The translations under genes were made by a program, and so were the position numbers. From Dehalococcoidia bacterium (GTDB lineage Bacteria > Chloroflexota > Dehalococcoidia > SHYB01), in assembly GCA_965207995.1 (NCBI GenBank), contig CBDBNG010000001.1, forward strand, positions 89,954 through 153,953: a stretch of 64,000 nucleotides of DNA. Direction: 5' to 3'. The notes beneath the pieces were generated by a model, which saw nothing but the letters and a program-made list of their open reading frames with translations, was not told the DNA's origin and made no database searches. This document shows, in pieces, positions 1 through 64,000 of the stretch (position 1 is its first letter; each line of letters opens with the position of its first letter).

Positions 1-1
1 G

Positions 2-592
2 GCGTCGGTCGCCGGCTCGACCGTCGAAGCCGACCTCGCCCTCGTCTACCCCGCGCCACCTGTCACGGCGCCCCCCGGGTCGCACGCCACGCTCGTCTTG
101 CTGTCCGGCCTCCCCGGCGACGGCAAGTCGTACCTAGCCCGCCGGCTCGCTGAGGCGTGCGGCGCCGAGATCGTCGAGTCCGACGCCGTCCGGCTCCGGC
201 TCACCGGAGAGCCGCGCTTCACTCCCGCCGAGCACCGGCGCGTCTTCGACGTCTGCCACGCACTCGTCGAACGTCTTCTCGGCGAAGGGCGAGCGGTGAT
301 CATGGACGCGACAAACTTGGTCGAAGTCCACCGCCAAGCGGTGTACGCGATCGCCGAGCGCACCGGAGCGCGGCTGATCGTCGTCCGCGTCGAAGCCCCT
401 GAGGCGACGGCCCGCCGGCGCCTGGAAGAGCGGGCGGCCCGCGGCGAAGGCCTCGCCGATTGGGCGGTGCGCCGGCGGATGCGGCGGACACGGGAGCCCA
501 TAGCACGGCCCCACCGGCGGGTGGATACGTCGGGAGACACCTCCGATGCGGTGAAGGAAATCGCCGCCGAGGTACTGAACCCCGCGTCTTAG
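2..592 (+). CDS. AAA_33/P-loop kinase-like protein (5' end runs off the window)
   Basis: Walker A GLPGDGKS, SDAVR and IMDATN motifs; frame is open back to position 2. Confidence 0.8.
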   Translation, partial: ASVAGSTVEADLALVYPAPPVTAPPGSHATLVLLSGLPGDGKSYLARRLAEACGAEIVESDAVRLRLTGEPRFTPAEHRRVFDVCHALVERLLGEGRAVIMDATNLVEVHRQAVYAIAERTGARLIVVRVEAPEATARRRLEERAARGEGLADWAVRRRMRRTREPIARPHRRVDTSGDTSDAVKEIAAEVLNPAS

Positions 593-652
593 GAAGCGAA
601 ACACGCGCCGGCGAGGGCCGGCGATGCCGAGAGCCCGGAGGAAGGAAGACTG

Positions 653-2146
653 ATGAGAGTCAAAGCGAGCGCAAGGGACGCCACCAAGGTCCGCGCCGAC
701 GCCCTGATCGTGAACCTCTTTCAGGGGGTGAAGAAGCCCGGGGGCGTCACGGGGGCCGTCGATAGCGCCCTCGACGGCGCGATCTCGAAACTCGTCTCGG
801 CTGGCGAGATCAAAGGAACGCTGGGGCAGGTCACCACGATTCACGTCTTCGGGCAGGTACCGGCGTCACGGGTCGTCGTCGTCGGCCTGGGACGGAAGCG
901 GGAGTTCGACGCGGAGGCGGCGCGGCGGGCCACGGCGGCGGCGATGCGGGCGATGAAGCGGGTCGGCGCGAAACGGGTCGCCACGGTGCTGCACGGCGCG
1001 GGAGAGGGCGGACTCGATGCCGGCGTGGCGGCGCAGGCGGTGACCGAGGGAGCGCTCCTCGGCCTGTACGAGTACCAGCGTCCCGGCAAGCCGCCCAAGA
1101 AGGATGGCGTGATTGGGCTCAGCATCGTGGAAAGAGCGCGGAGCAAGCTCCCCGCCATACGGGCGGGGATCGAGCGGGGCCGCATCATCGCCGAGGGCGC
1201 CATGCTCGCCCGCGACATGAGCAACAGCCCGGCGAACCACATGACCCCGACCGACATGGCGGTGCGGGCGGAGCGGGCCGCGGTGGACGCGGGGCTCGAC
1301 ATAACCGTCTTCGACCGCGAAGAGATGGAGGAGCGGGGCATGGGGGCGCTGCTTGGTGTCTCCAAGGGCAGCGCGCAGCCGCCAAAGTTTATCATCCTGG
1401 AGTACAAGGGCGACCCTGACTCGGAGAAGGCCATCGGGCTGGTGGGCAAGGGCGTCACCTTCGACTCCGGCGGCATCTCGCTGAAGCCGGCGGGGGGCAT
1501 GGCAGAGATGAAGACCGACATGTCCGGCGGCGCCGCGGTGATCGGGGCGATGCGCGCCATCGGATTGCTCAAACCCAAGATCAATGTGACGGGTCTGGTG
1601 CCCGCGGCGGAGAACTTGCCCTCGTCGACCGCGCAGAAGCCGGGCGACATCGTCACCGCGCTGAACGGCAAGACCATTGAGGTCGACAACACCGACGCCG
1701 AGGGGCGACTTCTGCTCGCCGACGCCCTCAGCTACGGCAACCAGATCGGGCTCTCTCCGATGATCGACATAGCCACGCTGACCGGCGCGATCTTGGTCTC
1801 GCTGGGCAAGGTCGCCACCGGGGCCTTCACCAATAACCAGCGGACGGTGGACCGGCTAATCAAGGCATCGCGGGCGACAGGCGAGAAGATGTGGCAGCTC
1901 CCGATGTTCGACGAGTACAAGAAGCAGAACAAGAGCGACGTAGCGGACGTGAAGAACACTGGCGGGCGGAACGCCGGGTCGATCACCGCCGCGTTGTTCC
2001 TCGCCGAGTTCAGCGAGAAGACGCCGTGGGTGCACCTCGACATCGCGGGCACGGCGCGCGCCGCGTCGACGGACGGCTATACACCAAAAGGATCGAGCGG
2101 CGTGCCGGTGCGTACGCTCGTGCAGTTCGTGCTCGACTCGGCGTAG
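653..2146 (+). CDS. pepA: Leucyl aminopeptidase (M17)
   Basis: GKGVTFDSGG, MKTDM, NTDAEGRL, DIATLTGA, WVHLDIAG; GGAGG/AGGAAG upstream. Confidence 0.95.
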   Translation: MRVKASARDATKVRADALIVNLFQGVKKPGGVTGAVDSALDGAISKLVSAGEIKGTLGQVTTIHVFGQVPASRVVVVGLGRKREFDAEAARRATAAAMRAMKRVGAKRVATVLHGAGEGGLDAGVAAQAVTEGALLGLYEYQRPGKPPKKDGVIGLSIVERARSKLPAIRAGIERGRIIAEGAMLARDMSNSPANHMTPTDMAVRAERAAVDAGLDITVFDREEMEERGMGALLGVSKGSAQPPKFIILEYKGDPDSEKAIGLVGKGVTFDSGGISLKPAGGMAEMKTDMSGGAAVIGAMRAIGLLKPKINVTGLVPAAENLPSSTAQKPGDIVTALNGKTIEVDNTDAEGRLLLADALSYGNQIGLSPMIDIATLTGAILVSLGKVATGAFTNNQRTVDRLIKASRATGEKMWQLPMFDEYKKQNKSDVADVKNTGGRNAGSITAALFLAEFSEKTPWVHLDIAGTARAASTDGYTPKGSSGVPVRTLVQFVLDSA

Positions 2147-2211
2147 GTCTTGCGTTTCGGTTACCATTCCCGACAGGGTAACGTGCGCCTTGTCCGGCTG
2201 GCACTTTCCTG

Positions 2212-2241
2212 TTGCCCAAGTTACTTGCCCGATGTTATAAT
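2212..2241 (+). promoter_or_regulatory. sigma70-type promoter upstream of the wHTH regulator
   Basis: TTGCCC-18 nt-TATAAT with extended TGn. Confidence 0.6.
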
Positions 2242-2295
2242 GCAATTCTTGTACATGAGTCGCACTTCAGGAAACCGTGGAAGGGTTGGGGCGCA

Positions 2296-2601
2296 ATGAA
2301 GGCAGGCGGGTCCGACTGGAAGTTCCTCACCAATCACGCACTGGTGCTGAGTTGGATTGCCCAGCACCAGCAGAGCACGGCCCGTGAGATCGCCATCGCG
2401 ATCGGCATCACCGAACGCACGGCGCTCAAGATCGTCGGCGAGCTGGTCGAGGGCGGCTACCTCGACCGGCGGCGCAAGGGCCGGCGAAACGTGTACCGCG
2501 TCAACCCCGGCACGCCGCTGCGGCATGAGCTGGAGCGCAACATCCCCGTCGGCGACCTGCTCGACGTGATCGCTCCCAAGCGCAAGCGCGGCGCCGCGTA
2601 G
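2296..2601 (+). CDS. Winged-helix (MarR/AsnC-like) transcriptional regulator
   Basis: WKFLTNHALVL...TAREIAIAIGITER...GRRNVY; ATG 2296 preferred over TTG 2212, which lies inside the promoter. Confidence 0.85.
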   Translation: MKAGGSDWKFLTNHALVLSWIAQHQQSTAREIAIAIGITERTALKIVGELVEGGYLDRRRKGRRNVYRVNPGTPLRHELERNIPVGDLLDVIAPKRKRGAA

Positions 2602-2612
2602 TCTTTCGCCTT

Positions 2613-2639
2613 CGGACGGAGGCCGGCCGGTTCCGTCCG
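2613..2639 (+). terminator. GC-rich hairpin after the regulator, possible terminator
   Basis: CGGACGGA...TCCGTCCG inverted repeat; no U-tract. Confidence 0.35.
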
Positions 2640-2685
2640 CGCCCTCTGTGGGCTACACTGGATGACGGTCGAGTTTCGGCCGCTC

Positions 2686-2762
2686 GGTGGGCGTGGCCAA
2701 GTGGTTAAGGCGCCAGGTTGTGGCCCTGGAGATCGAGGGTTCGAGTCCCTTCGCCCACCCCA
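2686..2762 (+). tRNA. tRNA-His(GUG)
   Basis: G-1, acceptor GTGGGCG/CGCCCAC, anticodon GTG, TTCGAGT T-loop, C73, encoded CCA. Confidence 0.97.
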
Positions 2763-2832
2763 TCAATTCCGGCTTCGGTTCTCACCCGCCGGTCTATAAT
2801 GAAAGCGCGGCTATCGCCGCTGCGTTTCACCC

Positions 2833-2909
2833 GCGCCCGTAGCTCAACTGGACAGAGCATCAGACTTCGGATCTGAGGGTTGGGGGTTCGAGTCCCTTCG
2901 GGCGCGCCA
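2833..2909 (+). tRNA. tRNA-Arg(UCG)
   Basis: Acceptor GCGCCCG/CGGGCGC, anticodon arm TCAGA-CT TCG GA-TCTGA, encoded CCA; TATAAT at 2795-2800. Confidence 0.97.
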
Positions 2910-2943
2910 CTTGTTCTCCGCTGCGCCGCCTTTGTGCAGGCAG

Positions 2944-3378
2944 CTATCGCAGCGGATCGACCACGGTCAAGAAGGGGAAGCGGTAGAAGTCGGTGTCGCG
3001 GGTGCAGATGCGGCTGATGCCGTGCTCGCGCATGAGTACAGCCGTGTGCAGGTCATGGGCCACATTGCCGCGGATATCCGGCACCTCCGACAAGGTCTGC
3101 GACAGGACCGCGGCGTGCCGATCGGTGGCATGGAGAAGGGTGATTCCCGAAGAGGCCAGGAGTCCCGCGAGAAAGCTCCAAGCCTGTGCCGCTGTCCACG
3201 GCGAGGGGAACGTGTGTCGGTGGGTACTGACTCGGAGAAACTCGTAGCAAATGCTCCACGTGAGAAATGCAGGGGACGGATCGCGACGTGCCTCCTCAAG
3301 GCGCCGACGGCATTGGTCGTGGAACTCTGAGTCGACATTTGCGGCGTAGACGAGAATGTTCGTGTCGAAGACGAGCAC
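2944..3378 (-). CDS. vapC: PIN-domain toxin (VapC family)
   Basis: VFDTNILVYA, EFLRVST, AHDLHTA, TRDTDF acidic PIN motifs. Confidence 0.92.
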   Translation of the reverse strand: MLVFDTNILVYAANVDSEFHDQCRRRLEEARRDPSPAFLTWSICYEFLRVSTHRHTFPSPWTAAQAWSFLAGLLASSGITLLHATDRHAAVLSQTLSEVPDIRGNVAHDLHTAVLMREHGISRICTRDTDFYRFPFLTVVDPLR

Positions 3379-3381
3379 CCG

Positions 3382-3621
3382 TTAGTCCTCTTCCATGGCC
3401 CGGTAGAGCTCGTCGCGGTTGGAGATGTCGACCAGCGGTGCACCGCCATGCCAACTAGGCAGCGGCGGCAGATCGTCGAGCTTGGCGTCCGGCTCGGGGC
3501 CGTCGTCGAGGATGCGGCGGAGGCCCGCTTCCACCAGGGCGGACATCGTCGTCCCTCGGCGCGCGGCCTCCTCCCGCAGGCGCTGCATCACGGTATCGTC
3601 GATGTTCAGCGTGGTCTTCAT
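3382..3621 (-). CDS. vapB: Ribbon-helix-helix antitoxin (VapB), 79 aa
   Basis: MKTTLNIDDTVMQRLREEAARRGTTMSALVEAGLR directly upstream of vapC; it is the 3' part of track ORF 3382..4236. Confidence 0.9.
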   Translation of the reverse strand: MKTTLNIDDTVMQRLREEAARRGTTMSALVEAGLRRILDDGPEPDAKLDDLPPLPSWHGGAPLVDISNRDELYRAMEED

Positions 3622-3657
3622 ATGGGAAACCATATCTGAGATATGGCTTGCCGTCAA
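3620..3657 (-). promoter_or_regulatory. vapBC promoter with palindromic operator
   Basis: TTGACG-17-TATGGT-7 nt-ATG; CCATATCT-G-AGATATGG (3630-3646) plus ATATGG-gaaa-CCATAT (3620-3635). Confidence 0.8.
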
Positions 3658-4532
3658 CTGCCGCTGCCGGCGGCGAATTTCTGCTCGATTTCCTTGTAGT
3701 GGGGGACGCCGACGATCTTCTCGAAGTCGTGGAAGGAGACGAGGGTGTCTTGCAGCGACTTCGTCGTCTTTTCCTCTTTGAGGGCGCGGTAGATGTTGCC
3801 GATGGCGTGGGCGGCGGTGAAGAGGGCGGAGAGGGGATAGACGACCATCTTGAAGCCGAGCGCCTGCAGCTCCGCCGAGCTGAGCAACGGCGTCTTGCCG
3901 CCTTCGATCATGTTGGCGAAGAGCGGCGCGCCGGGCACGTTGGCGGCGATACCGGACAGCTCCTCCACCGACTGGGGCGCTTCGACGAAGACGACGTCGG
4001 CGCCGGCGTCGCGGTAGAGGTTGCCGCGGCGGACCGCTTCGTCGAAGCCGAGCGGCGCGCGGGCGTCGGTCCTGGCGATGATGATGAGGTCGTCGTCGCC
4101 GCGAGCGTGGACGGCGGCCTTGAGCTTGGAGGCGTGGTCTTCGGCGGGAATGACGCGCTTGCCCTCGAAGTGGCCGCACTTCTTGGGCCACTGCTGGTCT
4201 TCGAGGATCACGCCGGCGACGCCCGCCTCGACGCACTCCTCGATAGTGCGGATCACGTTGAGCTCGTTACCGTAGCCGGTGTCCATGTCGGCGACCAGGG
4301 GAATCGACACGGCGCGGGCGATGTGCCGGGTGCGGTCCATGATTTCGGACATGGTCATCAAGCCGTAGTCGGGCGCGCCGAGGGTGGCCGCGGCGAAGCC
4401 GAAGCCCGTGGTGAAGACCGCGTCGAAGCCGGCCTGCTCCGCCAGCCGGGCCGAGAGGGCGTCGTAGGCGCCGGGCAACACGATGATCTCCGGCCCATCC
4501 AGCATCTTCCGCAGCGTCGTCGATCTCCTCAT
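3654..4532 (-). CDS. Isocitrate lyase/PEP mutase family (PrpB-like lyase)
   Basis: GAYDALSA, ADMDTGYG, EDQQWPKKCGH, IIARTDA. Confidence 0.9.
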   Translation of the reverse strand: MRRSTTLRKMLDGPEIIVLPGAYDALSARLAEQAGFDAVFTTGFGFAAATLGAPDYGLMTMSEIMDRTRHIARAVSIPLVADMDTGYGNELNVIRTIEECVEAGVAGVILEDQQWPKKCGHFEGKRVIPAEDHASKLKAAVHARGDDDLIIIARTDARAPLGFDEAVRRGNLYRDAGADVVFVEAPQSVEELSGIAANVPGAPLFANMIEGGKTPLLSSAELQALGFKMVVYPLSALFTAAHAIGNIYRALKEEKTTKSLQDTLVSFHDFEKIVGVPHYKEIEQKFAAGSGS

Positions 4533-4551
4533 TGCCGCCTCCTTATGAATC

Positions 4552-5073
4552 CTAGCTGTCGAAGCCTACAGGCTTCCCAGCAAAGTCTTCCAGCGATTTC
4601 CGCAGCGCTGAAGCGCCTGCGTCGATATTCTGCTCCGCCGTGTCTAGCACGATACCCGCGTCCCAGGGTTCATAGTTCCGGTCGCACACCTGCTGCCAAG
4701 TGGGCAATCGATGGCCGGCAATGTCGGCTGACCGTGACTCCACCCTGCGCCGGTGCTCCGCCTCGTCGGAACACACGATCTCGATTTCGATGCATGGCTT
4801 GTCTGCCCGCCGGGCGACTCCTCGCCAAGCGGTCCGCGTCACCTCCACCGGGTTCACGGAGTCGGCGATGACGGTGTGGCCTAGCCGCAAGTTGTCCTCG
4901 GCAACCGCACAGGCAACCACATATCCTTCGGGCCCCGATATTGCCACATCGGAGTTGCGCAGCGCCTGCTCGATGGAATCGATGCGGAGGTGCACAGCCC
5001 CTATGGCTCGTGCCAGTCCGGCTGCGACTGCGGTTTTGCCCACGCCAGGGAGGCCTCCGAAGATCAAAAGCAT
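4552..5073 (-). CDS. AAA_33/P-loop kinase-like protein
   Basis: GGLPGVGKT, LRIDSIEQAL, VIADSVNP, EHRRRVESR. Confidence 0.85.
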   Translation of the reverse strand: MLLIFGGLPGVGKTAVAAGLARAIGAVHLRIDSIEQALRNSDVAISGPEGYVVACAVAEDNLRLGHTVIADSVNPVEVTRTAWRGVARRADKPCIEIEIVCSDEAEHRRRVESRSADIAGHRLPTWQQVCDRNYEPWDAGIVLDTAEQNIDAGASALRKSLEDFAGKPVGFDS

Positions 5074-5097
5074 CGGGATGCCTTGCGGATGACGGGT

Positions 5098-5859
5098 TTA
5101 CCAGGCGCCGGTCTGGTCGCGGAGAGTTTCGTCTTCGCCGACCCAGCCGGTGAGCGTCTCCGGGGTCTGCTGCGCGAGGTAGAGGGCTGCTTGGGCCATG
5201 TTCTCCGGGCCGACGCCCCAGTTCTCGGGCACGTTGCCCTTGAAGTAGGCGATGGCGCCCTCGGTGAGCACGGCGCGGGCGGGCATCAGGCCGGTGACGC
5301 TGATCCCGTGCTCGCGCAGCTCGGCGGCGAGGCCGAGGGTCATGCGGTCCTCGGCGGCCTTGGAAATGCCGTAGACCAAGTTGCGCGGCGACTCGACGGC
5401 CATCCGGCCCGCACCCGAGCTGATGTTGATGATAACGCCGCTCCCCCGCTCCCGCATCGCGGGCAGCACCGCACGGATGAAGAGGAAGTAGCCCTTCACG
5501 TTCACGTCCATGATCAGGTCGAAGTGCTTGACGGAGATTTCCTGGAAGGTGGTCATGACGCTGGCCGCGGCGTTGTTCACCAGGATGTCGACGGGGCCGT
5601 AGGCCGCCTCGACTTGCTCGACCAGCCCGAAGACCTGGTCGTCGAAGCGCTGGTCGCAGCGAATCGCCATCGCCTCGCCGCCGGCCTCCCGGATCTCCTC
5701 GACGGTGAGGTGGATGCTGCCCGCCAGCTTTTCCGTCTCGACCTCGGAGCGCCCCGTCACGACCACCTTGGCGCCCTCGGCGGCGTAGAGCTTGGCGATG
5801 GCCTTGCCGATGCCCCGGCTCGAGCCGGTGACGATGGCGACCTTGTCCTTCAACTTCAT
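5098..5859 (-). CDS. SDR family oxidoreductase
   Basis: MKLKDKVAIVTGSSRGIG, LVNNA, NISS, YGISK. Confidence 0.92.
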   Translation of the reverse strand: MKLKDKVAIVTGSSRGIGKAIAKLYAAEGAKVVVTGRSEVETEKLAGSIHLTVEEIREAGGEAMAIRCDQRFDDQVFGLVEQVEAAYGPVDILVNNAAASVMTTFQEISVKHFDLIMDVNVKGYFLFIRAVLPAMRERGSGVIINISSGAGRMAVESPRNLVYGISKAAEDRMTLGLAAELREHGISVTGLMPARAVLTEGAIAYFKGNVPENWGVGPENMAQAALYLAQQTPETLTGWVGEDETLRDQTGAW

Positions 5860-5928
5860 GCGCGATCCTTCAAGGCCGGCGCGGCCCGCGTCGTTGACGG
5901 GGAGTGTAGCAGCCTCGCCGCCGTTGCG

Positions 5929-5956
5929 TTGACAGGGAGGGCCAGCGCCGTAAGAT
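5929..5956 (+). promoter_or_regulatory. sigma70 promoter of the LLM gene
   Basis: TTGACA-16-TAAGAT; GGAGG RBS before ATG 5984. Confidence 0.55.
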
Positions 5957-5983
5957 TGCGGCGACCGGGGTCGGAGGGACGCC

Positions 5984-7105
5984 ATGAAGTTCGGGATGCT
6001 CTACGAGCTCCAGTTCCCCAAGCCGTGGGACGGCAAGACCGAGGCGGACATCTTCCGCGAGGCCCTCGACCAGATCGTGCTCGCCGAGGAGGTCGGCTTC
6101 GAGTACGTCTGGTTCGTCGAGCACCACTTCCTCACCGAGTTCGCCCACTCCTGCTCCCCCGAGGTCTTCCTCGGCGCGGTCAGCCAGCGGACGAAGACGA
6201 TGCGGCTCGGCCACGCCGTCGTGCTGCTGCCGGTGAACCACCCCGTCCGCGTGGCCGAGTACGTCGCCACCCTCGACATCATGAGCGGCGGGCGCGTCGA
6301 GTTCGGCACCGGCCGCTCCGGCACCCCCTACCAACTCACCCCGTTCGGCGTCGACATCAACGACACCCTCGGCATGTGGGAGGAGTCGCTTGAGATCATC
6401 CCGCGGATGTGGACCGAGGAGGTCTTCGAACACAAGGGCAAGTACTACGACATCCCCCGCCGCGAGGTGATCCCCAAGCCGGTGCAGAAGCCGCACCCGC
6501 CCATGTGGGTCGCGTGCACCCGCGAGGAGACCTTCCAGGCCGCCGGCGACAAGGGCCTCGGCGCCCTCTGCTTCACCATCGGCAACCCCGGCGACATGCA
6601 GCGGCGCATCCAGACCTACCGCGAGGCCTCCCGCACCGCCCGTCCCGTCGGAAAGTTCGTCAACGAGCAGGTCTCGGCCTTCACCATCGCTCACTGCGAC
6701 CTCGACAACGAGAAGGCCCGCAAGCTGGGCGGCGACGCCGGCCTTTGGTACTTCTCCAACTCGCGCATGCGGCACTCCAACGACTGGGCGGGCGTCGACC
6801 CCACCCTCGTCCCCAAGGACTACCAGTACCACCTCACCCGCAACAAGTACGAGGCCGAGCGCGTCGTCGGCGCCGACGCCGACGCCCTCATCGACGGCGG
6901 CTCATTCTGCGCCGGCGACCCCGACGCCTGCGCCCGCACCGTCGAGCGCTACGCCCAGCTCGGAATCGACCAGCTCATGCCGATCTTCCAGGCAGGCCGG
7001 ACGCCGCACGAGGAGATCATGACCTCGATACGGCTCTTCGGCGAGCAGGTGATCCCCCGGTTCATCGAGAAGCCGACGAGCCCCGCCGCGGACGCCGTCA
7101 GCTAG
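5984..7105 (+). CDS. LLM-class (luciferase-like) flavin-dependent oxidoreductase
   Basis: MKFG, WFVEHHF, HPVRVAE, GRVEFGTGR, PKPVQKPHPP. Confidence 0.92.
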   Translation: MKFGMLYELQFPKPWDGKTEADIFREALDQIVLAEEVGFEYVWFVEHHFLTEFAHSCSPEVFLGAVSQRTKTMRLGHAVVLLPVNHPVRVAEYVATLDIMSGGRVEFGTGRSGTPYQLTPFGVDINDTLGMWEESLEIIPRMWTEEVFEHKGKYYDIPRREVIPKPVQKPHPPMWVACTREETFQAAGDKGLGALCFTIGNPGDMQRRIQTYREASRTARPVGKFVNEQVSAFTIAHCDLDNEKARKLGGDAGLWYFSNSRMRHSNDWAGVDPTLVPKDYQYHLTRNKYEAERVVGADADALIDGGSFCAGDPDACARTVERYAQLGIDQLMPIFQAGRTPHEEIMTSIRLFGEQVIPRFIEKPTSPAADAVS

Positions 7106-8033
7106 CGGGAGCCGAAACAGGGTCGAGACCGGCCTCGGCGCGGGCCGCGTTGACGTGGTCGAGGACGCGTTGCCGCAGCGGCGGAAGCTCGTAGCCGATG
7201 TCGCGGAGCATCCGGCTGTTGTCCACCAGGTAGACGTGGGGCACTCTGGCCTCGCCGAAGCTGAACTTCGCCCCTGGGATGATCTCGGCGACCATGTCAG
7301 CGACTTCCTGCACGGTCGCGAGATGGCCGCCCGTGTTGTACACCGGGCTGCGCAGGTCGCCGCTCAGGACGGCGCGGGTGAAGACCTCCGCCGCGTCCTC
7401 CACGTAGATCATCGACGAGGCTTCGGCGGGGTCGACGGGTATCTCGACCGGGAGGCCGACGGCCGGCCGTGAGATCAGCAGCCCGCCGATGAGTCCGGTG
7501 AGTCCCGTCGTGCGCCCGTGTCCGAAGACAGTGCAGATGCGGATGCCGCGGAGGTCGAGGCCCCAACGATCCCGGTAACGGGCGGCGGTGAAGTCGTTGA
7601 CCGCCTTCGTCTGGCCGTAGACGTTGTAGGGCTGCGAGGGGTCGTCCTCGGTGAGGGCGCGGTCGCCGACGTGCGACTGGTCGCCGTAGACGGCGATGGA
7701 GCTGGCGTAGACGACGCGCTCGATCTTGGCCCACCGGGCTGCCTCGAAGACGTTCGCCGCGCCCTGCACGTTGACCAGCAGCCCGGTGTGGGGCCGCTCC
7801 TCCGTAACCGGCGGCAGCAGGGCGGCCAGGTGCACGATGCGAGTCACGCCGTGGTCGCCGATGGCCTCCAGCAGGTGGGGCATCTGGGTGATGTCGCCGC
7901 GGACGTCGACTGCGCCCTCGGCGGGCGGCCCGGCGATGGTGTCGAAGCGGACGACCTGCTCGCCCCGAGCGATGAGCAGGTCCGAGACCCGCCGGCCAAT
8001 GAAGCCGGCGCCGCCGGTCACCATCACGGTCAT
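7098..8033 (-). CDS. NAD-dependent epimerase/dehydratase
   Basis: VTGGAGFIG, HLAA, YASSIAVYG, YGQTK. Confidence 0.9.
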   Translation of the reverse strand: MTVMVTGGAGFIGRRVSDLLIARGEQVVRFDTIAGPPAEGAVDVRGDITQMPHLLEAIGDHGVTRIVHLAALLPPVTEERPHTGLLVNVQGAANVFEAARWAKIERVVYASSIAVYGDQSHVGDRALTEDDPSQPYNVYGQTKAVNDFTAARYRDRWGLDLRGIRICTVFGHGRTTGLTGLIGGLLISRPAVGLPVEIPVDPAEASSMIYVEDAAEVFTRAVLSGDLRSPVYNTGGHLATVQEVADMVAEIIPGAKFSFGEARVPHVYLVDNSRMLRDIGYELPPLRQRVLDHVNAARAEAGLDPVSAPAS

Positions 8034-8055
8034 GGGCGTGGCACCTTCCTTCGGG

Positions 8056-9285
<1,230 letters not shown>

Positions 9286-9309
9286 ACGGGTGTGCTCCTT
9301 TGCCGCGGC

Positions 9310-10365
9310 TCAGCCGCCGATGCGTTCCAGCTCGCGCAATCCGGCCTCGGCGATGCCCCGGGCGCGCAGGCCCTTCTCCATCGCCTGCTCGCTCGACGCC
9401 GTGCCCGCCATGGCGCGCGCCACGATGCCTTGGTTGATCGCCGCCAGCCGGAACATGTTGAAGATGACGTAGAAGTCCCAGTTCTCGATGCCCTTCCGGC
9501 CCGCGCGCCGGCAGTAGGCGGCGACGTACTCGTCCTCGGGCGGGATGTTGTGCTCGGCGAGGTCGAGCTCGGCCATGCCGTCGACTGATTGGGGCAGCCG
9601 CCGGTGCATGCAGTGGTAGGCGAAGTCGCCGAGGGGGTGGCCGATGGTGGAGAGCTCCCAGTCGAGCACGGCGGTGATCCGCGGCTCCGTGGGGTGGAAG
9701 ATGACGTTGGCGGAACGGAAGTCGCCATGGACGATCGAGCTTTCGTCGCCGGCCGGGATGCTGTCGGGGAGCCAGTCGATGAGCCTTTCCATAGCCTCGA
9801 TGCGCTCCGTCTCCGAGGCGCGGTACTGGCGCGTCCACCGGCTGATCTGGCGCTCGAAGTAATTTCCGGGCCGCCCGTAGTCCCCCAGTCCGACCTGCTC
9901 GTAGCCGACCTGGTGGAGTAGGGCCATGACACGGTTCATCTCGTCGAAGAGGGCGGGGCGCTCGTCGCGGGGGGCGTCGGGCAGCCACGGGTCCCAGAGG
10001 ATGCGGCCCTCGACGTAGTCCATGACGTAGAAGGCGGTGCCGATGACCTCGGCGTCCTCGCACAGCGCGTAGCTGCGCGGCACCGGGACGCCGCTCTCTT
10101 GGAGCGCGGTGATGACGCGGTACTCGCGGTCGACGGCGTGGGCGGAGGGCAGGAGCTTGCCCGGCGGCTTGCGCCGCAGGACGTAGCGGCGGCTGCCTGA
10201 TGTGATGCGGTAGGTCGGGTTCGACTGGCCGGTGCGGAACTGCTCGACCTCGGCCTTGCCGGAGAAGCCCTCGACGTTGGCGGCCATGTAGCGTTCCAGG
10301 GCCGCCACGTCGAAACTGTGGCGCTCCAGCACGGGCATGACGCCCACGATGTCGTCGATTCCCAT
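9310..10365 (-). CDS. APH-family phosphotransferase (ACAD10/11 kinase domain, LvaA-like)
   Basis: GQSNPTY, LRRKPPGKLLPSAHAVDREY, HGDFR, VLDWELST. Confidence 0.92.
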   Translation of the reverse strand: MGIDDIVGVMPVLERHSFDVAALERYMAANVEGFSGKAEVEQFRTGQSNPTYRITSGSRRYVLRRKPPGKLLPSAHAVDREYRVITALQESGVPVPRSYALCEDAEVIGTAFYVMDYVEGRILWDPWLPDAPRDERPALFDEMNRVMALLHQVGYEQVGLGDYGRPGNYFERQISRWTRQYRASETERIEAMERLIDWLPDSIPAGDESSIVHGDFRSANVIFHPTEPRITAVLDWELSTIGHPLGDFAYHCMHRRLPQSVDGMAELDLAEHNIPPEDEYVAAYCRRAGRKGIENWDFYVIFNMFRLAAINQGIVARAMAGTASSEQAMEKGLRARGIAEAGLRELERIGG

Positions 10366-10592
10366 GGCTCTCCGGCGTCCGCCGCACCGCCGCTGGCCAA
10401 CGCGGGCGCATCTTATACCAAACCACCCGGCGGCGGAGTAGAATCCCTCCGGCCCCTTCTTCCAATGGAGAATTGGGATAACGCTGGGGCGGGGCTGCAC
10501 CTAGACCTCCCCCGAAGGGGATGCCTTAAGCCTCTCCCCCGCTGGGGGAGACTGAGAGAGGGAAGGGGTGGGGCGACCCCAGGAGGAAGACG

Positions 10593-11201
10593 CTGGAACT
10601 GCTACTGATACGACACGGCGAGGCCCTCTACGGCGCCGAAGACGGCCTGACCGAGCTCGGCGTCCGGCAGGCGGAGCTGCTCGCGGAGCGGCTGGCCTCC
10701 GTGGGGCTGAGCGCCCTCTATTCGAGCACGATGGCGCGGGCGCGGCAGACCGCCGAGGCCGTCGCCGCCCGCACCGGCCTGCCCATCACCTTCGACAGCC
10801 GCTTTCGCGAGATCGACGCCGGCGAGCGGCTTGAGCAGAGCCCTGAGGAACACCGGCGGCGCGCCTCGAACTTTCTGAAGCGCACCAAGGTCTACACCAT
10901 CGGCTACGAGCACCAAGGCGGAGAGAGCGCGGTGCAGCTCTACGAGCGGGCGTCCACGGCCATCGCCGAGGTCTTCTCCGGCCCCGTCAAGGACGACGGG
11001 GGCGCCTACGCCCTCATCGCCCACGGCGGCTTTATCAACGCCGCCCTCTGCTACATCCTCGACCTGCCGTTCGACGGCGCGATGCGCTTCCGCCTCCAGA
11101 ACACCTCGATCTCCACAGTCAGCCTTGTCGACGACAGCAAGCTGGTGATCGGCGTCAACGACGTCGCCCACCTCGCCCCCGTCGGCGGGGCGCTGCTCTA
11201 G
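10593..11201 (+). CDS. Histidine phosphatase (PGAM family), probable CTG start
   Basis: In-frame LELLLIRHGE upstream of the track ORF; RARQTA, FREID, AHGG, NDVAHL; AGGAGG 6 nt before CTG. Confidence 0.85.
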   Translation: MELLLIRHGEALYGAEDGLTELGVRQAELLAERLASVGLSALYSSTMARARQTAEAVAARTGLPITFDSRFREIDAGERLEQSPEEHRRRASNFLKRTKVYTIGYEHQGGESAVQLYERASTAIAEVFSGPVKDDGGAYALIAHGGFINAALCYILDLPFDGAMRFRLQNTSISTVSLVDDSKLVIGVNDVAHLAPVGGALL

Positions 11202-11244
11202 CGAGGCCGGGTCCCGCGCTTCCCTGGTGTAAAATTAGGAATTG

Positions 11245-12585
11245 ATGGAAGTCGGGATCATTGGCGGCGGCGCGCTTGGACTGTCGGCCGCATACGAACT
11301 GACGCGCCGCGGCCACAAGCCCGTCGTGTACGAACGGGCTCCGTTCCTGGGGGGGCAGGCGTCGACCTTCGACGTCGGTGGCGGCCGGCTCGAGCGCGGC
11401 TACCACCACCTCTTCCGCAGCGACACGTCGATCGTCGAGCTGATCGAGGAGCTCGGCCTCGGCGACAAGCTGGCGTGGATCGAGTCGAGCGTCGGCTTCT
11501 ATAGCCAGGGCGAGATTCACCCCTTCACCACGCCGCTCGACCTACTCCGGTTCAAGCCGCTGAACCTCTTCCAGCGCCTGCGCCTGGGCTTCGTCACCCT
11601 CTTCCTCCAGCGCAAGAAGTACTGGCCCCGCGAGTACGAGCACGTCACCGCCCGCGACTGGCTGCGGAAGCGCATCGGGCAGAAGGCGCTGGACGTGGTC
11701 TGGGGCCCCCTGCTGCGGGGCAAGTTCGGCGACCACGCCGACGAGGTCTCGATGGCTTGGCTCTGGGGCAAGATCTACCTTCGCACCACGTCACGGGACA
11801 AGGGACTGCGGGGACGCGAGCGGCTCGGCTACCCCATGGGCAGCTTCGCCGAGATTTTCGAGGCGCTGGAGCGCGCCATTCCCGATGGCGGCGGCGAGCT
11901 GTACTACCCGGCGACGGTGAAGCGTGTCGTCGTCGAGGACGGACGAGCGACGGGCTTAGTCGTCGAGCGCGACGGCAAGGAGGAGACGCGCAACTTCGAC
12001 GCCATTCTCGCCACCTCGCCCTCCTACGTCGTGCCCGCGCTTGTCCCCGAGCTGCCCGACGACTACAAGGCGCTGCTCACCAAGGTGCGCTACGAGGCGG
12101 CCATCCTGATCGTGATGCACCTCGACCGGCCGCTCACGCCCTACTACTGGATCAACATCGCCGACCCCACGATCCCGTTCGTGGGGATGATCGAGCACAC
12201 CAACTTCGTGGACAAGTCGCTGTACGGCGGGCGGCATCTGGTCTATCTCTCCAACTACGTGGCCCGCGAGGACAAGTTCTACGACATGTCGCCCGACGAG
12301 CTCTGGGCGAACTACGTGCCCGCCATCAAGCGCATCGCCCCGGACTTCGACGAGTCGTCGGTCATCGAGTGGAGCTACCACCGCGAGAACGCCGCCCAGC
12401 CCATCATCGGCCTCGACTACTCCAAACAGATTCCCTCGCTGAAGACGCCCATCGAAGACCTCTGGCTGGCCAACACCACCCAGATCTACCCCGAGGACCG
12501 CGGCACCAACTACAGCGTCCGGCTGGGCCGGCTCATGGCCCGCATCCTCACCGGCGACGCCCCCAACAAGATGTGGTGGGAGTAA
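11245..12585 (+). CDS. FAD/NAD(P)-dependent oxidoreductase (protoporphyrinogen/amine oxidase-like)
   Basis: IIGGGALGL, LERGYHHLF, YPEDRGTNYSV. Confidence 0.85.
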   Translation: MEVGIIGGGALGLSAAYELTRRGHKPVVYERAPFLGGQASTFDVGGGRLERGYHHLFRSDTSIVELIEELGLGDKLAWIESSVGFYSQGEIHPFTTPLDLLRFKPLNLFQRLRLGFVTLFLQRKKYWPREYEHVTARDWLRKRIGQKALDVVWGPLLRGKFGDHADEVSMAWLWGKIYLRTTSRDKGLRGRERLGYPMGSFAEIFEALERAIPDGGGELYYPATVKRVVVEDGRATGLVVERDGKEETRNFDAILATSPSYVVPALVPELPDDYKALLTKVRYEAAILIVMHLDRPLTPYYWINIADPTIPFVGMIEHTNFVDKSLYGGRHLVYLSNYVAREDKFYDMSPDELWANYVPAIKRIAPDFDESSVIEWSYHRENAAQPIIGLDYSKQIPSLKTPIEDLWLANTTQIYPEDRGTNYSVRLGRLMARILTGDAPNKMWWE

Positions 12586-12622
12586 CCCCTTAATCCGTGC
12601 GGAGGCGATCCTTGTGGTCGCC

Positions 12623-12927
12623 GGTGGCGCGGGGCGGTTTTCACCCTCTCCCGCTGGAGACCCTTCCACAACACGCGACGCCGGCAGAGGCCCGCCCATG
12701 TAGGGGCAACCCTCGTGGTTGCCCAGGGGTGCGGGTAGGGTCTTCTCCCCTTCCCCTCGGGAGACTCTTGCGTAATTCCCCGGCAAGCCAAAAAGACGGG
12801 TGGCGCGGGGCGGTCTTCACCCTCTCCCGCTGGAGACCCTTCCACAACACGCGACGCCGGCAGAGGACCGTCCATGTAGGGGCAACCCTCGTGGTTGCCC
12901 AGGGGTGCGGGTAGGGTCTTGTCCCCT
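12623..12927 (+). repeat. Direct duplication of a ~129-bp REP-containing unit (12623-12751 and 12799-12927)
   Basis: Near-identical copies 176 bp apart, each with TGTAGGGGCAACC-ctcgt-GGTTGCCC. Confidence 0.92.
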
Positions 12928-12931
12928 CCTC

Positions 12932-12956
12932 TGTAGGGGCGATTCACGAATCGCCC
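12932..12956 (+). repeat. GTAG-type REP palindrome
   Basis: TGTAG-GGGCGATTC-ac-GAATCGCCC. Confidence 0.85.
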
Positions 12957-13032
12957 GTGCCTATCCCCCGAACGGCCTCGCGGGGGTAGGCCCAAGGTAC
13001 GCAAAGGTCTAGCGTCATCCGCCACCATCCCC

Positions 13033-13082
13033 TTGACACGACCTCTCCCGCGGCCTATCATCAAATAAGAACGAACGTTCTT
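13033..13082 (+). promoter_or_regulatory. Near-consensus promoter with LexA-type SOS box over the start site
   Basis: TTGACA(13033)-17-TATCAT(13056); AAGAAC-GAAC-GTTCTT at 13067-13082. Confidence 0.8.
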
Positions 13083-13290
13083 TGCCGGGCAGTGGCGACA
13101 CCCGCGGACGCGTGAGAGATGGGCGCCGCAGCACTGGCGGGCGACGGCAACGGCCGGAATTGCCCCGCGGACGCGCGGGAGACAGGGCCCAGGCCGTGGC
13201 GGGCGACGGCGGCGGCCTGAACTGCTCTGCGGACGCGCAGAGTCAGGCCCTTGCCGTGGCGGCGCTGAGCATCTCAGCCAGGGCCGAGAG
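13083..13290 (+). ncRNA. Candidate structured RNA of three ~62-nt repeat units
   Basis: GCGGACGC at 13104/13167/13229 and TGGCGG at 13135/13197/13257; GACG-loop hairpins with compensatory changes; lies between convergent genes. Confidence 0.45.
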
Positions 13291-13295
13291 AGGCG

Positions 13296-14384
13296 CTAGA
13301 GCTCGATCACCGAGCGCAGCGTCTCCCCCCGCTCCATGGCCTCGAAGGCCGGCTCCGTCTCGTCGAGCTTGATGAGCCGCGTCACCACCCGGTCGAGGTC
13401 GAGCGCGCCCTTGGCGTACCAGTCGGCGAGCATGGGGAAGTCGCGGGAGGGAAGGCAGTCGCCGTACCAGCTCACCCGGAGCGCCCCTCCGAGGCCGAAG
13501 AACTGGAGCATGGGGACCTCGACCACCATGTCGGGGCTGGGCACGCCGATGAGGGTGCAGGTGCCGGCGAGGTCGCGGCTCCAAAGGGCCTGGAGCAACG
13601 TCTGCGGCGTGCCGACGGCCTCGAAGGAGTGGTCGACGCCGTTGCCGCCGGTCAGGGCCTTGACCGCCTCCACGGGGTCGCCCGCGGTTGCGTCGACGAC
13701 GTCGGTTGCGCCGAACTCCTTGGCCCATTCGAGCTTGTTCGCCGCGATGTCGACGCCGATGATCGTGCGTGCTCCCGCCAGCTTGGCGCCCATGATGACG
13801 CTGCAGCCGACGCCGCCGCAGCCGTAGACCGCGACCGTGCTCCCCCGGCGCACCTGGCCCGAGTAGAGCGCCGCGCCAACCCCCGTCATGACGCCGCAGC
13901 CGATGAGCGACGCCTGGGGCGGAGGACAGCTTTCGGGCACGGGCACCGCCTGCTTGGCGGCGACGACGGTGTGCGTGCAGAAGGTCCCGATGCCGAGGGC
14001 GGGGTTCAACGTCAGGTTGTCGCTCTTGGTCTTCATGCGGGGCTCGGCGTTGAGGCTGGCCGAGCAGAGGTGCGGCTGCCCGATGGCGCAGAACCGGCAG
14101 GAGCCGCAGGGGGCGCGCCAGGCGAGGATGACGTAGTCGCCGACGGCGGGCTCGGTGACGCCCTCGCCGACGGCCTCGACGATGCCCGCACCCTCGTGGC
14201 CGAGCAGGAAGGGGAACTCGTCGGTGATGTTCCCCAGCTTGTAGTGCAGGTCGGTGTGGCAGACGCCGCTGGCCTGGACCCGCACCAGCACCTCGCCGGG
14301 CCCCGGATCGTCGATGACGATGTCTTCGACCAGCGCCGGCTCGCCCGCGGCGCGGGATACGACTCCGAGTCCATCGATAGGCAT
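13296..14384 (-). CDS. Zn-dependent dehydrogenase, S-(hydroxymethyl)mycothiol dehydrogenase-like
   Basis: GVCHTD, LLGHEGAG, CGSCRFC, GCGVMTG, GCGGVG, SWYGDCLPSRDFP. Confidence 0.85.
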   Translation of the reverse strand: MPIDGLGVVSRAAGEPALVEDIVIDDPGPGEVLVRVQASGVCHTDLHYKLGNITDEFPFLLGHEGAGIVEAVGEGVTEPAVGDYVILAWRAPCGSCRFCAIGQPHLCSASLNAEPRMKTKSDNLTLNPALGIGTFCTHTVVAAKQAVPVPESCPPPQASLIGCGVMTGVGAALYSGQVRRGSTVAVYGCGGVGCSVIMGAKLAGARTIIGVDIAANKLEWAKEFGATDVVDATAGDPVEAVKALTGGNGVDHSFEAVGTPQTLLQALWSRDLAGTCTLIGVPSPDMVVEVPMLQFFGLGGALRVSWYGDCLPSRDFPMLADWYAKGALDLDRVVTRLIKLDETEPAFEAMERGETLRSVIEL

Positions 14385-14415
14385 GGAACGCCTCCTTGGT
14401 TCGCGTTTTGGTTAG

Positions 14416-15549
14416 CTATCCACGCAGGGGTCGGAAGAACTCGCGGACTTCGTGGACGAGGCCGCCGGGGTTCTCCATCGCCGGGAAATGGCCGCCCTGT
14501 TCCATGTCCGTCCACCGCTTGAGGTTGTAGGCGTGTTCGGCGAGCACCCGCGGGGGGCGGTTCGCCTCCTTAAACGTGGCCACGCCGGTGGGCACGTCGA
14601 TGCGGGGCGAGGGGCGCGGCGTCGTCGAGCCGCGGAAGGTCTCCTTGTACAGCCGCATCGAGGAGCCGATGCTCTGGGTGAACCAGTAGATGGCGATGTT
14701 GGTGAGCAGCTCGTCCTTGGTGTAGCTGCGCTCGACGTCGCCGTCGCAGTCGCTCCACCGCCGCCACTTCTCGACGATCCACGCCGCGAGCCCGGCTGGC
14801 GAGTCGTTGAGGCCGTAGGAGGCGGTCTGCGGCTTCGTTCCCTGCAGGTGGACGTAGCCCCACTCCTCCTGCCGGTAGGCCTTCAGGTTTTCCCACCACT
14901 CCCGCTGCTCCGGGGTGAGCTTCGCCTCGTCGATCTGGGCGGTGACCATGTTCAGGTGCACCCCGATCATCCGCTCGGGGTGGTTGACGCCGAGCGCGGT
15001 GGTGACGCCGGCGCCCCAGTCGCCGCCCTGGGAACCGAACCGGTCGTAGCCAAGCTGCTCCATCAGCTGCACCCAAAGAGCGGCGATGGCCCTGGTATCC
15101 ATGCCGCGCTCGCGGGCGTGGTCGGAGAAACCGTAGCCGGGCAGCGAGGGTGCCACGACGTCGAAAGCGTCGGCGGGGTCGCCGCCGTGGGTCGCAGGGT
15201 CGGACAGCGGCCCGATGACCTTGTACATCTCGAAGAAGGAGCTGGGCCAGCCGTGGGTGATCACCAGCGGCATGGGGTTGGGCCCCTTGCCCTTGACGTG
15301 GATGAAGTGGATGCCGAGCCCGTCGACGTCGGCCTTGAATTGTGGGAACTCGTTGAGCATCCGCTCGTGGGCACGCCAGTCGTAGACGCCGCGCCAGTAC
15401 TCGCAGAGCTCCTTGACGTACGCGAGGTTCGAGCCGTAGTCCCACCCCGAGTCCGGGATCTCGTCGGGCCAGCGGGTCTCTTCGAGGCGGCGCTTCAGGT
15501 CGGCGAGGTCCTCATCGGGGATGTCGATGGTGAACGGCGTGATCGCCAC
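14416..15549 (-). CDS. Epoxide hydrolase (EHN + alpha/beta hydrolase)
   Basis: ITHGWP, QGGDWG, LNDSPAGLAAW, GGHFPAME. Confidence 0.92.
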   Translation of the reverse strand: MAITPFTIDIPDEDLADLKRRLEETRWPDEIPDSGWDYGSNLAYVKELCEYWRGVYDWRAHERMLNEFPQFKADVDGLGIHFIHVKGKGPNPMPLVITHGWPSSFFEMYKVIGPLSDPATHGGDPADAFDVVAPSLPGYGFSDHARERGMDTRAIAALWVQLMEQLGYDRFGSQGGDWGAGVTTALGVNHPERMIGVHLNMVTAQIDEAKLTPEQREWWENLKAYRQEEWGYVHLQGTKPQTASYGLNDSPAGLAAWIVEKWRRWSDCDGDVERSYTKDELLTNIAIYWFTQSIGSSMRLYKETFRGSTTPRPSPRIDVPTGVATFKEANRPPRVLAEHAYNLKRWTDMEQGGHFPAMENPGGLVHEVREFFRPLRG

Positions 15550-15606
15550 GGCTGTCTCCTCTAGGCCGGTGTCGTCGGATGCGGAAGCGGGCGGTACTCG
15601 GCGCTC

Positions 15607-16275
15607 CTAGCGGCGGATCGCTTCGAGTACGCGGGGATGCTTGAACGCCGACCGGTGGCCGCCGCCGATGTAGAGGTTGTGGGCGCCGGGAATCTCGGAC
15701 GACCAGCGGGTGAACCGCAGGTTCCACAGGGTGATGCCGGCGGCGGTGAGCGGCGCGGGGAGCCGCTTGCTCAGCAGGAACCGGCGGATCTCGCCGATAT
15801 CGAGGAGGTCGAAGCGGGGCTCGCCGGAGAGCCGCCCGTGGAGCCAGGGCCACTTCGAGGCCCACGCGTTGAAGCGGATCCCGAGGCTGGCGCGCTTCGA
15901 GATCGAAGGGTCGAGCGTGGTCACCGTCGTGATGCCGGGGTTTTGCCGCCCCTTGATGATCTCGACGATGGCCTGCAGGGCCACCGCGCCGCCCTTGCTG
16001 TGCCCGACGACGCGCGTCGAGGCGAGCCGGCAGGCGTCGATCTGATCGAGAAGCTGCCCCGCCGCCTTGGTGACCGCGGCTCCGATGCCGACGGATGCGG
16101 CAGTGGAACGGCGGGCCGCCTCGCTGAATCCGGACGTGCCCCACTCGATCAGGCGGCCCTCGCTCCAGTCGAAGGCGAAGGCCTCCTCCGCCTCTTCCGT
16201 CGCCTCCGCCATTTCGTCGAACTGGTCGAAGGTCCCTTCGCGCCCATGGATGAAGATGGTGGCCGTCACGGTCAT
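15607..16275 (-). CDS. Alpha/beta-hydrolase-fold protein, leaderless
   Basis: IFIHG, nucleophile elbow GHSKG, TLDP, GGGH; TACACT 6 nt before ATG. Confidence 0.65.
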   Translation of the reverse strand: MTVTATIFIHGREGTFDQFDEMAEATEEAEEAFAFDWSEGRLIEWGTSGFSEAARRSTAASVGIGAAVTKAAGQLLDQIDACRLASTRVVGHSKGGAVALQAIVEIIKGRQNPGITTVTTLDPSISKRASLGIRFNAWASKWPWLHGRLSGEPRFDLLDIGEIRRFLLSKRLPAPLTAAGITLWNLRFTRWSSEIPGAHNLYIGGGHRSAFKHPRVLEAIRR

Positions 16276-16316
16276 GGGCCGAGTGTACGCGCGGGGCCGC
16301 GGAGCGTCAAAAGCGG

Positions 16317-16601
16317 TTAGGAGATGGCGCGCAGCGTCGGGCCGTCGTCGGTCATCTCCACGTCGATCGTGTCACCCTCGATGTGCTCCACGAGGTGCTC
16401 GCTGATTGAGGCGTCGATGACCAGAATCGGCCGCCCTTCGAACTCGACGACCTGGTCGGTCTCCTTGCGCTCGCCGTAGACGAGGTGGAATCCGCCGTAG
16501 ATGTCCGAGACCATGCGGATGAGGTGGCCCGGCTCGTGCTCCTCTGAGTCGAGCAAGGCGGCGAGCGCCTCGCGGGCCCGGTCGGTGAACTTGAGCGGCA
16601 T
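16317..16601 (-). CDS. HesB/IscA-like fold protein lacking cysteines
   Basis: LKFTDRAREAL...DQVVEFEGRPILVID...GDTIDV. Confidence 0.65.
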   Translation of the reverse strand: MPLKFTDRAREALAALLDSEEHEPGHLIRMVSDIYGGFHLVYGERKETDQVVEFEGRPILVIDASISEHLVEHIEGDTIDVEMTDDGPTLRAIS

Positions 16602-17450
16602 CTAGGGGATGCCCGCCCCGGCCACGTCGACCCGCGTATAGCGTATGCGGGCGTTGCCCCGGCCCTTGATCTTCTGGGGGTTCGCCTCCTTCGCTTCGAG
16701 GAGGAAGAGCGTCCGGCGGTCCTCGCCGCCGAGCGCGCAGGCGATGGCCAGCATGTCAGACTCGATGGTCTCCTTGACCTCGCCCCCCTCGGCGATGCGG
16801 ATGAAGCCCGGCCCCCGCGGCGTGGCGAGCCAGATGCAGTCCTCCTCGTCGAGCGCAATGCCGTCGGGGCCGAATTCGAGGTCGGCCCACGTCCGGCGGT
16901 TGGAAAGCGAGCCGTCGTCCTCGATGTCGAAGGCGGTGAGGCGCAGCCCGCGCGTCTCGCCGACGATCAGCGTCTTGCCGTCGGGCGTGATGACCATTCC
17001 GTTGGGGAAGGAAAGGCCGTCGGCGACGGCGCGGACGTCGCCCTCCGGCGTGACCAGGATGAGCACCGTGTCCTGCTGGGGCGCACCGGCGAAGGTGTCG
17101 AAGCCGAAGTTGCCCACGTAGGCCCGGCCCTTCGCGTCGACGACCATGTCGTTGCAGGGGCCGCCGGCGAGGGCGCTCATGTCGGCGACCTCTTCGAGGC
17201 CGGCGTCGACGTGGCGCAGCAGCTTGTGGTCGGTCATGGAGACGACGAGCAGACGCCCGTCGGGGTCGAAGCCAAGGCCGGAGGGACGGTTCGGCACGTG
17301 GACCACGGTGTCGGCGCGGCCGCCCTCTAGCTCGACGCGGACGACCTCGTGGGCGTGCATGTCGGAGAACCAGAGGGCGCCCGCATGCCAGCGCGGCCCT
17401 TCGCCGAACATGAGGTCGTCGAGCAACGTGTGGATGTCTCGGAAGGGCAT
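16602..17450 (-). CDS. SMP-30/gluconolactonase/LRE family
   Basis: FGEGPRW, NDMVVD, FPNG, PDGIALD. Confidence 0.92.
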   Translation of the reverse strand: MPFRDIHTLLDDLMFGEGPRWHAGALWFSDMHAHEVVRVELEGGRADTVVHVPNRPSGLGFDPDGRLLVVSMTDHKLLRHVDAGLEEVADMSALAGGPCNDMVVDAKGRAYVGNFGFDTFAGAPQQDTVLILVTPEGDVRAVADGLSFPNGMVITPDGKTLIVGETRGLRLTAFDIEDDGSLSNRRTWADLEFGPDGIALDEEDCIWLATPRGPGFIRIAEGGEVKETIESDMLAIACALGGEDRRTLFLLEAKEANPQKIKGRGNARIRYTRVDVAGAGIP

Positions 17451-17598
17451 CGTGGCGACTCCCGGCCCGCCGGGTGCGGGCGCGCGGCCATTGTAGTGGG
17501 GGCGCTTCAGCGGCGCTAGCGGGTACAACGGCGTAGCCCCGGCGCCCTCTGCGTCGTATCATGCGCGGGCCGGTCGCAACGGCGTGGAGGTTTCGAGC

Positions 17599-19299
17599 AT
17601 GGCGTACGACCTCGTCATCGAGAACGGGCGCATCGTGGATGGTACGGGCCTGGCGGAGTTCCCCGGAGGCGTGGCGGTCACCGACGGCAAGATCGTTGAA
17701 GTCGGCGACGTCTCGGGCGCGGCGAAGCGCCGGATCGACGCGAAGGGCCTTGTCATCGCGCCCGGCATCGTCGACATCCACACCCACTACGACGCGCAGG
17801 TCTTGTGGGATCCCCTCCTCACGTCGAGCGTGTGGCACGGCGTCACCACCGTCGTCATGGGCAACTGCGGCTTCACCATCGCCCCCTGCAAGCCCGACGA
17901 CCAGGACTACATCATGCGCATGCTGGCGCGCGTCGAGGGCATGTCCCTCGGCGCGATGCAGCAGGGCCCGGAATGGGACTGGCGCTCTTTCGAGGAGTAC
18001 ATGGAACGCGTGGGGCAGACCCTGGGGCTCAACGCCGCCTGCCAGGTGGGGCACTCCGCGCTCCGCTACACCGTCATGGGGTCCGACGCGCTGGAGCGCG
18101 AGGCAACGCCGGAAGAGGTAGAGGCAATGTGCGGCCTGCTCCGTGAGGCTCTGGCGGCCGGCGCGGTCGGTTTCACCACCTCGATCTCACGGGCCCACGT
18201 CGACTGGGAGGGCAACCCCGTCCCCAGCCGTTTCTCCGCCGTCTCGGAAATCGACGCGCTCGTGGACGTTGTCGGCGAGCACGGCTTCGGTCAGATCGAG
18301 ATCGCGCCCCGCTCGGGAACGAACCTCCCGGACGAGGACCAGGTGGATATCGCGCGGTGGGCCCGCACGTCGGGCCGCGTGCTGAGCTGGAACGAGCTCG
18401 GCCAATACCCACAGGCGCCGGAGGGCCGATGGCGCGAGATCCTGGCCTTCATGGAGCGGACGCACCAGGAGGGCGGGCAGGTCTACGGCGTCTGCTCGTG
18501 CCGCCCCACGACGCAGGACTTCGACCTGAAGGACAACAACCTCGTCCTTACCGTGCTACCGGAATGGCTGGAGGTCCTCCCCAAACCGCACGCCGAGAAG
18601 AAGGCCCTGCTCGCCGACCCCGCCTACCGCGACGGCATGCGGCCCGGCATCGACGCCGCGTGGGAGTCGGGCCCGAAGCCGGTGCGCTGGGACGCGACGA
18701 TCCTCACCGGCCCCAAGCGCGCCGAGCATGCCGACCTGAAGGGCCTTACCCTCCGGGAGCTTGGCCTCCGCATGGGTAAACACCCCCTCGACGCCATGAT
18801 CGACGTCGCCTTGGCGGAGGACTTGGAGACCGAGTTCACCTTCAGCGGCACGCGCAACACCGACCCCGAGGCCATCGCCTCCATCATCCGCAGCCCGTAC
18901 ACCATCCTGGGCGTCTCCGACGCGGGCGCGCACCTCAACATGATCGCGGGCGCGGAGTACTCGACGCAGGTGTTCAGCCAGTGGGTGCGCGAGAAGGGCG
19001 TGCTCACGCTCGAAGAGGCCGTCCATAAGCTCACGGGCTTCCCGGCGGCGTACATGGGCTTCGCCGACCGGGGACGCCTGGAGCCCGGCCTCGCCGCCGA
19101 CGTCATGGTCTTCGACCCCGACACCATAGGCGCGCTGCCCAAGGAGAAGGTGCCCGACCTTCCCAACGGCGAGGAGCGCATCGTCATCAAGGCCACGGGC
19201 ATCGAGCACACGGTCGTCAACGGCGTTCCCGTTGTCGAAGGGGCCGAGCACACCGGCGCCTATCCCGGCCGCCTCATCCGCGGCACGGACTACGCCTAG
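17599..19299 (+). CDS. N-acyl-D-amino-acid deacylase family amidohydrolase
   Basis: DIHTHYD, HGVTTVVMGNCG, SDAGAH; GGAGG RBS. Confidence 0.9.
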   Translation: MAYDLVIENGRIVDGTGLAEFPGGVAVTDGKIVEVGDVSGAAKRRIDAKGLVIAPGIVDIHTHYDAQVLWDPLLTSSVWHGVTTVVMGNCGFTIAPCKPDDQDYIMRMLARVEGMSLGAMQQGPEWDWRSFEEYMERVGQTLGLNAACQVGHSALRYTVMGSDALEREATPEEVEAMCGLLREALAAGAVGFTTSISRAHVDWEGNPVPSRFSAVSEIDALVDVVGEHGFGQIEIAPRSGTNLPDEDQVDIARWARTSGRVLSWNELGQYPQAPEGRWREILAFMERTHQEGGQVYGVCSCRPTTQDFDLKDNNLVLTVLPEWLEVLPKPHAEKKALLADPAYRDGMRPGIDAAWESGPKPVRWDATILTGPKRAEHADLKGLTLRELGLRMGKHPLDAMIDVALAEDLETEFTFSGTRNTDPEAIASIIRSPYTILGVSDAGAHLNMIAGAEYSTQVFSQWVREKGVLTLEEAVHKLTGFPAAYMGFADRGRLEPGLAADVMVFDPDTIGALPKEKVPDLPNGEERIVIKATGIEHTVVNGVPVVEGAEHTGAYPGRLIRGTDYA

Positions 19300-19323
19300 G
19301 CCACCCCGCTCCACCCTCGGCCT

Positions 19324-19377
19324 CCGACGCGCCTGCGGCGCGTGCCCTCTCTCAAATCTCCCCCAGAGGGGGAGAGG
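19324..19377 (+). repeat. CCCTCT...GGGAGAGG palindromic repeat (copy shared with 54141-54196)
   Basis: 41-nt identity GGCGCGTGCCCTCTCTCAAATCTCCCCCAGAGGGGGAGAGG. Confidence 0.85.
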
Positions 19378-19389
19378 TTCAGGGTGCGC

Positions 19390-20526
19390 CTAGTAGACGC
19401 CGGGAAGGATCCGATACGGGACGCGCGCCTTGTACTCTTCCCACTTCTCGGGGCCGTATTTCTCGGCGCAGTGCTTATCGTCGCCATGTTGCCGGAAGGT
19501 GAAGAAGGTGACGATGAAGATCATGTAGGTCCAGGCCCAGAGGACGCCGAAGTGGCCGAATGACAAGGCGACGGAGAGGCAAAGGAGCCCCTCGCCGAAG
19601 TAGTTGAAGTGGCGGGCTGCGCCCCAGAGTCCGCTGCAGAGGATCTTGCGGTCGCCGGCCTCGATGTACTTGGGCTCGATGATCCCGAGGAACTTGCGGT
19701 CGGGCCAGCGTTTGAACGTGTACTTTTGCAGGTTGGCGCCGCGCCCGATGCTCCAGCCGACGAGGAACAACGCGGCCGTCCCGATGAGCCAGACATACGT
19801 CCACGCCGTCGAGAAGCCGGGGTCCGGGTAGGCGGCCATGCCCCACAGCGGGAGGATGTACAGCCACCCGTAGACGATGAGGCCGCCCCAGATCAACATG
19901 AAGCCGAGCCGCTCGTGGATCAGGTCGTAGGTGTAAAGCTGGACGCGCTCGAAGATGAAGTAGTCGAAGATGTAGAAGGTGAAGAAGGCGGCGTACATGT
20001 AGACGCCGGGGTTGGCGTCGGCGCCAAACACGTCGTGGTGGTAGGCGGCGCCGGAGAGGGCGTTGAGCGCCAGCATTGTCCCGCCGACGACATAGAGGTA
20101 CATCTTGACGTCGAAGCGGTCCTTGAAGAACGTGAGCTCCTGGGCCCGCCCGAACCAGAGCGCCGCGATCGGGTTCTTAACCGCTCCCTGCGGTTGGGTG
20201 AACACCGCGATGATCGAAAGGGCAAGAGCGAGGGCCGTGCCGCCGGCCAGGGCATAGACCGCGGAGCGGAAGAACCAGTCCCGCGGCCCGATGAGCTCGA
20301 AAGCCCACAGAAGCACCGCCAGGACGAAGACGAGGATGCCGTTTAGCCGGTACTTGCGGGGCGCGCCGGTCTCCGGGTTGACGACGTAGCCGGGGACCGA
20401 CCTTCCCGGCAGAATGACCTGCGCGAGGAAGAACGCGGCGCAGACCGCCAGCGGGGTCAGGAACCCCGCAACCGCTTCCCACCCGGACAGTTCGAAGAGG
20501 TGCTCGATCCCAAGCCATTCAGTCAT
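19390..20526 (-). CDS. ERG4/ERG24 family sterol reductase (integral membrane)
   Basis: DLIHERLGFMLIWG, ANLQKYTFK, LWGAARHFNYFGE, DDKHCAEKYG..W..Y...VPYRILPGVY; many hydrophobic segments. Confidence 0.9.
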   Translation of the reverse strand: MTEWLGIEHLFELSGWEAVAGFLTPLAVCAAFFLAQVILPGRSVPGYVVNPETGAPRKYRLNGILVFVLAVLLWAFELIGPRDWFFRSAVYALAGGTALALALSIIAVFTQPQGAVKNPIAALWFGRAQELTFFKDRFDVKMYLYVVGGTMLALNALSGAAYHHDVFGADANPGVYMYAAFFTFYIFDYFIFERVQLYTYDLIHERLGFMLIWGGLIVYGWLYILPLWGMAAYPDPGFSTAWTYVWLIGTAALFLVGWSIGRGANLQKYTFKRWPDRKFLGIIEPKYIEAGDRKILCSGLWGAARHFNYFGEGLLCLSVALSFGHFGVLWAWTYMIFIVTFFTFRQHGDDKHCAEKYGPEKWEEYKARVPYRILPGVY

Positions 20527-20630
20527 GACCGACGCCTCCTTCCTTCAGTGACGCGGGCGTTGCGGATGCGGGCACGGAGAATATCACACAGGGAAGCAAC
20601 GGGCATGACCGCAGGGACGGCGCCGTGCCG

Positions 20631-21080
20631 CTACCCCACCTTGGTGCCGGGGTGGAGGAGCGACTCCCCGCGTAGGAAGTCGTAGCGCATCAGCCGGTCG
20701 ACGATCAGCCATTGCCCGTCACGCCGTTGGAGCTTGTCGAGGTAGCGGATGCCGATGACGTACTCCTGCTCCTCGCCGTCCTTGTCGTAGTAGTGGCGGG
20801 CGACGGCGTAGGTCTCGGCGTCGGCGTCGTCGCCGTTGATCCAGGCGATGTGGTTGCCCATGAAGTGGTAGGTGCGCTTGTAGACGGCGACGCGGCTGGT
20901 CGAAGCGATGATGGTGTCGCGGCCGTTCTGCTCGAGGCGAGGCGGCGACCTGAAGCGGGCGTCCTCGGCGTAGACGCCGGTGAGCGCGTCCCAGTCGCGG
21001 CGGTCGATGGCGCGGTAGTAGGAGGCCAGCACGTCCCGGATGGCGAGCCGGTCGATCAAGTGTTGGACGTCGTCGCTCAT
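20631..21080 (-). CDS. SnoaL/NTF2-like protein
   Basis: DRLAIRDVLASYYRAIDRRDW, HFMGNH, RYLDKLQRRDGQW. Confidence 0.88.
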   Translation of the reverse strand: MSDDVQHLIDRLAIRDVLASYYRAIDRRDWDALTGVYAEDARFRSPPRLEQNGRDTIIASTSRVAVYKRTYHFMGNHIAWINGDDADAETYAVARHYYDKDGEEQEYVIGIRYLDKLQRRDGQWLIVDRLMRYDFLRGESLLHPGTKVG

Positions 21081-21110
21081 GGGTGGGCCTCGGGGCGGGA
21101 GTTGAGCGGA

Positions 21111-21178
21111 ATCGTAGGAAGGCGGCGCGGGCCTGTCAATCGCGCAACAGGAAGGAAAGGCCGTCCCCTTGCTATAAT
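21111..21178. promoter_or_regulatory. Divergent promoters
   Basis: Minus: TTGACA(21139-21134)-17-TACGAT; plus: TGcTATAAT (21170-21178). Confidence 0.6.
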
Positions 21179-21213
21179 GGGCGTGTCCTCACCCCTTTGT
21201 CCGGAGCGTTTCG

Positions 21214-21819
21214 GTGTCCGACGAAATCAAGAGCGCCTTCGAGAAGGCGATGGAGAAGGTCGAGAGCATGAACCTTGCTCCTCCCACGGAGGAGGAGCGG
21301 CTCTCGTGGGAAGCAGCGCCCAAGGGGCGCAAGATCGCCGCCGCCTACCTCAAGGGCGAGGAGACGCTGAACTCGGCGATTGCCGAGGCCGACGCCAAGG
21401 AGCGGCCCTACATGATCGAGGGCGCCGTCGAGGTGCTCACCGCGAGCATCCAGCTGCCCAAGCACGAGGCCGCGGAGCGGGAGACGGCGCGGGCGTTGAG
21501 CGGCATCAAGAGCCTGCTCGCTGGCGCCCCCGGCGTCCAGGAGGTGGCCGAGCGCGTCTCCTACGTCGGCGAGCAGTTCAAGACCTACGGCGAGCAGCAG
21601 CGCCAGCAGGCAATGCAGCAGCTGAAACAGCAGTTCACCGCGCAGTTGGAGCAGGTGATGCGCCAGCGGGGCGCGTCGGGCCCGCCGCCGGGGAACATCG
21701 AGACGATGCCCGAGTTCCAGCAGGAGTGGATGCGCGTCCGGCTGCATCTCGACCAGCAGTACGAGGGGCACCTCGAAGGCTACCGCAACGAGATCCGGGC
21801 CCTGGCGAAGAAGCGCTAG
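21214..21819 (+). CDS. Hypothetical helical protein (DUF6657-like)
   Basis: N-terminal EIKSAFEKAMEK, Q/E-rich C-terminus, GC3-rich codons. Confidence 0.7.
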   Translation: MSDEIKSAFEKAMEKVESMNLAPPTEEERLSWEAAPKGRKIAAAYLKGEETLNSAIAEADAKERPYMIEGAVEVLTASIQLPKHEAAERETARALSGIKSLLAGAPGVQEVAERVSYVGEQFKTYGEQQRQQAMQQLKQQFTAQLEQVMRQRGASGPPPGNIETMPEFQQEWMRVRLHLDQQYEGHLEGYRNEIRALAKKR

Positions 21820-21820
21820 C

Positions 21821-22534
21821 TTGTCGAACGAAGACGAACGCATCATCGCCGCCCTGGAGCAATCGAGGGTGGTGCGTCCCCCCAAGCAGCAGTTGGCGAC
21901 CTTCGGCGTCACCAACCTTCGGTACTTCATGGTCACCGAGCCGGTCTACCGCGAGCTCGCCGGAGGCGACGCCGAGTCGGTGCTGCGGGAGGGCAAGTTG
22001 ATCTCGCGGCAGCCCGAGGTGGTGACGCCCTCGTACCTGATGAACGTGCAGGGCTTCGGCGACGAGGCGCAGCGCATGTTCCGGATGCTCGCCTCGCAGC
22101 TTGGGCCGAGCTCGCCGGGCCTGATGTACTCCTACCGCAACGAGTCAGAGAAGATGGACATCCTGAGCGGCGACCCCGACGGCGTGGCCGAGCGGGTCAA
22201 GGATGACCTCGACCGCAAGCAGGAGAGCCTGGCCGTCGTGCTGCGGGGGCCGGACGAGCTGTGGGACGTCGCTTTGCTGAAGTTCATCTATGAGTACACC
22301 GCGGCCTCGGCTCCCGGTAATGTGGGCGAACTTGAGGATCGCGGCATGCTCCAGCCCGATCCCCGATTCGGGCTCCCCCGCGCCGCCGTGGAGAGCATCG
22401 AGACGATGTTCCGGCGCCTGGAGTCGCGCCGCGACGGGGACCCGCAGGAACTCAAGGAAGAGCTCGACCGGTGGGGCGTCTTCGACCGGTACGAAGACCG
22501 CTTCCTTGCGCTCTTCCGCCGCCGCTTCTTCTAG
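21821..22534 (+). CDS. Hypothetical protein
   Basis: RPPKQQLATFGVT..YF.VTEP, ELDRWGVFDRYEDRF; starts 1 nt after upstream stop. Confidence 0.75.
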   Translation: MSNEDERIIAALEQSRVVRPPKQQLATFGVTNLRYFMVTEPVYRELAGGDAESVLREGKLISRQPEVVTPSYLMNVQGFGDEAQRMFRMLASQLGPSSPGLMYSYRNESEKMDILSGDPDGVAERVKDDLDRKQESLAVVLRGPDELWDVALLKFIYEYTAASAPGNVGELEDRGMLQPDPRFGLPRAAVESIETMFRRLESRRDGDPQELKEELDRWGVFDRYEDRFLALFRRRFF

Positions 22535-22555
22535 GGCGGCGCCCCGCGCCCTCGG

Positions 22556-23395
22556 CTACGCCTCGACGGGGCGGAGGATGTGGCGTCCCCGCTCGTTGAG
22601 GTCCAGGTAGCCCGCCTTGTGCTCGATCTCGTGATCGAAGAGGACCAGCCACTGCTCGTCGTAGGCCCGCGTCAGGAGGTCGCGCTTCGCGTTGAGGGTG
22701 TCGATGGGGTAGAGGTCGAAGCTCTGGGCGTAGGGCATGGGCAGGTGAGCGGCCGAGGGGATGAGGTCGCCGAAGAAGCAGGCCTTCCGCCCTTCGACTT
22801 CGAGGAGGACGATCTGGTGCCCCGCGGTGTGGCCGCCGGTGCGCTTGCAGTGGACGCCGGGCACGATTTCGGTGTCGCCGTCCAGGAGCTCAAGCTGGCG
22901 GTTTCCTTCGAGGGGTGCGAGGTCGGCCTCAAAGTAGCCCGCGCCGTTGCGCTCGTTGGGGTGGGTGGCCTCCTCCCAGTCGGCCCGCTGCGCGAGGTAC
23001 TGGGCGTTGGGGAAGGTCGTGGCGAGCGCGCCGGTGGGGGTGGTGTAGGTGGCGCCGCCGGCGTGGTCGAAGTGCAGGTGGCTGAAGACGACGTAGTCGA
23101 CGTCGGCGGGCTCGAGACCGTGGCCGCGCAGCTCGTCGAGGAGCCGTCCCGCCTTCATGACGAACTGGTTCTGGAGCTTCTCGGGATGCTTCAGGCCGAG
23201 GCCGGTATCGACGACGATGTTCTTGCCGCCGGCGCGGATGAGGGGGCAGTTGATGTCGAGGGTGACGCGGTTGCGCTCGTCGGGGGGCGCCCCTCGCTCC
23301 CACAGGACGCGGGGCACGACGCCGAAGTAGGCGCCGCCGTCGATCCGCATCGAGCCGTCGATCAGGAAGTCGAATTGGAGATCGCCGATGCGCAT
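22556..23395 (-). CDS. MBL-fold metallo-hydrolase (YtnP-like)
   Basis: DGGAYFGVVPR, SHLHFDHAGG, GGHTAGH; TATAAT at 23425-23420 and GGGAGG RBS. Confidence 0.92.
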   Translation of the reverse strand: MRIGDLQFDFLIDGSMRIDGGAYFGVVPRVLWERGAPPDERNRVTLDINCPLIRAGGKNIVVDTGLGLKHPEKLQNQFVMKAGRLLDELRGHGLEPADVDYVVFSHLHFDHAGGATYTTPTGALATTFPNAQYLAQRADWEEATHPNERNGAGYFEADLAPLEGNRQLELLDGDTEIVPGVHCKRTGGHTAGHQIVLLEVEGRKACFFGDLIPSAAHLPMPYAQSFDLYPIDTLNAKRDLLTRAYDEQWLVLFDHEIEHKAGYLDLNERGRHILRPVEA

Positions 23396-23656
23396 GGTGC
23401 CCCTCCCGCCTTTGCTCCCATTATAGGAGCGTTGCGTGGCCCGCCGCGGGAGACACCGCCCCGCAACCCGCCCGCAGGCTCGAACGGCCTGCCCACGGCC
23501 TCCCTAGACGGCCGTCCTGCTCGGGCGCGCTCCGAGCAAGACGGCCTAGGGGCCGATCCGGCGTTCTCTCGCCACGCCCATGCACTGTTAGAGGCAGTGC
23601 CTTCGCCCCCTCTAAGGGCGGACTGGTGGCCGGTGGACCGCCATTGTGGGCCCGCG

Positions 23657-23707
23657 AGAACATGCGTTCGCTATCGTTAGATTAGCAGCGGCGACGCGGG
23701 CCGTCAA
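23657..23707 (-). promoter_or_regulatory. Second promoter with LexA-type SOS box
   Basis: Minus strand TTGACG-17-TAATCT (extended TGn), then CGAAC-GCAT-GTTCT at 23670-23657. Confidence 0.72.
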
Positions 23708-23757
23708 AGGGCGCGTGTCACAGTTGCCGCCACAGGAATGGAGAGGCCGGAGGGGAC

Positions 23758-23782
23758 GGGCGACTCGCGAGTCGCCCCTACA
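23758..23782 (-). repeat. GTAG-type REP palindrome
   Basis: Minus strand TGTAG-GGGCGACTC-gc-GAGTCGCCC. Confidence 0.85.
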
Positions 23783-23802
23783 GGGGAGGGGCGCGCCCCG
23801 CT

Positions 23803-23934
23803 CCACTCCCCGCCCTCACCCCAACCCTCTCCCAGCGGGAGAGGGGGAGACCGCGCCGCGCGTGCCCGCCCTCAGTCCCTCCGAGAGGGAGGGAGGTTTA
23901 AGGTGGTTCCTCCCAGAGGGGGAGAGGTTAAAGG
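23803..23934 (+). repeat. Cluster of CCCTC...GGGAGAGG palindromic repeats
   Basis: CCCTCACCCCAACCCTCTCCCAGCGGGAGAGGG, CCCGCCCTCAGTCCCTCCGAGAGGGAGGGAGG, CCTCCCAGAGGGGGAGAGG. Confidence 0.8.
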
Positions 23935-23975
23935 CAAGCCCGATGAAGAGGGGCCGAGCGCGGTGGGAGGGTCGG

Positions 23976-24764
23976 TCAGAAGGTGTCGGCGTCGTCGTCG
24001 AACCATTTGCGGATGAGGTTGTTGAGGGAGCCGTCCGCCTTCATGGAGCTTATGGCTTCGTTGAGCTTGGCTTTTAGGTCGGTGTCGTCCTCGCGGAGGC
24101 CGATGCCGATGCCGGAGTCGAGCGGGACGCCGGGGCCGACGACGACCAGCCGTTCGCCATGCTCGGCGATGACGGTGTGAGCGAACTCGCGGTCGACGAG
24201 GGCGGCGTCCACCTCGCCGCTGAGGACGGCCTCGATCAGCTGTCCGACCAATTCGTATTCGACGAACGTTGCGCCGGAAGCCGACAAATAGTCGGCATGG
24301 ATGGTGGCCACTTGGGCCGCGATCTTGCCGTCCACCACTTCGTCGCCGGCCCCTGCCGCTGCCAGATAGACGGACGGGATTGGCGGGATGTACGGCTGCG
24401 TGAAGTCGATGACTTCGTCCCGCTCGGCGGTGATGCTCATGCCGGCGATGATGGTGTCGTACCTGCCGTCCATCAGGTTGCGGATGATGGTCTCCCAGGC
24501 GTTGGTGAACCACTCGCACTCCAGGTCGGCGCGGCGGCACAGCTCGTCGCCCAACTCCCGCTCGAAGCCGTCGACGTCGCCCTGGTCGTTGATGAAGTTG
24601 TAGGGAGGATAGGCGCCCTCGGTTCCCATCCGGACGGTGCCGTCACCGACGCACGAGGTCAGGAGGACAACCACGGCGGCCAATGCCGCCGCGGCGAGGA
24701 CATATCTCCACACGTTCAGCCGCTTGCCCATCGTTGCCATACCGGGCATCGCGTCACCGCCCAC
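23976..24764 (-). CDS. Amino-acid ABC transporter substrate-binding lipoprotein (orphan; start uncertain)
   Basis: Lipobox LLTSC, MGTEGAYPPYNF, AGMSITAER, IDFTQPY. Confidence 0.88.
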   Translation of the reverse strand: MGGDAMPGMATMGKRLNVWRYVLAAAALAAVVVLLTSCVGDGTVRMGTEGAYPPYNFINDQGDVDGFERELGDELCRRADLECEWFTNAWETIIRNLMDGRYDTIIAGMSITAERDEVIDFTQPYIPPIPSVYLAAAGAGDEVVDGKIAAQVATIHADYLSASGATFVEYELVGQLIEAVLSGEVDAALVDREFAHTVIAEHGERLVVVGPGVPLDSGIGIGLREDDTDLKAKLNEAISSMKADGSLNNLIRKWFDDDADTF

Positions 24765-24801
24765 ATCTCGGATGGAGAGATTCTACCCGACCGGCGGGGC
24801 C

Positions 24802-26115
24802 CTACGGGTCGCGGCCTTGTTCGCCGCGCCCCCACATGGGGTGGCGGAACGACGGGTTGGCGTCCGCATGCCACGAGCGTTGCACCGGCGCCGCTACGGC
24901 CTCCGCCAACTCCGCCATTGGTGCGGGAGACTGCTTCCGCATCGGCCAACTCGATCCCAGGGCGTTCAAATGGTGCGCCAAGTCCAGAAGCGCCGCCAAA
25001 TTGTGCACCGGCAGGAGGTCGTCGATGTACGGGGCCGCGGCCCGCATCCCCTGAGTTAATGGCTCATACTCCGCGCTTCCCGCCAGCGGGTTCAGCCAGA
25101 TCAAGCGCCGGCAACTCCGCCGCAGACGCGCCATCTCGTCGCTCAGCGCGCCGGGATCGCCGCGGTCCCAGCCGTCGGAGACGATGAGGACGATGGAGCC
25201 CCAGCCCAACGACCGGCGCGCCCACTTGAAGTTGAACTCCTTGAGCGCCGCCCCGATGCGCGTCCCGCCCGACCAGTCGGGGACCGCCTTGGCGACGTCG
25301 GCGACAGCCTGGTCGATGTCCCGCCGCCCCAACTGCTTGGTTACGCGGGTGAGCCGTGTCGCGAACAGAAAGGCCTCGACATGGTTCTCCAGCCCTCCGT
25401 AGAGGCTGTGGATGAAGTGGAGCAACATCCGCGTGTAGCGCTCCATCGAGCCGCTCACGTCGCAGATCACGACGAGCCGGCGCGGCTTCTCCTTCCGCCG
25501 CCGGCGCTTTAGGTGGAGGAGCTCGCCACCCGACTGCGTGCTCTCCCGCAACGTCCGGCGCAGGTCGAGCCACGGGCCCCTTCCCCGCTCCTTGCGCCGG
25601 GCGCGCCGGACGCCGGGGTTCCAGTCGAGCGAGGCTAGGAACAGCCTTGCTTGGGCCATCTCGCCCGGAGTGAACTCCGCGAAGTCCTTCTGGCGCAGCA
25701 CCTCGCGCACGCTGAAGGTCTGCGTCAGGTCGATCCGGTCGTAGCCCTCTTCTGAGTCCGCTTCCTCCGCATTCGAGCCGGCATCCGACTGCCCCAGCGG
25801 AGGCGGTCCCGCCTCGACCCTGCGGTAGCGGCGCTGCTCGCCCATCGAGCGCAGGTCGAGCGACGACATCCTGTCCTTGCGTTGACGCCAGAAGACGTCG
25901 AAGGCCTCGTCGAAGACGGGAAGGTCTTCCCTGCGGTGGACCAGGAGGGTGCGCAGCGCCGCCCGGACGTCCGCGCGGCGCGAGACGCCGATCTCTTCCA
26001 GCACGCGGATTGCGTCGAGCATCCGTCCAGAGTGGACGTCGAGGCCGAGGCGGCGCAGGAGGCGGCCGAAGAGCAGGAGGTTGTGGAGGAGGTGGCCGGC
26101 TTCGCCGCTAGCCAC
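24802..26115 (-). CDS. coxE: CoxE-like VWA domain protein
   Basis: DVSGSM, FATRLTRVT, WSGGTRIG, SDGWDRG, LIWLNP; GTG overlaps coxD stop region. Confidence 0.9.
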   Translation of the reverse strand: MASGEAGHLLHNLLLFGRLLRRLGLDVHSGRMLDAIRVLEEIGVSRRADVRAALRTLLVHRREDLPVFDEAFDVFWRQRKDRMSSLDLRSMGEQRRYRRVEAGPPPLGQSDAGSNAEEADSEEGYDRIDLTQTFSVREVLRQKDFAEFTPGEMAQARLFLASLDWNPGVRRARRKERGRGPWLDLRRTLRESTQSGGELLHLKRRRRKEKPRRLVVICDVSGSMERYTRMLLHFIHSLYGGLENHVEAFLFATRLTRVTKQLGRRDIDQAVADVAKAVPDWSGGTRIGAALKEFNFKWARRSLGWGSIVLIVSDGWDRGDPGALSDEMARLRRSCRRLIWLNPLAGSAEYEPLTQGMRAAAPYIDDLLPVHNLAALLDLAHHLNALGSSWPMRKQSPAPMAELAEAVAAPVQRSWHADANPSFRHPMWGRGEQGRDP

Positions 26116-27043
26116 GCCGGCCCCCGCGCCGGATCCCGCGGTGCAGCGCGCGGTTGAGGATCGCCCGGGTCTGCTCGCCGCGCACCGCCTGGACGTCCTC
26201 GCGGTACTTGAGCATGACGCCGAGGGTGTCGTCGATGACCGACGGGCTGAGCTCACGCTCGTTCAGGCTCACCAGGGCCGCCGTCCAGTCGAGCGTCTCG
26301 GCGACGCCGGGCACCTTGTACAGCTCCGTTCCCCGAAGCTCTTGGACGAAGGCGGTGACCTGCTCCGCCAGCTTCTGCTCGGCCTCAGGGACCTTGCTGC
26401 GCACGATCTGCATTTCCTTCTGGAGGTCGGGGTAGTCGATCCAGTAGTAGAGGCAGCGGCGCTTCAGCGCGTCGTGTATTTCGCGCGTCCGGTTCGAGGT
26501 GATTACGACGATCGGCGGCTCGTCCGCCGTGTAGGTGCCCACTTCCGGGACGGTGATCTGGAAGTCGGCGAGCATCTCCAGGAGGTAGCCCTCGAACTCT
26601 TCGTCGGCGCGGTCGAGCTCGTCGATTAGGAGGACGGTCGGGCCTGAGCCCTCAAGCGCCTGCAGGAGCGGCCGCTTGATGAGGAACTCTTCGCTAAAGA
26701 GCTCGCGTTCGGCGTCCTTCCGGTCTACGCCGCCCTCGGCTTCGAGCAGGCGGATGTGCAGCAGCTGGCGCGAGTAGTTCCACTCGTAGACCGCCTGGGT
26801 GACGTCCAGCCCCTCGTAGCACTGGAGCCGGATGAGGCGAGCCCCGAGCGCGGAGGCGAGGGCGCGCGCGACTTCCGTCTTGCCGACGCCGGCCTCGCCT
26901 TCGAGGAAAAGCGGACGCCGCAGCCGCAAGGCGAGGTAGATGGACATCGCCAAGGCGCGGTCGGCGACGTACAACTCCTTCTGCAGCGTCGCCTGCAGGG
27001 CGTCGACCGACGCCGGCATGGAGGCGGTGGGCGTTTGCGTCAA
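26108..27043 (-). CDS. coxD: CoxD/MoxR AAA+ ATPase
   Basis: EGEAGVGKT, RLQCYEGLD, LLIDELDRAD, TSNRTREIHDALKRRC. Confidence 0.92.
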   Translation of the reverse strand: MTQTPTASMPASVDALQATLQKELYVADRALAMSIYLALRLRRPLFLEGEAGVGKTEVARALASALGARLIRLQCYEGLDVTQAVYEWNYSRQLLHIRLLEAEGGVDRKDAERELFSEEFLIKRPLLQALEGSGPTVLLIDELDRADEEFEGYLLEMLADFQITVPEVGTYTADEPPIVVITSNRTREIHDALKRRCLYYWIDYPDLQKEMQIVRSKVPEAEQKLAEQVTAFVQELRGTELYKVPGVAETLDWTAALVSLNERELSPSVIDDTLGVMLKYREDVQAVRGEQTRAILNRALHRGIRRGGRRG

Positions 27044-27071
27044 GGTCAGCGACCTTCTTGCAACGGAAGCC

Positions 27072-27938
27072 CTAGCCCGCCCGCGCGGCGGCGGCCGCGA
27101 TGGCGCGGCGCACGTAGACTTCGGCCATGGCCTTACGGTAGTCCGCCGAGGCGAAGATGTCGCTCATCGGGTCGCCGCCGAGGTCGTTCGCTACGGCCGC
27201 CGCGGCCGCGTCGAGCGCCGCACTGCCCAAGTCCGACCCCACCAGCGCCTGCTCGACGGACGTGGCCCGTACCGGTGTCGCCTCGACGCCACCGACGACG
27301 ACGCTCGCTGATGAACATCGGCCACCGTCGACGGACACGATCGCCGCCGCTCCGACCACCGCGTAGCGGGAGGCCGGGTGGGGGAACTTGACGTAAGCCG
27401 AGCCGGAGCCGGACGGGACGGCGGGGACCGACACGCTGGTGAGGATCTCGTTCTCTTCGAGTACGTTCTCCAGCAGGCCCGTCGTGAAGTCGGACGCCGC
27501 GATGCCGCGCTCGCCGCCGGGGCCGGTGACGTTGAACGTGGCGCCCAGCGCCTGCAGCGCGGTCGGCGGGTCGGAGGCGGGGTCGCCGTGGGTGACGTTT
27601 CCGCCGATGGTGCCGCGGTTGCGCACGGCGGGGTCTCCCACCACGCCCGCCGCCTCGGCGAGGAGCGGGGCGCGCTCCCGCACGAGGCCGGACGCGGCGA
27701 TCTCCGCGTGCGTGGTCAATGCGCCGATGGAGAGGCCGTCGCCGTCGGCGGTGACGCCCTTCAGGGCGTCGATGTGGCCGATGTCGACGAGCACCACAGG
27801 CCCGGCGAGCCGCAGCTTCATCAACGGGATGAGGCTATGCCCGCCGGCGAGCAGCTTGGCGCCCTCGTTGCCGGCGAGCGCCTGCACCGCCTCGGCCACC
27901 GAGTTGGCGCGTTGGTAGGTTGTCTGTGCCGGATACAT
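27072..27938 (-). CDS. coxM: Molybdenum hydroxylase FAD subunit (CoxM-like)
   Basis: LAGGHSLIPLMKLR, VRNRGTIGGN, SADYR. Confidence 0.92.
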   Translation of the reverse strand: MYPAQTTYQRANSVAEAVQALAGNEGAKLLAGGHSLIPLMKLRLAGPVVLVDIGHIDALKGVTADGDGLSIGALTTHAEIAASGLVRERAPLLAEAAGVVGDPAVRNRGTIGGNVTHGDPASDPPTALQALGATFNVTGPGGERGIAASDFTTGLLENVLEENEILTSVSVPAVPSGSGSAYVKFPHPASRYAVVGAAAIVSVDGGRCSSASVVVGGVEATPVRATSVEQALVGSDLGSAALDAAAAAVANDLGGDPMSDIFASADYRKAMAEVYVRRAIAAAAARAG

Positions 27939-27940
27939 GC

Positions 27941-30295
27941 CTAGCCTCCGTTCCGCGCGTCGCCGATCGCCCGCCAGACCTTCTCCGGCGTCAACGGCAT
28001 GTCGATAGCGGTAACCCCGAGCGGCCGCAGGGCGTCCATGACGGCGTTATAGACCGTAGGCGTGGACGCGATGGTGCCGGCCTCGCCGACGCCTTTCACG
28101 CCCAACGGATGGTGCGGCGAGGGCGTCGTGTTCGACTGCACCTCGATGTCGGGCAGCGCGTCGGCGCGCGGGAGGGCGTAGTCGAGCATCGTTCCCGTGA
28201 GGAGCTGACCGTCGTCGTCGTAGACGGCGCCCTCCCACAGGGCAGGCCCGACTCCCTGGACGACGCCGCCGTGCACCTGGCCCTCCACGATCATCGGGTT
28301 GATCTGCACACCGCAGTCGTCCACCGCGTAGTAGCGCTGCAGGTCGATCTGACCCGTCGCGGGGTCTACTTCGACCACCGCGAGGTGCGCCCCGAAGGGG
28401 TAGGTGAAGTTCGGGGGGTCGTAGAACGAGCTGGCTTCAAGGCCCGGCTCCATGCCCTCGGGCATGTTCCAGGCTACGTTTGCCATGAGCGCGATGTCCT
28501 GTATCGTCTTGTGCTGGTCGGGGGAGCCGCGGACGAAGAAGCGGCCGTCCTCGTATTCGATGTCCTCCGTGGCGGCTTCCAGGAGGTGGGCCGCGAGGGC
28601 CTTCGATTTCTCCTTGACCTTGCGCGCCGCCAGCGTGACCGCGGCGCCGGAGACCACCGTCGTTCGGCTGCCGTAGGTGCCCCAGCCCATTGGGGTGAGG
28701 TCGGTGTCGCCGTGGATGACTTCGACGTCGTCCACATCCACGCCGACTTCCTCGGCGATGATCTGGGCGAAGGTCGTCTCCTCTCCCTGGCCGTGCGGCG
28801 AGGAGCCGACCATCACGTTCACCTTGCCCGTAGGGTGGAAGCGGACGATGGCGCTCTCCCAGAGACCTCCCTGGAAGCCGACCGCGCCCGCGACCTGTGA
28901 AGGGCCAAGGCCGCAGATTTCGACGTAGGTGGAGACGCCGATGCCGACGCAGCGGCCCTCCTCCCGCGCCTTCGCCTGGTCGGCGCGTAGGGATTCGTAG
29001 CCGGCGGCGCTAAGGCAGGCGTCGAGCGTGGCCTCGTAGTCGCCGCTGTCGTAGGTGATGCCGGTGGCGACGTCGTGGCCGTTCTCGAACTTGGGGATCA
29101 GGTTCTTGCGGCGCACCTCCGTGGGGTCCATCTCCAGCCGCGCGGCGAGCAGGTCGACGAGGCGCTCGATCAGCATCGTCGCTTCGGGACGGCCCGCGCC
29201 GCGGTAGGCGTCGACGGGCGTGCCGTTGTTGAAGACGCCGTAGACGGTCCCGCCGATGTTGGCGATGTCGTAGGCGCCCGAGTACATCAGGCCGTGGAGG
29301 ATCGTCGGCACGCCAGGAGCCGCGGTCGAGAGGTAGCCGCCGAGACCGGCGTAGACGGTGGTGCGGAGGCCGGTGATCTTGCCGTCGGCCGTGGCCGCCA
29401 TCTCGACCTCTTCGATGTGGTCGCGGCCTTGAGTCGTGATCTGGTAGTTCTCGCTCCGCGTCTCGGTCCATTTCACCGGCACGCCCAGGCGCATCGAGCA
29501 GAACGACGCGATCGCCTCGTCGGCGTAGTAGGGGATCTTGCTTCCGAAACCGCCGCCGACCTCCGGCGCGATCACGCGGACCTTGTGTTCGGGGACGCCG
29601 GTCACGACGGAGGTCAGGAAGCGGGCGATGTGGGGGTTCTGCGACGTGCTCCAGAGCGTGAGGTCGCCGGTGATGCCGACCCACTGCGCGATGGCCGAGC
29701 GGGGCTCCATGGGGTTTGCGATCAGCCGCGGGAGGGTGATGGTGTCGCTCACGGTGACGTCGGCTTCGGCGAAGGCCGCGTCGGCGTCGCCGCCGGCCAC
29801 CGCCCAGGTGAAGGCGATGTTGTTCGGGACGTCGTCGTGGAGCTTCGGCGCGCCGTCCTGGGCGGCTGCCTTTGGGTTAATGATGGCATCGAGCGGCTCG
29901 TAGTCGACCTCGATGTGCTCCAGCGCGTCCTCGGCTGCGTAGCGGGACTGGGCGACCACCACCGCGACGGCGTCGCCGACGTAGCGGACGCGGTCTTTGG
30001 CGATGGCGGGATGCGCCGGCGTCTTGAGGTCGGAGTTGGGGATGAGCCAGGCGCACGGGAGGGGGTTGAGCACCCCGTCCGTGTCCTCGCCCGTGTAGAC
30101 GGCGAGGACTCCGGGTTGGGCCGCGGCGCCGTCGGTGTCGATGGACTTGATGTTGGCGTGGGCGTAGGGGCTGCGGAGGATGGCCGCGTGCACCATCCCG
30201 GGCAGGGTGATGTCGTCGGTGTACGAGGCCCGCCCCGTGATGAGGCGCGGGTCTTCACGGCGGCGGATGCCGGAACTGAATACGCGTGTGGTCAT
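27941..30295 (-). CDS. coxL: Molybdenum hydroxylase large subunit (form II CoxL-like)
   Basis: RREDPRLITG, VGGGFGSK, AYRGAGR, HGQGEET, GVKGVGEAG. Confidence 0.93.
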   Translation of the reverse strand: MTTRVFSSGIRRREDPRLITGRASYTDDITLPGMVHAAILRSPYAHANIKSIDTDGAAAQPGVLAVYTGEDTDGVLNPLPCAWLIPNSDLKTPAHPAIAKDRVRYVGDAVAVVVAQSRYAAEDALEHIEVDYEPLDAIINPKAAAQDGAPKLHDDVPNNIAFTWAVAGGDADAAFAEADVTVSDTITLPRLIANPMEPRSAIAQWVGITGDLTLWSTSQNPHIARFLTSVVTGVPEHKVRVIAPEVGGGFGSKIPYYADEAIASFCSMRLGVPVKWTETRSENYQITTQGRDHIEEVEMAATADGKITGLRTTVYAGLGGYLSTAAPGVPTILHGLMYSGAYDIANIGGTVYGVFNNGTPVDAYRGAGRPEATMLIERLVDLLAARLEMDPTEVRRKNLIPKFENGHDVATGITYDSGDYEATLDACLSAAGYESLRADQAKAREEGRCVGIGVSTYVEICGLGPSQVAGAVGFQGGLWESAIVRFHPTGKVNVMVGSSPHGQGEETTFAQIIAEEVGVDVDDVEVIHGDTDLTPMGWGTYGSRTTVVSGAAVTLAARKVKEKSKALAAHLLEAATEDIEYEDGRFFVRGSPDQHKTIQDIALMANVAWNMPEGMEPGLEASSFYDPPNFTYPFGAHLAVVEVDPATGQIDLQRYYAVDDCGVQINPMIVEGQVHGGVVQGVGPALWEGAVYDDDGQLLTGTMLDYALPRADALPDIEVQSNTTPSPHHPLGVKGVGEAGTIASTPTVYNAVMDALRPLGVTAIDMPLTPEKVWRAIGDARNGG

Positions 30296-30298
30296 GGC

Positions 30299-30775
30299 CT
30301 AACTCCCTCCCATGGCGCCGGCGGCCTCTTCGACCGCCCGCACGATGTTCTGGTAGCCCGTGCAACGGCAGATGTTGCCTTCCAGGCCGTGGCGGATCTC
30401 CTCGCGTGTGGGCGAGGGGTTCGTCCGCAGCAGCTCCTCCGCCGCCATGATCATGCCCGGCGTGCAGAAGCCGCATTGCAGCCCGTGCTTGTTCCAGAAC
30501 GCCTCCTGCAGAGGGTGCAGTCCGTCGTCGCCGGCAAGCCCTTCGATCGTTCTGACCGAGGAGCCCGACGCCTGAACCGTGAGCACCGTGCACGCCTTCG
30601 CCGATGCGCCGTCGAGCTGCACGGTGCAGGTGCCGCACTGGCTGGTGTCGCACCCGACCTTTGTCCCCGTCAGTCCCGCGTTCTCACGAATGAAGTGCAC
30701 GAGCAGCTGACGGGGCTCGACCTCGCCGCTGTAAGACCGTCCGTTGATGGTGATTTCTACCGGAACTCCCGCCAT
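30299..30775 (-). CDS. coxS: 2Fe-2S subunit (CoxS-like)
   Basis: [28 protein letters not shown]. Confidence 0.93.
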
Positions 30776-30907
30776 GCTTCGCCTCCCGTTGCCGCTTGGG
30801 ATTCGCGCACGCGCGCCTTGATAGCGCGGAGTGTAGCAGATACGGCCCGTTCGAGGCAGTCCGCCGCGACCCTCGCGCGGCCCTGCGTCCCCTGCTACAG
30901 TGCCTGC

Positions 30908-31351
30908 ATGAAGCTCGACGGCAGCTACCGCTTCGACATCCCCCGCGAACGGCTGTGGGAGACGCTCATGGACCCGGGCGCGGTGCGGGAGTGCGTGCCG
31001 GGTGTCCGGTCGTTCGACACTCTTGCGCCGGACCACTACGAGATCGAGGTGTCGGTGCGCGTTGGCGTCGTCTCCGGCTCCTACAAGGCGACGTTGGAGG
31101 TGGTGGAGAAGACGGCGCCGTCGTCCTACCGGATGGTGGTGCAGGGCTCCGGGGCGCGCACGAACGTCAGGGGTGAGGGCGGGGTCGTCCTCACGGCGAA
31201 GGAGGACGGGGCGACGACGCTCAGCTTCGACGGCGACGTACAGGTGACGGGCGTGCTGGCGCGGGCCGGCCAACGCTTGATGTCTAACGTCGCCAAGACG
31301 CAGATCGACCGCTTCTTCCAGTGCCTCGAGTCCAAGGCGGCGGGGGCGTGA
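30908..31351 (+). CDS. coxG: CoxG/SRPBCC protein, leaderless
   Basis: MKLDGSYRF...LMDP...CVPG...QIDRFF; TGcTACAGT 6 nt before ATG. Confidence 0.88.
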
Positions 31352-31385
31352 CGCCGCGGAGAGTGCTCGCGAGGCCCCCCTTCGG

Positions 31386-32531
31386 ATGAAGGCGAATGGC
31401 ACATACGACGTCATCGTCGTGGGCGTCGGCGGCATGGGCTCGGCGACGGTGTACGAGGTGGCGAGCCGCGGCCTGCGCGTGCTGGGACTTGAACGCTTCG
31501 ACATTCCGAACGACTTCGGTTCGTCGCACGGCGTGAGCCGGATCATCCGGCTGGCCTACTTCGAGCACCCTTCGTACGTGCCGTTGCTGCGGCGCTCCTA
31601 CGAGCGTTGGCGCGAGTTGGAAGCGGCGAGCGGGGAGCAGCTGCTTCACGTCGTCGGCTCCCTGGACACAGGGCCAGAGAACGGCGAGGTGGTCAAGGGC
31701 TCCCTTCGCTCCTGTGGGGAGCACGATCTGCCCCACGAGCCGCTCACAAGCGCGGAAGTGGCGCGCCGGTTTCCCGGCTGCCGGTTGCCGGAGGGTTGGA
31801 TGGGTGTCTACCAGCCCGACGGCGGCTTCCTGCTTTCGGAGCGGTGCATCGTGAACCACGTCAGCGCCGCGTTAGAGCGCGGGGCCGACGTGCGGGCCCG
31901 TGAGGCGGTGTTGGAGTGGAGTAGCAGCGGCAGCGGCGTGCGAGTCGAGACGGCTCGTGGGTCGTATGAGGCGGGATCGTTAGTGATCAGCGCCGGCGCG
32001 TGGACGGGCCCGCTAGTGCCGTCCTTGGACCGCCTGCTGACGCCGGAGCGCCAGGTGATGGGGTGGTTCCAGCCGCTCCGGCCGGAGCTTTATGCGCCCG
32101 GCGCGCTCCCGGTCGTGATCGGCGAATTCGAGGAGGGGAACTACTATTCCTTCCCGGTGTTCGGCGTGCCGGGTTTCAAGATCGGCAAGTTCCACCACCT
32201 CAATGAGGCGACGACCGCCGAGGACCTAGACAGGAACTGCCGGGACGATGATGAAGCGGCCCTGCGTCAGGCGGTCGCCCGCTATTTCCCCGACGCGAAC
32301 GGGCCGACGATGGCCTTGAAGGCCTGCATGTTCACCAACTCGCCCGACGAGCACTTCATCATCGACGCGCTCCCCGGCTCTCCGAACGTCTTCTTCGCCG
32401 CCGGGTTTTCCGGGCACGGCTTCAAGTTCTGCAGCGTCGTAGGAGAGATCATGGCCGACCTCGCCACGCAGGGCGAGACGGCCCACGATATCTCGCTTCT
32501 GCGCCTCGACCGTTTCCGGTCAGGTGCCTGA
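31386..32531 (+). CDS. solA: Monomeric sarcosine/N-methyltryptophan oxidase
   Basis: [41 protein letters not shown]. Confidence 0.9.
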
Positions 32532-32559
32532 AGCCCCGGTCTTCCTGCCGGCAGCCTCC

Positions 32560-33729
32560 CTAGGGTGTCTCGGCGGGGCCCAGCACCCGGAAGCCGCCAT
32601 TCTCCTCAGTCCGCTCGGACGTCGGCAGGACCTCGATGACAACGTTGGAGAGCCCGACGACGTCGCCGTTCTCGTCGAAGCTGTAGTTGTCGCCGATTGC
32701 GCCGCTATAGGTCAGCTCGTAGAGGCAGTCCCTGAAGCCGTCGGCGTCCTGGTCGTCCCCGGTCTCCTTCAGGCACTCCGCCGCGATGTAGACATCGTCG
32801 TAGGCGGAACCCTGGAACCAGGGCAGCGTCGCGACCGTGTTGTAGCGCTCGCGGAAGTTCGTCAGGAACTCCTTGCCGGTGGCGGTGGTCAAGTCGGGGT
32901 TGGGAATGATGGCCTTCAGGCCCGTGGCGGCGTCGCCCGCGATGTTGAGGGCTTCGGGCTGCGACGGCACGATCTCCGAGTAGATCGGCCCCTCGTAGCC
33001 CAGCTCGCGGGCCTGCTTCATGATGGTCCCCCCGGCGGCCTCGCCTTGCGCCGCCAAGAGGAGCGCGTCGGGGTTCGCGTTGATCAGTTTCGTCAGCTGG
33101 CTGCGGAAATCGACGACGTCGGAGGAGAAGCCCTCCTCCGCGACCACGCTGCCGCCCAGCTCCTTGAACCGCGCGACGGACGTGCTCCGCGCGCCCTCCG
33201 CGTAGTCCGTGGACTCGGTGATGGTGGCGATGCTGCGGATGCCGTCGACCCAGAGCGTGTTGCCGATGTCGATACCCAGCTGGAGGTCGTTGATAGCGGT
33301 GCGGAAGATGTAGTCGCCCGCGCCGGCGATGTCGGGGCTGGTCGCCGAGGCAGAGAGCATGACGACGCCCTCTTCCTCGGCCAGCGGCGCCGCGCCGAGT
33401 GTCGAGCCGCTGCACGTGCCGCCGAGGATGATCTTCACGCCGTCTACGTCGGTCAGCTTGTTGTAGGCGGTGATGGCGTCCTGCGCGGCGCACTTGGAGT
33501 CCTCGACGATGAGCTCCAGCATCCTGCCGTCGATGCCGCCGGCGGCGTTGATCTCCTCGACCGCCAGGAGCTTGGCTTGGAGGATCGGGTTGCCATAGGA
33601 CTCAGCGACCCCGCTGAGCGCGTCCATCGCGCCGATCTTGTACGGCTCGTCGGAGTCCCCACCGCAGGCGAACACCAGAAGCAGCGGCAGAGCCAGCACT
33701 ATCAGTGGTTTCCAGAGCATAGACCGCAT
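32560..33729 (-). CDS. Branched-chain amino acid ABC substrate-binding lipoprotein
   Basis: Lipobox VFAC, EEINAAGGIDGR, EDSKC, AGDYIFR. Confidence 0.88.
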   Translation of the reverse strand: MRSMLWKPLIVLALPLLLVFACGGDSDEPYKIGAMDALSGVAESYGNPILQAKLLAVEEINAAGGIDGRMLELIVEDSKCAAQDAITAYNKLTDVDGVKIILGGTCSGSTLGAAPLAEEEGVVMLSASATSPDIAGAGDYIFRTAINDLQLGIDIGNTLWVDGIRSIATITESTDYAEGARSTSVARFKELGGSVVAEEGFSSDVVDFRSQLTKLINANPDALLLAAQGEAAGGTIMKQARELGYEGPIYSEIVPSQPEALNIAGDAATGLKAIIPNPDLTTATGKEFLTNFRERYNTVATLPWFQGSAYDDVYIAAECLKETGDDQDADGFRDCLYELTYSGAIGDNYSFDENGDVVGLSNVVIEVLPTSERTEENGGFRVLGPAETP

Positions 33730-33824
33730 CGAATTCCCCCTACGTCGCGGGACGAAGCCTGAAAGGATGCCCCGCATCTGTCCGAACACAACAATTCTTG
33801 TGCAATGAAACTGTCTCACTCCTG

Positions 33825-34694
33825 TCAAGAGCCGGATTCCAAGAGTCTCATCTGCACGTCCACCTCCAGCTCGGTCTCGCCGCCGCCGTGCATGACGCCG
33901 CGCGTCGGGGCGACGTCCTGGTAGTCGCGGCCCACCGCCACACGCACGTGGCTTTCCCCGGGCGGGCAGCCGTTGGTGGGGTCGAAGCCGGTCCATCCCA
34001 AGCCGGGCAGCAGGCATTCCACCCAGGCATGGGACGCCGACGCCAATGCCTCACTGCCCGATTCCACCGGGACGTAGCCCGACACATAGCGAGTGGGCAC
34101 GCCCCAGGAGCGGGCAATGGCGATCATCACGTGCGCATAGTCCTGACAGACACCCAGGCCGTTTTCCAGGATGTGGTCAATCGGCGAGGCCACCGACGTG
34201 CTCCCCGGCACGTACTCGAAGCTGCGGTGCAGCGTCTCGGAGAGCCCGGTGAGGGCCTCCAGCGGGTCGCCCTCCGCCTTGATGCCCACCCGCCCCACAA
34301 AGCCGTCGAGAGCGGCGGAGGGGCGGGCCACGGCGCTGGGGTGCGTGAAATCCCAATAGGCGAAGGAGTCCCGCCACGAGCGGATTTCTCCCCAAGCGCC
34401 GGTCCCAAGGGGGCCTGAGGGCGGGGCCGGAGCCACGGTCTGCACCGTGGACCAGGCGGTTATCTCCAAGGCATCGTGCTCGCGATGGATGTTCAGGACG
34501 TGCTTGGTGTTGCCGAAGATGTCCCGCTCGCTGTTGATAGACGAGGGAGGCGCGGTCGAGAGCTCGAAGCCGAGACGTTGTTGGCCGGCGTCGTCCCGAG
34601 GCTTCAAGCAGAGCGCCATTACGCAGCCCCGCACCGGCACGGAGTACGAGTACCGGGAGACGTGGTTGATCTCGTAGCGGGTCGTGCCCTGCAC
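33825..34694 (-). CDS. Transglutaminase family protein
   Basis: GVCQDYAH, RYVSGY, SHAWVE, FDPTN, GRDYQDVAP. Confidence 0.92.
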   Translation of the reverse strand: MQGTTRYEINHVSRYSYSVPVRGCVMALCLKPRDDAGQQRLGFELSTAPPSSINSERDIFGNTKHVLNIHREHDALEITAWSTVQTVAPAPPSGPLGTGAWGEIRSWRDSFAYWDFTHPSAVARPSAALDGFVGRVGIKAEGDPLEALTGLSETLHRSFEYVPGSTSVASPIDHILENGLGVCQDYAHVMIAIARSWGVPTRYVSGYVPVESGSEALASASHAWVECLLPGLGWTGFDPTNGCPPGESHVRVAVGRDYQDVAPTRGVMHGGGETELEVDVQMRLLESGS

Positions 34695-34696
34695 GG

Positions 34697-35659
34697 TCAG
34701 CCTGCCCGAAAGTCCTCTACCGGGTAGTCGAAGTAGGCCGAGGCGACGAGGTGGTGCAGCTCCCTTCCGTGCTCCAGGACTTGGCGAAGGAGGTCCGCGT
34801 GGTCTTCGCGGTCGGGCCAGTCGTAGCGTATGAGCGACGTCATGCGTCCTATCAGCCGCGCCGCCGCGGCGCTGGAGGCTGTGTCGGGGCCGGGGCCGAG
34901 CGTGTTGAGGTCTGAGGCCACCCTGTCCAGCGACCGGCACAGTGAGTCGGGCAGGTTGGGGTCGGTCGCCAACAGGTCCATGACCTGCTTCGGCCGCACC
35001 TCGACGCTGTACCGCTGGTTGTACACCTCGAAGGCGTGCCATACGCGCAACAGGCCCGTCCAGTCGGCGTCCGCTTCATCTGCGACGTTCGCCGCGGTGT
35101 CGAGCTGCGTGAGCAGGAGCGAGGACGAGAGCTGGGAACGTTCGATGAACCGGCCGATCTGCAGGAAGCGCCAGCCCTCGTCGCGGTACATGGTGGCGCC
35201 GGCGACGCCGGAGAAGGTTGCGAGCTCGGCCACGAGCTCGTCGTAGAAGATTTCCGGGGAGTTCCAGATGTCCCGGACTCTCAGCTTCTGCACGCGGAGA
35301 TAGGCGAGGTTGAGCCGGGTCCACATCTCGGCGCTGATGCAGTGACGCATCTGCCGGGCGTTCTCCCGCCCCAGCGCGAAGCAGCTCCATACCGAGTAGG
35401 GATTGGAGCGCTCGAACGTGAGGTCGTCCGTCAAGGTGTAGGCGTCGGCTAACGTAAAGGCATCGTCGCCGACCTCGAGGACCTCGCCGGGAGGCCGCCG
35501 GTTCAGGCTGCCGTAGATCCGGCTCCATCCGTAGTAGATTTGCCGCGGAGGCCGGTCGACCAGCGCCTCAGTCTCGAGCCGGAGCAGGCGGCATAGGTGC
35601 TCGGCCCGCTCCAGGTAGCGGCCCATCCAGTAGAGGCCCTGTGCGCTGCGTGCCAGCAT
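34697..35659 (-). CDS. Alpha-E domain protein
   Basis: LYWMGRYLERAE, RENARQMR, GRFIER (paired ER motifs). Confidence 0.92.
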   Translation of the reverse strand: MLARSAQGLYWMGRYLERAEHLCRLLRLETEALVDRPPRQIYYGWSRIYGSLNRRPPGEVLEVGDDAFTLADAYTLTDDLTFERSNPYSVWSCFALGRENARQMRHCISAEMWTRLNLAYLRVQKLRVRDIWNSPEIFYDELVAELATFSGVAGATMYRDEGWRFLQIGRFIERSQLSSSLLLTQLDTAANVADEADADWTGLLRVWHAFEVYNQRYSVEVRPKQVMDLLATDPNLPDSLCRSLDRVASDLNTLGPGPDTASSAAAARLIGRMTSLIRYDWPDREDHADLLRQVLEHGRELHHLVASAYFDYPVEDFRAG

Positions 35660-35662
35660 GGG

Positions 35663-37123
35663 TCAGTCCTCGAGCACCCAGAGGTCTTTGCCGCCCCCGC
35701 CCTGGCTGGAGTTGACCACGAGGCTTCCCTTCCGCAATGCGACGCGGCAAAACGCGCCGGGCACGATGCGGGTCTCGCGTCCCTGCAGCACGAACGGGCG
35801 GAGGTCGACGTGGCGCGACTCGAACCGGCCGTCGATAAGGCATGGCGCGCGGGAGAGGTCGAGCACCGGCTGTGATATGAAGCCGGCCGGATCGGCGCGC
35901 AACTGATCAGCATAGGCGTCGCGCTCTTCGGCCGTTGAGTGGGGGCCGACAAGCATGCCGTAGCCTCCGGACTCGCCCACCCGCTTGACCACCAGGTCCT
36001 GCAGGTTGTCCAGGGTGAATTCAAGGTCTTCGGGCCGTCGGCAGAGCCTGGTGTCGACGTTGGCGAGGATGGGTTCCTCGCTTAGGTAGTAGCGGACCAT
36101 GTCGGGGACGTAGGCGTAGACGCTCTTGTCGTCGGCCACACCCGTTCCGGGCGCGTTCGCCAGCGTCACGTTGCCCAGCCTGTAGGCGTGCATCAGTCCG
36201 GGCACGCCAAGAAGGGAGTCGGGCCGGAAGACGAGCGGGTCGAGGAAGTCGTCGTCCACCCGACGGTAGATCACGTCCACGCGCTGCAGTCCCTCCGTGG
36301 TGCGCATGTAGACGAAGCCATCGTTGACGAGGAGGTCGCGCCCCTCCACCAACTCGGCCCCAAGCTCGCGGGCCAGGAAGATGTGCTCGTAGAAGGCGGA
36401 GTTGTAGACCCCGGGGGTGAGCAGCGCGATGCACGGGTCGGACTGCCCCTTTGGTGCGAGCTCGCGCAGCGTTTCCTGGAGCAGGCCTCCGTAGTGTGAC
36501 ACCTCCCGCACACGCGACCTTCGATAGAGGCGGGGCAGGCTCGACTTGGCGACCTTCCGGTTCGCCAGCATGTACGACACGCCGGAGGGGACGCGAAGGT
36601 TGTCCTCCAGCACCATGAAGCCGTCGTTGGTGCGTACCAGGTCGGTGCCGCAAATGGCGACCCAGATGCCATGGGGCGCGGAGAAGCCGCGCATCTCGAC
36701 CCGGTACTGCGGGCACCCGCGAATCATGTCGGCGGGGACCACGCCATCGTGTACGATCCGCGGCTCCCCGTGAGCGCCATTCGCGCCGGATGGCCCGTAG
36801 ATCTCTTCCAGGAAGAGGTTGAGGGCCTTCAGGCGCTGGGTCAGACCCGCCTCCAGATGGCTCCACTCGGCGGCAGAGAGCACCCGAGGGACGCAGTCGA
36901 CGGGCAGGGTGCGCTCCTGGGCCTCCTCGTTGCCGTAGACGGCGAAGGTGATCCCCTCGTTCTCGAACGAGCGCGAGAAGCGGTCTTGAATCGTGGCCAA
37001 CCGGTCGGCGGGGAGCCGCGTCAGAAGCTCATGCACGGGCCGCCAATGCTCCCGCGGACTGCCGTCGGGCAGGAACATCTCGTCGTAGAAGGCCGGTTCG
37101 AGGTCGTAGGTGTCGAAGTCCAC
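35663..37123 (-). CDS. Circularly permuted type 2 ATP-grasp protein
   Basis: EDNLRVPSGVSY, YRRVDDDFLDP, GTGVADDK, HVDLRPF, VNSSQGGGGKD. Confidence 0.93.
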   Translation of the reverse strand: MDFDTYDLEPAFYDEMFLPDGSPREHWRPVHELLTRLPADRLATIQDRFSRSFENEGITFAVYGNEEAQERTLPVDCVPRVLSAAEWSHLEAGLTQRLKALNLFLEEIYGPSGANGAHGEPRIVHDGVVPADMIRGCPQYRVEMRGFSAPHGIWVAICGTDLVRTNDGFMVLEDNLRVPSGVSYMLANRKVAKSSLPRLYRRSRVREVSHYGGLLQETLRELAPKGQSDPCIALLTPGVYNSAFYEHIFLARELGAELVEGRDLLVNDGFVYMRTTEGLQRVDVIYRRVDDDFLDPLVFRPDSLLGVPGLMHAYRLGNVTLANAPGTGVADDKSVYAYVPDMVRYYLSEEPILANVDTRLCRRPEDLEFTLDNLQDLVVKRVGESGGYGMLVGPHSTAEERDAYADQLRADPAGFISQPVLDLSRAPCLIDGRFESRHVDLRPFVLQGRETRIVPGAFCRVALRKGSLVVNSSQGGGGKDLWVLED

Positions 37124-37315
37124 GTCGGCGTACCGACTCCTTCGGGAACATGGTCGCTTCTACTGAAGCCACCTAGAGCCGCGGTCAGCGTTCGACGGGA
37201 TGCTACCATTTTGGCAGCGGGCGCGCGAAGGCGGCGGCTCTTGATGCCCGGCGATGCCAGCATATACACTGGTGGGTGGACACACCACTTTCCAGTCAGA
37301 AGGGGCTCTCATCGG

Positions 37316-37573
37316 ATGGCGTACATCATTACCGAACCGTGCATCGGGGTTAAGGACCACGCGTGCGTCGAGGTCTGCCCGGTCGATTGCATTCACCCGC
37401 GCCAAGGCGACCCCGAGTTCGACGACGTCGAAATGCTCTACATCAACCCTGACGAGTGCATCGACTGCGCCGCGTGCGAGCCGGTGTGCCCGGTGAACGC
37501 GATCTTCGAGGAGGACGCGACGCCGGACCAGTGGAAGAACTACATCGAAATCAATAAGAACTACTTCGAATAG
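37316..37573 (+). CDS. Dicluster ferredoxin (FdxA-like)
   Basis: EPCIGVKDHACVEVCPVDCIH...CIDCAACEPVCP. Confidence 0.93.
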   Translation: MAYIITEPCIGVKDHACVEVCPVDCIHPRQGDPEFDDVEMLYINPDECIDCAACEPVCPVNAIFEEDATPDQWKNYIEINKNYFE

Positions 37574-37714
37574 CGCGGGGCGCCTCCGGCGCCGCGCGGC
37601 GGAGCGATTGAATGCAACGGGCGCCATGTCCGCGAAGTGGCGCCCGTTTTCTTGGAACCGCCCGCGCTAAAGCGGACGACGGTCGGCCTTGGGTCGAATC
37701 GATTGGAGGAGCAG

Positions 37715-39982
37715 ATGGTCGCGATTGAGTCCACCCCCGAGTTTGTGGCGGAATCGTATGCGAGGACGCGCGCGAATCTGGACATCGTCCGGGGACGGCT
37801 GGGCCGGCCGCTCAACCTGACGGAGAAGGTCCTCTACGGCCATCTCGACGACCCCCATGGGGAGGACTTAGTCGCCGGCCAGAGCTACCTCCAGCTGAAG
37901 CCGGACCGGATCGCGATGCAGGACGCGACGGCGCAGATGGCGCTGCTGCAGTTCATGCTCGCGGGCAAGGACAGCGTCGCCGTGCCGACGACCGTCCACT
38001 GCGACCATCTCATCCAAGCCCGCACCGGCGCTAGCCAGGACCTGGCGGCGGCGCAGGAGGAGAACAACGAGGTCTACGCATTCTTGAAGTCGGTGGCGCA
38101 GCGCTACGGCGCGGGCTTCTGGAAGCCCGGCTCGGGCATCATCCATCAGGTGGTGCTGGAGAACTACGCCTTTCCCGGCGGCATGATGATTGGCACGGAC
38201 TCGCATACGCCGAATGCGGGCGGGCTCGGCATGTTCGCGGCGGGCGTGGGCGGCGCGGACGCCGTCGATGTGCTGGCCGACTTCCCCTGGGAAGTGCTGC
38301 ACCCCAACGTCGTCGGCGTCAAGCTGACCGGCGCGCCCAGCGGCTGGACCGCGCCCAAGGACGTGATCCTCTACCTCTGCGGACTGCTGACGGTGGCGGG
38401 CGGCACCAACCGCGTGATCGAGTATTTTGGGCCGGGCGCGGAGCAGATCAGCTGCACCGGCAAGGCGACGATCTGCAACATGGGCGCCGAGCTTGGCGCG
38501 ACGTGCTCGATCTTCCCCTATGACCGTCGCATGGCGACCTATTTGGAGGCGACGGAGCGCTCGGCGCTCGCCAGACTGGCCGACGAGAACTCGGACTTGC
38601 TCCGCGCCGACGCCGAGGTGGAGGCCGACCCCGAGCGCTACTACGAGATGGTGGTCGAGATCGATCTGTCGAAACTGGAGCCGCACGTCGTCGGGCCGCA
38701 CACGCCCGACCTGGCGCGGCCGGTTTCCAAACTCGCCGCCGACGTGGCGTCGGAGGGCTACGCCGACAACATCTCGGCCGCGCTGGTGGGAAGCTGCACC
38801 AACTCCTCCTATGAGGACATCGCCCGCACCGCCGACATCGCGGCGCAGGCGCGCGACCAGGGCGCGAAGGTCAAGACGTCGTTCCTGGTGACGCCGGGGT
38901 CGGAGCAGGTGCGCGCCACCATCGAGCGGGACCGGCAGATGGAGGTCCTGCAGTCGGTCGACGCGACGGTGCTGGCGAACGCCTGCGGGCCGTGCATCGG
39001 CCAGTGGAAGCGGAGCGACATCGAGCCCGGCGAGCGCAACAGCATCATCTCGTCGTTCAACCGCAACTTTCCGAAGCGCAACGACGGCAACGCCGAGACG
39101 CTGTCGTTCATCGCCAGCCCGGAGATCGTGATGGCCTACGCCCTGGCGGGCAGCCTCTCCTTCAACCCGCTCACGGACAGCCTGGAGGGGAAGGACGGGC
39201 CGTTCATGCTGGAGGCGCCCGCGCCGGCCCCTGAGGTGCCGCCAGACGGCTTCCTCAGCGACTCGCAGGGATTCGTGGCGCCGTCGGCGAACGGTGCGGC
39301 CGTGGACGTGCGCGTGGCTCCTGACAGCGGCCGGCTGCAAATCCTGACGCCCTTCCCCGCCTGGGACGGCCGCGACTTCGAGCGTCTGCCGGTGCTGCTG
39401 AAGGCCAAGGGCAAGTGCACCACCGACCACATCTCGCCGGCGGGCCCGTGGCTCGCGTATCGGGGCCACCTCGACAAGATCAGCGACAACGCCTTCCTCG
39501 GCGCGGTCAACGCCTTCACCGGCGAGACCGGCGAGGGGCGCGACCCGCTGACGGGCGATACCGGCGTCGCCTTCCCCAAGATCGCCCGCGGTCTGGGCGC
39601 GGCGGGACGGCGCTGGGTTGCCGTCGGCGACTGGAACTACGGCGAGGGCAGCTCCCGCGAGCATGCCGCGATGAGCCCGCGCTATCTCGGCGCGGCGGCG
39701 ATCATCACCCGCGCTTTCGCCCGCATCCATGAGTCGAACCTGAAGAAACAGGGCGTTCTGCCCTTCACCTTCGCCAACCCCGACGACTACGACGCCGTCC
39801 TTGAGGACGACGAGATCAGCATCACGGGGTTGAGCGACCTCGCGCCCGGCAAGCCGGTGGCCGCGACGATCCACCACAGCGACGGCTCGTCGCAGGCCAT
39901 CGAGTTGAATCACACGCTCAACGAAGAGCAGATCGCGTGGTTCAAGGCGGGGTCGGCGCTCAACGCGCTGAACGCGAAGTAG
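37715..39982 (+). CDS. acnA: Aconitate hydratase (mitochondrial-type)
   Basis: MQDATAQMA, HCDHLI, GTDSHT, GSCTNSSYED, ACGPCIGQW, CTTDHIS, GSSREHAA. Confidence 0.93.
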   Translation: MVAIESTPEFVAESYARTRANLDIVRGRLGRPLNLTEKVLYGHLDDPHGEDLVAGQSYLQLKPDRIAMQDATAQMALLQFMLAGKDSVAVPTTVHCDHLIQARTGASQDLAAAQEENNEVYAFLKSVAQRYGAGFWKPGSGIIHQVVLENYAFPGGMMIGTDSHTPNAGGLGMFAAGVGGADAVDVLADFPWEVLHPNVVGVKLTGAPSGWTAPKDVILYLCGLLTVAGGTNRVIEYFGPGAEQISCTGKATICNMGAELGATCSIFPYDRRMATYLEATERSALARLADENSDLLRADAEVEADPERYYEMVVEIDLSKLEPHVVGPHTPDLARPVSKLAADVASEGYADNISAALVGSCTNSSYEDIARTADIAAQARDQGAKVKTSFLVTPGSEQVRATIERDRQMEVLQSVDATVLANACGPCIGQWKRSDIEPGERNSIISSFNRNFPKRNDGNAETLSFIASPEIVMAYALAGSLSFNPLTDSLEGKDGPFMLEAPAPAPEVPPDGFLSDSQGFVAPSANGAAVDVRVAPDSGRLQILTPFPAWDGRDFERLPVLLKAKGKCTTDHISPAGPWLAYRGHLDKISDNAFLGAVNAFTGETGEGRDPLTGDTGVAFPKIARGLGAAGRRWVAVGDWNYGEGSSREHAAMSPRYLGAAAIITRAFARIHESNLKKQGVLPFTFANPDDYDAVLEDDEISITGLSDLAPGKPVAATIHHSDGSSQAIELNHTLNEEQIAWFKAGSALNALNAK

Positions 39983-39998
39983 GGGAGGCTCGCTCCGG

Positions 39999-40026
39999 CC
40001 CGCCCTCAGTCCCTCCCAGAGGGAGG
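39999..40026 (+). repeat. CCCGCCCTCAGTCCCTCC palindromic repeat copy
   Basis: Matches 23865-23903 and 41861-41899. Confidence 0.75.
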
Positions 40027-40056
40027 CATGAGGTGCTCGCCAAAGCGGTGCGGGCG

Positions 40057-40587
40057 CTATTTCAGGACGATGCGCTCGAACTGGTCGACGGCGAGCTTGG
40101 CGCGCTCGCGGAGGGGTTCCTCGGTGAGGCTGCCGAGGGGGTGGGCGACCTCGGCCCATTCGATGTCGGGGATGCCGCCGATCTTGGCCATGGCCTTGCA
40201 GACGTCGCGGAACCGGTCGGTGCCGATGAGCATGGAGGGGACGCCCATCTTCTCGAGTTCGATGCTGTTGAGCAGACCGCTCGAACTGCAGGAGCCTCAG
40301 TCGCCGTGGGTGAGGATGATGACGTCGCAGTCCTCGACGTCGCGCCACTCGTCGCGCTTCATCACCCGCATGCCCTGGTAGACGCCGCGGACGACGCCGC
40401 CGAGCTCGTAGCGGGAGCGCAGCTCTTCCTCCACCATGTCGAGGAGGCGGTCGGCGTTGAGTTTCCGGTTGCTGTAGAGGCCGACCCTCCTGCCGTCAAG
40501 GGTGGGCAGCCGCGGGGCCAGCCCTTCCATCTCGGCGATCGACTCCGCCGTGGGCTCCAGGACGGTGAGACGCTGCGCTACGACCAT
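40057..40587 (-). CDS. UGSC-family selenoprotein (Sec at in-frame TGA 40299-40297), 176 aa
   Basis: ILTHGD-U-GSCSS joins two track ORFs in one frame; SECIS-like hairpin GAGC-GGTCT-GCTC follows. Confidence 0.88.
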
Positions 40588-40625
40588 GGCGTTCCTCCCC
40601 TGCCGCGCTTCGTGGCGATTATAGC

Positions 40626-41717
40626 CTAGTAGCCCTCGATGACGCGCGAGACGGGCGCCCCGCCGTAGGGGAAGAGGCAGTGGACGAAGGCGCCGGCGTA
40701 GGCGCCGGAGACGGCGACGTAGATGTCGTCGGGGGTTGCGCCGGCGGCGACATAGCGCTCGTCGTCGCCCTCGACGACGGGCGAGCCGATGCGCTCGCCG
40801 AGCCCGCCGCTGACGCCCCAGCCATTCTCCTTGGCCCAACGGACGGTGCGGCGCGTGCTCTCGAAGATGGCCTGGCGGATGTCGGCCTTGGACCAGCCGG
40901 CCCGCACGAAGTGGTCGGCGCACTCCGGCGGCAAGATGACGACCGTGAATCCGGCGGCGCTCATCTTGCCCGAGCCGCGTAGGTACTGGCAGAGCATGGC
41001 GATGGTCTCATCGGCGTCCTGGGCGGCGGAGAGGCCGTATTGGACGTGGCCGTTGGTGGAGAAGAGGGTCACGACGCTCTGCTCGCGCTCGTAGCCGCGG
41101 TCGGCGTGGAGCGGGTTCAGCGAGGGGTAGTCGACCTCGTTTTCGACGATGTGATAGCCGGCGTAGCGGGCGGGCTGACCGATGGTGGCGCGGTCGAGGA
41201 TGGGCCGGTGCTCCTCCGCGTTGCCCGCGCCGGGCACGGAGCCGAGCACGTTGATCTGCACGAGGCGCAGGGCGCGTCCGATGGTGGAGTTGGCCCGGTT
41301 CCCCGGGCCGAGGACGTTGCCGCGGAAGTTCATGCCCAGGCGCTCGATGACGGGGCCGTTGACGATGAAGCCGAGGGCCGCCCCGCCGGTGGTGGCGTTG
41401 GGGATGTGCATGCTGCTGCGCTCGTCGCAGAGCGCTTCGAGCAAAGCGAGGGCGACGGGGAAGTAGTCCGGCTTGCAGCCGGCCATGACGGCGTTGATGG
41501 CGGCTTTTTCGACGGTGATGACGCGCCGCCGCGAGGGGTACTCACCGACGATGTCGTCCGGGGCTCGCCCCGAGGCGTCGACGAAGGCGGCGACCTTCTC
41601 CTCTGTCGGCGGGACGATGGGGAGGCCGTCGGTCCAGCCGCGCTCGAAGAAGAGCTCGATGGCGTCGTCGAGGCCGTCGACGTCGTGCCGTGGGGAGGTC
41701 AGGGCTTCGCCCGCCAT
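40626..41717 (-). CDS. Uncharacterised partner protein of the UGSC selenoprotein
   Basis: GWTDGLPIVPPT, AINAVMAGC, GNRANSTIGRALRL, GWSKADI. Confidence 0.82.
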   Translation of the reverse strand: MAGEALTSPRHDVDGLDDAIELFFERGWTDGLPIVPPTEEKVAAFVDASGRAPDDIVGEYPSRRRVITVEKAAINAVMAGCKPDYFPVALALLEALCDERSSMHIPNATTGGAALGFIVNGPVIERLGMNFRGNVLGPGNRANSTIGRALRLVQINVLGSVPGAGNAEEHRPILDRATIGQPARYAGYHIVENEVDYPSLNPLHADRGYEREQSVVTLFSTNGHVQYGLSAAQDADETIAMLCQYLRGSGKMSAAGFTVVILPPECADHFVRAGWSKADIRQAIFESTRRTVRWAKENGWGVSGGLGERIGSPVVEGDDERYVAAGATPDDIYVAVSGAYAGAFVHCLFPYGGAPVSRVIEGY

Positions 41718-41755
41718 GGGGGTCCTCCGGTGTGGAGTCAGGTCTGGTGGGCGTC

Positions 41756-41784
41756 AGGGTAGGGGGAGCGTGGGGTGGTGTCAA
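41756..41784 (-). promoter_or_regulatory. Promoter of the partner/UGSC unit
   Basis: TTGACA-17-TACCCT; GGAGG before ATG 41717. Confidence 0.6.
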
Positions 41785-41860
41785 AAGCGGCGTGGGTGGT
41801 CGGCTTTGAGTGGGCTTTGCGTTGGCGGCTCCGTGGACGGTGGTGCACCCCTCCCCACTC

Positions 41861-41899
41861 CCCGCCCTCAGTCCCTCCCTGAGGGAGGGAGGCTTAAGG
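41861..41899 (+). repeat. CCCGCCCTCAGTCCCTCC palindromic repeat copy
   Basis: CCCGCCCTCAGTCCCTCCCTGAGGGAGGGAGGCTTAAGG. Confidence 0.78.
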
Positions 41900-41969
41900 G
41901 GCTCTTCCTTACGTCAGGCAGGCAAAGATTTGCGTTTCGGATAGCAATCCAACAGGTGGGATGGGCAAA

Positions 41970-42299
41970 TTAGAGGTACGGACCGAGGTGGAAGCCGCCG
42001 AGGACGTGCAGGTGGGCGTGGTGTTGAGTCTGGAGGGCGTCGGGGCCGAAGTTGGAGAGGAGGCGGAAGCCGTTGGGGCAGAGCTCTTCGGCGAGGTTGA
42101 CGGCTGCAGTGCTGACCTTCTGCATCATGCCGCTCTTCCAGAGGTCCTGCTGGGCCATGTGCTCCTTGGGCATGGCCATCATCATCACCGGGGCCCACCG
42201 GAGGATGTTGTCGAAGATGATGACCTCGTCGTCTTGGTAGCGGATGGTGCCGGGCTCGCGGCCCGCGATGATTTCACAGAAGACGCAGTAGTACTGCAA
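41970..42299 (-). CDS. HIT family hydrolase
   Basis: CVFCEII, PKEH, HAHLHVLGG. Confidence 0.88.
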   Translation of the reverse strand: MQYYCVFCEIIAGREPGTIRYQDDEVIIFDNILRWAPVMMMAMPKEHMAQQDLWKSGMMQKVSTAAVNLAEELCPNGFRLLSNFGPDALQTQHHAHLHVLGGFHLGPYL

Positions 42300-42310
42300 C
42301 GGCGGGACCC

Positions 42311-43717
42311 TCAGCTTCTACGGGGTTTGGAGGTGCGGCGGCGCGTCGAGGCCGCCGGAGGCTTGGCCGCGTAGGCCCGCCCCGTCCGGTAGTCGGGGGC
42401 TTCGATCTTGAACAGAATAGTCAGCCGCATGTCGCTGAAGTGCGACCATAGCCGTGGGTCAACGTCTTCTTCCGTATCCATGGTCGACGTCACGATCGTG
42501 GGAAGTCCGGCGAGCTTGCGTTGGTTCAAGATCAGATAGAGCGTGTCCGAGGCCCATTCGGTGATGACCGACGCATCGAAGTCGTCGAGCACCAGCAGGT
42601 CGGTGCGGGCCAGCCGGTCGATGGTCTGGAACGCCTCGCGGCTTGGCTGTCCAAACGTCGAGCGCAGGTAGTCAAGGAGTTTGGGCACCAGGACCATGGT
42701 GACGTTGTCGCCCTGCTCGCGGCGGTGGGCCGCGATGGCCGCCGCCAGGTGTGTCTTGCCGCAGCCGTGGGTGCCGGTGAACACGAGCCAGCCTTCGGGA
42801 TGCTTCGCAAAGCCGCGGGCGGTCGCCAGGGCGGCTTGGAGGTTCTCCCTGGCGGATTTCCCCAGCCCCCCGCCGGCGGAGTCGAAGCTCTCGAACGTCA
42901 TCCCCGAGGGCTGAAAGTCGAGGACGTCGACGGTGTCCTCCGACGGCCCACGGCCGCGGAGCCGCACGATGCGCGACACGGCGGTGTCGGCGAGCCGGCC
43001 GGCGACCCGCTCGTCGAGCCTGTCGACCGGCCCGGGCGTCGTGATCACGGTGGGAAGGCGCTCGTTGTAGCGGTGGGTGAGGACCTGTGCCAGCTTCTCC
43101 TTCGCCCATGGGGTGGCGCTTTCGTCGCCGAGGTCGTCGAGCACAAGCAGAGGAACGGAGCGCACTTGCTCGAACATCTCGTCGTAGGCGAGGTCGCTGT
43201 CGGGGGCGTAGGTGGAGCGTAGGTGGTCGAGGAGGTCGGCGGCGGTGACGAAGAAGACGGGCTCCCCGGCGTCGATGCGCTGGTTGGCGATCGCGGCGGC
43301 GATGCGGGTCTTGCCGCTCCCCGTGGGGCCGAGAAGGACGAGCCAGCCCGCGGGCGACGCCGCGAAGGCGCGGGCTTGGTCGACGGCCGCGCCCTCGATT
43401 CCCAGGGAGGAGAGCGAGTCGAAGGTCACGCCGCCGAGGGCGCCCAGGTTGCTGAGCTTGGTCAGGCGGTCGCGGCGCTCCGACTCGAAGCGCGCCAGGG
43501 TGCAGGAACAAGGGAAGATCTCGCCGAAGTCGGGATGACCCACGGGTACGTCGCGGCGCACCCAACCGATGTCGCCGCAGATATCGCAGGCCGGCGGGGG
43601 CCCGGCCGGCGCGGGTTCATTTTCGCCTGACGACGTCTTCGAACCGGCGGGCCGGCTCTTGCCGTTCTGTCCCGGTCTCCGGCGATAGTTTCCGAGGACG
43701 TCTCCGATGCTCTCCAT
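42311..43717 (-). CDS. DnaC/IstB-like helicase loader with two tandem AAA+ domains
   Basis: CDIC...CSC Zn site; GPTGSGKT/LLVLDDLG and GTHGCGKT/LLVLDDFD. Confidence 0.88.
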   Translation of the reverse strand: MESIGDVLGNYRRRPGQNGKSRPAGSKTSSGENEPAPAGPPPACDICGDIGWVRRDVPVGHPDFGEIFPCSCTLARFESERRDRLTKLSNLGALGGVTFDSLSSLGIEGAAVDQARAFAASPAGWLVLLGPTGSGKTRIAAAIANQRIDAGEPVFFVTAADLLDHLRSTYAPDSDLAYDEMFEQVRSVPLLVLDDLGDESATPWAKEKLAQVLTHRYNERLPTVITTPGPVDRLDERVAGRLADTAVSRIVRLRGRGPSEDTVDVLDFQPSGMTFESFDSAGGGLGKSARENLQAALATARGFAKHPEGWLVFTGTHGCGKTHLAAAIAAHRREQGDNVTMVLVPKLLDYLRSTFGQPSREAFQTIDRLARTDLLVLDDFDASVITEWASDTLYLILNQRKLAGLPTIVTSTMDTEEDVDPRLWSHFSDMRLTILFKIEAPDYRTGRAYAAKPPAASTRRRTSKPRRS

Positions 43718-44345
43718 CCGGTCCGCCTTGACGTTCCCAGTTCTCCAGAATGCGTTGGACGTAGCGCCAGCTACGTTTGTTCAGCCGTTGGGCCTCGCGG
43801 AACGCCTCGACGATCCACTCGCTCGGGTAGGCCTCCTCGGCCTCCTTGAGCTCGTCGACGATCAGCGGAGACACGACCCCGACGCCGGCCTCGTAGAGCG
43901 AGAAGATGTCGCGGCGCTCCGGCGTTCGCGGCGGGGGGTCGGCCTTGGGCATGGCGCCCAGGTCGATCTCGCCGCGCCGGACCCGCTCGACAGCCCTGCG
44001 GTCGGCGTCGGTGTTCAGCCAGTATAGGTGGTGTGTCGAGGCGGGCTCGTCCAGCGGCAGATGAAGGAAGACGCCGCGGGCGACGGCCTTCTCCAACCCG
44101 TTGGCGAGCGCCTTGGCGGGGTCGGCGCCGGCCCTGGTGAGGCCCGACATGAGGTCGAGGTCGGCGGCGAGCTCGGCCTGCGTCACGAAGCGGACGTAGC
44201 CCTTCTTGAGGGCGAGCCGCCGGAAGAGGTGGAGGCTGACGCGGAGCTCGTCATCGTCGTCGATGAGGGGGAGGACGTCGCTAAAGAAGGCGTTGGGGAT
44301 TGCCGTCTTCTGGGAGCGGGAGGGGAAGCCGGAGAAGCCGTCCAT
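43617..44345 (-). CDS. DnaD-domain replication protein
   Basis: IPNAFFSD, IFSLYE, WIVEAF, SWRYVQRILENW. Confidence 0.85.
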   Translation of the reverse strand: MDGFSGFPSRSQKTAIPNAFFSDVLPLIDDDDELRVSLHLFRRLALKKGYVRFVTQAELAADLDLMSGLTRAGADPAKALANGLEKAVARGVFLHLPLDEPASTHHLYWLNTDADRRAVERVRRGEIDLGAMPKADPPPRTPERRDIFSLYEAGVGVVSPLIVDELKEAEEAYPSEWIVEAFREAQRLNKRSWRYVQRILENWERQGGPDGEHRRRPRKLSPETGTERQEPARRFEDVVRRK

Positions 44346-44349
44346 CGGC

Positions 44350-45726
44350 TTAGACGCCCTTCTGGGTGTTGCGGAAAGTGGTGATCCGCTCGTCGAACCA
44401 CAGCTTGATCATGCCGATGGGGCCGTGGCGGTGCTTGGCGACGATGATCTCGGAGATGCCCTTGGGGTAGGGCCGGTCGGGGTGGAGCTTCTCCCACTGC
44501 TCCGCGTTGTGGATCATGTCCTCGCGGTAGATGAACATCACGACGTCGGCGTCCTGCTCGATGCTGCCGCTTTCGCGAAGGTCGGAGAGCATGGGACGCT
44601 GCTCGGGGCGCATCTCGACGCCGCGGCGAAGCTGGGAGAGGGCGACGACGGGCACGTCGAGGTCGCGGGCGAGTCCCTTCAGGGACCGGGAGATCTCGCT
44701 GACCTCCTGGACGCGGTTTCCGGCGCCAACGCGGCTGTCGCCGCGCATCAGTTGCAGATAGTCGACGATGATCAGGTCGAGGCCCCGCTCGAGGTGGAGA
44801 CGCCGGGCCTTGCTCCGCATCTCGACGACGTTGAGCAGAGGGGTGTCGTCGACCCAGATCGGCAGCTCGGCCAGCTCGCCGATGGCCTGCATCAGGCTGC
44901 CCTCCTCGGTGTCGAACTGGCGGCCTTGCCGGTACTCGCGCAGGCGGTAGGCGTCGATCTGAGAGACGCTGGACAGCAGCCGGTCGGCAAGCTGCTCCTT
45001 GCCCATCTCGAGGCTGAAGACGGCGACGTGCGCACCGCTGGCGTTGGCGGCGTTGTAGGCGACGTTCAGGGCAAGGCTGCTCTTGCCGAGGCTGGGCCGC
45101 GCGGCGACGATCACGAGGTCGGAGCGTTGCAGGCCGCCGAGCAGCTTGTCGAGATCGAGGAAGCCCGTGGGGATGATCTCGGGGGCGTCGGGGCGGAGCT
45201 CCGATTCCTGGCGCCGGTCGACGAGGTACTGGTCGAGGATGTCGCTCAGGGCGACGAAGTCGCGGCCGCCTTCGCCGGTGCGGAGCTTGAAGAGGTGGTC
45301 CTCGGCCTGGGTGAGGGCAGCGTCGACGTCGGGGCCGCCTTCGTAGCCGACCGCGGCGATGGCGTCGGATGCCTCGATGAGGCGGCGCATCATGGCGACG
45401 CGGTGCACGATGCGGGCATAGTGCTCGACGTGGGCCGAGGTGGGCGTCTTGGCCACGAGGTGGCTCAAGTACATCGCCCCGCCGATTTCTTCGAGCACGC
45501 CCTGCTGGTCGAGCTCGGAGGCGATGGTTATCTGGTTGATCGCCTCGCTGCGGTTGAAGAGGGCGAGGCAGGCGTCGTAGCACGCCTTCGTCCGGGGCAC
45601 GGAAAAATCGCCGGCGTCGAGGACGTTCGCGATCTTGAGGAGTGCGTCGCCGTCGATGAGCAGGGAGCCAACGACCGCCTCCTCCGCCTCCACGTCCTGG
45701 GGCGGCAGACGATCCGTGTTAACCAT
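44350..45726 (-). CDS. dnaB: Replicative DNA helicase
   Basis: LPPQDVEAE, AARPSLGKS, FSLEM, DYLQL, LRESGSIEQDAD, KHRHGP. Confidence 0.96.
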   Translation of the reverse strand: MVNTDRLPPQDVEAEEAVVGSLLIDGDALLKIANVLDAGDFSVPRTKACYDACLALFNRSEAINQITIASELDQQGVLEEIGGAMYLSHLVAKTPTSAHVEHYARIVHRVAMMRRLIEASDAIAAVGYEGGPDVDAALTQAEDHLFKLRTGEGGRDFVALSDILDQYLVDRRQESELRPDAPEIIPTGFLDLDKLLGGLQRSDLVIVAARPSLGKSSLALNVAYNAANASGAHVAVFSLEMGKEQLADRLLSSVSQIDAYRLREYRQGRQFDTEEGSLMQAIGELAELPIWVDDTPLLNVVEMRSKARRLHLERGLDLIIVDYLQLMRGDSRVGAGNRVQEVSEISRSLKGLARDLDVPVVALSQLRRGVEMRPEQRPMLSDLRESGSIEQDADVVMFIYREDMIHNAEQWEKLHPDRPYPKGISEIIVAKHRHGPIGMIKLWFDERITTFRNTQKGV

Positions 45727-45734
45727 GGCGCTCC

Positions 45735-46457
45735 CTACGAAGTCTGAGGTTCTTCGTCCTCGGTCGCTTCGGCCTCGGGCTCGTCCTGCTCCGCCGTCAC
45801 GGCGGGCGCCTCTTCAGTAGGCTCCTCTTCGGAGGCGACTTCCTCTTCCTCGGAAGACTCTTCGGCGGGCGGGTCCTCGACGGTCTCTTCGGCTTCCGCC
45901 GCGGCCTCTTCGCCTTCCTCGGCCGGGGCGTCTTCGGCGCCGGTCTCGGCCTCGTCCTCGGCTTCGAGCTCGGCGACGACCTCCTCGGCGGTGGCCTCCT
46001 CGTCGAGGGCGCCGCCGATGGGGGCGACACGCACCTTCACGGTGGGCTCGAAGCCGAAGCCGAGCTTGACGGGGACTTCGTAGGAGCCGAGCTGGCGGAT
46101 CGGCTCGGTGAGGATGAGGCGGCGGTCGATTTCCTGGCCGGCGATCTCGGTCAGCTCCTCGGCGATCATCGCGTTGGTGATCGAGCCATAGAGCCGGTTG
46201 TTGCGGCCGGCGCGGACCTCGATGGTGATCGCCGCGCCCTCGATCTTCTCGGCGACGGCGGACATGTTCTTCTCGGCGACGTCGCGGCGCTGGGAGGCGG
46301 CTGCCTGAAGTCGGGCCACCCGGTTCATCTGGTCGGGCGTGGCGAGCACGGCGAGCTTCTTGGGAAGCAGATAGTTGCGGGCGAAACCGTTCTTGACGTT
46401 CTTGATGTCGCCGGCGTAGGCGGTGCCGGGAACGTCTTCGACAAAGAGCACTTGCAT
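45735..46457 (-). CDS. rplI: 50S ribosomal protein L9 with long acidic C-terminal tail
   Basis: MQVLFVEDV, VKNGFARNYLLPK, LYGSIT, PIRQLG. Confidence 0.93.
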   Translation of the reverse strand: MQVLFVEDVPGTAYAGDIKNVKNGFARNYLLPKKLAVLATPDQMNRVARLQAAASQRRDVAEKNMSAVAEKIEGAAITIEVRAGRNNRLYGSITNAMIAEELTEIAGQEIDRRLILTEPIRQLGSYEVPVKLGFGFEPTVKVRVAPIGGALDEEATAEEVVAELEAEDEAETGAEDAPAEEGEEAAAEAEETVEDPPAEESSEEEEVASEEEPTEEAPAVTAEQDEPEAEATEDEEPQTS

Positions 46458-46560
46458 GGAAAGCCGTCCTGTTGAGAGCGTGAAGCGGCGGCCCGAAAGG
46501 CCGCGTTTCATTATAGGCGTGGGGCGCGCGTCGGCACAAGAAAGAGTTGGCAGGCGGCGG

Positions 46561-47067
46561 CTACTGGAGCGAGACGTGGCAGGAAGCGAGGCCGCGTTTT
46601 TCGAGGTATTGCTGGTGGTAGTCCTCGCCCATCCAGAAGTCGCCCGCGGGCTCGATTTGGGTGACGACGGGCCGGCCGGCGTAGCGGTTGGCGGCCTGGA
46701 GGGCGTCGCGGGTGGCGGTGGCGACGCGCTGCTGCTCGTCGTCGTGGTAGAAGATGACGGTGCGGTACTGCGAGCCGAAGTCGGGGCCTTGGCGGTTCAG
46801 CTGGGTGGGGTCGTGGACGTTCCAGAAGGTGTCGACGAGCTGTTCGTAGGAGACCTTGTTGGGGTCGTACTCGACCTGGACGACCTCGGCGTGGCCGGTG
46901 CGGTCGGAGCAGACCTCGCGGTAGGTGGGGTCGAGCTTGTGTCCGCCCATGTAGCCGACGGCGGTGTGGGTGACGCCGTCGATCTCGCGGAAGGCGGCCT
47001 CGACGCCCCAGAAGCAGCCCGCGCCGAAGGTGGCCTTCTTGGTGGTAGCTTCGGTGGTATCGCTCAT
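46561..47067 (-). CDS. msrA: Peptide-methionine (S)-S-oxide reductase
   Basis: [31 protein letters not shown]. Confidence 0.96.
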
Positions 47068-47100
47068 GGTCTTCCCTCGCGCGCCGTTCGCGGCGTCCGG

Positions 47101-49314
<2,214 letters not shown>

Positions 49315-49452
49315 GATCCGCCGCCGGAAGCGCCGTCGGACGCGGCGGGGATGGGGCTGGCATCGGGGTCGCGTCGCATGGCTTCCAGGGCGTCATCCTA
49401 CCATAACGACGGCGCCGCGCTGCCCCTTTCGCGGTGCGGTACCCTGTAGGGC

Positions 49453-50214
49453 ATGGACATCGTCTGGGTCGTGCTCATCTCGTTTGGAATCTTGGTCGGC
49501 CTAGCCGTGCTGGTCGGTGGGGCCTTCCACCTCATCACACGCCTGCGCACCGGCGCGCCGCTGACCATCGACGTCCGCGCCCTGGTGCGGATCTACCTGT
49601 ACGTGGGCATCATCGCCGGCTTGCTGGTCTTCACCCAGGGAGCGTCGGAGCTCATCAAGGCGGGGGCCGCCGGCCTTTCGAGCAAGGAGTTCAGCTACTC
49701 CCCCGTCTGGGTCGAGCTGCCCGAAGACAGTGTTCCGAAACCTCAGCATCCTCTGGAACTGGCCGACCGGGGGGACCTCTCCGATGAGGAGTTGGAGGCG
49801 CTAAGCCAAATCCTCGCGGAGCGGCAGGAAGAGAACACCCGGATTAAGGAGGAGCGAGACCGCCTGGGGCTGGACCGCGCGCTGGACGAGGGCCTGATCG
49901 AAGGTATCAGCTTTTCCATCATCGGGGCCCTGGTGTGGGCGGCCCACATGTTCGGCCGCCGCAAGATTGAGACCCCGGAGGACCGGGCGGGCCCCCTGAA
50001 CCGCATCTACCTGGTGCTGCTGACGGCGATCTTCGGCATCATCACCATTGTGAGCCTGCCCCAAGCCGTCTTCGAGACCCTGCGCTACGCCGTCCTCGAC
50101 CCCGCCGCCGACCGTTACGAGCCGGGTGAGAAGCTGGCGCTCTCCATCACCGCGCTGCCCATCTGGCTCGTCTACCTCTGGAACACGGTCCGCGCAATCC
50201 GGCGATCGGAGTAG
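49453..50214 (+). CDS. Membrane protein (DUF5671-like), leaderless
   Basis: About five hydrophobic helices, repeated RIYLY/RIYLV; TACCCT 7 nt before ATG. Confidence 0.7.
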   Translation: MDIVWVVLISFGILVGLAVLVGGAFHLITRLRTGAPLTIDVRALVRIYLYVGIIAGLLVFTQGASELIKAGAAGLSSKEFSYSPVWVELPEDSVPKPQHPLELADRGDLSDEELEALSQILAERQEENTRIKEERDRLGLDRALDEGLIEGISFSIIGALVWAAHMFGRRKIETPEDRAGPLNRIYLVLLTAIFGIITIVSLPQAVFETLRYAVLDPAADRYEPGEKLALSITALPIWLVYLWNTVRAIRRSE

Positions 50215-50256
50215 GGGGCGGCGGGTTTCGATCGCGGTTGGTGGTGATCGGGGAGT

Positions 50257-50336
50257 GGGCGACCACAAGGGTCGCCCCTACAGGGACGATCCCCTGCCGG
50301 CGTCGCGGATTACGCAAGGGTTTCCGCTGGGAGGGG
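50257..50336 (-). repeat. Diverged third copy of the REP-containing element
   Basis: Minus strand CCCTCCCAGCGGAAACCCTT...CGCGACGCCGGCAGGGG...TGTAGGGGCGACCCTTGTGGTCGCCC aligns to ~12645-12724. Confidence 0.8.
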
Positions 50337-50418
50337 CCAACTCCTCTTGTCGCCGGACGACCCGCGCTACGTCATGCAGATGGTCAATGGCCCAATCCGT
50401 GTCCAGCAGGTACCGCAC
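50278..50418 (-). pseudogene. Truncated VapC/PIN toxin
   Basis: MRYLLDTDWAIDHLHDVARVVRRQEELAP, then runs into the repeat and stops at 46 aa. Confidence 0.75.
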
Positions 50419-50426
50419 CGCAGGGT

Positions 50427-50666
50427 CTACAACACTGGCTTCTCGCGAGATCCGGTGAGCCGGGCTTCGTAGATCATCCGCTTCAGCTCTTCTCGATCAT
50501 GCAGCCCTACCCAGCCGCCCGCGGACGCTCTCAGCGCCTCAATGGTGCGCTCAGGAGATGGAAGACCTTCAATCGACACCATCACATCCGCGCCCTCTTC
50601 GAGGTCGAGCGGCTCAAGCGGTCTGAGTGCCCCGTCCGAGAATCGGGCCCGTACGTTTGCAATCAT
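50427..50666 (-). CDS. AF2212/DUF104-like antitoxin
   Basis: MIANVRARFSDGALRPLEPLDLEEGADV...SAGGW; 14-bp palindrome GCGGGAATTCCCGC at 50689-50702. Confidence 0.82.
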   Translation of the reverse strand: MIANVRARFSDGALRPLEPLDLEEGADVMVSIEGLPSPERTIEALRASAGGWVGLHDREELKRMIYEARLTGSREKPVL

Positions 50667-50731
50667 CTTCATTTCTCTCTCCCCCACGGCGGGAATTCCC
50701 GCTTCCCTCTCGACCTCCTCGTCACAACATG

Positions 50732-51823
50732 CTAGCAGACGTCCCCAGACGCGTCTGCGACGGATACGACGATGTTGCCGACGTGCTCCTTGGCCAAGAA
50801 CGCTTCCTGGGCCCGCACGAGTTCGCGCAGCGGGTAGACGGCGGCCAGCACGGGGCGCACCTCGCCGCGCTCGATGTAGCCGACCAGACGAGGGAAGGTC
50901 TCCGGCGGGGCGATCGTTACACCCGTGAAGGTGAGGTCTTTCAGGTAGAAGGTGCGCAGGTCGAAGTCGACCTTTGGGCCGGCGATCGCACCGGAACAGG
51001 TGTACCGTCCCCCGCGCCGCAGGTCGCCGATGAGCTGCGGCCACAGCGGCCCTCCCACAACGTCCGCGACGACGTCCACGTCCTCCCGCCCAATGGCGCC
51101 GCGGAGCGCTGCGGCGAGGTTTTCGGGAGACCGGGGCAAGACGGCGCCGGCGCCGAGCGCGCTCACGGCGGCAGACTTCGATTCGCCGGAAAGAGCGACG
51201 GTCTTCGCGCCGCGCCGGGCGGCAAGCTGGACCAGTGCCGTCCCCACGCCGCCGGACGCGCCGGTGATCAGGACGACGTCGCCGGCGGCTACCCCGGCCC
51301 GCTCCAACATGGCTTCCGCGGTGATCCACGAGGTGGCGAAGGTAGCGAGCTCAGCGTCGCTGAGGCCGGTCTCGATGGGGTGGACGTTGCGCGCGTCGAC
51401 GACGGTGTACTCCGCGAAGCCGCCGTCGATCTCCGCGCCGAAGTAGCCGCACCGCTCCATGTCCATGGGCCGGTCCCAGTCGCGTAACCACGTGTCCACC
51501 AGCACGCGTTTGCCGAGCAGGGCCTCGGGAGCGCCGGCGCCGAGCGCGGCCACCCGTCCGCAGACGTCGGCGCCCTGGATGCGCGGAAAGGTAATGGCGC
51601 CGCCCCAGCCGCCCTGCACGTCCTGCGTGCCTTCTTCGGCGTGCCGGGAGTACCAGGCGGTCCGTGTGTTGACGTCGGTGTTGTTCAGGCCGCAGGCGCC
51701 CACGGCGATCAGGACCTCGCCGGGGCCGGGCGACGGCGTGGGCCAGTCCTCGCGGTACTCGAGCTTGTCGAGCCCGCCGTGCGCCGTCAGGACGACCGCG
51801 CGCATGGTGCGGGGAATGCTCAT
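50732..51823 (-). CDS. MDR-family alcohol dehydrogenase/quinone oxidoreductase
   Basis: ACGLNNTD, PRIQGAD, DGGFAEY, ITGASGGVG. Confidence 0.9.
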   Translation of the reverse strand: MSIPRTMRAVVLTAHGGLDKLEYREDWPTPSPGPGEVLIAVGACGLNNTDVNTRTAWYSRHAEEGTQDVQGGWGGAITFPRIQGADVCGRVAALGAGAPEALLGKRVLVDTWLRDWDRPMDMERCGYFGAEIDGGFAEYTVVDARNVHPIETGLSDAELATFATSWITAEAMLERAGVAAGDVVLITGASGGVGTALVQLAARRGAKTVALSGESKSAAVSALGAGAVLPRSPENLAAALRGAIGREDVDVVADVVGGPLWPQLIGDLRRGGRYTCSGAIAGPKVDFDLRTFYLKDLTFTGVTIAPPETFPRLVGYIERGEVRPVLAAVYPLRELVRAQEAFLAKEHVGNIVVSVADASGDVC

Positions 51824-51826
51824 GCT

Positions 51827-52960
51827 TCAGCCCGCACCGGCGAACCGCGGCATCACCTTCGTTGCGAAGGTCTCCAGGTTCTTCAGCGTCTTACCCAAGG
51901 GAATCCCCATGTGGGAGAACTCGACGAGGAGGTAGTCCAGATGGCAGACCTCCTGCAACTCGTGGATTCTCTCGATCACATTCTCCGGTGAACCCACGAG
52001 CAGCGTGCGCGGCTCCAGGAAGTCCCAGTCCAGCTTCACCTCATCGGCCAGGACCTCGTCGGGATTGGTGAAGACCTGCCTGCCCCGGAAGGGATCGTTG
52101 AAGATGAATGAGGACATGATGCCTTCCTCCGCATCCTGCCGTGCCTCCTCCATCGAAGCGGCGACGTAGGTGGAACGCATCACCGCCTGGTCTTCTCCCA
52201 GAGCGAACGGTCTCCCCTCCCGCTCCGTTCTGGCCCGGGCGTAGAGCTCCATCCGCTGCCTGATCCTCAGCGGCGGAGGCTGCCAGTAGCAGGCCTTCAG
52301 TCCAAGTTCGGCCGCGGTCGTCACCGAGCGGTCGGTGGAGACGGTCATCCACAGCGGCGGGTGCGGCTTCTGGTAGGGCCTCGGCGTCACCCGCAGCTTG
52401 GTCACCCGCTCCCCGTCCTGCCAGACGGGATTGGACGGATACCGGGGGTGCGAGAAGACGGTGCCTTCGGCTGGGAAGGTGAAGTTGGTCCCGCGGTAGG
52501 AGAAATACTCGTTGGTCCAGATCTCCCGCACGATCTCCACCATCTCGTTGAACAGATCCCGGTTCTCCTTGTCCTTGCGGGGGTCGGCGTTGGGATGGAA
52601 CTGCGGCCCCTCGTAGGGCCAGATGCCTCTGCCGAAGCCGATCTCGACGCGGCCGCCGGTCATGTTGTCCAGCATCGCGAGGTCCTCGGCGAGCCGGATG
52701 GGATGCCACCACGGGGCGATGTTCGCCATCTGGCCGATGCGGATCTTTGACGTCCGCGCCGCGAGGTCGGCGCCGAGCAAGATTGGGTTCGGCAAGTCGC
52801 CCAACCCGTAGGGCCCGAAGTGGTGCTCTCCGAGCCAGATGGCCTCGAAGCCGAGCTCCTCGGCTAGGATGGTCTGCTGCCGGAGGTTGTCGATATGCGC
52901 GTCGGCCGTGGCGGCTTCTCCGGCGGAACCCGCCACGGTGGTGAACGCCGCGAACTTCAT
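51827..52960 (-). CDS. LLM-class flavin-dependent oxidoreductase
   Basis: WLGEHHF, HPIRLAED, GRVEIGFGRG, PYQKPHPP. Confidence 0.92.
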   Translation of the reverse strand: MKFAAFTTVAGSAGEAATADAHIDNLRQQTILAEELGFEAIWLGEHHFGPYGLGDLPNPILLGADLAARTSKIRIGQMANIAPWWHPIRLAEDLAMLDNMTGGRVEIGFGRGIWPYEGPQFHPNADPRKDKENRDLFNEMVEIVREIWTNEYFSYRGTNFTFPAEGTVFSHPRYPSNPVWQDGERVTKLRVTPRPYQKPHPPLWMTVSTDRSVTTAAELGLKACYWQPPPLRIRQRMELYARARTEREGRPFALGEDQAVMRSTYVAASMEEARQDAEEGIMSSFIFNDPFRGRQVFTNPDEVLADEVKLDWDFLEPRTLLVGSPENVIERIHELQEVCHLDYLLVEFSHMGIPLGKTLKNLETFATKVMPRFAGAG

Positions 52961-53061
52961 GCCGGAAGCTCCCCCTTGTCTGGCTCCCTTGGGAGGGCCG
53001 GTTCGTACTCCAAAAGGGCCGTGGTACGCTTGCCCGCCACCATACTACGAGGAGCCGCGCC

Positions 53062-54114
53062 ATGCCGTCAGGAGGGAACCGGGGTCTGGTCCAGACCGTG
53101 CTGGGCCCCGTACCGCCATCGGAACTCGGCGCAACCACGACCCACGAACACCTCTACGCCGACTTCTCCCGCATGTATCGCCCGGCGCAGGACTCGCCGT
53201 CTCCCGAACTGGCCGACGTGCCCTTGGCCCTGGAGAACCTGGGATGGATTCGGCGCAACTACTACAGCAACCGCCCCAACCTCCGGTTGACGGACCTGGA
53301 CACAGCCATAGGAGAAGTCCGGAAGTACAAGGAAGCCGGCGGTGGCACGATCGTCGAGGCGACCACGCCGGGCATTGGACGCTCGCCCGACGCGCTGGCC
53401 CGGATATCCCGCGAATCTGGTGTGCATATCGTCATGGGCGCGGGCTTCTACGTGGGAGCGGCCCATCCTGGCGACATGGATGACCGGAGCGTGGAGGACC
53501 TGGCGCGGGAGATTGTCGGCGACATCGCCGAAGGCGCCGGAGACGGCGGCGTAAAGGCGGGCATCATCGGCGAGATCGGCTGCACGTGGCCCCTCGCCCC
53601 GAACGAGAGCAAGGCCTTGTCGGCGGCGGCGATCGCCCAGAGGGAGACGGGCGCGGCGGTAGCGGTCCATCCGGGGCGGCATACTGATGCGCCGCTGGAG
53701 ATCCTGGAAGTCCTCGCGGACGGCGGCGCGGATGTCTCACGCGTGGTCATGGCGCATCTCGACCGGACCGTGTTCGAGTTCGGCGCGGTTGAGCGCATTG
53801 CCGCGTCGGGCTGCTACCTCGAGTGGGACCTGTTCGGCAATGAGGGGTCGTACTACCCCAACGCCGAAATCGACATGCCCAGCGACGCCCAGAGGCTGGA
53901 CTTCATACGGCGCGCCGTCGACGCCGGCTACTCCGATAGGATCGTCATGGGGCACGACATCTTCACGAAGCACCGGCTTGTTCGCTACGGCGGACACGGC
54001 TACGGCCACATTCTTCAGTACATCGTTCCCAAGATGCGGCGTAAGGGCTTCTCGGACGATGCGATTCGGGCGATAACGGTGGACAACCCGGCGAGGTTGC
54101 TCGCCTTCGCGTAG
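53062..54114 (+). CDS. Phosphotriesterase-related protein (PTER-like amidohydrolase)
   Basis: TTHEHL, GIIGEIG, VHPG, MAHLDR, HDIFTKHRLVRYGGHGYGHI. Confidence 0.9.
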   Translation: MPSGGNRGLVQTVLGPVPPSELGATTTHEHLYADFSRMYRPAQDSPSPELADVPLALENLGWIRRNYYSNRPNLRLTDLDTAIGEVRKYKEAGGGTIVEATTPGIGRSPDALARISRESGVHIVMGAGFYVGAAHPGDMDDRSVEDLAREIVGDIAEGAGDGGVKAGIIGEIGCTWPLAPNESKALSAAAIAQRETGAAVAVHPGRHTDAPLEILEVLADGGADVSRVVMAHLDRTVFEFGAVERIAASGCYLEWDLFGNEGSYYPNAEIDMPSDAQRLDFIRRAVDAGYSDRIVMGHDIFTKHRLVRYGGHGYGHILQYIVPKMRRKGFSDDAIRAITVDNPARLLAFA

Positions 54115-54140
54115 GTTCCTCGCGTCGCCGCCCCACCCCG

Positions 54141-54234
54141 CCGACGCGCCCTCTGGGCGCGTGCCCTCTCTCAAATCTCCCCCAGAGGGGGAGAGGCTTA
54201 GTGGTTGCCCCCAGAGGGGGAGAGGGTTGAGGTG
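54141..54234 (+). repeat. CCCTCT...GGGAGAGG repeat pair
   Basis: 41-nt identity to 19337-19377 plus a second CCCCAGAGGGGGAGAGGG. Confidence 0.82.
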
Positions 54235-54238
54235 GCCG

Positions 54239-54268
54239 TTGACACCCGGAAAAGGCGGCCCGTATTCT
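54239..54268 (+). promoter_or_regulatory. Promoter of meaB
   Basis: TTGACA-18-TATTCT. Confidence 0.55.
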
Positions 54269-54309
54269 GGGATTCGGTTCCTGAAGCCGCCGCCTGATCG
54301 GAGACCTCG

Positions 54310-55308
54310 TTGCCTCCAATCGAGACCCTCGTCGAGGGGCTTCTGCAAGGTGAAAAACTCGCCCTCGCCCGGCTCATCACCCTGATTGAACGGGAAAGCC
54401 CCGACGCGTCGCGCGCACTCAGCCTCGCCCTGTCCGGCACGGATGAGCGGGGGCGCGACTCCTACTGCGTCGGCTTCACCGGCCCGCCGGGGTCGGGGAA
54501 GAGCACGCTGGTGGACGCGCTTACGGCCAACATCCGGGGCGGCGAGGACGACGCGACGGTGGGCATCGTGGCGGTCGATCCCAGCAGTCCCTTCACCGGC
54601 GGCGCGCTGCTCGGCGACCGCATCCGGATGGAGGGGCACTACAAGGACCCCGGTGTCTACATCCGCAGCATGGGGACGCGGGGGAGCCGTGGCGGGGTTC
54701 CCAGCGTGGCGCAACGGGTGGTGTCGCTGCTCGCGGCGGCGGGCAAGGACTACGTCATCGTCGAGACCGTCGGCGTGGGGCAGACCGAACTCGACGTCAT
54801 GGAGACGGCGGACACGGTGGTCGTGGTGCTGGTGCCCGAGGCGGGAGACACGATCCAGACGATGAAGGCGGGCCTCATGGAGATCGCCGACATTTTCGTG
54901 GTGAATAAGGCCGACCGCGGCGGCGCGGAGAAGCTGGCCACCGACATCGAGCAGAGCCTGACGCTGATCTACGAGGAGACCTACTGGCGGGCGCCGGTGC
55001 TGCTGACGGAAGCGCACCGGGGAACGGGCGTCGCCGAGGTGCGCGACGCCATCGAGCGGCACCGCGTCGCGTCGGCGGAGTCGGGGGAGCAGGAGCGTCG
55101 CCGGAAGCGCCGTCGCCGGGCGCAGTTCGTCAAGAGCGTGGAGGAGAAGCTCGCGGGCGCCTTCCACGCCATGCTCGACGACGCCCCCGTGCTCCAAGAC
55201 CTGCTGCGGCAGGTCGAGGCGGGCGAGCGCGACCCCTACACGGCGGCGTCGGAGGCGCTGCGCGACCGCGGCGTCCGCGACCGCTGGCTGTCGCTGTCCG
55301 ACCTGTAG
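54310..55308 (+). CDS. meaB: Methylmalonyl-CoA mutase-associated GTPase
   Basis: TGPPGSGKST, DPSSPFTGGALLGDRIRM, ETVGVGQ, VNKAD. Confidence 0.93.
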   Translation: MPPIETLVEGLLQGEKLALARLITLIERESPDASRALSLALSGTDERGRDSYCVGFTGPPGSGKSTLVDALTANIRGGEDDATVGIVAVDPSSPFTGGALLGDRIRMEGHYKDPGVYIRSMGTRGSRGGVPSVAQRVVSLLAAAGKDYVIVETVGVGQTELDVMETADTVVVVLVPEAGDTIQTMKAGLMEIADIFVVNKADRGGAEKLATDIEQSLTLIYEETYWRAPVLLTEAHRGTGVAEVRDAIERHRVASAESGEQERRRKRRRRAQFVKSVEEKLAGAFHAMLDDAPVLQDLLRQVEAGERDPYTAASEALRDRGVRDRWLSLSDL

Positions 55309-55435
55309 GACGGGCCGAGCCGGGGTTTCACGGTAGCGCGGCGGCGCCCGGCTTTTCTATCATGAGAGGGCCGGGCCTAGCGCCGGCGGAACCGGAGGGG
55401 TCAGGGCCCGCGTAGCACTGGGTAGGAGGTCGCGT

Positions 55436-56419
55436 GTGGCGGAATCCGAGTACGACATCATGGTGATCGGGCAGGGAGCGGCCGCGTTCAGCGCGGGGCT
55501 CTACGCCGCCCGCTATCAGGTCAAGACGATCGTGGTGGGGCAGACGTTCGGCGGCGAGACCGCCACCGGCGGCCTCATCGAGAACTACCCGGGGCACGTC
55601 GAGGTCCAAGGCTTCGACCTGATGCTCGGCATGAAGGAGCAGGTGCAGAAGTACGACGTGCCGGTGGTCGACGCCAAGGTGGTCGACATCGAACGGCGAG
55701 ACGACTGCTTCACCGCCCGCGACGACGAGGGCGACGCGTACCTCGCCAAGTCGGTGGTGCTGGCAATGGGACGGGAGCGCCGTACCCTGGGGCTCGAGCA
55801 CGAGCAACAGTGGGTCGGACAAGGGGTGTCGTACTGCTCAACGTGCGACGCGCCGCTCTACCGCCGCCGCACCGCCGCAGTGGTCGGCGGGGGCGACGCT
55901 GCCGTAAAGGGCGCGACTTTGGTGGCGCAGTACGCCGACCGTGTCTACGTCATCCATCGCGGACACGAATTCTCGCGGCCGGAACCGGTGAACCTCTCCA
56001 AGATGCAGGAGCAGGCGAATATCGTGCCGGTCACGAGCGCGAACGTGGTGGAGCTGAAAGGCGGCGACTACTTGGAGTCGATCGTGCTCGACCGGGAGGT
56101 CGAGGGGGCCCGCGAGCTTCGCGTGGACGGGCTGCTGATCGAGATCGGGGCCAATCCGAACGTGGAGCTGGCCCGGCAGTTGGGCATCAACACGAACGAC
56201 AAGGACGAGATCGTCGTCGACAAGTACATGGGCACCAACGTGGAGGGGGCGTTCGCCGCCGGCGACATCACCGATGCCTCCGGCGAGCTGAAGCAGGCGA
56301 TCACCGCGGCGGCGCAGGGCGCGCTGGCGGCGACGACGGCCTACGAGTACGTCACCGAGCACACCGGCGGCTGCTGCTGGATGCATGGCATGGGCTTCGG
56401 GCTCGGCGTGGGAGCCTAA
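55436..56419 (+). CDS. trxB: Thioredoxin reductase-like flavoprotein
   Basis: IENYPG, GVSYCSTCDAP, FAAGDIT, QAITAA. Confidence 0.88.
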   Translation: MAESEYDIMVIGQGAAAFSAGLYAARYQVKTIVVGQTFGGETATGGLIENYPGHVEVQGFDLMLGMKEQVQKYDVPVVDAKVVDIERRDDCFTARDDEGDAYLAKSVVLAMGRERRTLGLEHEQQWVGQGVSYCSTCDAPLYRRRTAAVVGGGDAAVKGATLVAQYADRVYVIHRGHEFSRPEPVNLSKMQEQANIVPVTSANVVELKGGDYLESIVLDREVEGARELRVDGLLIEIGANPNVELARQLGINTNDKDEIVVDKYMGTNVEGAFAAGDITDASGELKQAITAAAQGALAATTAYEYVTEHTGGCCWMHGMGFGLGVGA

Positions 56420-56438
56420 CGGCGCCGCCGGAAGGGTC

Positions 56439-57434
56439 ATGGACGCCGGGCCGCCCATCATCGTCGTCGATCTTGGCGGCACGAACCTGCGCGTGGGGCT
56501 CGTCGAGCCGACCGGCGCGATCATCGAACGGGTCCGCGAGCCAAACCGTGAAGAGGACGGCCCGGAGCGGGTGGCCGACCGCATCGTCGAGGCGGGACGC
56601 GGGCTGCTGGCGAAGCACGGCTTTGCCGAGGCGATGGGCCTCGGGGCCGCCGTGGCGTCGCCGCTGGACAAGGTCGGCGTCCTCTACAACCCGCCGAACC
56701 TCCAGAGTTGGGGAGTCGTCCCCTTCCGCGACATGCTGGCGGAGCGCTTCGACGGGCCCGTGCTCATCGGCAACGACGCCACGGTCGCCTGCCTAGGCGA
56801 GTACATCTTCGGACAGGGCAGAGGGATGAGCGACCTGATCTATCTCACGGTGAGCACCGGAGTTGGCGGCGGTGTCATCTCGCAGGGCACGCTGCTGTCG
56901 GGCTACCGCGGGCTGGGCCCCGAGCTGGGCCACCTCATTGTCGACCGCGAGGTCGAGGACTCCATCGGCGAGCCTGGCGTCGAAACCGGCCCCTGCGGGC
57001 ACGCGGGCTGCCTGGAGATGATGACGTCGGGGACGGCGATCGCCATGCGGGCGCGAGCGGGACTTGAGGGCGGCGCGCAGACCTCGCTGCGGGCGATGGC
57101 TCTCGGCAAACCGGACGCGATCGAGGCGGAGCACGTCTTCCGCGCCGCCGCGGCGGGCGACGCCTTCGCCGCCGGTGTCATGGAAACGGCGGCCCGCGAC
57201 CTCGCGTTCGGGCTGGTGAGCCTCGTCCACGCCTTCAATCCCCGGCGGATCGTGCTGGGAGGCAGCGTCGCGCTCCACAACTGGGAGTTGCTCGGCCCCA
57301 TCGTCGAGGCGCGCGTGCGGGAGCATGCCTTCCCCGCGTTCCTGGAGCCGTTCGACATCGTGCTGTCCGAGTTCGGCGACGACGTGGGACTCATCGGCGC
57401 GGCGGCGCTGGTGGCGCACCGGCGCGGAGGCTGA
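56439..57434 (+). CDS. ROK family sugar kinase
   Basis: DLGGT, GNDA, STGVGGG, ELGH, CGHAGCLE. Confidence 0.9.
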   Translation: MDAGPPIIVVDLGGTNLRVGLVEPTGAIIERVREPNREEDGPERVADRIVEAGRGLLAKHGFAEAMGLGAAVASPLDKVGVLYNPPNLQSWGVVPFRDMLAERFDGPVLIGNDATVACLGEYIFGQGRGMSDLIYLTVSTGVGGGVISQGTLLSGYRGLGPELGHLIVDREVEDSIGEPGVETGPCGHAGCLEMMTSGTAIAMRARAGLEGGAQTSLRAMALGKPDAIEAEHVFRAAAAGDAFAAGVMETAARDLAFGLVSLVHAFNPRRIVLGGSVALHNWELLGPIVEARVREHAFPAFLEPFDIVLSEFGDDVGLIGAAALVAHRRGG

Positions 57435-57436
57435 GC

Positions 57437-58009
57437 GTGGCTTCGCAGCCTCTTCCCGACGGCTACCGGCGCGCCGAGTACGGCATGGTGCACGGGCGCT
57501 TTCAGCCGTTCCACAACGAGCACCGGCATTACGCGTTGGAAGGCCTGGCACGGTCGGAACGGCTCATCGTCGGCATCACCAACCCCGACCCCGGCGAGAT
57601 CAGGGAGGAGGCCGCCAGCGGCCACCGTCACCGCGCGGAGAACAACCCGTACACCTACTTCGAGCGCATGGAGATGGTGGTGGCGGTCCTCACGGAGGCC
57701 GGCGCCGACCTCGAACGCGTGCGAGTGATCCCGTTCCACATCAGCGAGCCTGCCAAGTGGCGCTTCTACCTGCCGCCGGCGGATAAGCTGCGCCACTTCG
57801 TGCGCGTCTTCTCGCCCTGGGAGCAGTCGAAGGTGGACCGGCTTCGCGCCGAGGGGTACGAGGTCGAGGTGCTCGACCCCGGCGTCGAGAAGGGGATCGA
57901 GGCGACCGAGATACGGCGGCGGATCGCGGCGGGCGACGACTCGTGGAAGGATCTGGCGCCGCCGGCGGTCGTCCGCGTCCTGGAGCGCATCCACGCGCCG
58001 CCGAGCTAG
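57437..58009 (+). CDS. Cytidylyltransferase-family nucleotidyltransferase (NadM-like)
   Basis: HGRFQPFHNEH, GITNPD, NPYTYFER, ATEIRRRI. Confidence 0.85.
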   Translation: MASQPLPDGYRRAEYGMVHGRFQPFHNEHRHYALEGLARSERLIVGITNPDPGEIREEAASGHRHRAENNPYTYFERMEMVVAVLTEAGADLERVRVIPFHISEPAKWRFYLPPADKLRHFVRVFSPWEQSKVDRLRAEGYEVEVLDPGVEKGIEATEIRRRIAAGDDSWKDLAPPAVVRVLERIHAPPS

Positions 58010-59853
58010 GACCGTTTCGCCTCTCGCGCGATGCGCCGCTGCTTGGCGCGGTAGAGCTGCACGGCGGTGTTGATGACCGCCATGTGGGTGAAGGCCTGGG
58101 GGAAGTTGCCCAAGGCCTCGCCGTCCACGGGGCCGATCTCCTCGCTGAAGAGGCCGACGTCGTTGGCGTAACCGAAGAGACTGTTCATCATGGCCTCGGC
58201 GCGGTCGAGCTCGTCCAGATAGATCAGGTTGTCGACGAGCCAGAAGGAGCAGAGGGTGAAGGTGCCCTCGTGGCCGGAGAGGCCGTCGTCGAAGTCCTTG
58301 TAGCGGTAGACCAAACCCTCCGGCGACGTCAGGCCCCGCTCGATCTGCTCGATGGTGGAGCGCATGCGCGGGTCGGACGCCTTGATGAAGCCGACGAGGG
58401 GCAGCATGAGCACCGAGGCGTCGAGGTTGGCGCTGCCGTAGGACTGCACGAACGCGCCGGCCTGTTCGTCATAGCCGTGGCGCAGCACGTCCTCCTTGAT
58501 CTCCTCGCGGACTGCCTTCCACCGTTCGATCTCGACATCGTCGTCCCAACCGATCGCGTCGGCGGCGCGGATGGCGCGGTCGAGGGCGACCCAGCACATG
58601 ACCTTGGAGAAGACGAAGTGCTTCCGTCCGCCGCGCGTCTCCCAGATGCCCTCGTCGGGCTCGCGCCAGGACTCCATGACGAACTCGACGAGGTCGCGGC
58701 AGAACTGCCAGTATTCGTCGTCAAACTCGCCGCAGTACTTCCGGTAGAGGTGGGCGGAGTCGAGGACTTCGCCGTAGATGTCGAGCTGGAGCTGGGTGTG
58801 CGCGCCGTTGCCGATGCGGACGGGACGCGAGCCGCGGTAGCCTTCGAGGTGGTCGAGGGAGAACTCGGCGAGGCGGCGCTCCCCGGCCAGACCGTACATG
58901 ATCTGCAGGTCCTGGGCGCGGCCCGCGGTGGCCCGCTTGAGCCAGCGCTTGAACGCGTCGGCCTCGTCGACGAATCCCACGAGGTTCAGGGCGTAGAGCG
59001 CGAACGTGGCGTCGCGGATCCAGGTGTAGCGGTAGTCCCAGTTGCGCTCGCCCCCGACCTCCTCGGGCAGCGACGTCGTCGCCGCGGCGACGATCCCGCC
59101 GGTCGGGGCGTAGGTCAGCGCCTTCAGGGTGAGGGCGCTCCGAAGCACCTGTTCCTGGTAGAGCCCCTTGTAGTTGAAGGCCTTGCTCCAGTCGCTCCAA
59201 TAGGCCTTCGCCGCCTCCAGCAGCCCCTCCAGCCCGTCGTACATGAAGTGCTCACTGGAATACTCCTGCCGCCAGGAGTAATGGGCGGCGAACTCCGCGC
59301 TCTCGCCTTCCTTCAGGCTGCATATCGTGCGAAAGGTGTTGTCGTCGAGTGTCACCGGCGTCGCGCTGAGGAAGGCCAGGGCGTCGATGCCGCCGTGGGC
59401 GTAACCGACGTTCGGCTCCACCAGCGACGTGTGCGGCACGACCGCGCCGTACTGGAACCGTGGCTGGCAGACCACTTCGAGGTCGACCATGCCCCGCTCG
59501 CACCTGACGACGCGGCAGATCCCCTGGTTCTCGAAGACCTCGTTGGGGTGCCCCTCGGTCATGGGATTGACCGGCATGAAGTCGTGGAGGACGGCCGTCC
59601 CGGAGGCGGTCTCGAACGTCGTCTCCAGCACCATCGTCTCGGGGAGGTAGCGCCGCGACGCGGTGTACTCCGACGTGGGCGCGATCGAGAAGTAACCACC
59701 CTTCGCGGCGTCGAGGAGGCGGCCGAAAACCGAGCCGCTATCGAAGCGTGGGAAGCAGGCCCAATCGACGGACCCCATGCGCGAGACGAGCGCGCAGGAG
59801 TGCGTATCGCCGATGAGGGCGTAGTCGCGGATGTCGGGGTAGTCGCCGCTCAT
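58006..59853 (-). CDS. Glycoside hydrolase family 15 (trehalase/glucoamylase-like)
   Basis: AATTSLPE, RNWDYRYTWIRD, PDEGIWE, LFSEE, GNFPQAFTH. Confidence 0.93.
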   Translation of the reverse strand: MSGDYPDIRDYALIGDTHSCALVSRMGSVDWACFPRFDSGSVFGRLLDAAKGGYFSIAPTSEYTASRRYLPETMVLETTFETASGTAVLHDFMPVNPMTEGHPNEVFENQGICRVVRCERGMVDLEVVCQPRFQYGAVVPHTSLVEPNVGYAHGGIDALAFLSATPVTLDDNTFRTICSLKEGESAEFAAHYSWRQEYSSEHFMYDGLEGLLEAAKAYWSDWSKAFNYKGLYQEQVLRSALTLKALTYAPTGGIVAAATTSLPEEVGGERNWDYRYTWIRDATFALYALNLVGFVDEADAFKRWLKRATAGRAQDLQIMYGLAGERRLAEFSLDHLEGYRGSRPVRIGNGAHTQLQLDIYGEVLDSAHLYRKYCGEFDDEYWQFCRDLVEFVMESWREPDEGIWETRGGRKHFVFSKVMCWVALDRAIRAADAIGWDDDVEIERWKAVREEIKEDVLRHGYDEQAGAFVQSYGSANLDASVLMLPLVGFIKASDPRMRSTIEQIERGLTSPEGLVYRYKDFDDGLSGHEGTFTLCSFWLVDNLIYLDELDRAEAMMNSLFGYANDVGLFSEEIGPVDGEALGNFPQAFTHMAVINTAVQLYRAKQRRIAREAKRS

Positions 59854-60567
59854 ACCGGGATGTTCCGCAAGTCGGCGGCGGCATCTTGGGTCAGGAACCA
59901 GTGCAGCGAGCCCTTCGTCGGCGACACAAGCCCCGCGGGGATGTCGGGGCCGCGCAGGCCCGGCTCTATGGCACGTTGCACCATCGCCGCCTTGGCCTCG
60001 CCGGTCGCAAGAAGGGCGACCCGCCGGGCCGCATTGATCAGCGGCAGGGTGAAGGTGACCCGCGCCGGCCCCGAGCCTTCCATGTGGCACGCGGTCACCA
60101 GCTTGGCGCGCTCGCGGACGGCGGGGTCGCCGGGGAAGAGCGAGGCGGTGTGCCCGTCCTCGCCGATGCCGAGCAGCACGAGGTCGAAGGCGGGCTTGCT
60201 GCCGCCGAGCAGGCCGCGGATGGCGTCCTCATAACGTCGGGCGGCGACTGGGGCGGGGTGCTCCGTCTGGACCCGGCGGACGTTTCCGATGGGGATGGCG
60301 GCCTTGTTGAGCAACGTCTCCTTGGCCATGCCGAAGTTGCTATCGGCGTGATCGGGCCGGACGCTTCGTTCGTCGCTCCAGAAGACGTGCCAGTTCGGCC
60401 AGTCCTGTTCGCTTTCTGCGAGCAGCTCGTAGAGCCGGCGCGGGCTCGACCCGCCGGAGAGGGCGATGACGAACCGACCCCGCTTGCGGATGGACTGCTC
60501 AGCGGCGGAGGCGACGAAGGCGGCGGCCCCCTGCGCCAGTTCCTCCGCGTCGGGGAAGAGGTGGATG

Positions 60568-60575
<8 letters not shown>
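59850..60575 (-). CDS. pgl: 6-phosphogluconolactonase
   Basis: LSGGSSP, FWSDER, LGIGEDGHTASLFP. Confidence 0.94.
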
Positions 60576-62028
<1,453 letters not shown>

Positions 62029-62029
62029 G

Positions 62030-62944
62030 CTAGCCCTTCTCGGCCGCCTTGACGGCGTGGCCGCCGAACTTGTTCCGCATGGCGGCGAGCACGCGGTCGG
62101 CGTAGGAGTTCTCCTGACGCGACCGGAAGCGCTCGTAGAGCGACTGCGTGAGAACGGGCGCGGGGACGCCGAGGTCGGCGGCCTCACGCACCGTCCATCG
62201 CCCCTCGCCGGAGTCTTCGACGTAAGCGGCGATGTCGGCAAGCTCCGGGTCTTCGGCGAGCGCCTCGGCGGTGAGGTCGAGCAGCCAGGAGCGCACCACG
62301 CTGCCGAAGCGCCAGATCTGGGCGATCTTATCGACTTCGAGGCCGAACTCCTCCTTGGCCTTCAGCATCTGGAAGCCCTCGGCGTATGCCTGCATCAGGC
62401 CGTACTCGACGCCGTTGTGGACCATCTTGGTGAAGTGACCCGCGCCGGCGGGGCCGACCCGCCCGTAGCCGGTGGTCGGCGACGGGGCCAGGGTCTGGAA
62501 GATCGGTTCGAGGCGGGTGAAGGTCTCGGCGGGGCCGCCGACCATGAGCGAGTAGCCGCCTTCGAGCCCCCAGATGCCGCCGCTGGTGCCCGAATCGAGG
62601 AAGTCGATGCCCCGTTCGGATAGCTCGGCGGCCCGCCGCATGCTGTCGCGGTAGTCGGCGTTGCCGCCGTCGATGACGGCGTCGCCGGGGGAGAGCGCGT
62701 CCGCGAGCGTGGCGATGATCCGCTCGGTGACGTCGCCGGCGGGGGCCATGACCCACACGGCGCGCGGCGCCGCAAGCTTGGAGACGAGGTCTTCCAGGGA
62801 GTCGGCGGCCTGGGCGCCTCGTTCGCGGGCGGCGTCGACGGCCTTGGGGTCGAGGTCGAAGACGGTGACGTGGTGGCCGCCGCTAAGGAGGCGCGCCGTC
62901 ATGGCGCCGCCCATGCGTCCGAGGCCGACCATTCCGAGTTCCAT
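62030..62944 (-). CDS. gnd: 6-phosphogluconate dehydrogenase (short form)
   Basis: GLGRMG, IDGGN, SGTSGG, KMVHNGVEYG, DSGEGRWT. Confidence 0.95.
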   Translation of the reverse strand: MELGMVGLGRMGGAMTARLLSGGHHVTVFDLDPKAVDAARERGAQAADSLEDLVSKLAAPRAVWVMAPAGDVTERIIATLADALSPGDAVIDGGNADYRDSMRRAAELSERGIDFLDSGTSGGIWGLEGGYSLMVGGPAETFTRLEPIFQTLAPSPTTGYGRVGPAGAGHFTKMVHNGVEYGLMQAYAEGFQMLKAKEEFGLEVDKIAQIWRFGSVVRSWLLDLTAEALAEDPELADIAAYVEDSGEGRWTVREAADLGVPAPVLTQSLYERFRSRQENSYADRVLAAMRNKFGGHAVKAAEKG

Positions 62945-62981
62945 GACGTCCGCCTTTCTCCGGCGGGTGGAGTCCCGCCAC

Positions 62982-63998
62982 TTAGACCGCGGCCGCGGGT
63001 GCGTCCTCGACGCGGGCGGCGCGGCGCCCCAGGTCGAGGAGCGCCTGCAGGTCGCCCACGGCCTGGGCCCTGACGAGCACGCCGAAGCTGTAGCCCTCGC
63101 CGGGGATGTCGAGGTCGTCCCCCTGCGGGGGTTCGTATTGTAGGAATATCCCGCTCGCCGGGCCGCCCTTGTGCAGCTGCCCCGTCGAGTGGAGGTAGCG
63201 GGGGCCGTAGCCGGCGGTGGTGGCGATCTTGTGGGTCTCGGCGATGCGGCGGCGGAGCGCGGCGACCGCCTCGTCGGTCTCGGCGGTCTGGGGGCCGTAA
63301 ACCTGGATTGCGGCGTAGTCGCCGGACTTGGCCTCCGCGAGCAGTGCGCCGGGCGCCGGCGTTTCCGGGGGATCGGGCAGCGCGCCGGTGTCGAGGTAGG
63401 CGTCGAGGATCCGCTTGGTCATGTCCTTGGCCTGCTGCACGTTGGGCTGGTCGAAGGGCTGGATGTTCAAGATGTGGCCGGCCACGGCGGCGGCGAGCTC
63501 CCAGCGGAAGAACTCCGCGCCGAGGTCGTAGGCGTCGTTGAGGTGGAGGCGCAGAACGGGGTGGCCTGCTTTGACGAGCGCGTTCGCGGCCTCGTCGAGG
63601 TCGCGGTTGTCCTGGCCCTGCAGGCGCGGGTAGACGAAGAGCCGGTCGTCGCCGTAGGCGGCGGGGTCGAGGAGGGGTTCGCCGTCGACGGGGACGATGC
63701 CGGCGCCGTCCTTGCCGGTGCTCTCCGCAAGCAGCTGCTCGACCCAGAGGCCGTAGCCTTCCAGTCCGGGTCCGGTGAGGAGCGTCAGCTTGTCGCGGCC
63801 CTGATGTGCGAGCGCGCCCATTGCCGCGCCGAGCAGCGCCGCCGGATTCTCGGCGGCGGGCGCGCCTGCGGTGTCGCGCATGCGGGCGGCCCGTCCCAGC
63901 AGCTCGCCGGGGTCGAGGCCCATCAGCGCCGCCGGAGCGAGGCCGAAATAGGAAAGCACGGAATAGCGGCCGCCGAAGTCGGCAGGGTTGGTGAAGAC
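62982..63998 (-). CDS. pgi: Glucose-6-phosphate isomerase domain (Tal-Pgi type; 5' end outside the window)
   Basis: GGRYS, EQLLAESTGK, PFDQPNVQ, GPRYLHSTGQLHKGG. Confidence 0.88.
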   Translation of the reverse strand, partial: VFTNPADFGGRYSVLSYFGLAPAALMGLDPGELLGRAARMRDTAGAPAAENPAALLGAAMGALAHQGRDKLTLLTGPGLEGYGLWVEQLLAESTGKDGAGIVPVDGEPLLDPAAYGDDRLFVYPRLQGQDNRDLDEAANALVKAGHPVLRLHLNDAYDLGAEFFRWELAAAVAGHILNIQPFDQPNVQQAKDMTKRILDAYLDTGALPDPPETPAPGALLAEAKSGDYAAIQVYGPQTAETDEAVAALRRRIAETHKIATTAGYGPRYLHSTGQLHKGGPASGIFLQYEPPQGDDLDIPGEGYSFGVLVRAQAVGDLQALLDLGRRAARVEDAPAAAV

Positions 63999-64000
63999 GC

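Follow-up and report, generated by a model that had tools for sequence, protein, structure and literature searches.

The window analysed here is a stretch of 64,000 nt from a Dehalococcoidia genome of 3.50 Mb (two contigs, C1 and C2; 67% GC; 93% complete), hereafter called G000. The element under study lies between two convergent genes, an amine-oxidase-like gene at 11242-12585 (+) and a Zn-dependent dehydrogenase gene at 13296-14384 (-). The latter matches Pfam ADH_zinc_N and ADH_N, with a GC content of 0.69/0.49/0.94 at the three codon positions. A sigma-70-type promoter is found at 13033-13061 (+), where the first-pass annotation of this DNA had placed it: TTGACA (13033-13038), a 17-nt spacer and TATCAT (13056-13061), matching 11 of the 12 consensus positions. 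It is the only promoter-like site in 12400-13500, a region for which shuffled sequences give an expectation of 0.1. Transcription is predicted to start near 13068, and a LexA-type box already recognised by the same annotation, AAGAAC-GAAC-GTTCTT (13067-13082, no strand assigned), lies across this predicted start site. The box begins 5 nt after the -10 hexamer. When promoter and box were searched as one pattern (promoter-N6-RGAAC-N4-GTTCY), the window gave a single match and 100 shuffles gave none. Just upstream of the -35 hexamer, a conserved block of the CGCCACC-N-CCC type (13020-13032, +) marks the 5' limit of the similarity with the paralogues described below.

Behind the operator lies an array that Tandem Repeats Finder reports as a tandem repeat of period 62, with 2.6 copies and 78% matches. 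A covariance model of the unit (about 60 nt) was built from 24 units, and the array can be divided as follows. The leader and module 1 (13083-13127, +) contain a hairpin with a GACG loop at 13101-13116, in which CCCGCG (13101-13106) faces CGTGAG (13111-13116) with one G.U and one C.A. Module 2 (13128-13189, +; 69.4 bits, E 8.5e-10 with the covariance model) comprises a linker hairpin region and the hairpin 13164-13179, formed by CCCGCG (13164-13169) and CGCGGG (13174-13179). In module 3 (13190-13249, +; 64.2 bits, E 6.2e-9) the hairpin 13225-13242, formed by CTCTGCG (13225-13231) and CGCAGAG (13236-13242), is extended by an outer helix of GGCCTGA (13214-13220) and TCAGGCC (13243-13249). The linker motif TGGCGGGCGACGGC recurs at 13135 and 13197, and a last partial one is present in the 3' tail (13250-13272, +), where the similarity with the paralogues ends. 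Two C-G to U-A double changes distinguish the stems of units 2 and 3, and the spacings between hairpins, 63 and 62 nt, do not keep a reading frame. The three hairpins, the outer helix of unit 3, the double changes, the linker motifs and the lack of a kept frame had been read from this sequence before, and each of them was recovered.

The stop codons of the two convergent genes are separated by a block of 707 nt (12589-13295, no strand assigned). Besides the hairpin-array element, designated family A, this block contains another hairpin repeat and two repeats of 129 nt. At the orthologous site in three related genomes (G004, G005 and G006) the two stop codons are only 4-8 nt apart. In run X1, an RNA library of a strain about 95% alike, one contig passes directly from 12588 to 13296, only four letters lying in between. 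This was the only RNA library with part of the window; its contigs do not cover 13037-13237, which reflects the lack of the insertion in that strain and carries no information on expression. The same block is present in G002 at 95% identity. The window copy is a recent insertion, which had not been perceived from the window alone. At the orthologous site in G003 (G003:C3:174700-176676) the two genes flank another insert, different from this one and about 2 kb long. As for the 129-nt direct repeats (12623-12751 and 12799-12927, 97% alike), similar pieces are found at many places in G003, G004 and G005, and several family-A copies abut such repeats.

A BLAST search of G000 with the region 13030-13295 returned ten further loci, 70-85% identical from the block before the -35 box onward. 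In seven of these paralogues the similarity extends over the hairpin units, and in three it mainly concerns the promoter and the first hairpin; it begins at 13019-13020 and ends at 13262-13271 in window coordinates. With a profile of the promoter and first hairpin, 11 copies were detected at E 1e-24 or better, plus weaker variants, so that the family in this genome comprises 11 close copies and two variants, about 13 in total. The layout of a copy is always an upstream block, a sigma-70 promoter, the operator, a leader with the first hairpin and then from none to at least six modules of about 60 nt. Each module contains an invariant CGGACGCG stem-loop with a GACG tetraloop, and this invariant core suggests a sequence-specific reader. 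The number of hairpins per copy is 1-5 in this genome and reaches seven or more in sister genomes. The unit model gave 19 matches in G000, of which 18 fall within eight arrays, all in the sense of the promoter, and one is an orphan (C1:1917222-1917289, +, E 5.8e-4). This match and another weak one in the window (56964-57012, +, E 0.05) lie outside arrays and may be orphan or decayed units. The arrays are not of the CRISPR type, as the whole unit of about 60 nt is conserved between units and between loci, with no unique spacers.

In the related genomes the unit model detected 12 matches in G002, 10 in G003, 26 in G004 and 13 in G005. There are 8-13 or more loci per genome, several of them at orthologous positions across genomes, and the number of units varies between orthologous loci. 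No match was obtained in G001 (74% complete) or in G006 (94% complete, one contig, same genus); the lack of the family in G006 indicates that it is dispensable. The model also found none in 139 other genomes sampled from the class, under stricter filters. Two BLAST matches outside the genus were considered as possible members and set aside as chance matches, being short (22-48 nt) and GC-rich with E values of about 5e-4. The exact hairpin pattern, searched in 185,579 species with one genome each, was present in 13 stretches from four assemblies, all named 'Dehalococcoidia bacterium', and two metagenome scans gave no family match. Among the genomes searched, the family is restricted to this genus. 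That the element belongs to a multi-copy, genus-restricted family goes beyond what had been proposed for it from the window.

The LexA box is the best-conserved part of the family in the 31 distinct copies collected from five genomes: nearly all core positions of the 14-nt box have 1.5-2.0 bits. The upstream block (1.2-1.7 bits per column) and both promoter hexamers are also conserved, whereas the middle of the spacer has drifted (0.4-1.0 bits). This combination of conserved hexamers and operator with a drifting spacer points to selection on transcription itself. In 30 of the 31 arrays the box is located 59-66 nt before the first unit detected by the model; in the remaining one the model match overlaps the box. 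One copy in G000, at C2:474980, has a mutated half-site.

The genome encodes a single LexA (C2:556055-556660, with matches to LexA_DNA_bind and Peptidase_S24). Boxes of the form GAAC-N4-GTTC are located about 66 nt upstream of lexA, and the same box is found in the promoters of recA and of the imuB-dnaE2 pair, so the canonical SOS genes of this genome share the motif. The box at 13067-13082 contains the GAAC-N4-GTTC core of this clade, and AGAAC-N4-GTTCT is the form of the LexA site described for Dehalococcoides. Taken alone, GAAC-N4-GTTC is at chance level, with 53 sites in the genome versus 37-64 in simulations. About 29 of these 53 sites are directly after or inside a TTGACA-17-TATNAT promoter, as judged by reading the flanks by eye, and only these sites in promoter context are informative. 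The first-pass proposal of a LexA-gated promoter is well supported by comparison, through the boxes shared with recA, lexA and imuB-dnaE2 and through the near-invariance of the box in 31 copies; LexA is predicted to keep the units silent.

Perfect AGAACRYRYGTTCT sites number only eight in the genome. Seven belong to the family (six family-A copies and a hybrid of families A and D at C1:1193054) and one to imuB-dnaE2; relatives of the same genus or family that lack the arrays have 0-3 such sites. This enrichment could mean that the copies serve at the DNA level as LexA decoys, extra high-affinity operators that buffer free LexA, the RNA being irrelevant. We consider this very improbable, since it leaves unexplained the conservation of the -35 and -10 hexamers as well as the invariant hairpin core, the compensatory and G.U changes and the strand bias reported below.

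Besides family A, several other LexA-box promoters were noticed. The window itself contains a second one (23395-23720, -), with the box CGAACGCATGTTCT near 23658-23671. It drives 'family D', a leader of about 230 nt that looks non-coding and contains a CCGCCCTTAGAGGGGGCG hairpin, upstream of a gene for an MBL-fold, YtnP-like lactonase (22556-23395, -) that has its own TATAAT box. Further copies of family D are present at C1:504039 and C2:241546, and the locus C1:1193055 is a hybrid with family-A units. A 'family B' consists of five near-identical elements of about 720 nt behind a LexA-box promoter in G000 (C2:587621+, C1:238849+, C1:435346-, C1:2366548- and C2:204732-). None of their frames has the GC pattern of coding sequence, and Rfam has no match to them; family B may represent a large non-coding RNA under SOS control or a further mobile element. 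At C1:2497954 (-; locus L043), a gene for an Fpg/Nei-type glycosylase is found about 200 nt behind a LexA-box promoter. Its leader is made of about six repeats of about 31 nt, each with a GGAG-containing hairpin, and tandem hairpin leaders thus also precede a true SOS repair gene. LexA boxes with a shared promoter type are located before phage genes at C1:1041879 (-), C1:1338348 (+) and C2:587259 (-). One of these loci encodes a phage portal followed by a prohead protease and the two others small-terminase-like genes; together they look like dispersed SOS-controlled phage packaging genes, in the manner of a gene transfer agent. Finally, two boxes at C2:344491 and C2:344557 (locus L050:3032-3733) precede a gene for a protein of 233 aa that belongs to no family of Pfam or NCBIfam. 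A protein atlas provided only leads for this protein, at scores of 0.94-0.95, namely hypothetical proteins of viruses and a terminase large subunit C-terminal domain.

Whether the array could act as RNA was evaluated from the pairing in its homologues. In total 75 units were aligned to the covariance model, 69 of them distinct. The main hairpin with the GACG loop is paired in 97.8% of the cells of the 69 distinct units, and the hairpin of module 1 in 97.2% of those of 30 distinct copies, so the pairing proposed for the window copy is retained across homologues. One pair of the main hairpin is UA in 52 units, CG in 9 and UG in 7, and is never unpaired. In module 1, one pair is GU 16 times, GC 10 times and AU 4 times, and another is UA 17 times, UG 8 times and CG 3 times. 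The covariation score was not matched by any of 500 shuffles, and slid controls gave 17-50% pairing. The outer GGCC helix is 94.1% paired in the unit alignment, and the linker hairpin, as modelled, only 64.6%. It should be noted that the sister genomes are very closely related, with 92-98% identity in the flanks. Many units therefore share descent, and the covariation counts overstate the number of independent events; this closeness also leaves too little divergence for a test of conservation against a neutral rate.

G.U cells outnumber A.C cells (56 versus 27), and the sense strand folds better (z -3.19, with 1 of 200 shuffles as good) than the antisense strand (z -1.53). Both observations indicate that the pairing fits the strand transcribed from the promoter. 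The global fold of 14 three-hairpin copies given by RNAalifold is ambiguous and long-range, because the GGCC and CCGG motifs offer many alternative pairings. The robust part of the modelled structure is the three GACG hairpins only.

The frames of the array deserve attention, as two ORFs are open across it, one of 96 aa at 13082-13372 and one of 33 aa from the ATG at 13119, and the commonest unit length is 60 nt. The element could accordingly code for protein, either as a gene for a small protein built of repeats or for a toxic peptide induced by the SOS response, or as what is left of the 5' end of a decayed ordinary gene. However, the ORF spanning the element has GC contents of 0.74/0.78/0.67 at the three codon positions, versus about 0.65/0.45/0.92 in real genes of this genome, and across the 60-nt units the GC content is flat (0.73-0.78) in all three phases. 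Neither ORF has a Pfam match, only 37 of the 75 unit lengths are divisible by 3, the ATG is replaced by CTG in several paralogues, and all copies are intergenic. Lacking the codon GC pattern of the genome, a conserved frame and a family match, the protein-coding explanation was rejected, and we see almost no chance that it is correct. The sequence data instead favour the first-pass reading of a structured, presumably non-coding RNA: there is no codon-position GC signal and no Pfam match, and the changes seen on the sense strand, compensatory or to G.U, maintain the pairing. That annotation had recognised no RNA family either, and Rfam agrees, with no match to the element at gathering score or at E values up to 10 and nothing on 12 related loci. 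The only Rfam matches in the window are two tRNA genes, at 2687-2759 and 2833-2906 (+).

No terminator-like site was found after the array in the region scanned (12400-13500), and in the window copy only about 30 nt separate the end of the array from the convergent stop codon. A run-through transcript would be antisense to the 3' end of the dehydrogenase gene, a possibility raised in the first-pass annotation that may be a side effect or a rival function. Ten of the 13 copies, variants included, face a convergent gene, whose stop codon is at most about 100 nt from the end of the array in nine cases. It is conceivable that each unit is an SOS-induced antisense device firing into the 3' end of the convergent gene, with the 5' array only stabilising the antisense RNA. 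However, the neighbouring genes are mutually unrelated (dehydrogenase, amidohydrolase, MMPL, EPSP synthase, BKACE and others), and three of the 13 copies are located upstream of co-directional genes with their own -10 boxes (rpsO-pnp, an HMGL-like gene and an SDR gene). Moreover, it is the modules that are conserved and not the region of overlap, and a 3' end is also simply the least harmful position for an insertion. We regard an antisense function as quite improbable.

Our preferred interpretation, to which we would grant an even chance, is that these elements are LexA-repressed small RNA genes, mobile at the DNA level, whose damage-induced product is a multivalent hairpin RNA with a trans-acting role as decoy or scaffold. 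LexA would repress the units until DNA is damaged. Damage would then free, from the window copy, an RNA of about 200 nt with three copies of one hairpin, and about thirty hairpins genome-wide. The released RNA could engage in trans a factor that recognises the hairpin, serving as its multivalent decoy or scaffold, and run-through into the convergent gene would be a by-product. The units would spread by a copy mechanism at the DNA level, as suggested by the fact that the promoter travels with them: a repeated unit that includes its own promoter argues for copying of DNA. The control logic and the constraint at the RNA level are supported by comparison; transcription, a binding partner and an effect on the cell are put forward as predictions.

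The same mobility can also be viewed without any benefit to the host. The family could be a selfish repeat, a promoter-bearing intergenic element that propagates at the DNA level for its own sake. The box and promoter would be kept because SOS-timed transcription or DNA opening aids copying, or because unrepressed copies are purged, and a mobilising enzyme would recognise the hairpins on one strand of the DNA. Many observations are consistent with this: the empty site in three sister genomes and in the run X1 contig, the 8-13 or more loci per genome with orthologous loci differing in unit number, an upstream flank that is non-homologous between genomes at one locus, the frequent adjacency of copies to other intergenic repeats and the confinement of the family to one small clade. 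In addition, G.T wobble is tolerated in hairpins of single-stranded DNA as well. On the other hand, no terminal inverted repeats were seen at the element, whose units are direct tandem repeats, and no match to a Y1 (RAYT/TnpA) transposase (PF01797) was obtained in the genome. Several loci are kept at orthologous positions, and the conserved hexamers and operator beside a drifting spacer need selection on transcription. A purely selfish element is in our opinion possible but on the unlikely side.

A bolder extension of the preferred interpretation can be imagined, in which the element is a mobile 'SOS ribo-cassette' of a new kind, a DNA unit consisting of nothing but a LexA-gated promoter and a modular RNA, which has spread through the chromosome and on which the host now depends. 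About thirty hairpins released at once would buffer an RNA-binding enzyme, and the LexA regulon of this organism would be mostly non-coding. Such cassettes may correspond, as trans-acting elements of the chromosome, to type III antitoxins or Csr sponges, and non-coding families A-E may stand alongside dispersed phage packaging genes in this regulon. This extended scenario is speculative, and we consider it improbable as a whole.

Taken together, the comparisons of sequences describe a real family of hairpin arrays that is, by all indications, non-coding, LexA-gated, multi-copy and mobile. LexA regulons as usually described consist of repair, mutagenesis and prophage genes and a few small transcripts. 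The best predicted LexA operators of this uncultured Dehalococcoidia lineage are instead mostly located at apparently non-coding hairpin arrays, which are mobile, occur in many copies and are absent from catalogues. Should the RNAs prove functional, the DNA-damage response would gain an RNA layer, and the arrays would provide a natural example of regulatory RNA genes spreading with their own stress-gated promoter. If the family is selfish, it would represent a repeat family tied to the SOS signal of its host without encoding a protein. Either way, precise loci are now available for work on LexA binding and on RNA in a group with almost no experimental genetics.

Nothing like this hairpin-array family was found described in Rfam or in the literature, the latter covered by narrow full-text searches that are no proof of absence. 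In its likely way of working the element resembles most a Csr/Rsm sponge or a type III antitoxin array, an analogy that falls short of membership in either class. Like CsrB and RsmZ, a single RNA would present many small hairpins with an invariant loop motif and can bind several copies of one factor. However, the loop is here a GACG tetraloop closed by C-G instead of a loop GGA, and the genes are LexA-gated, mobile and about 13 per genome. GGA does occur within CGGACGCG, with its first G paired in the model, and no match to CsrA (PF02599) was obtained in the genome (93% complete). Type III antitoxins such as ToxI, CptI and TenpI consist of a promoter followed by direct tandem repeats of a structured RNA, which may be processed to monomers. 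The element likewise has a promoter and then tandem direct repeats of a predicted structured RNA. In contrast to these antitoxins, its units are about 60 nt instead of about 36-45 nt and it is dispersed over many loci. The first-pass suggestion of a type III antitoxin-like array did not hold, as no toxin gene is adjacent and the array is followed, with no terminator-like site, by the convergent Zn-dehydrogenase gene. The other roles put forward in that annotation, a protein sponge and a processed sRNA precursor, are candidate functions.

Tandem short GC-rich hairpins with a conserved ACG-containing tetraloop are also a feature of guanidine-II (mini-ykkC) RNAs. The present hairpins differ from these by their loop register, GACG, by having no Rfam match even at E values up to 10, and by the fact that most copies have no downstream gene to control. 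The LexA-controlled small transcripts of E. coli (tisB/istR, symE/symR and dinQ/agrB) are single-copy and encode or control toxic peptides. The family shares with them the small unit under SOS-box control outside repair genes but has a repeated hairpin array and no conserved peptide. Qrr, LhrC and the cyanobacterial Yfr2 are paralogous sRNA genes that share one exposed motif and one regulator; compared with these, the family has a higher copy number, modules repeated within a gene, movement at the DNA level and LexA as the predicted regulator. In its genomic behaviour the family is closest to Correia elements, REP/BIME sequences and MITEs, which are multi-copy intergenic hairpins, often at gene 3' ends, insertion-polymorphic and able to carry promoters. 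It is distinguished from them by the absence of terminal inverted repeats and of inverted REP doublets (the units are head-to-tail direct repeats), by a genome in which no RAYT/Y1 transposase was found, and by a LexA operator that is itself part of the repeated unit.
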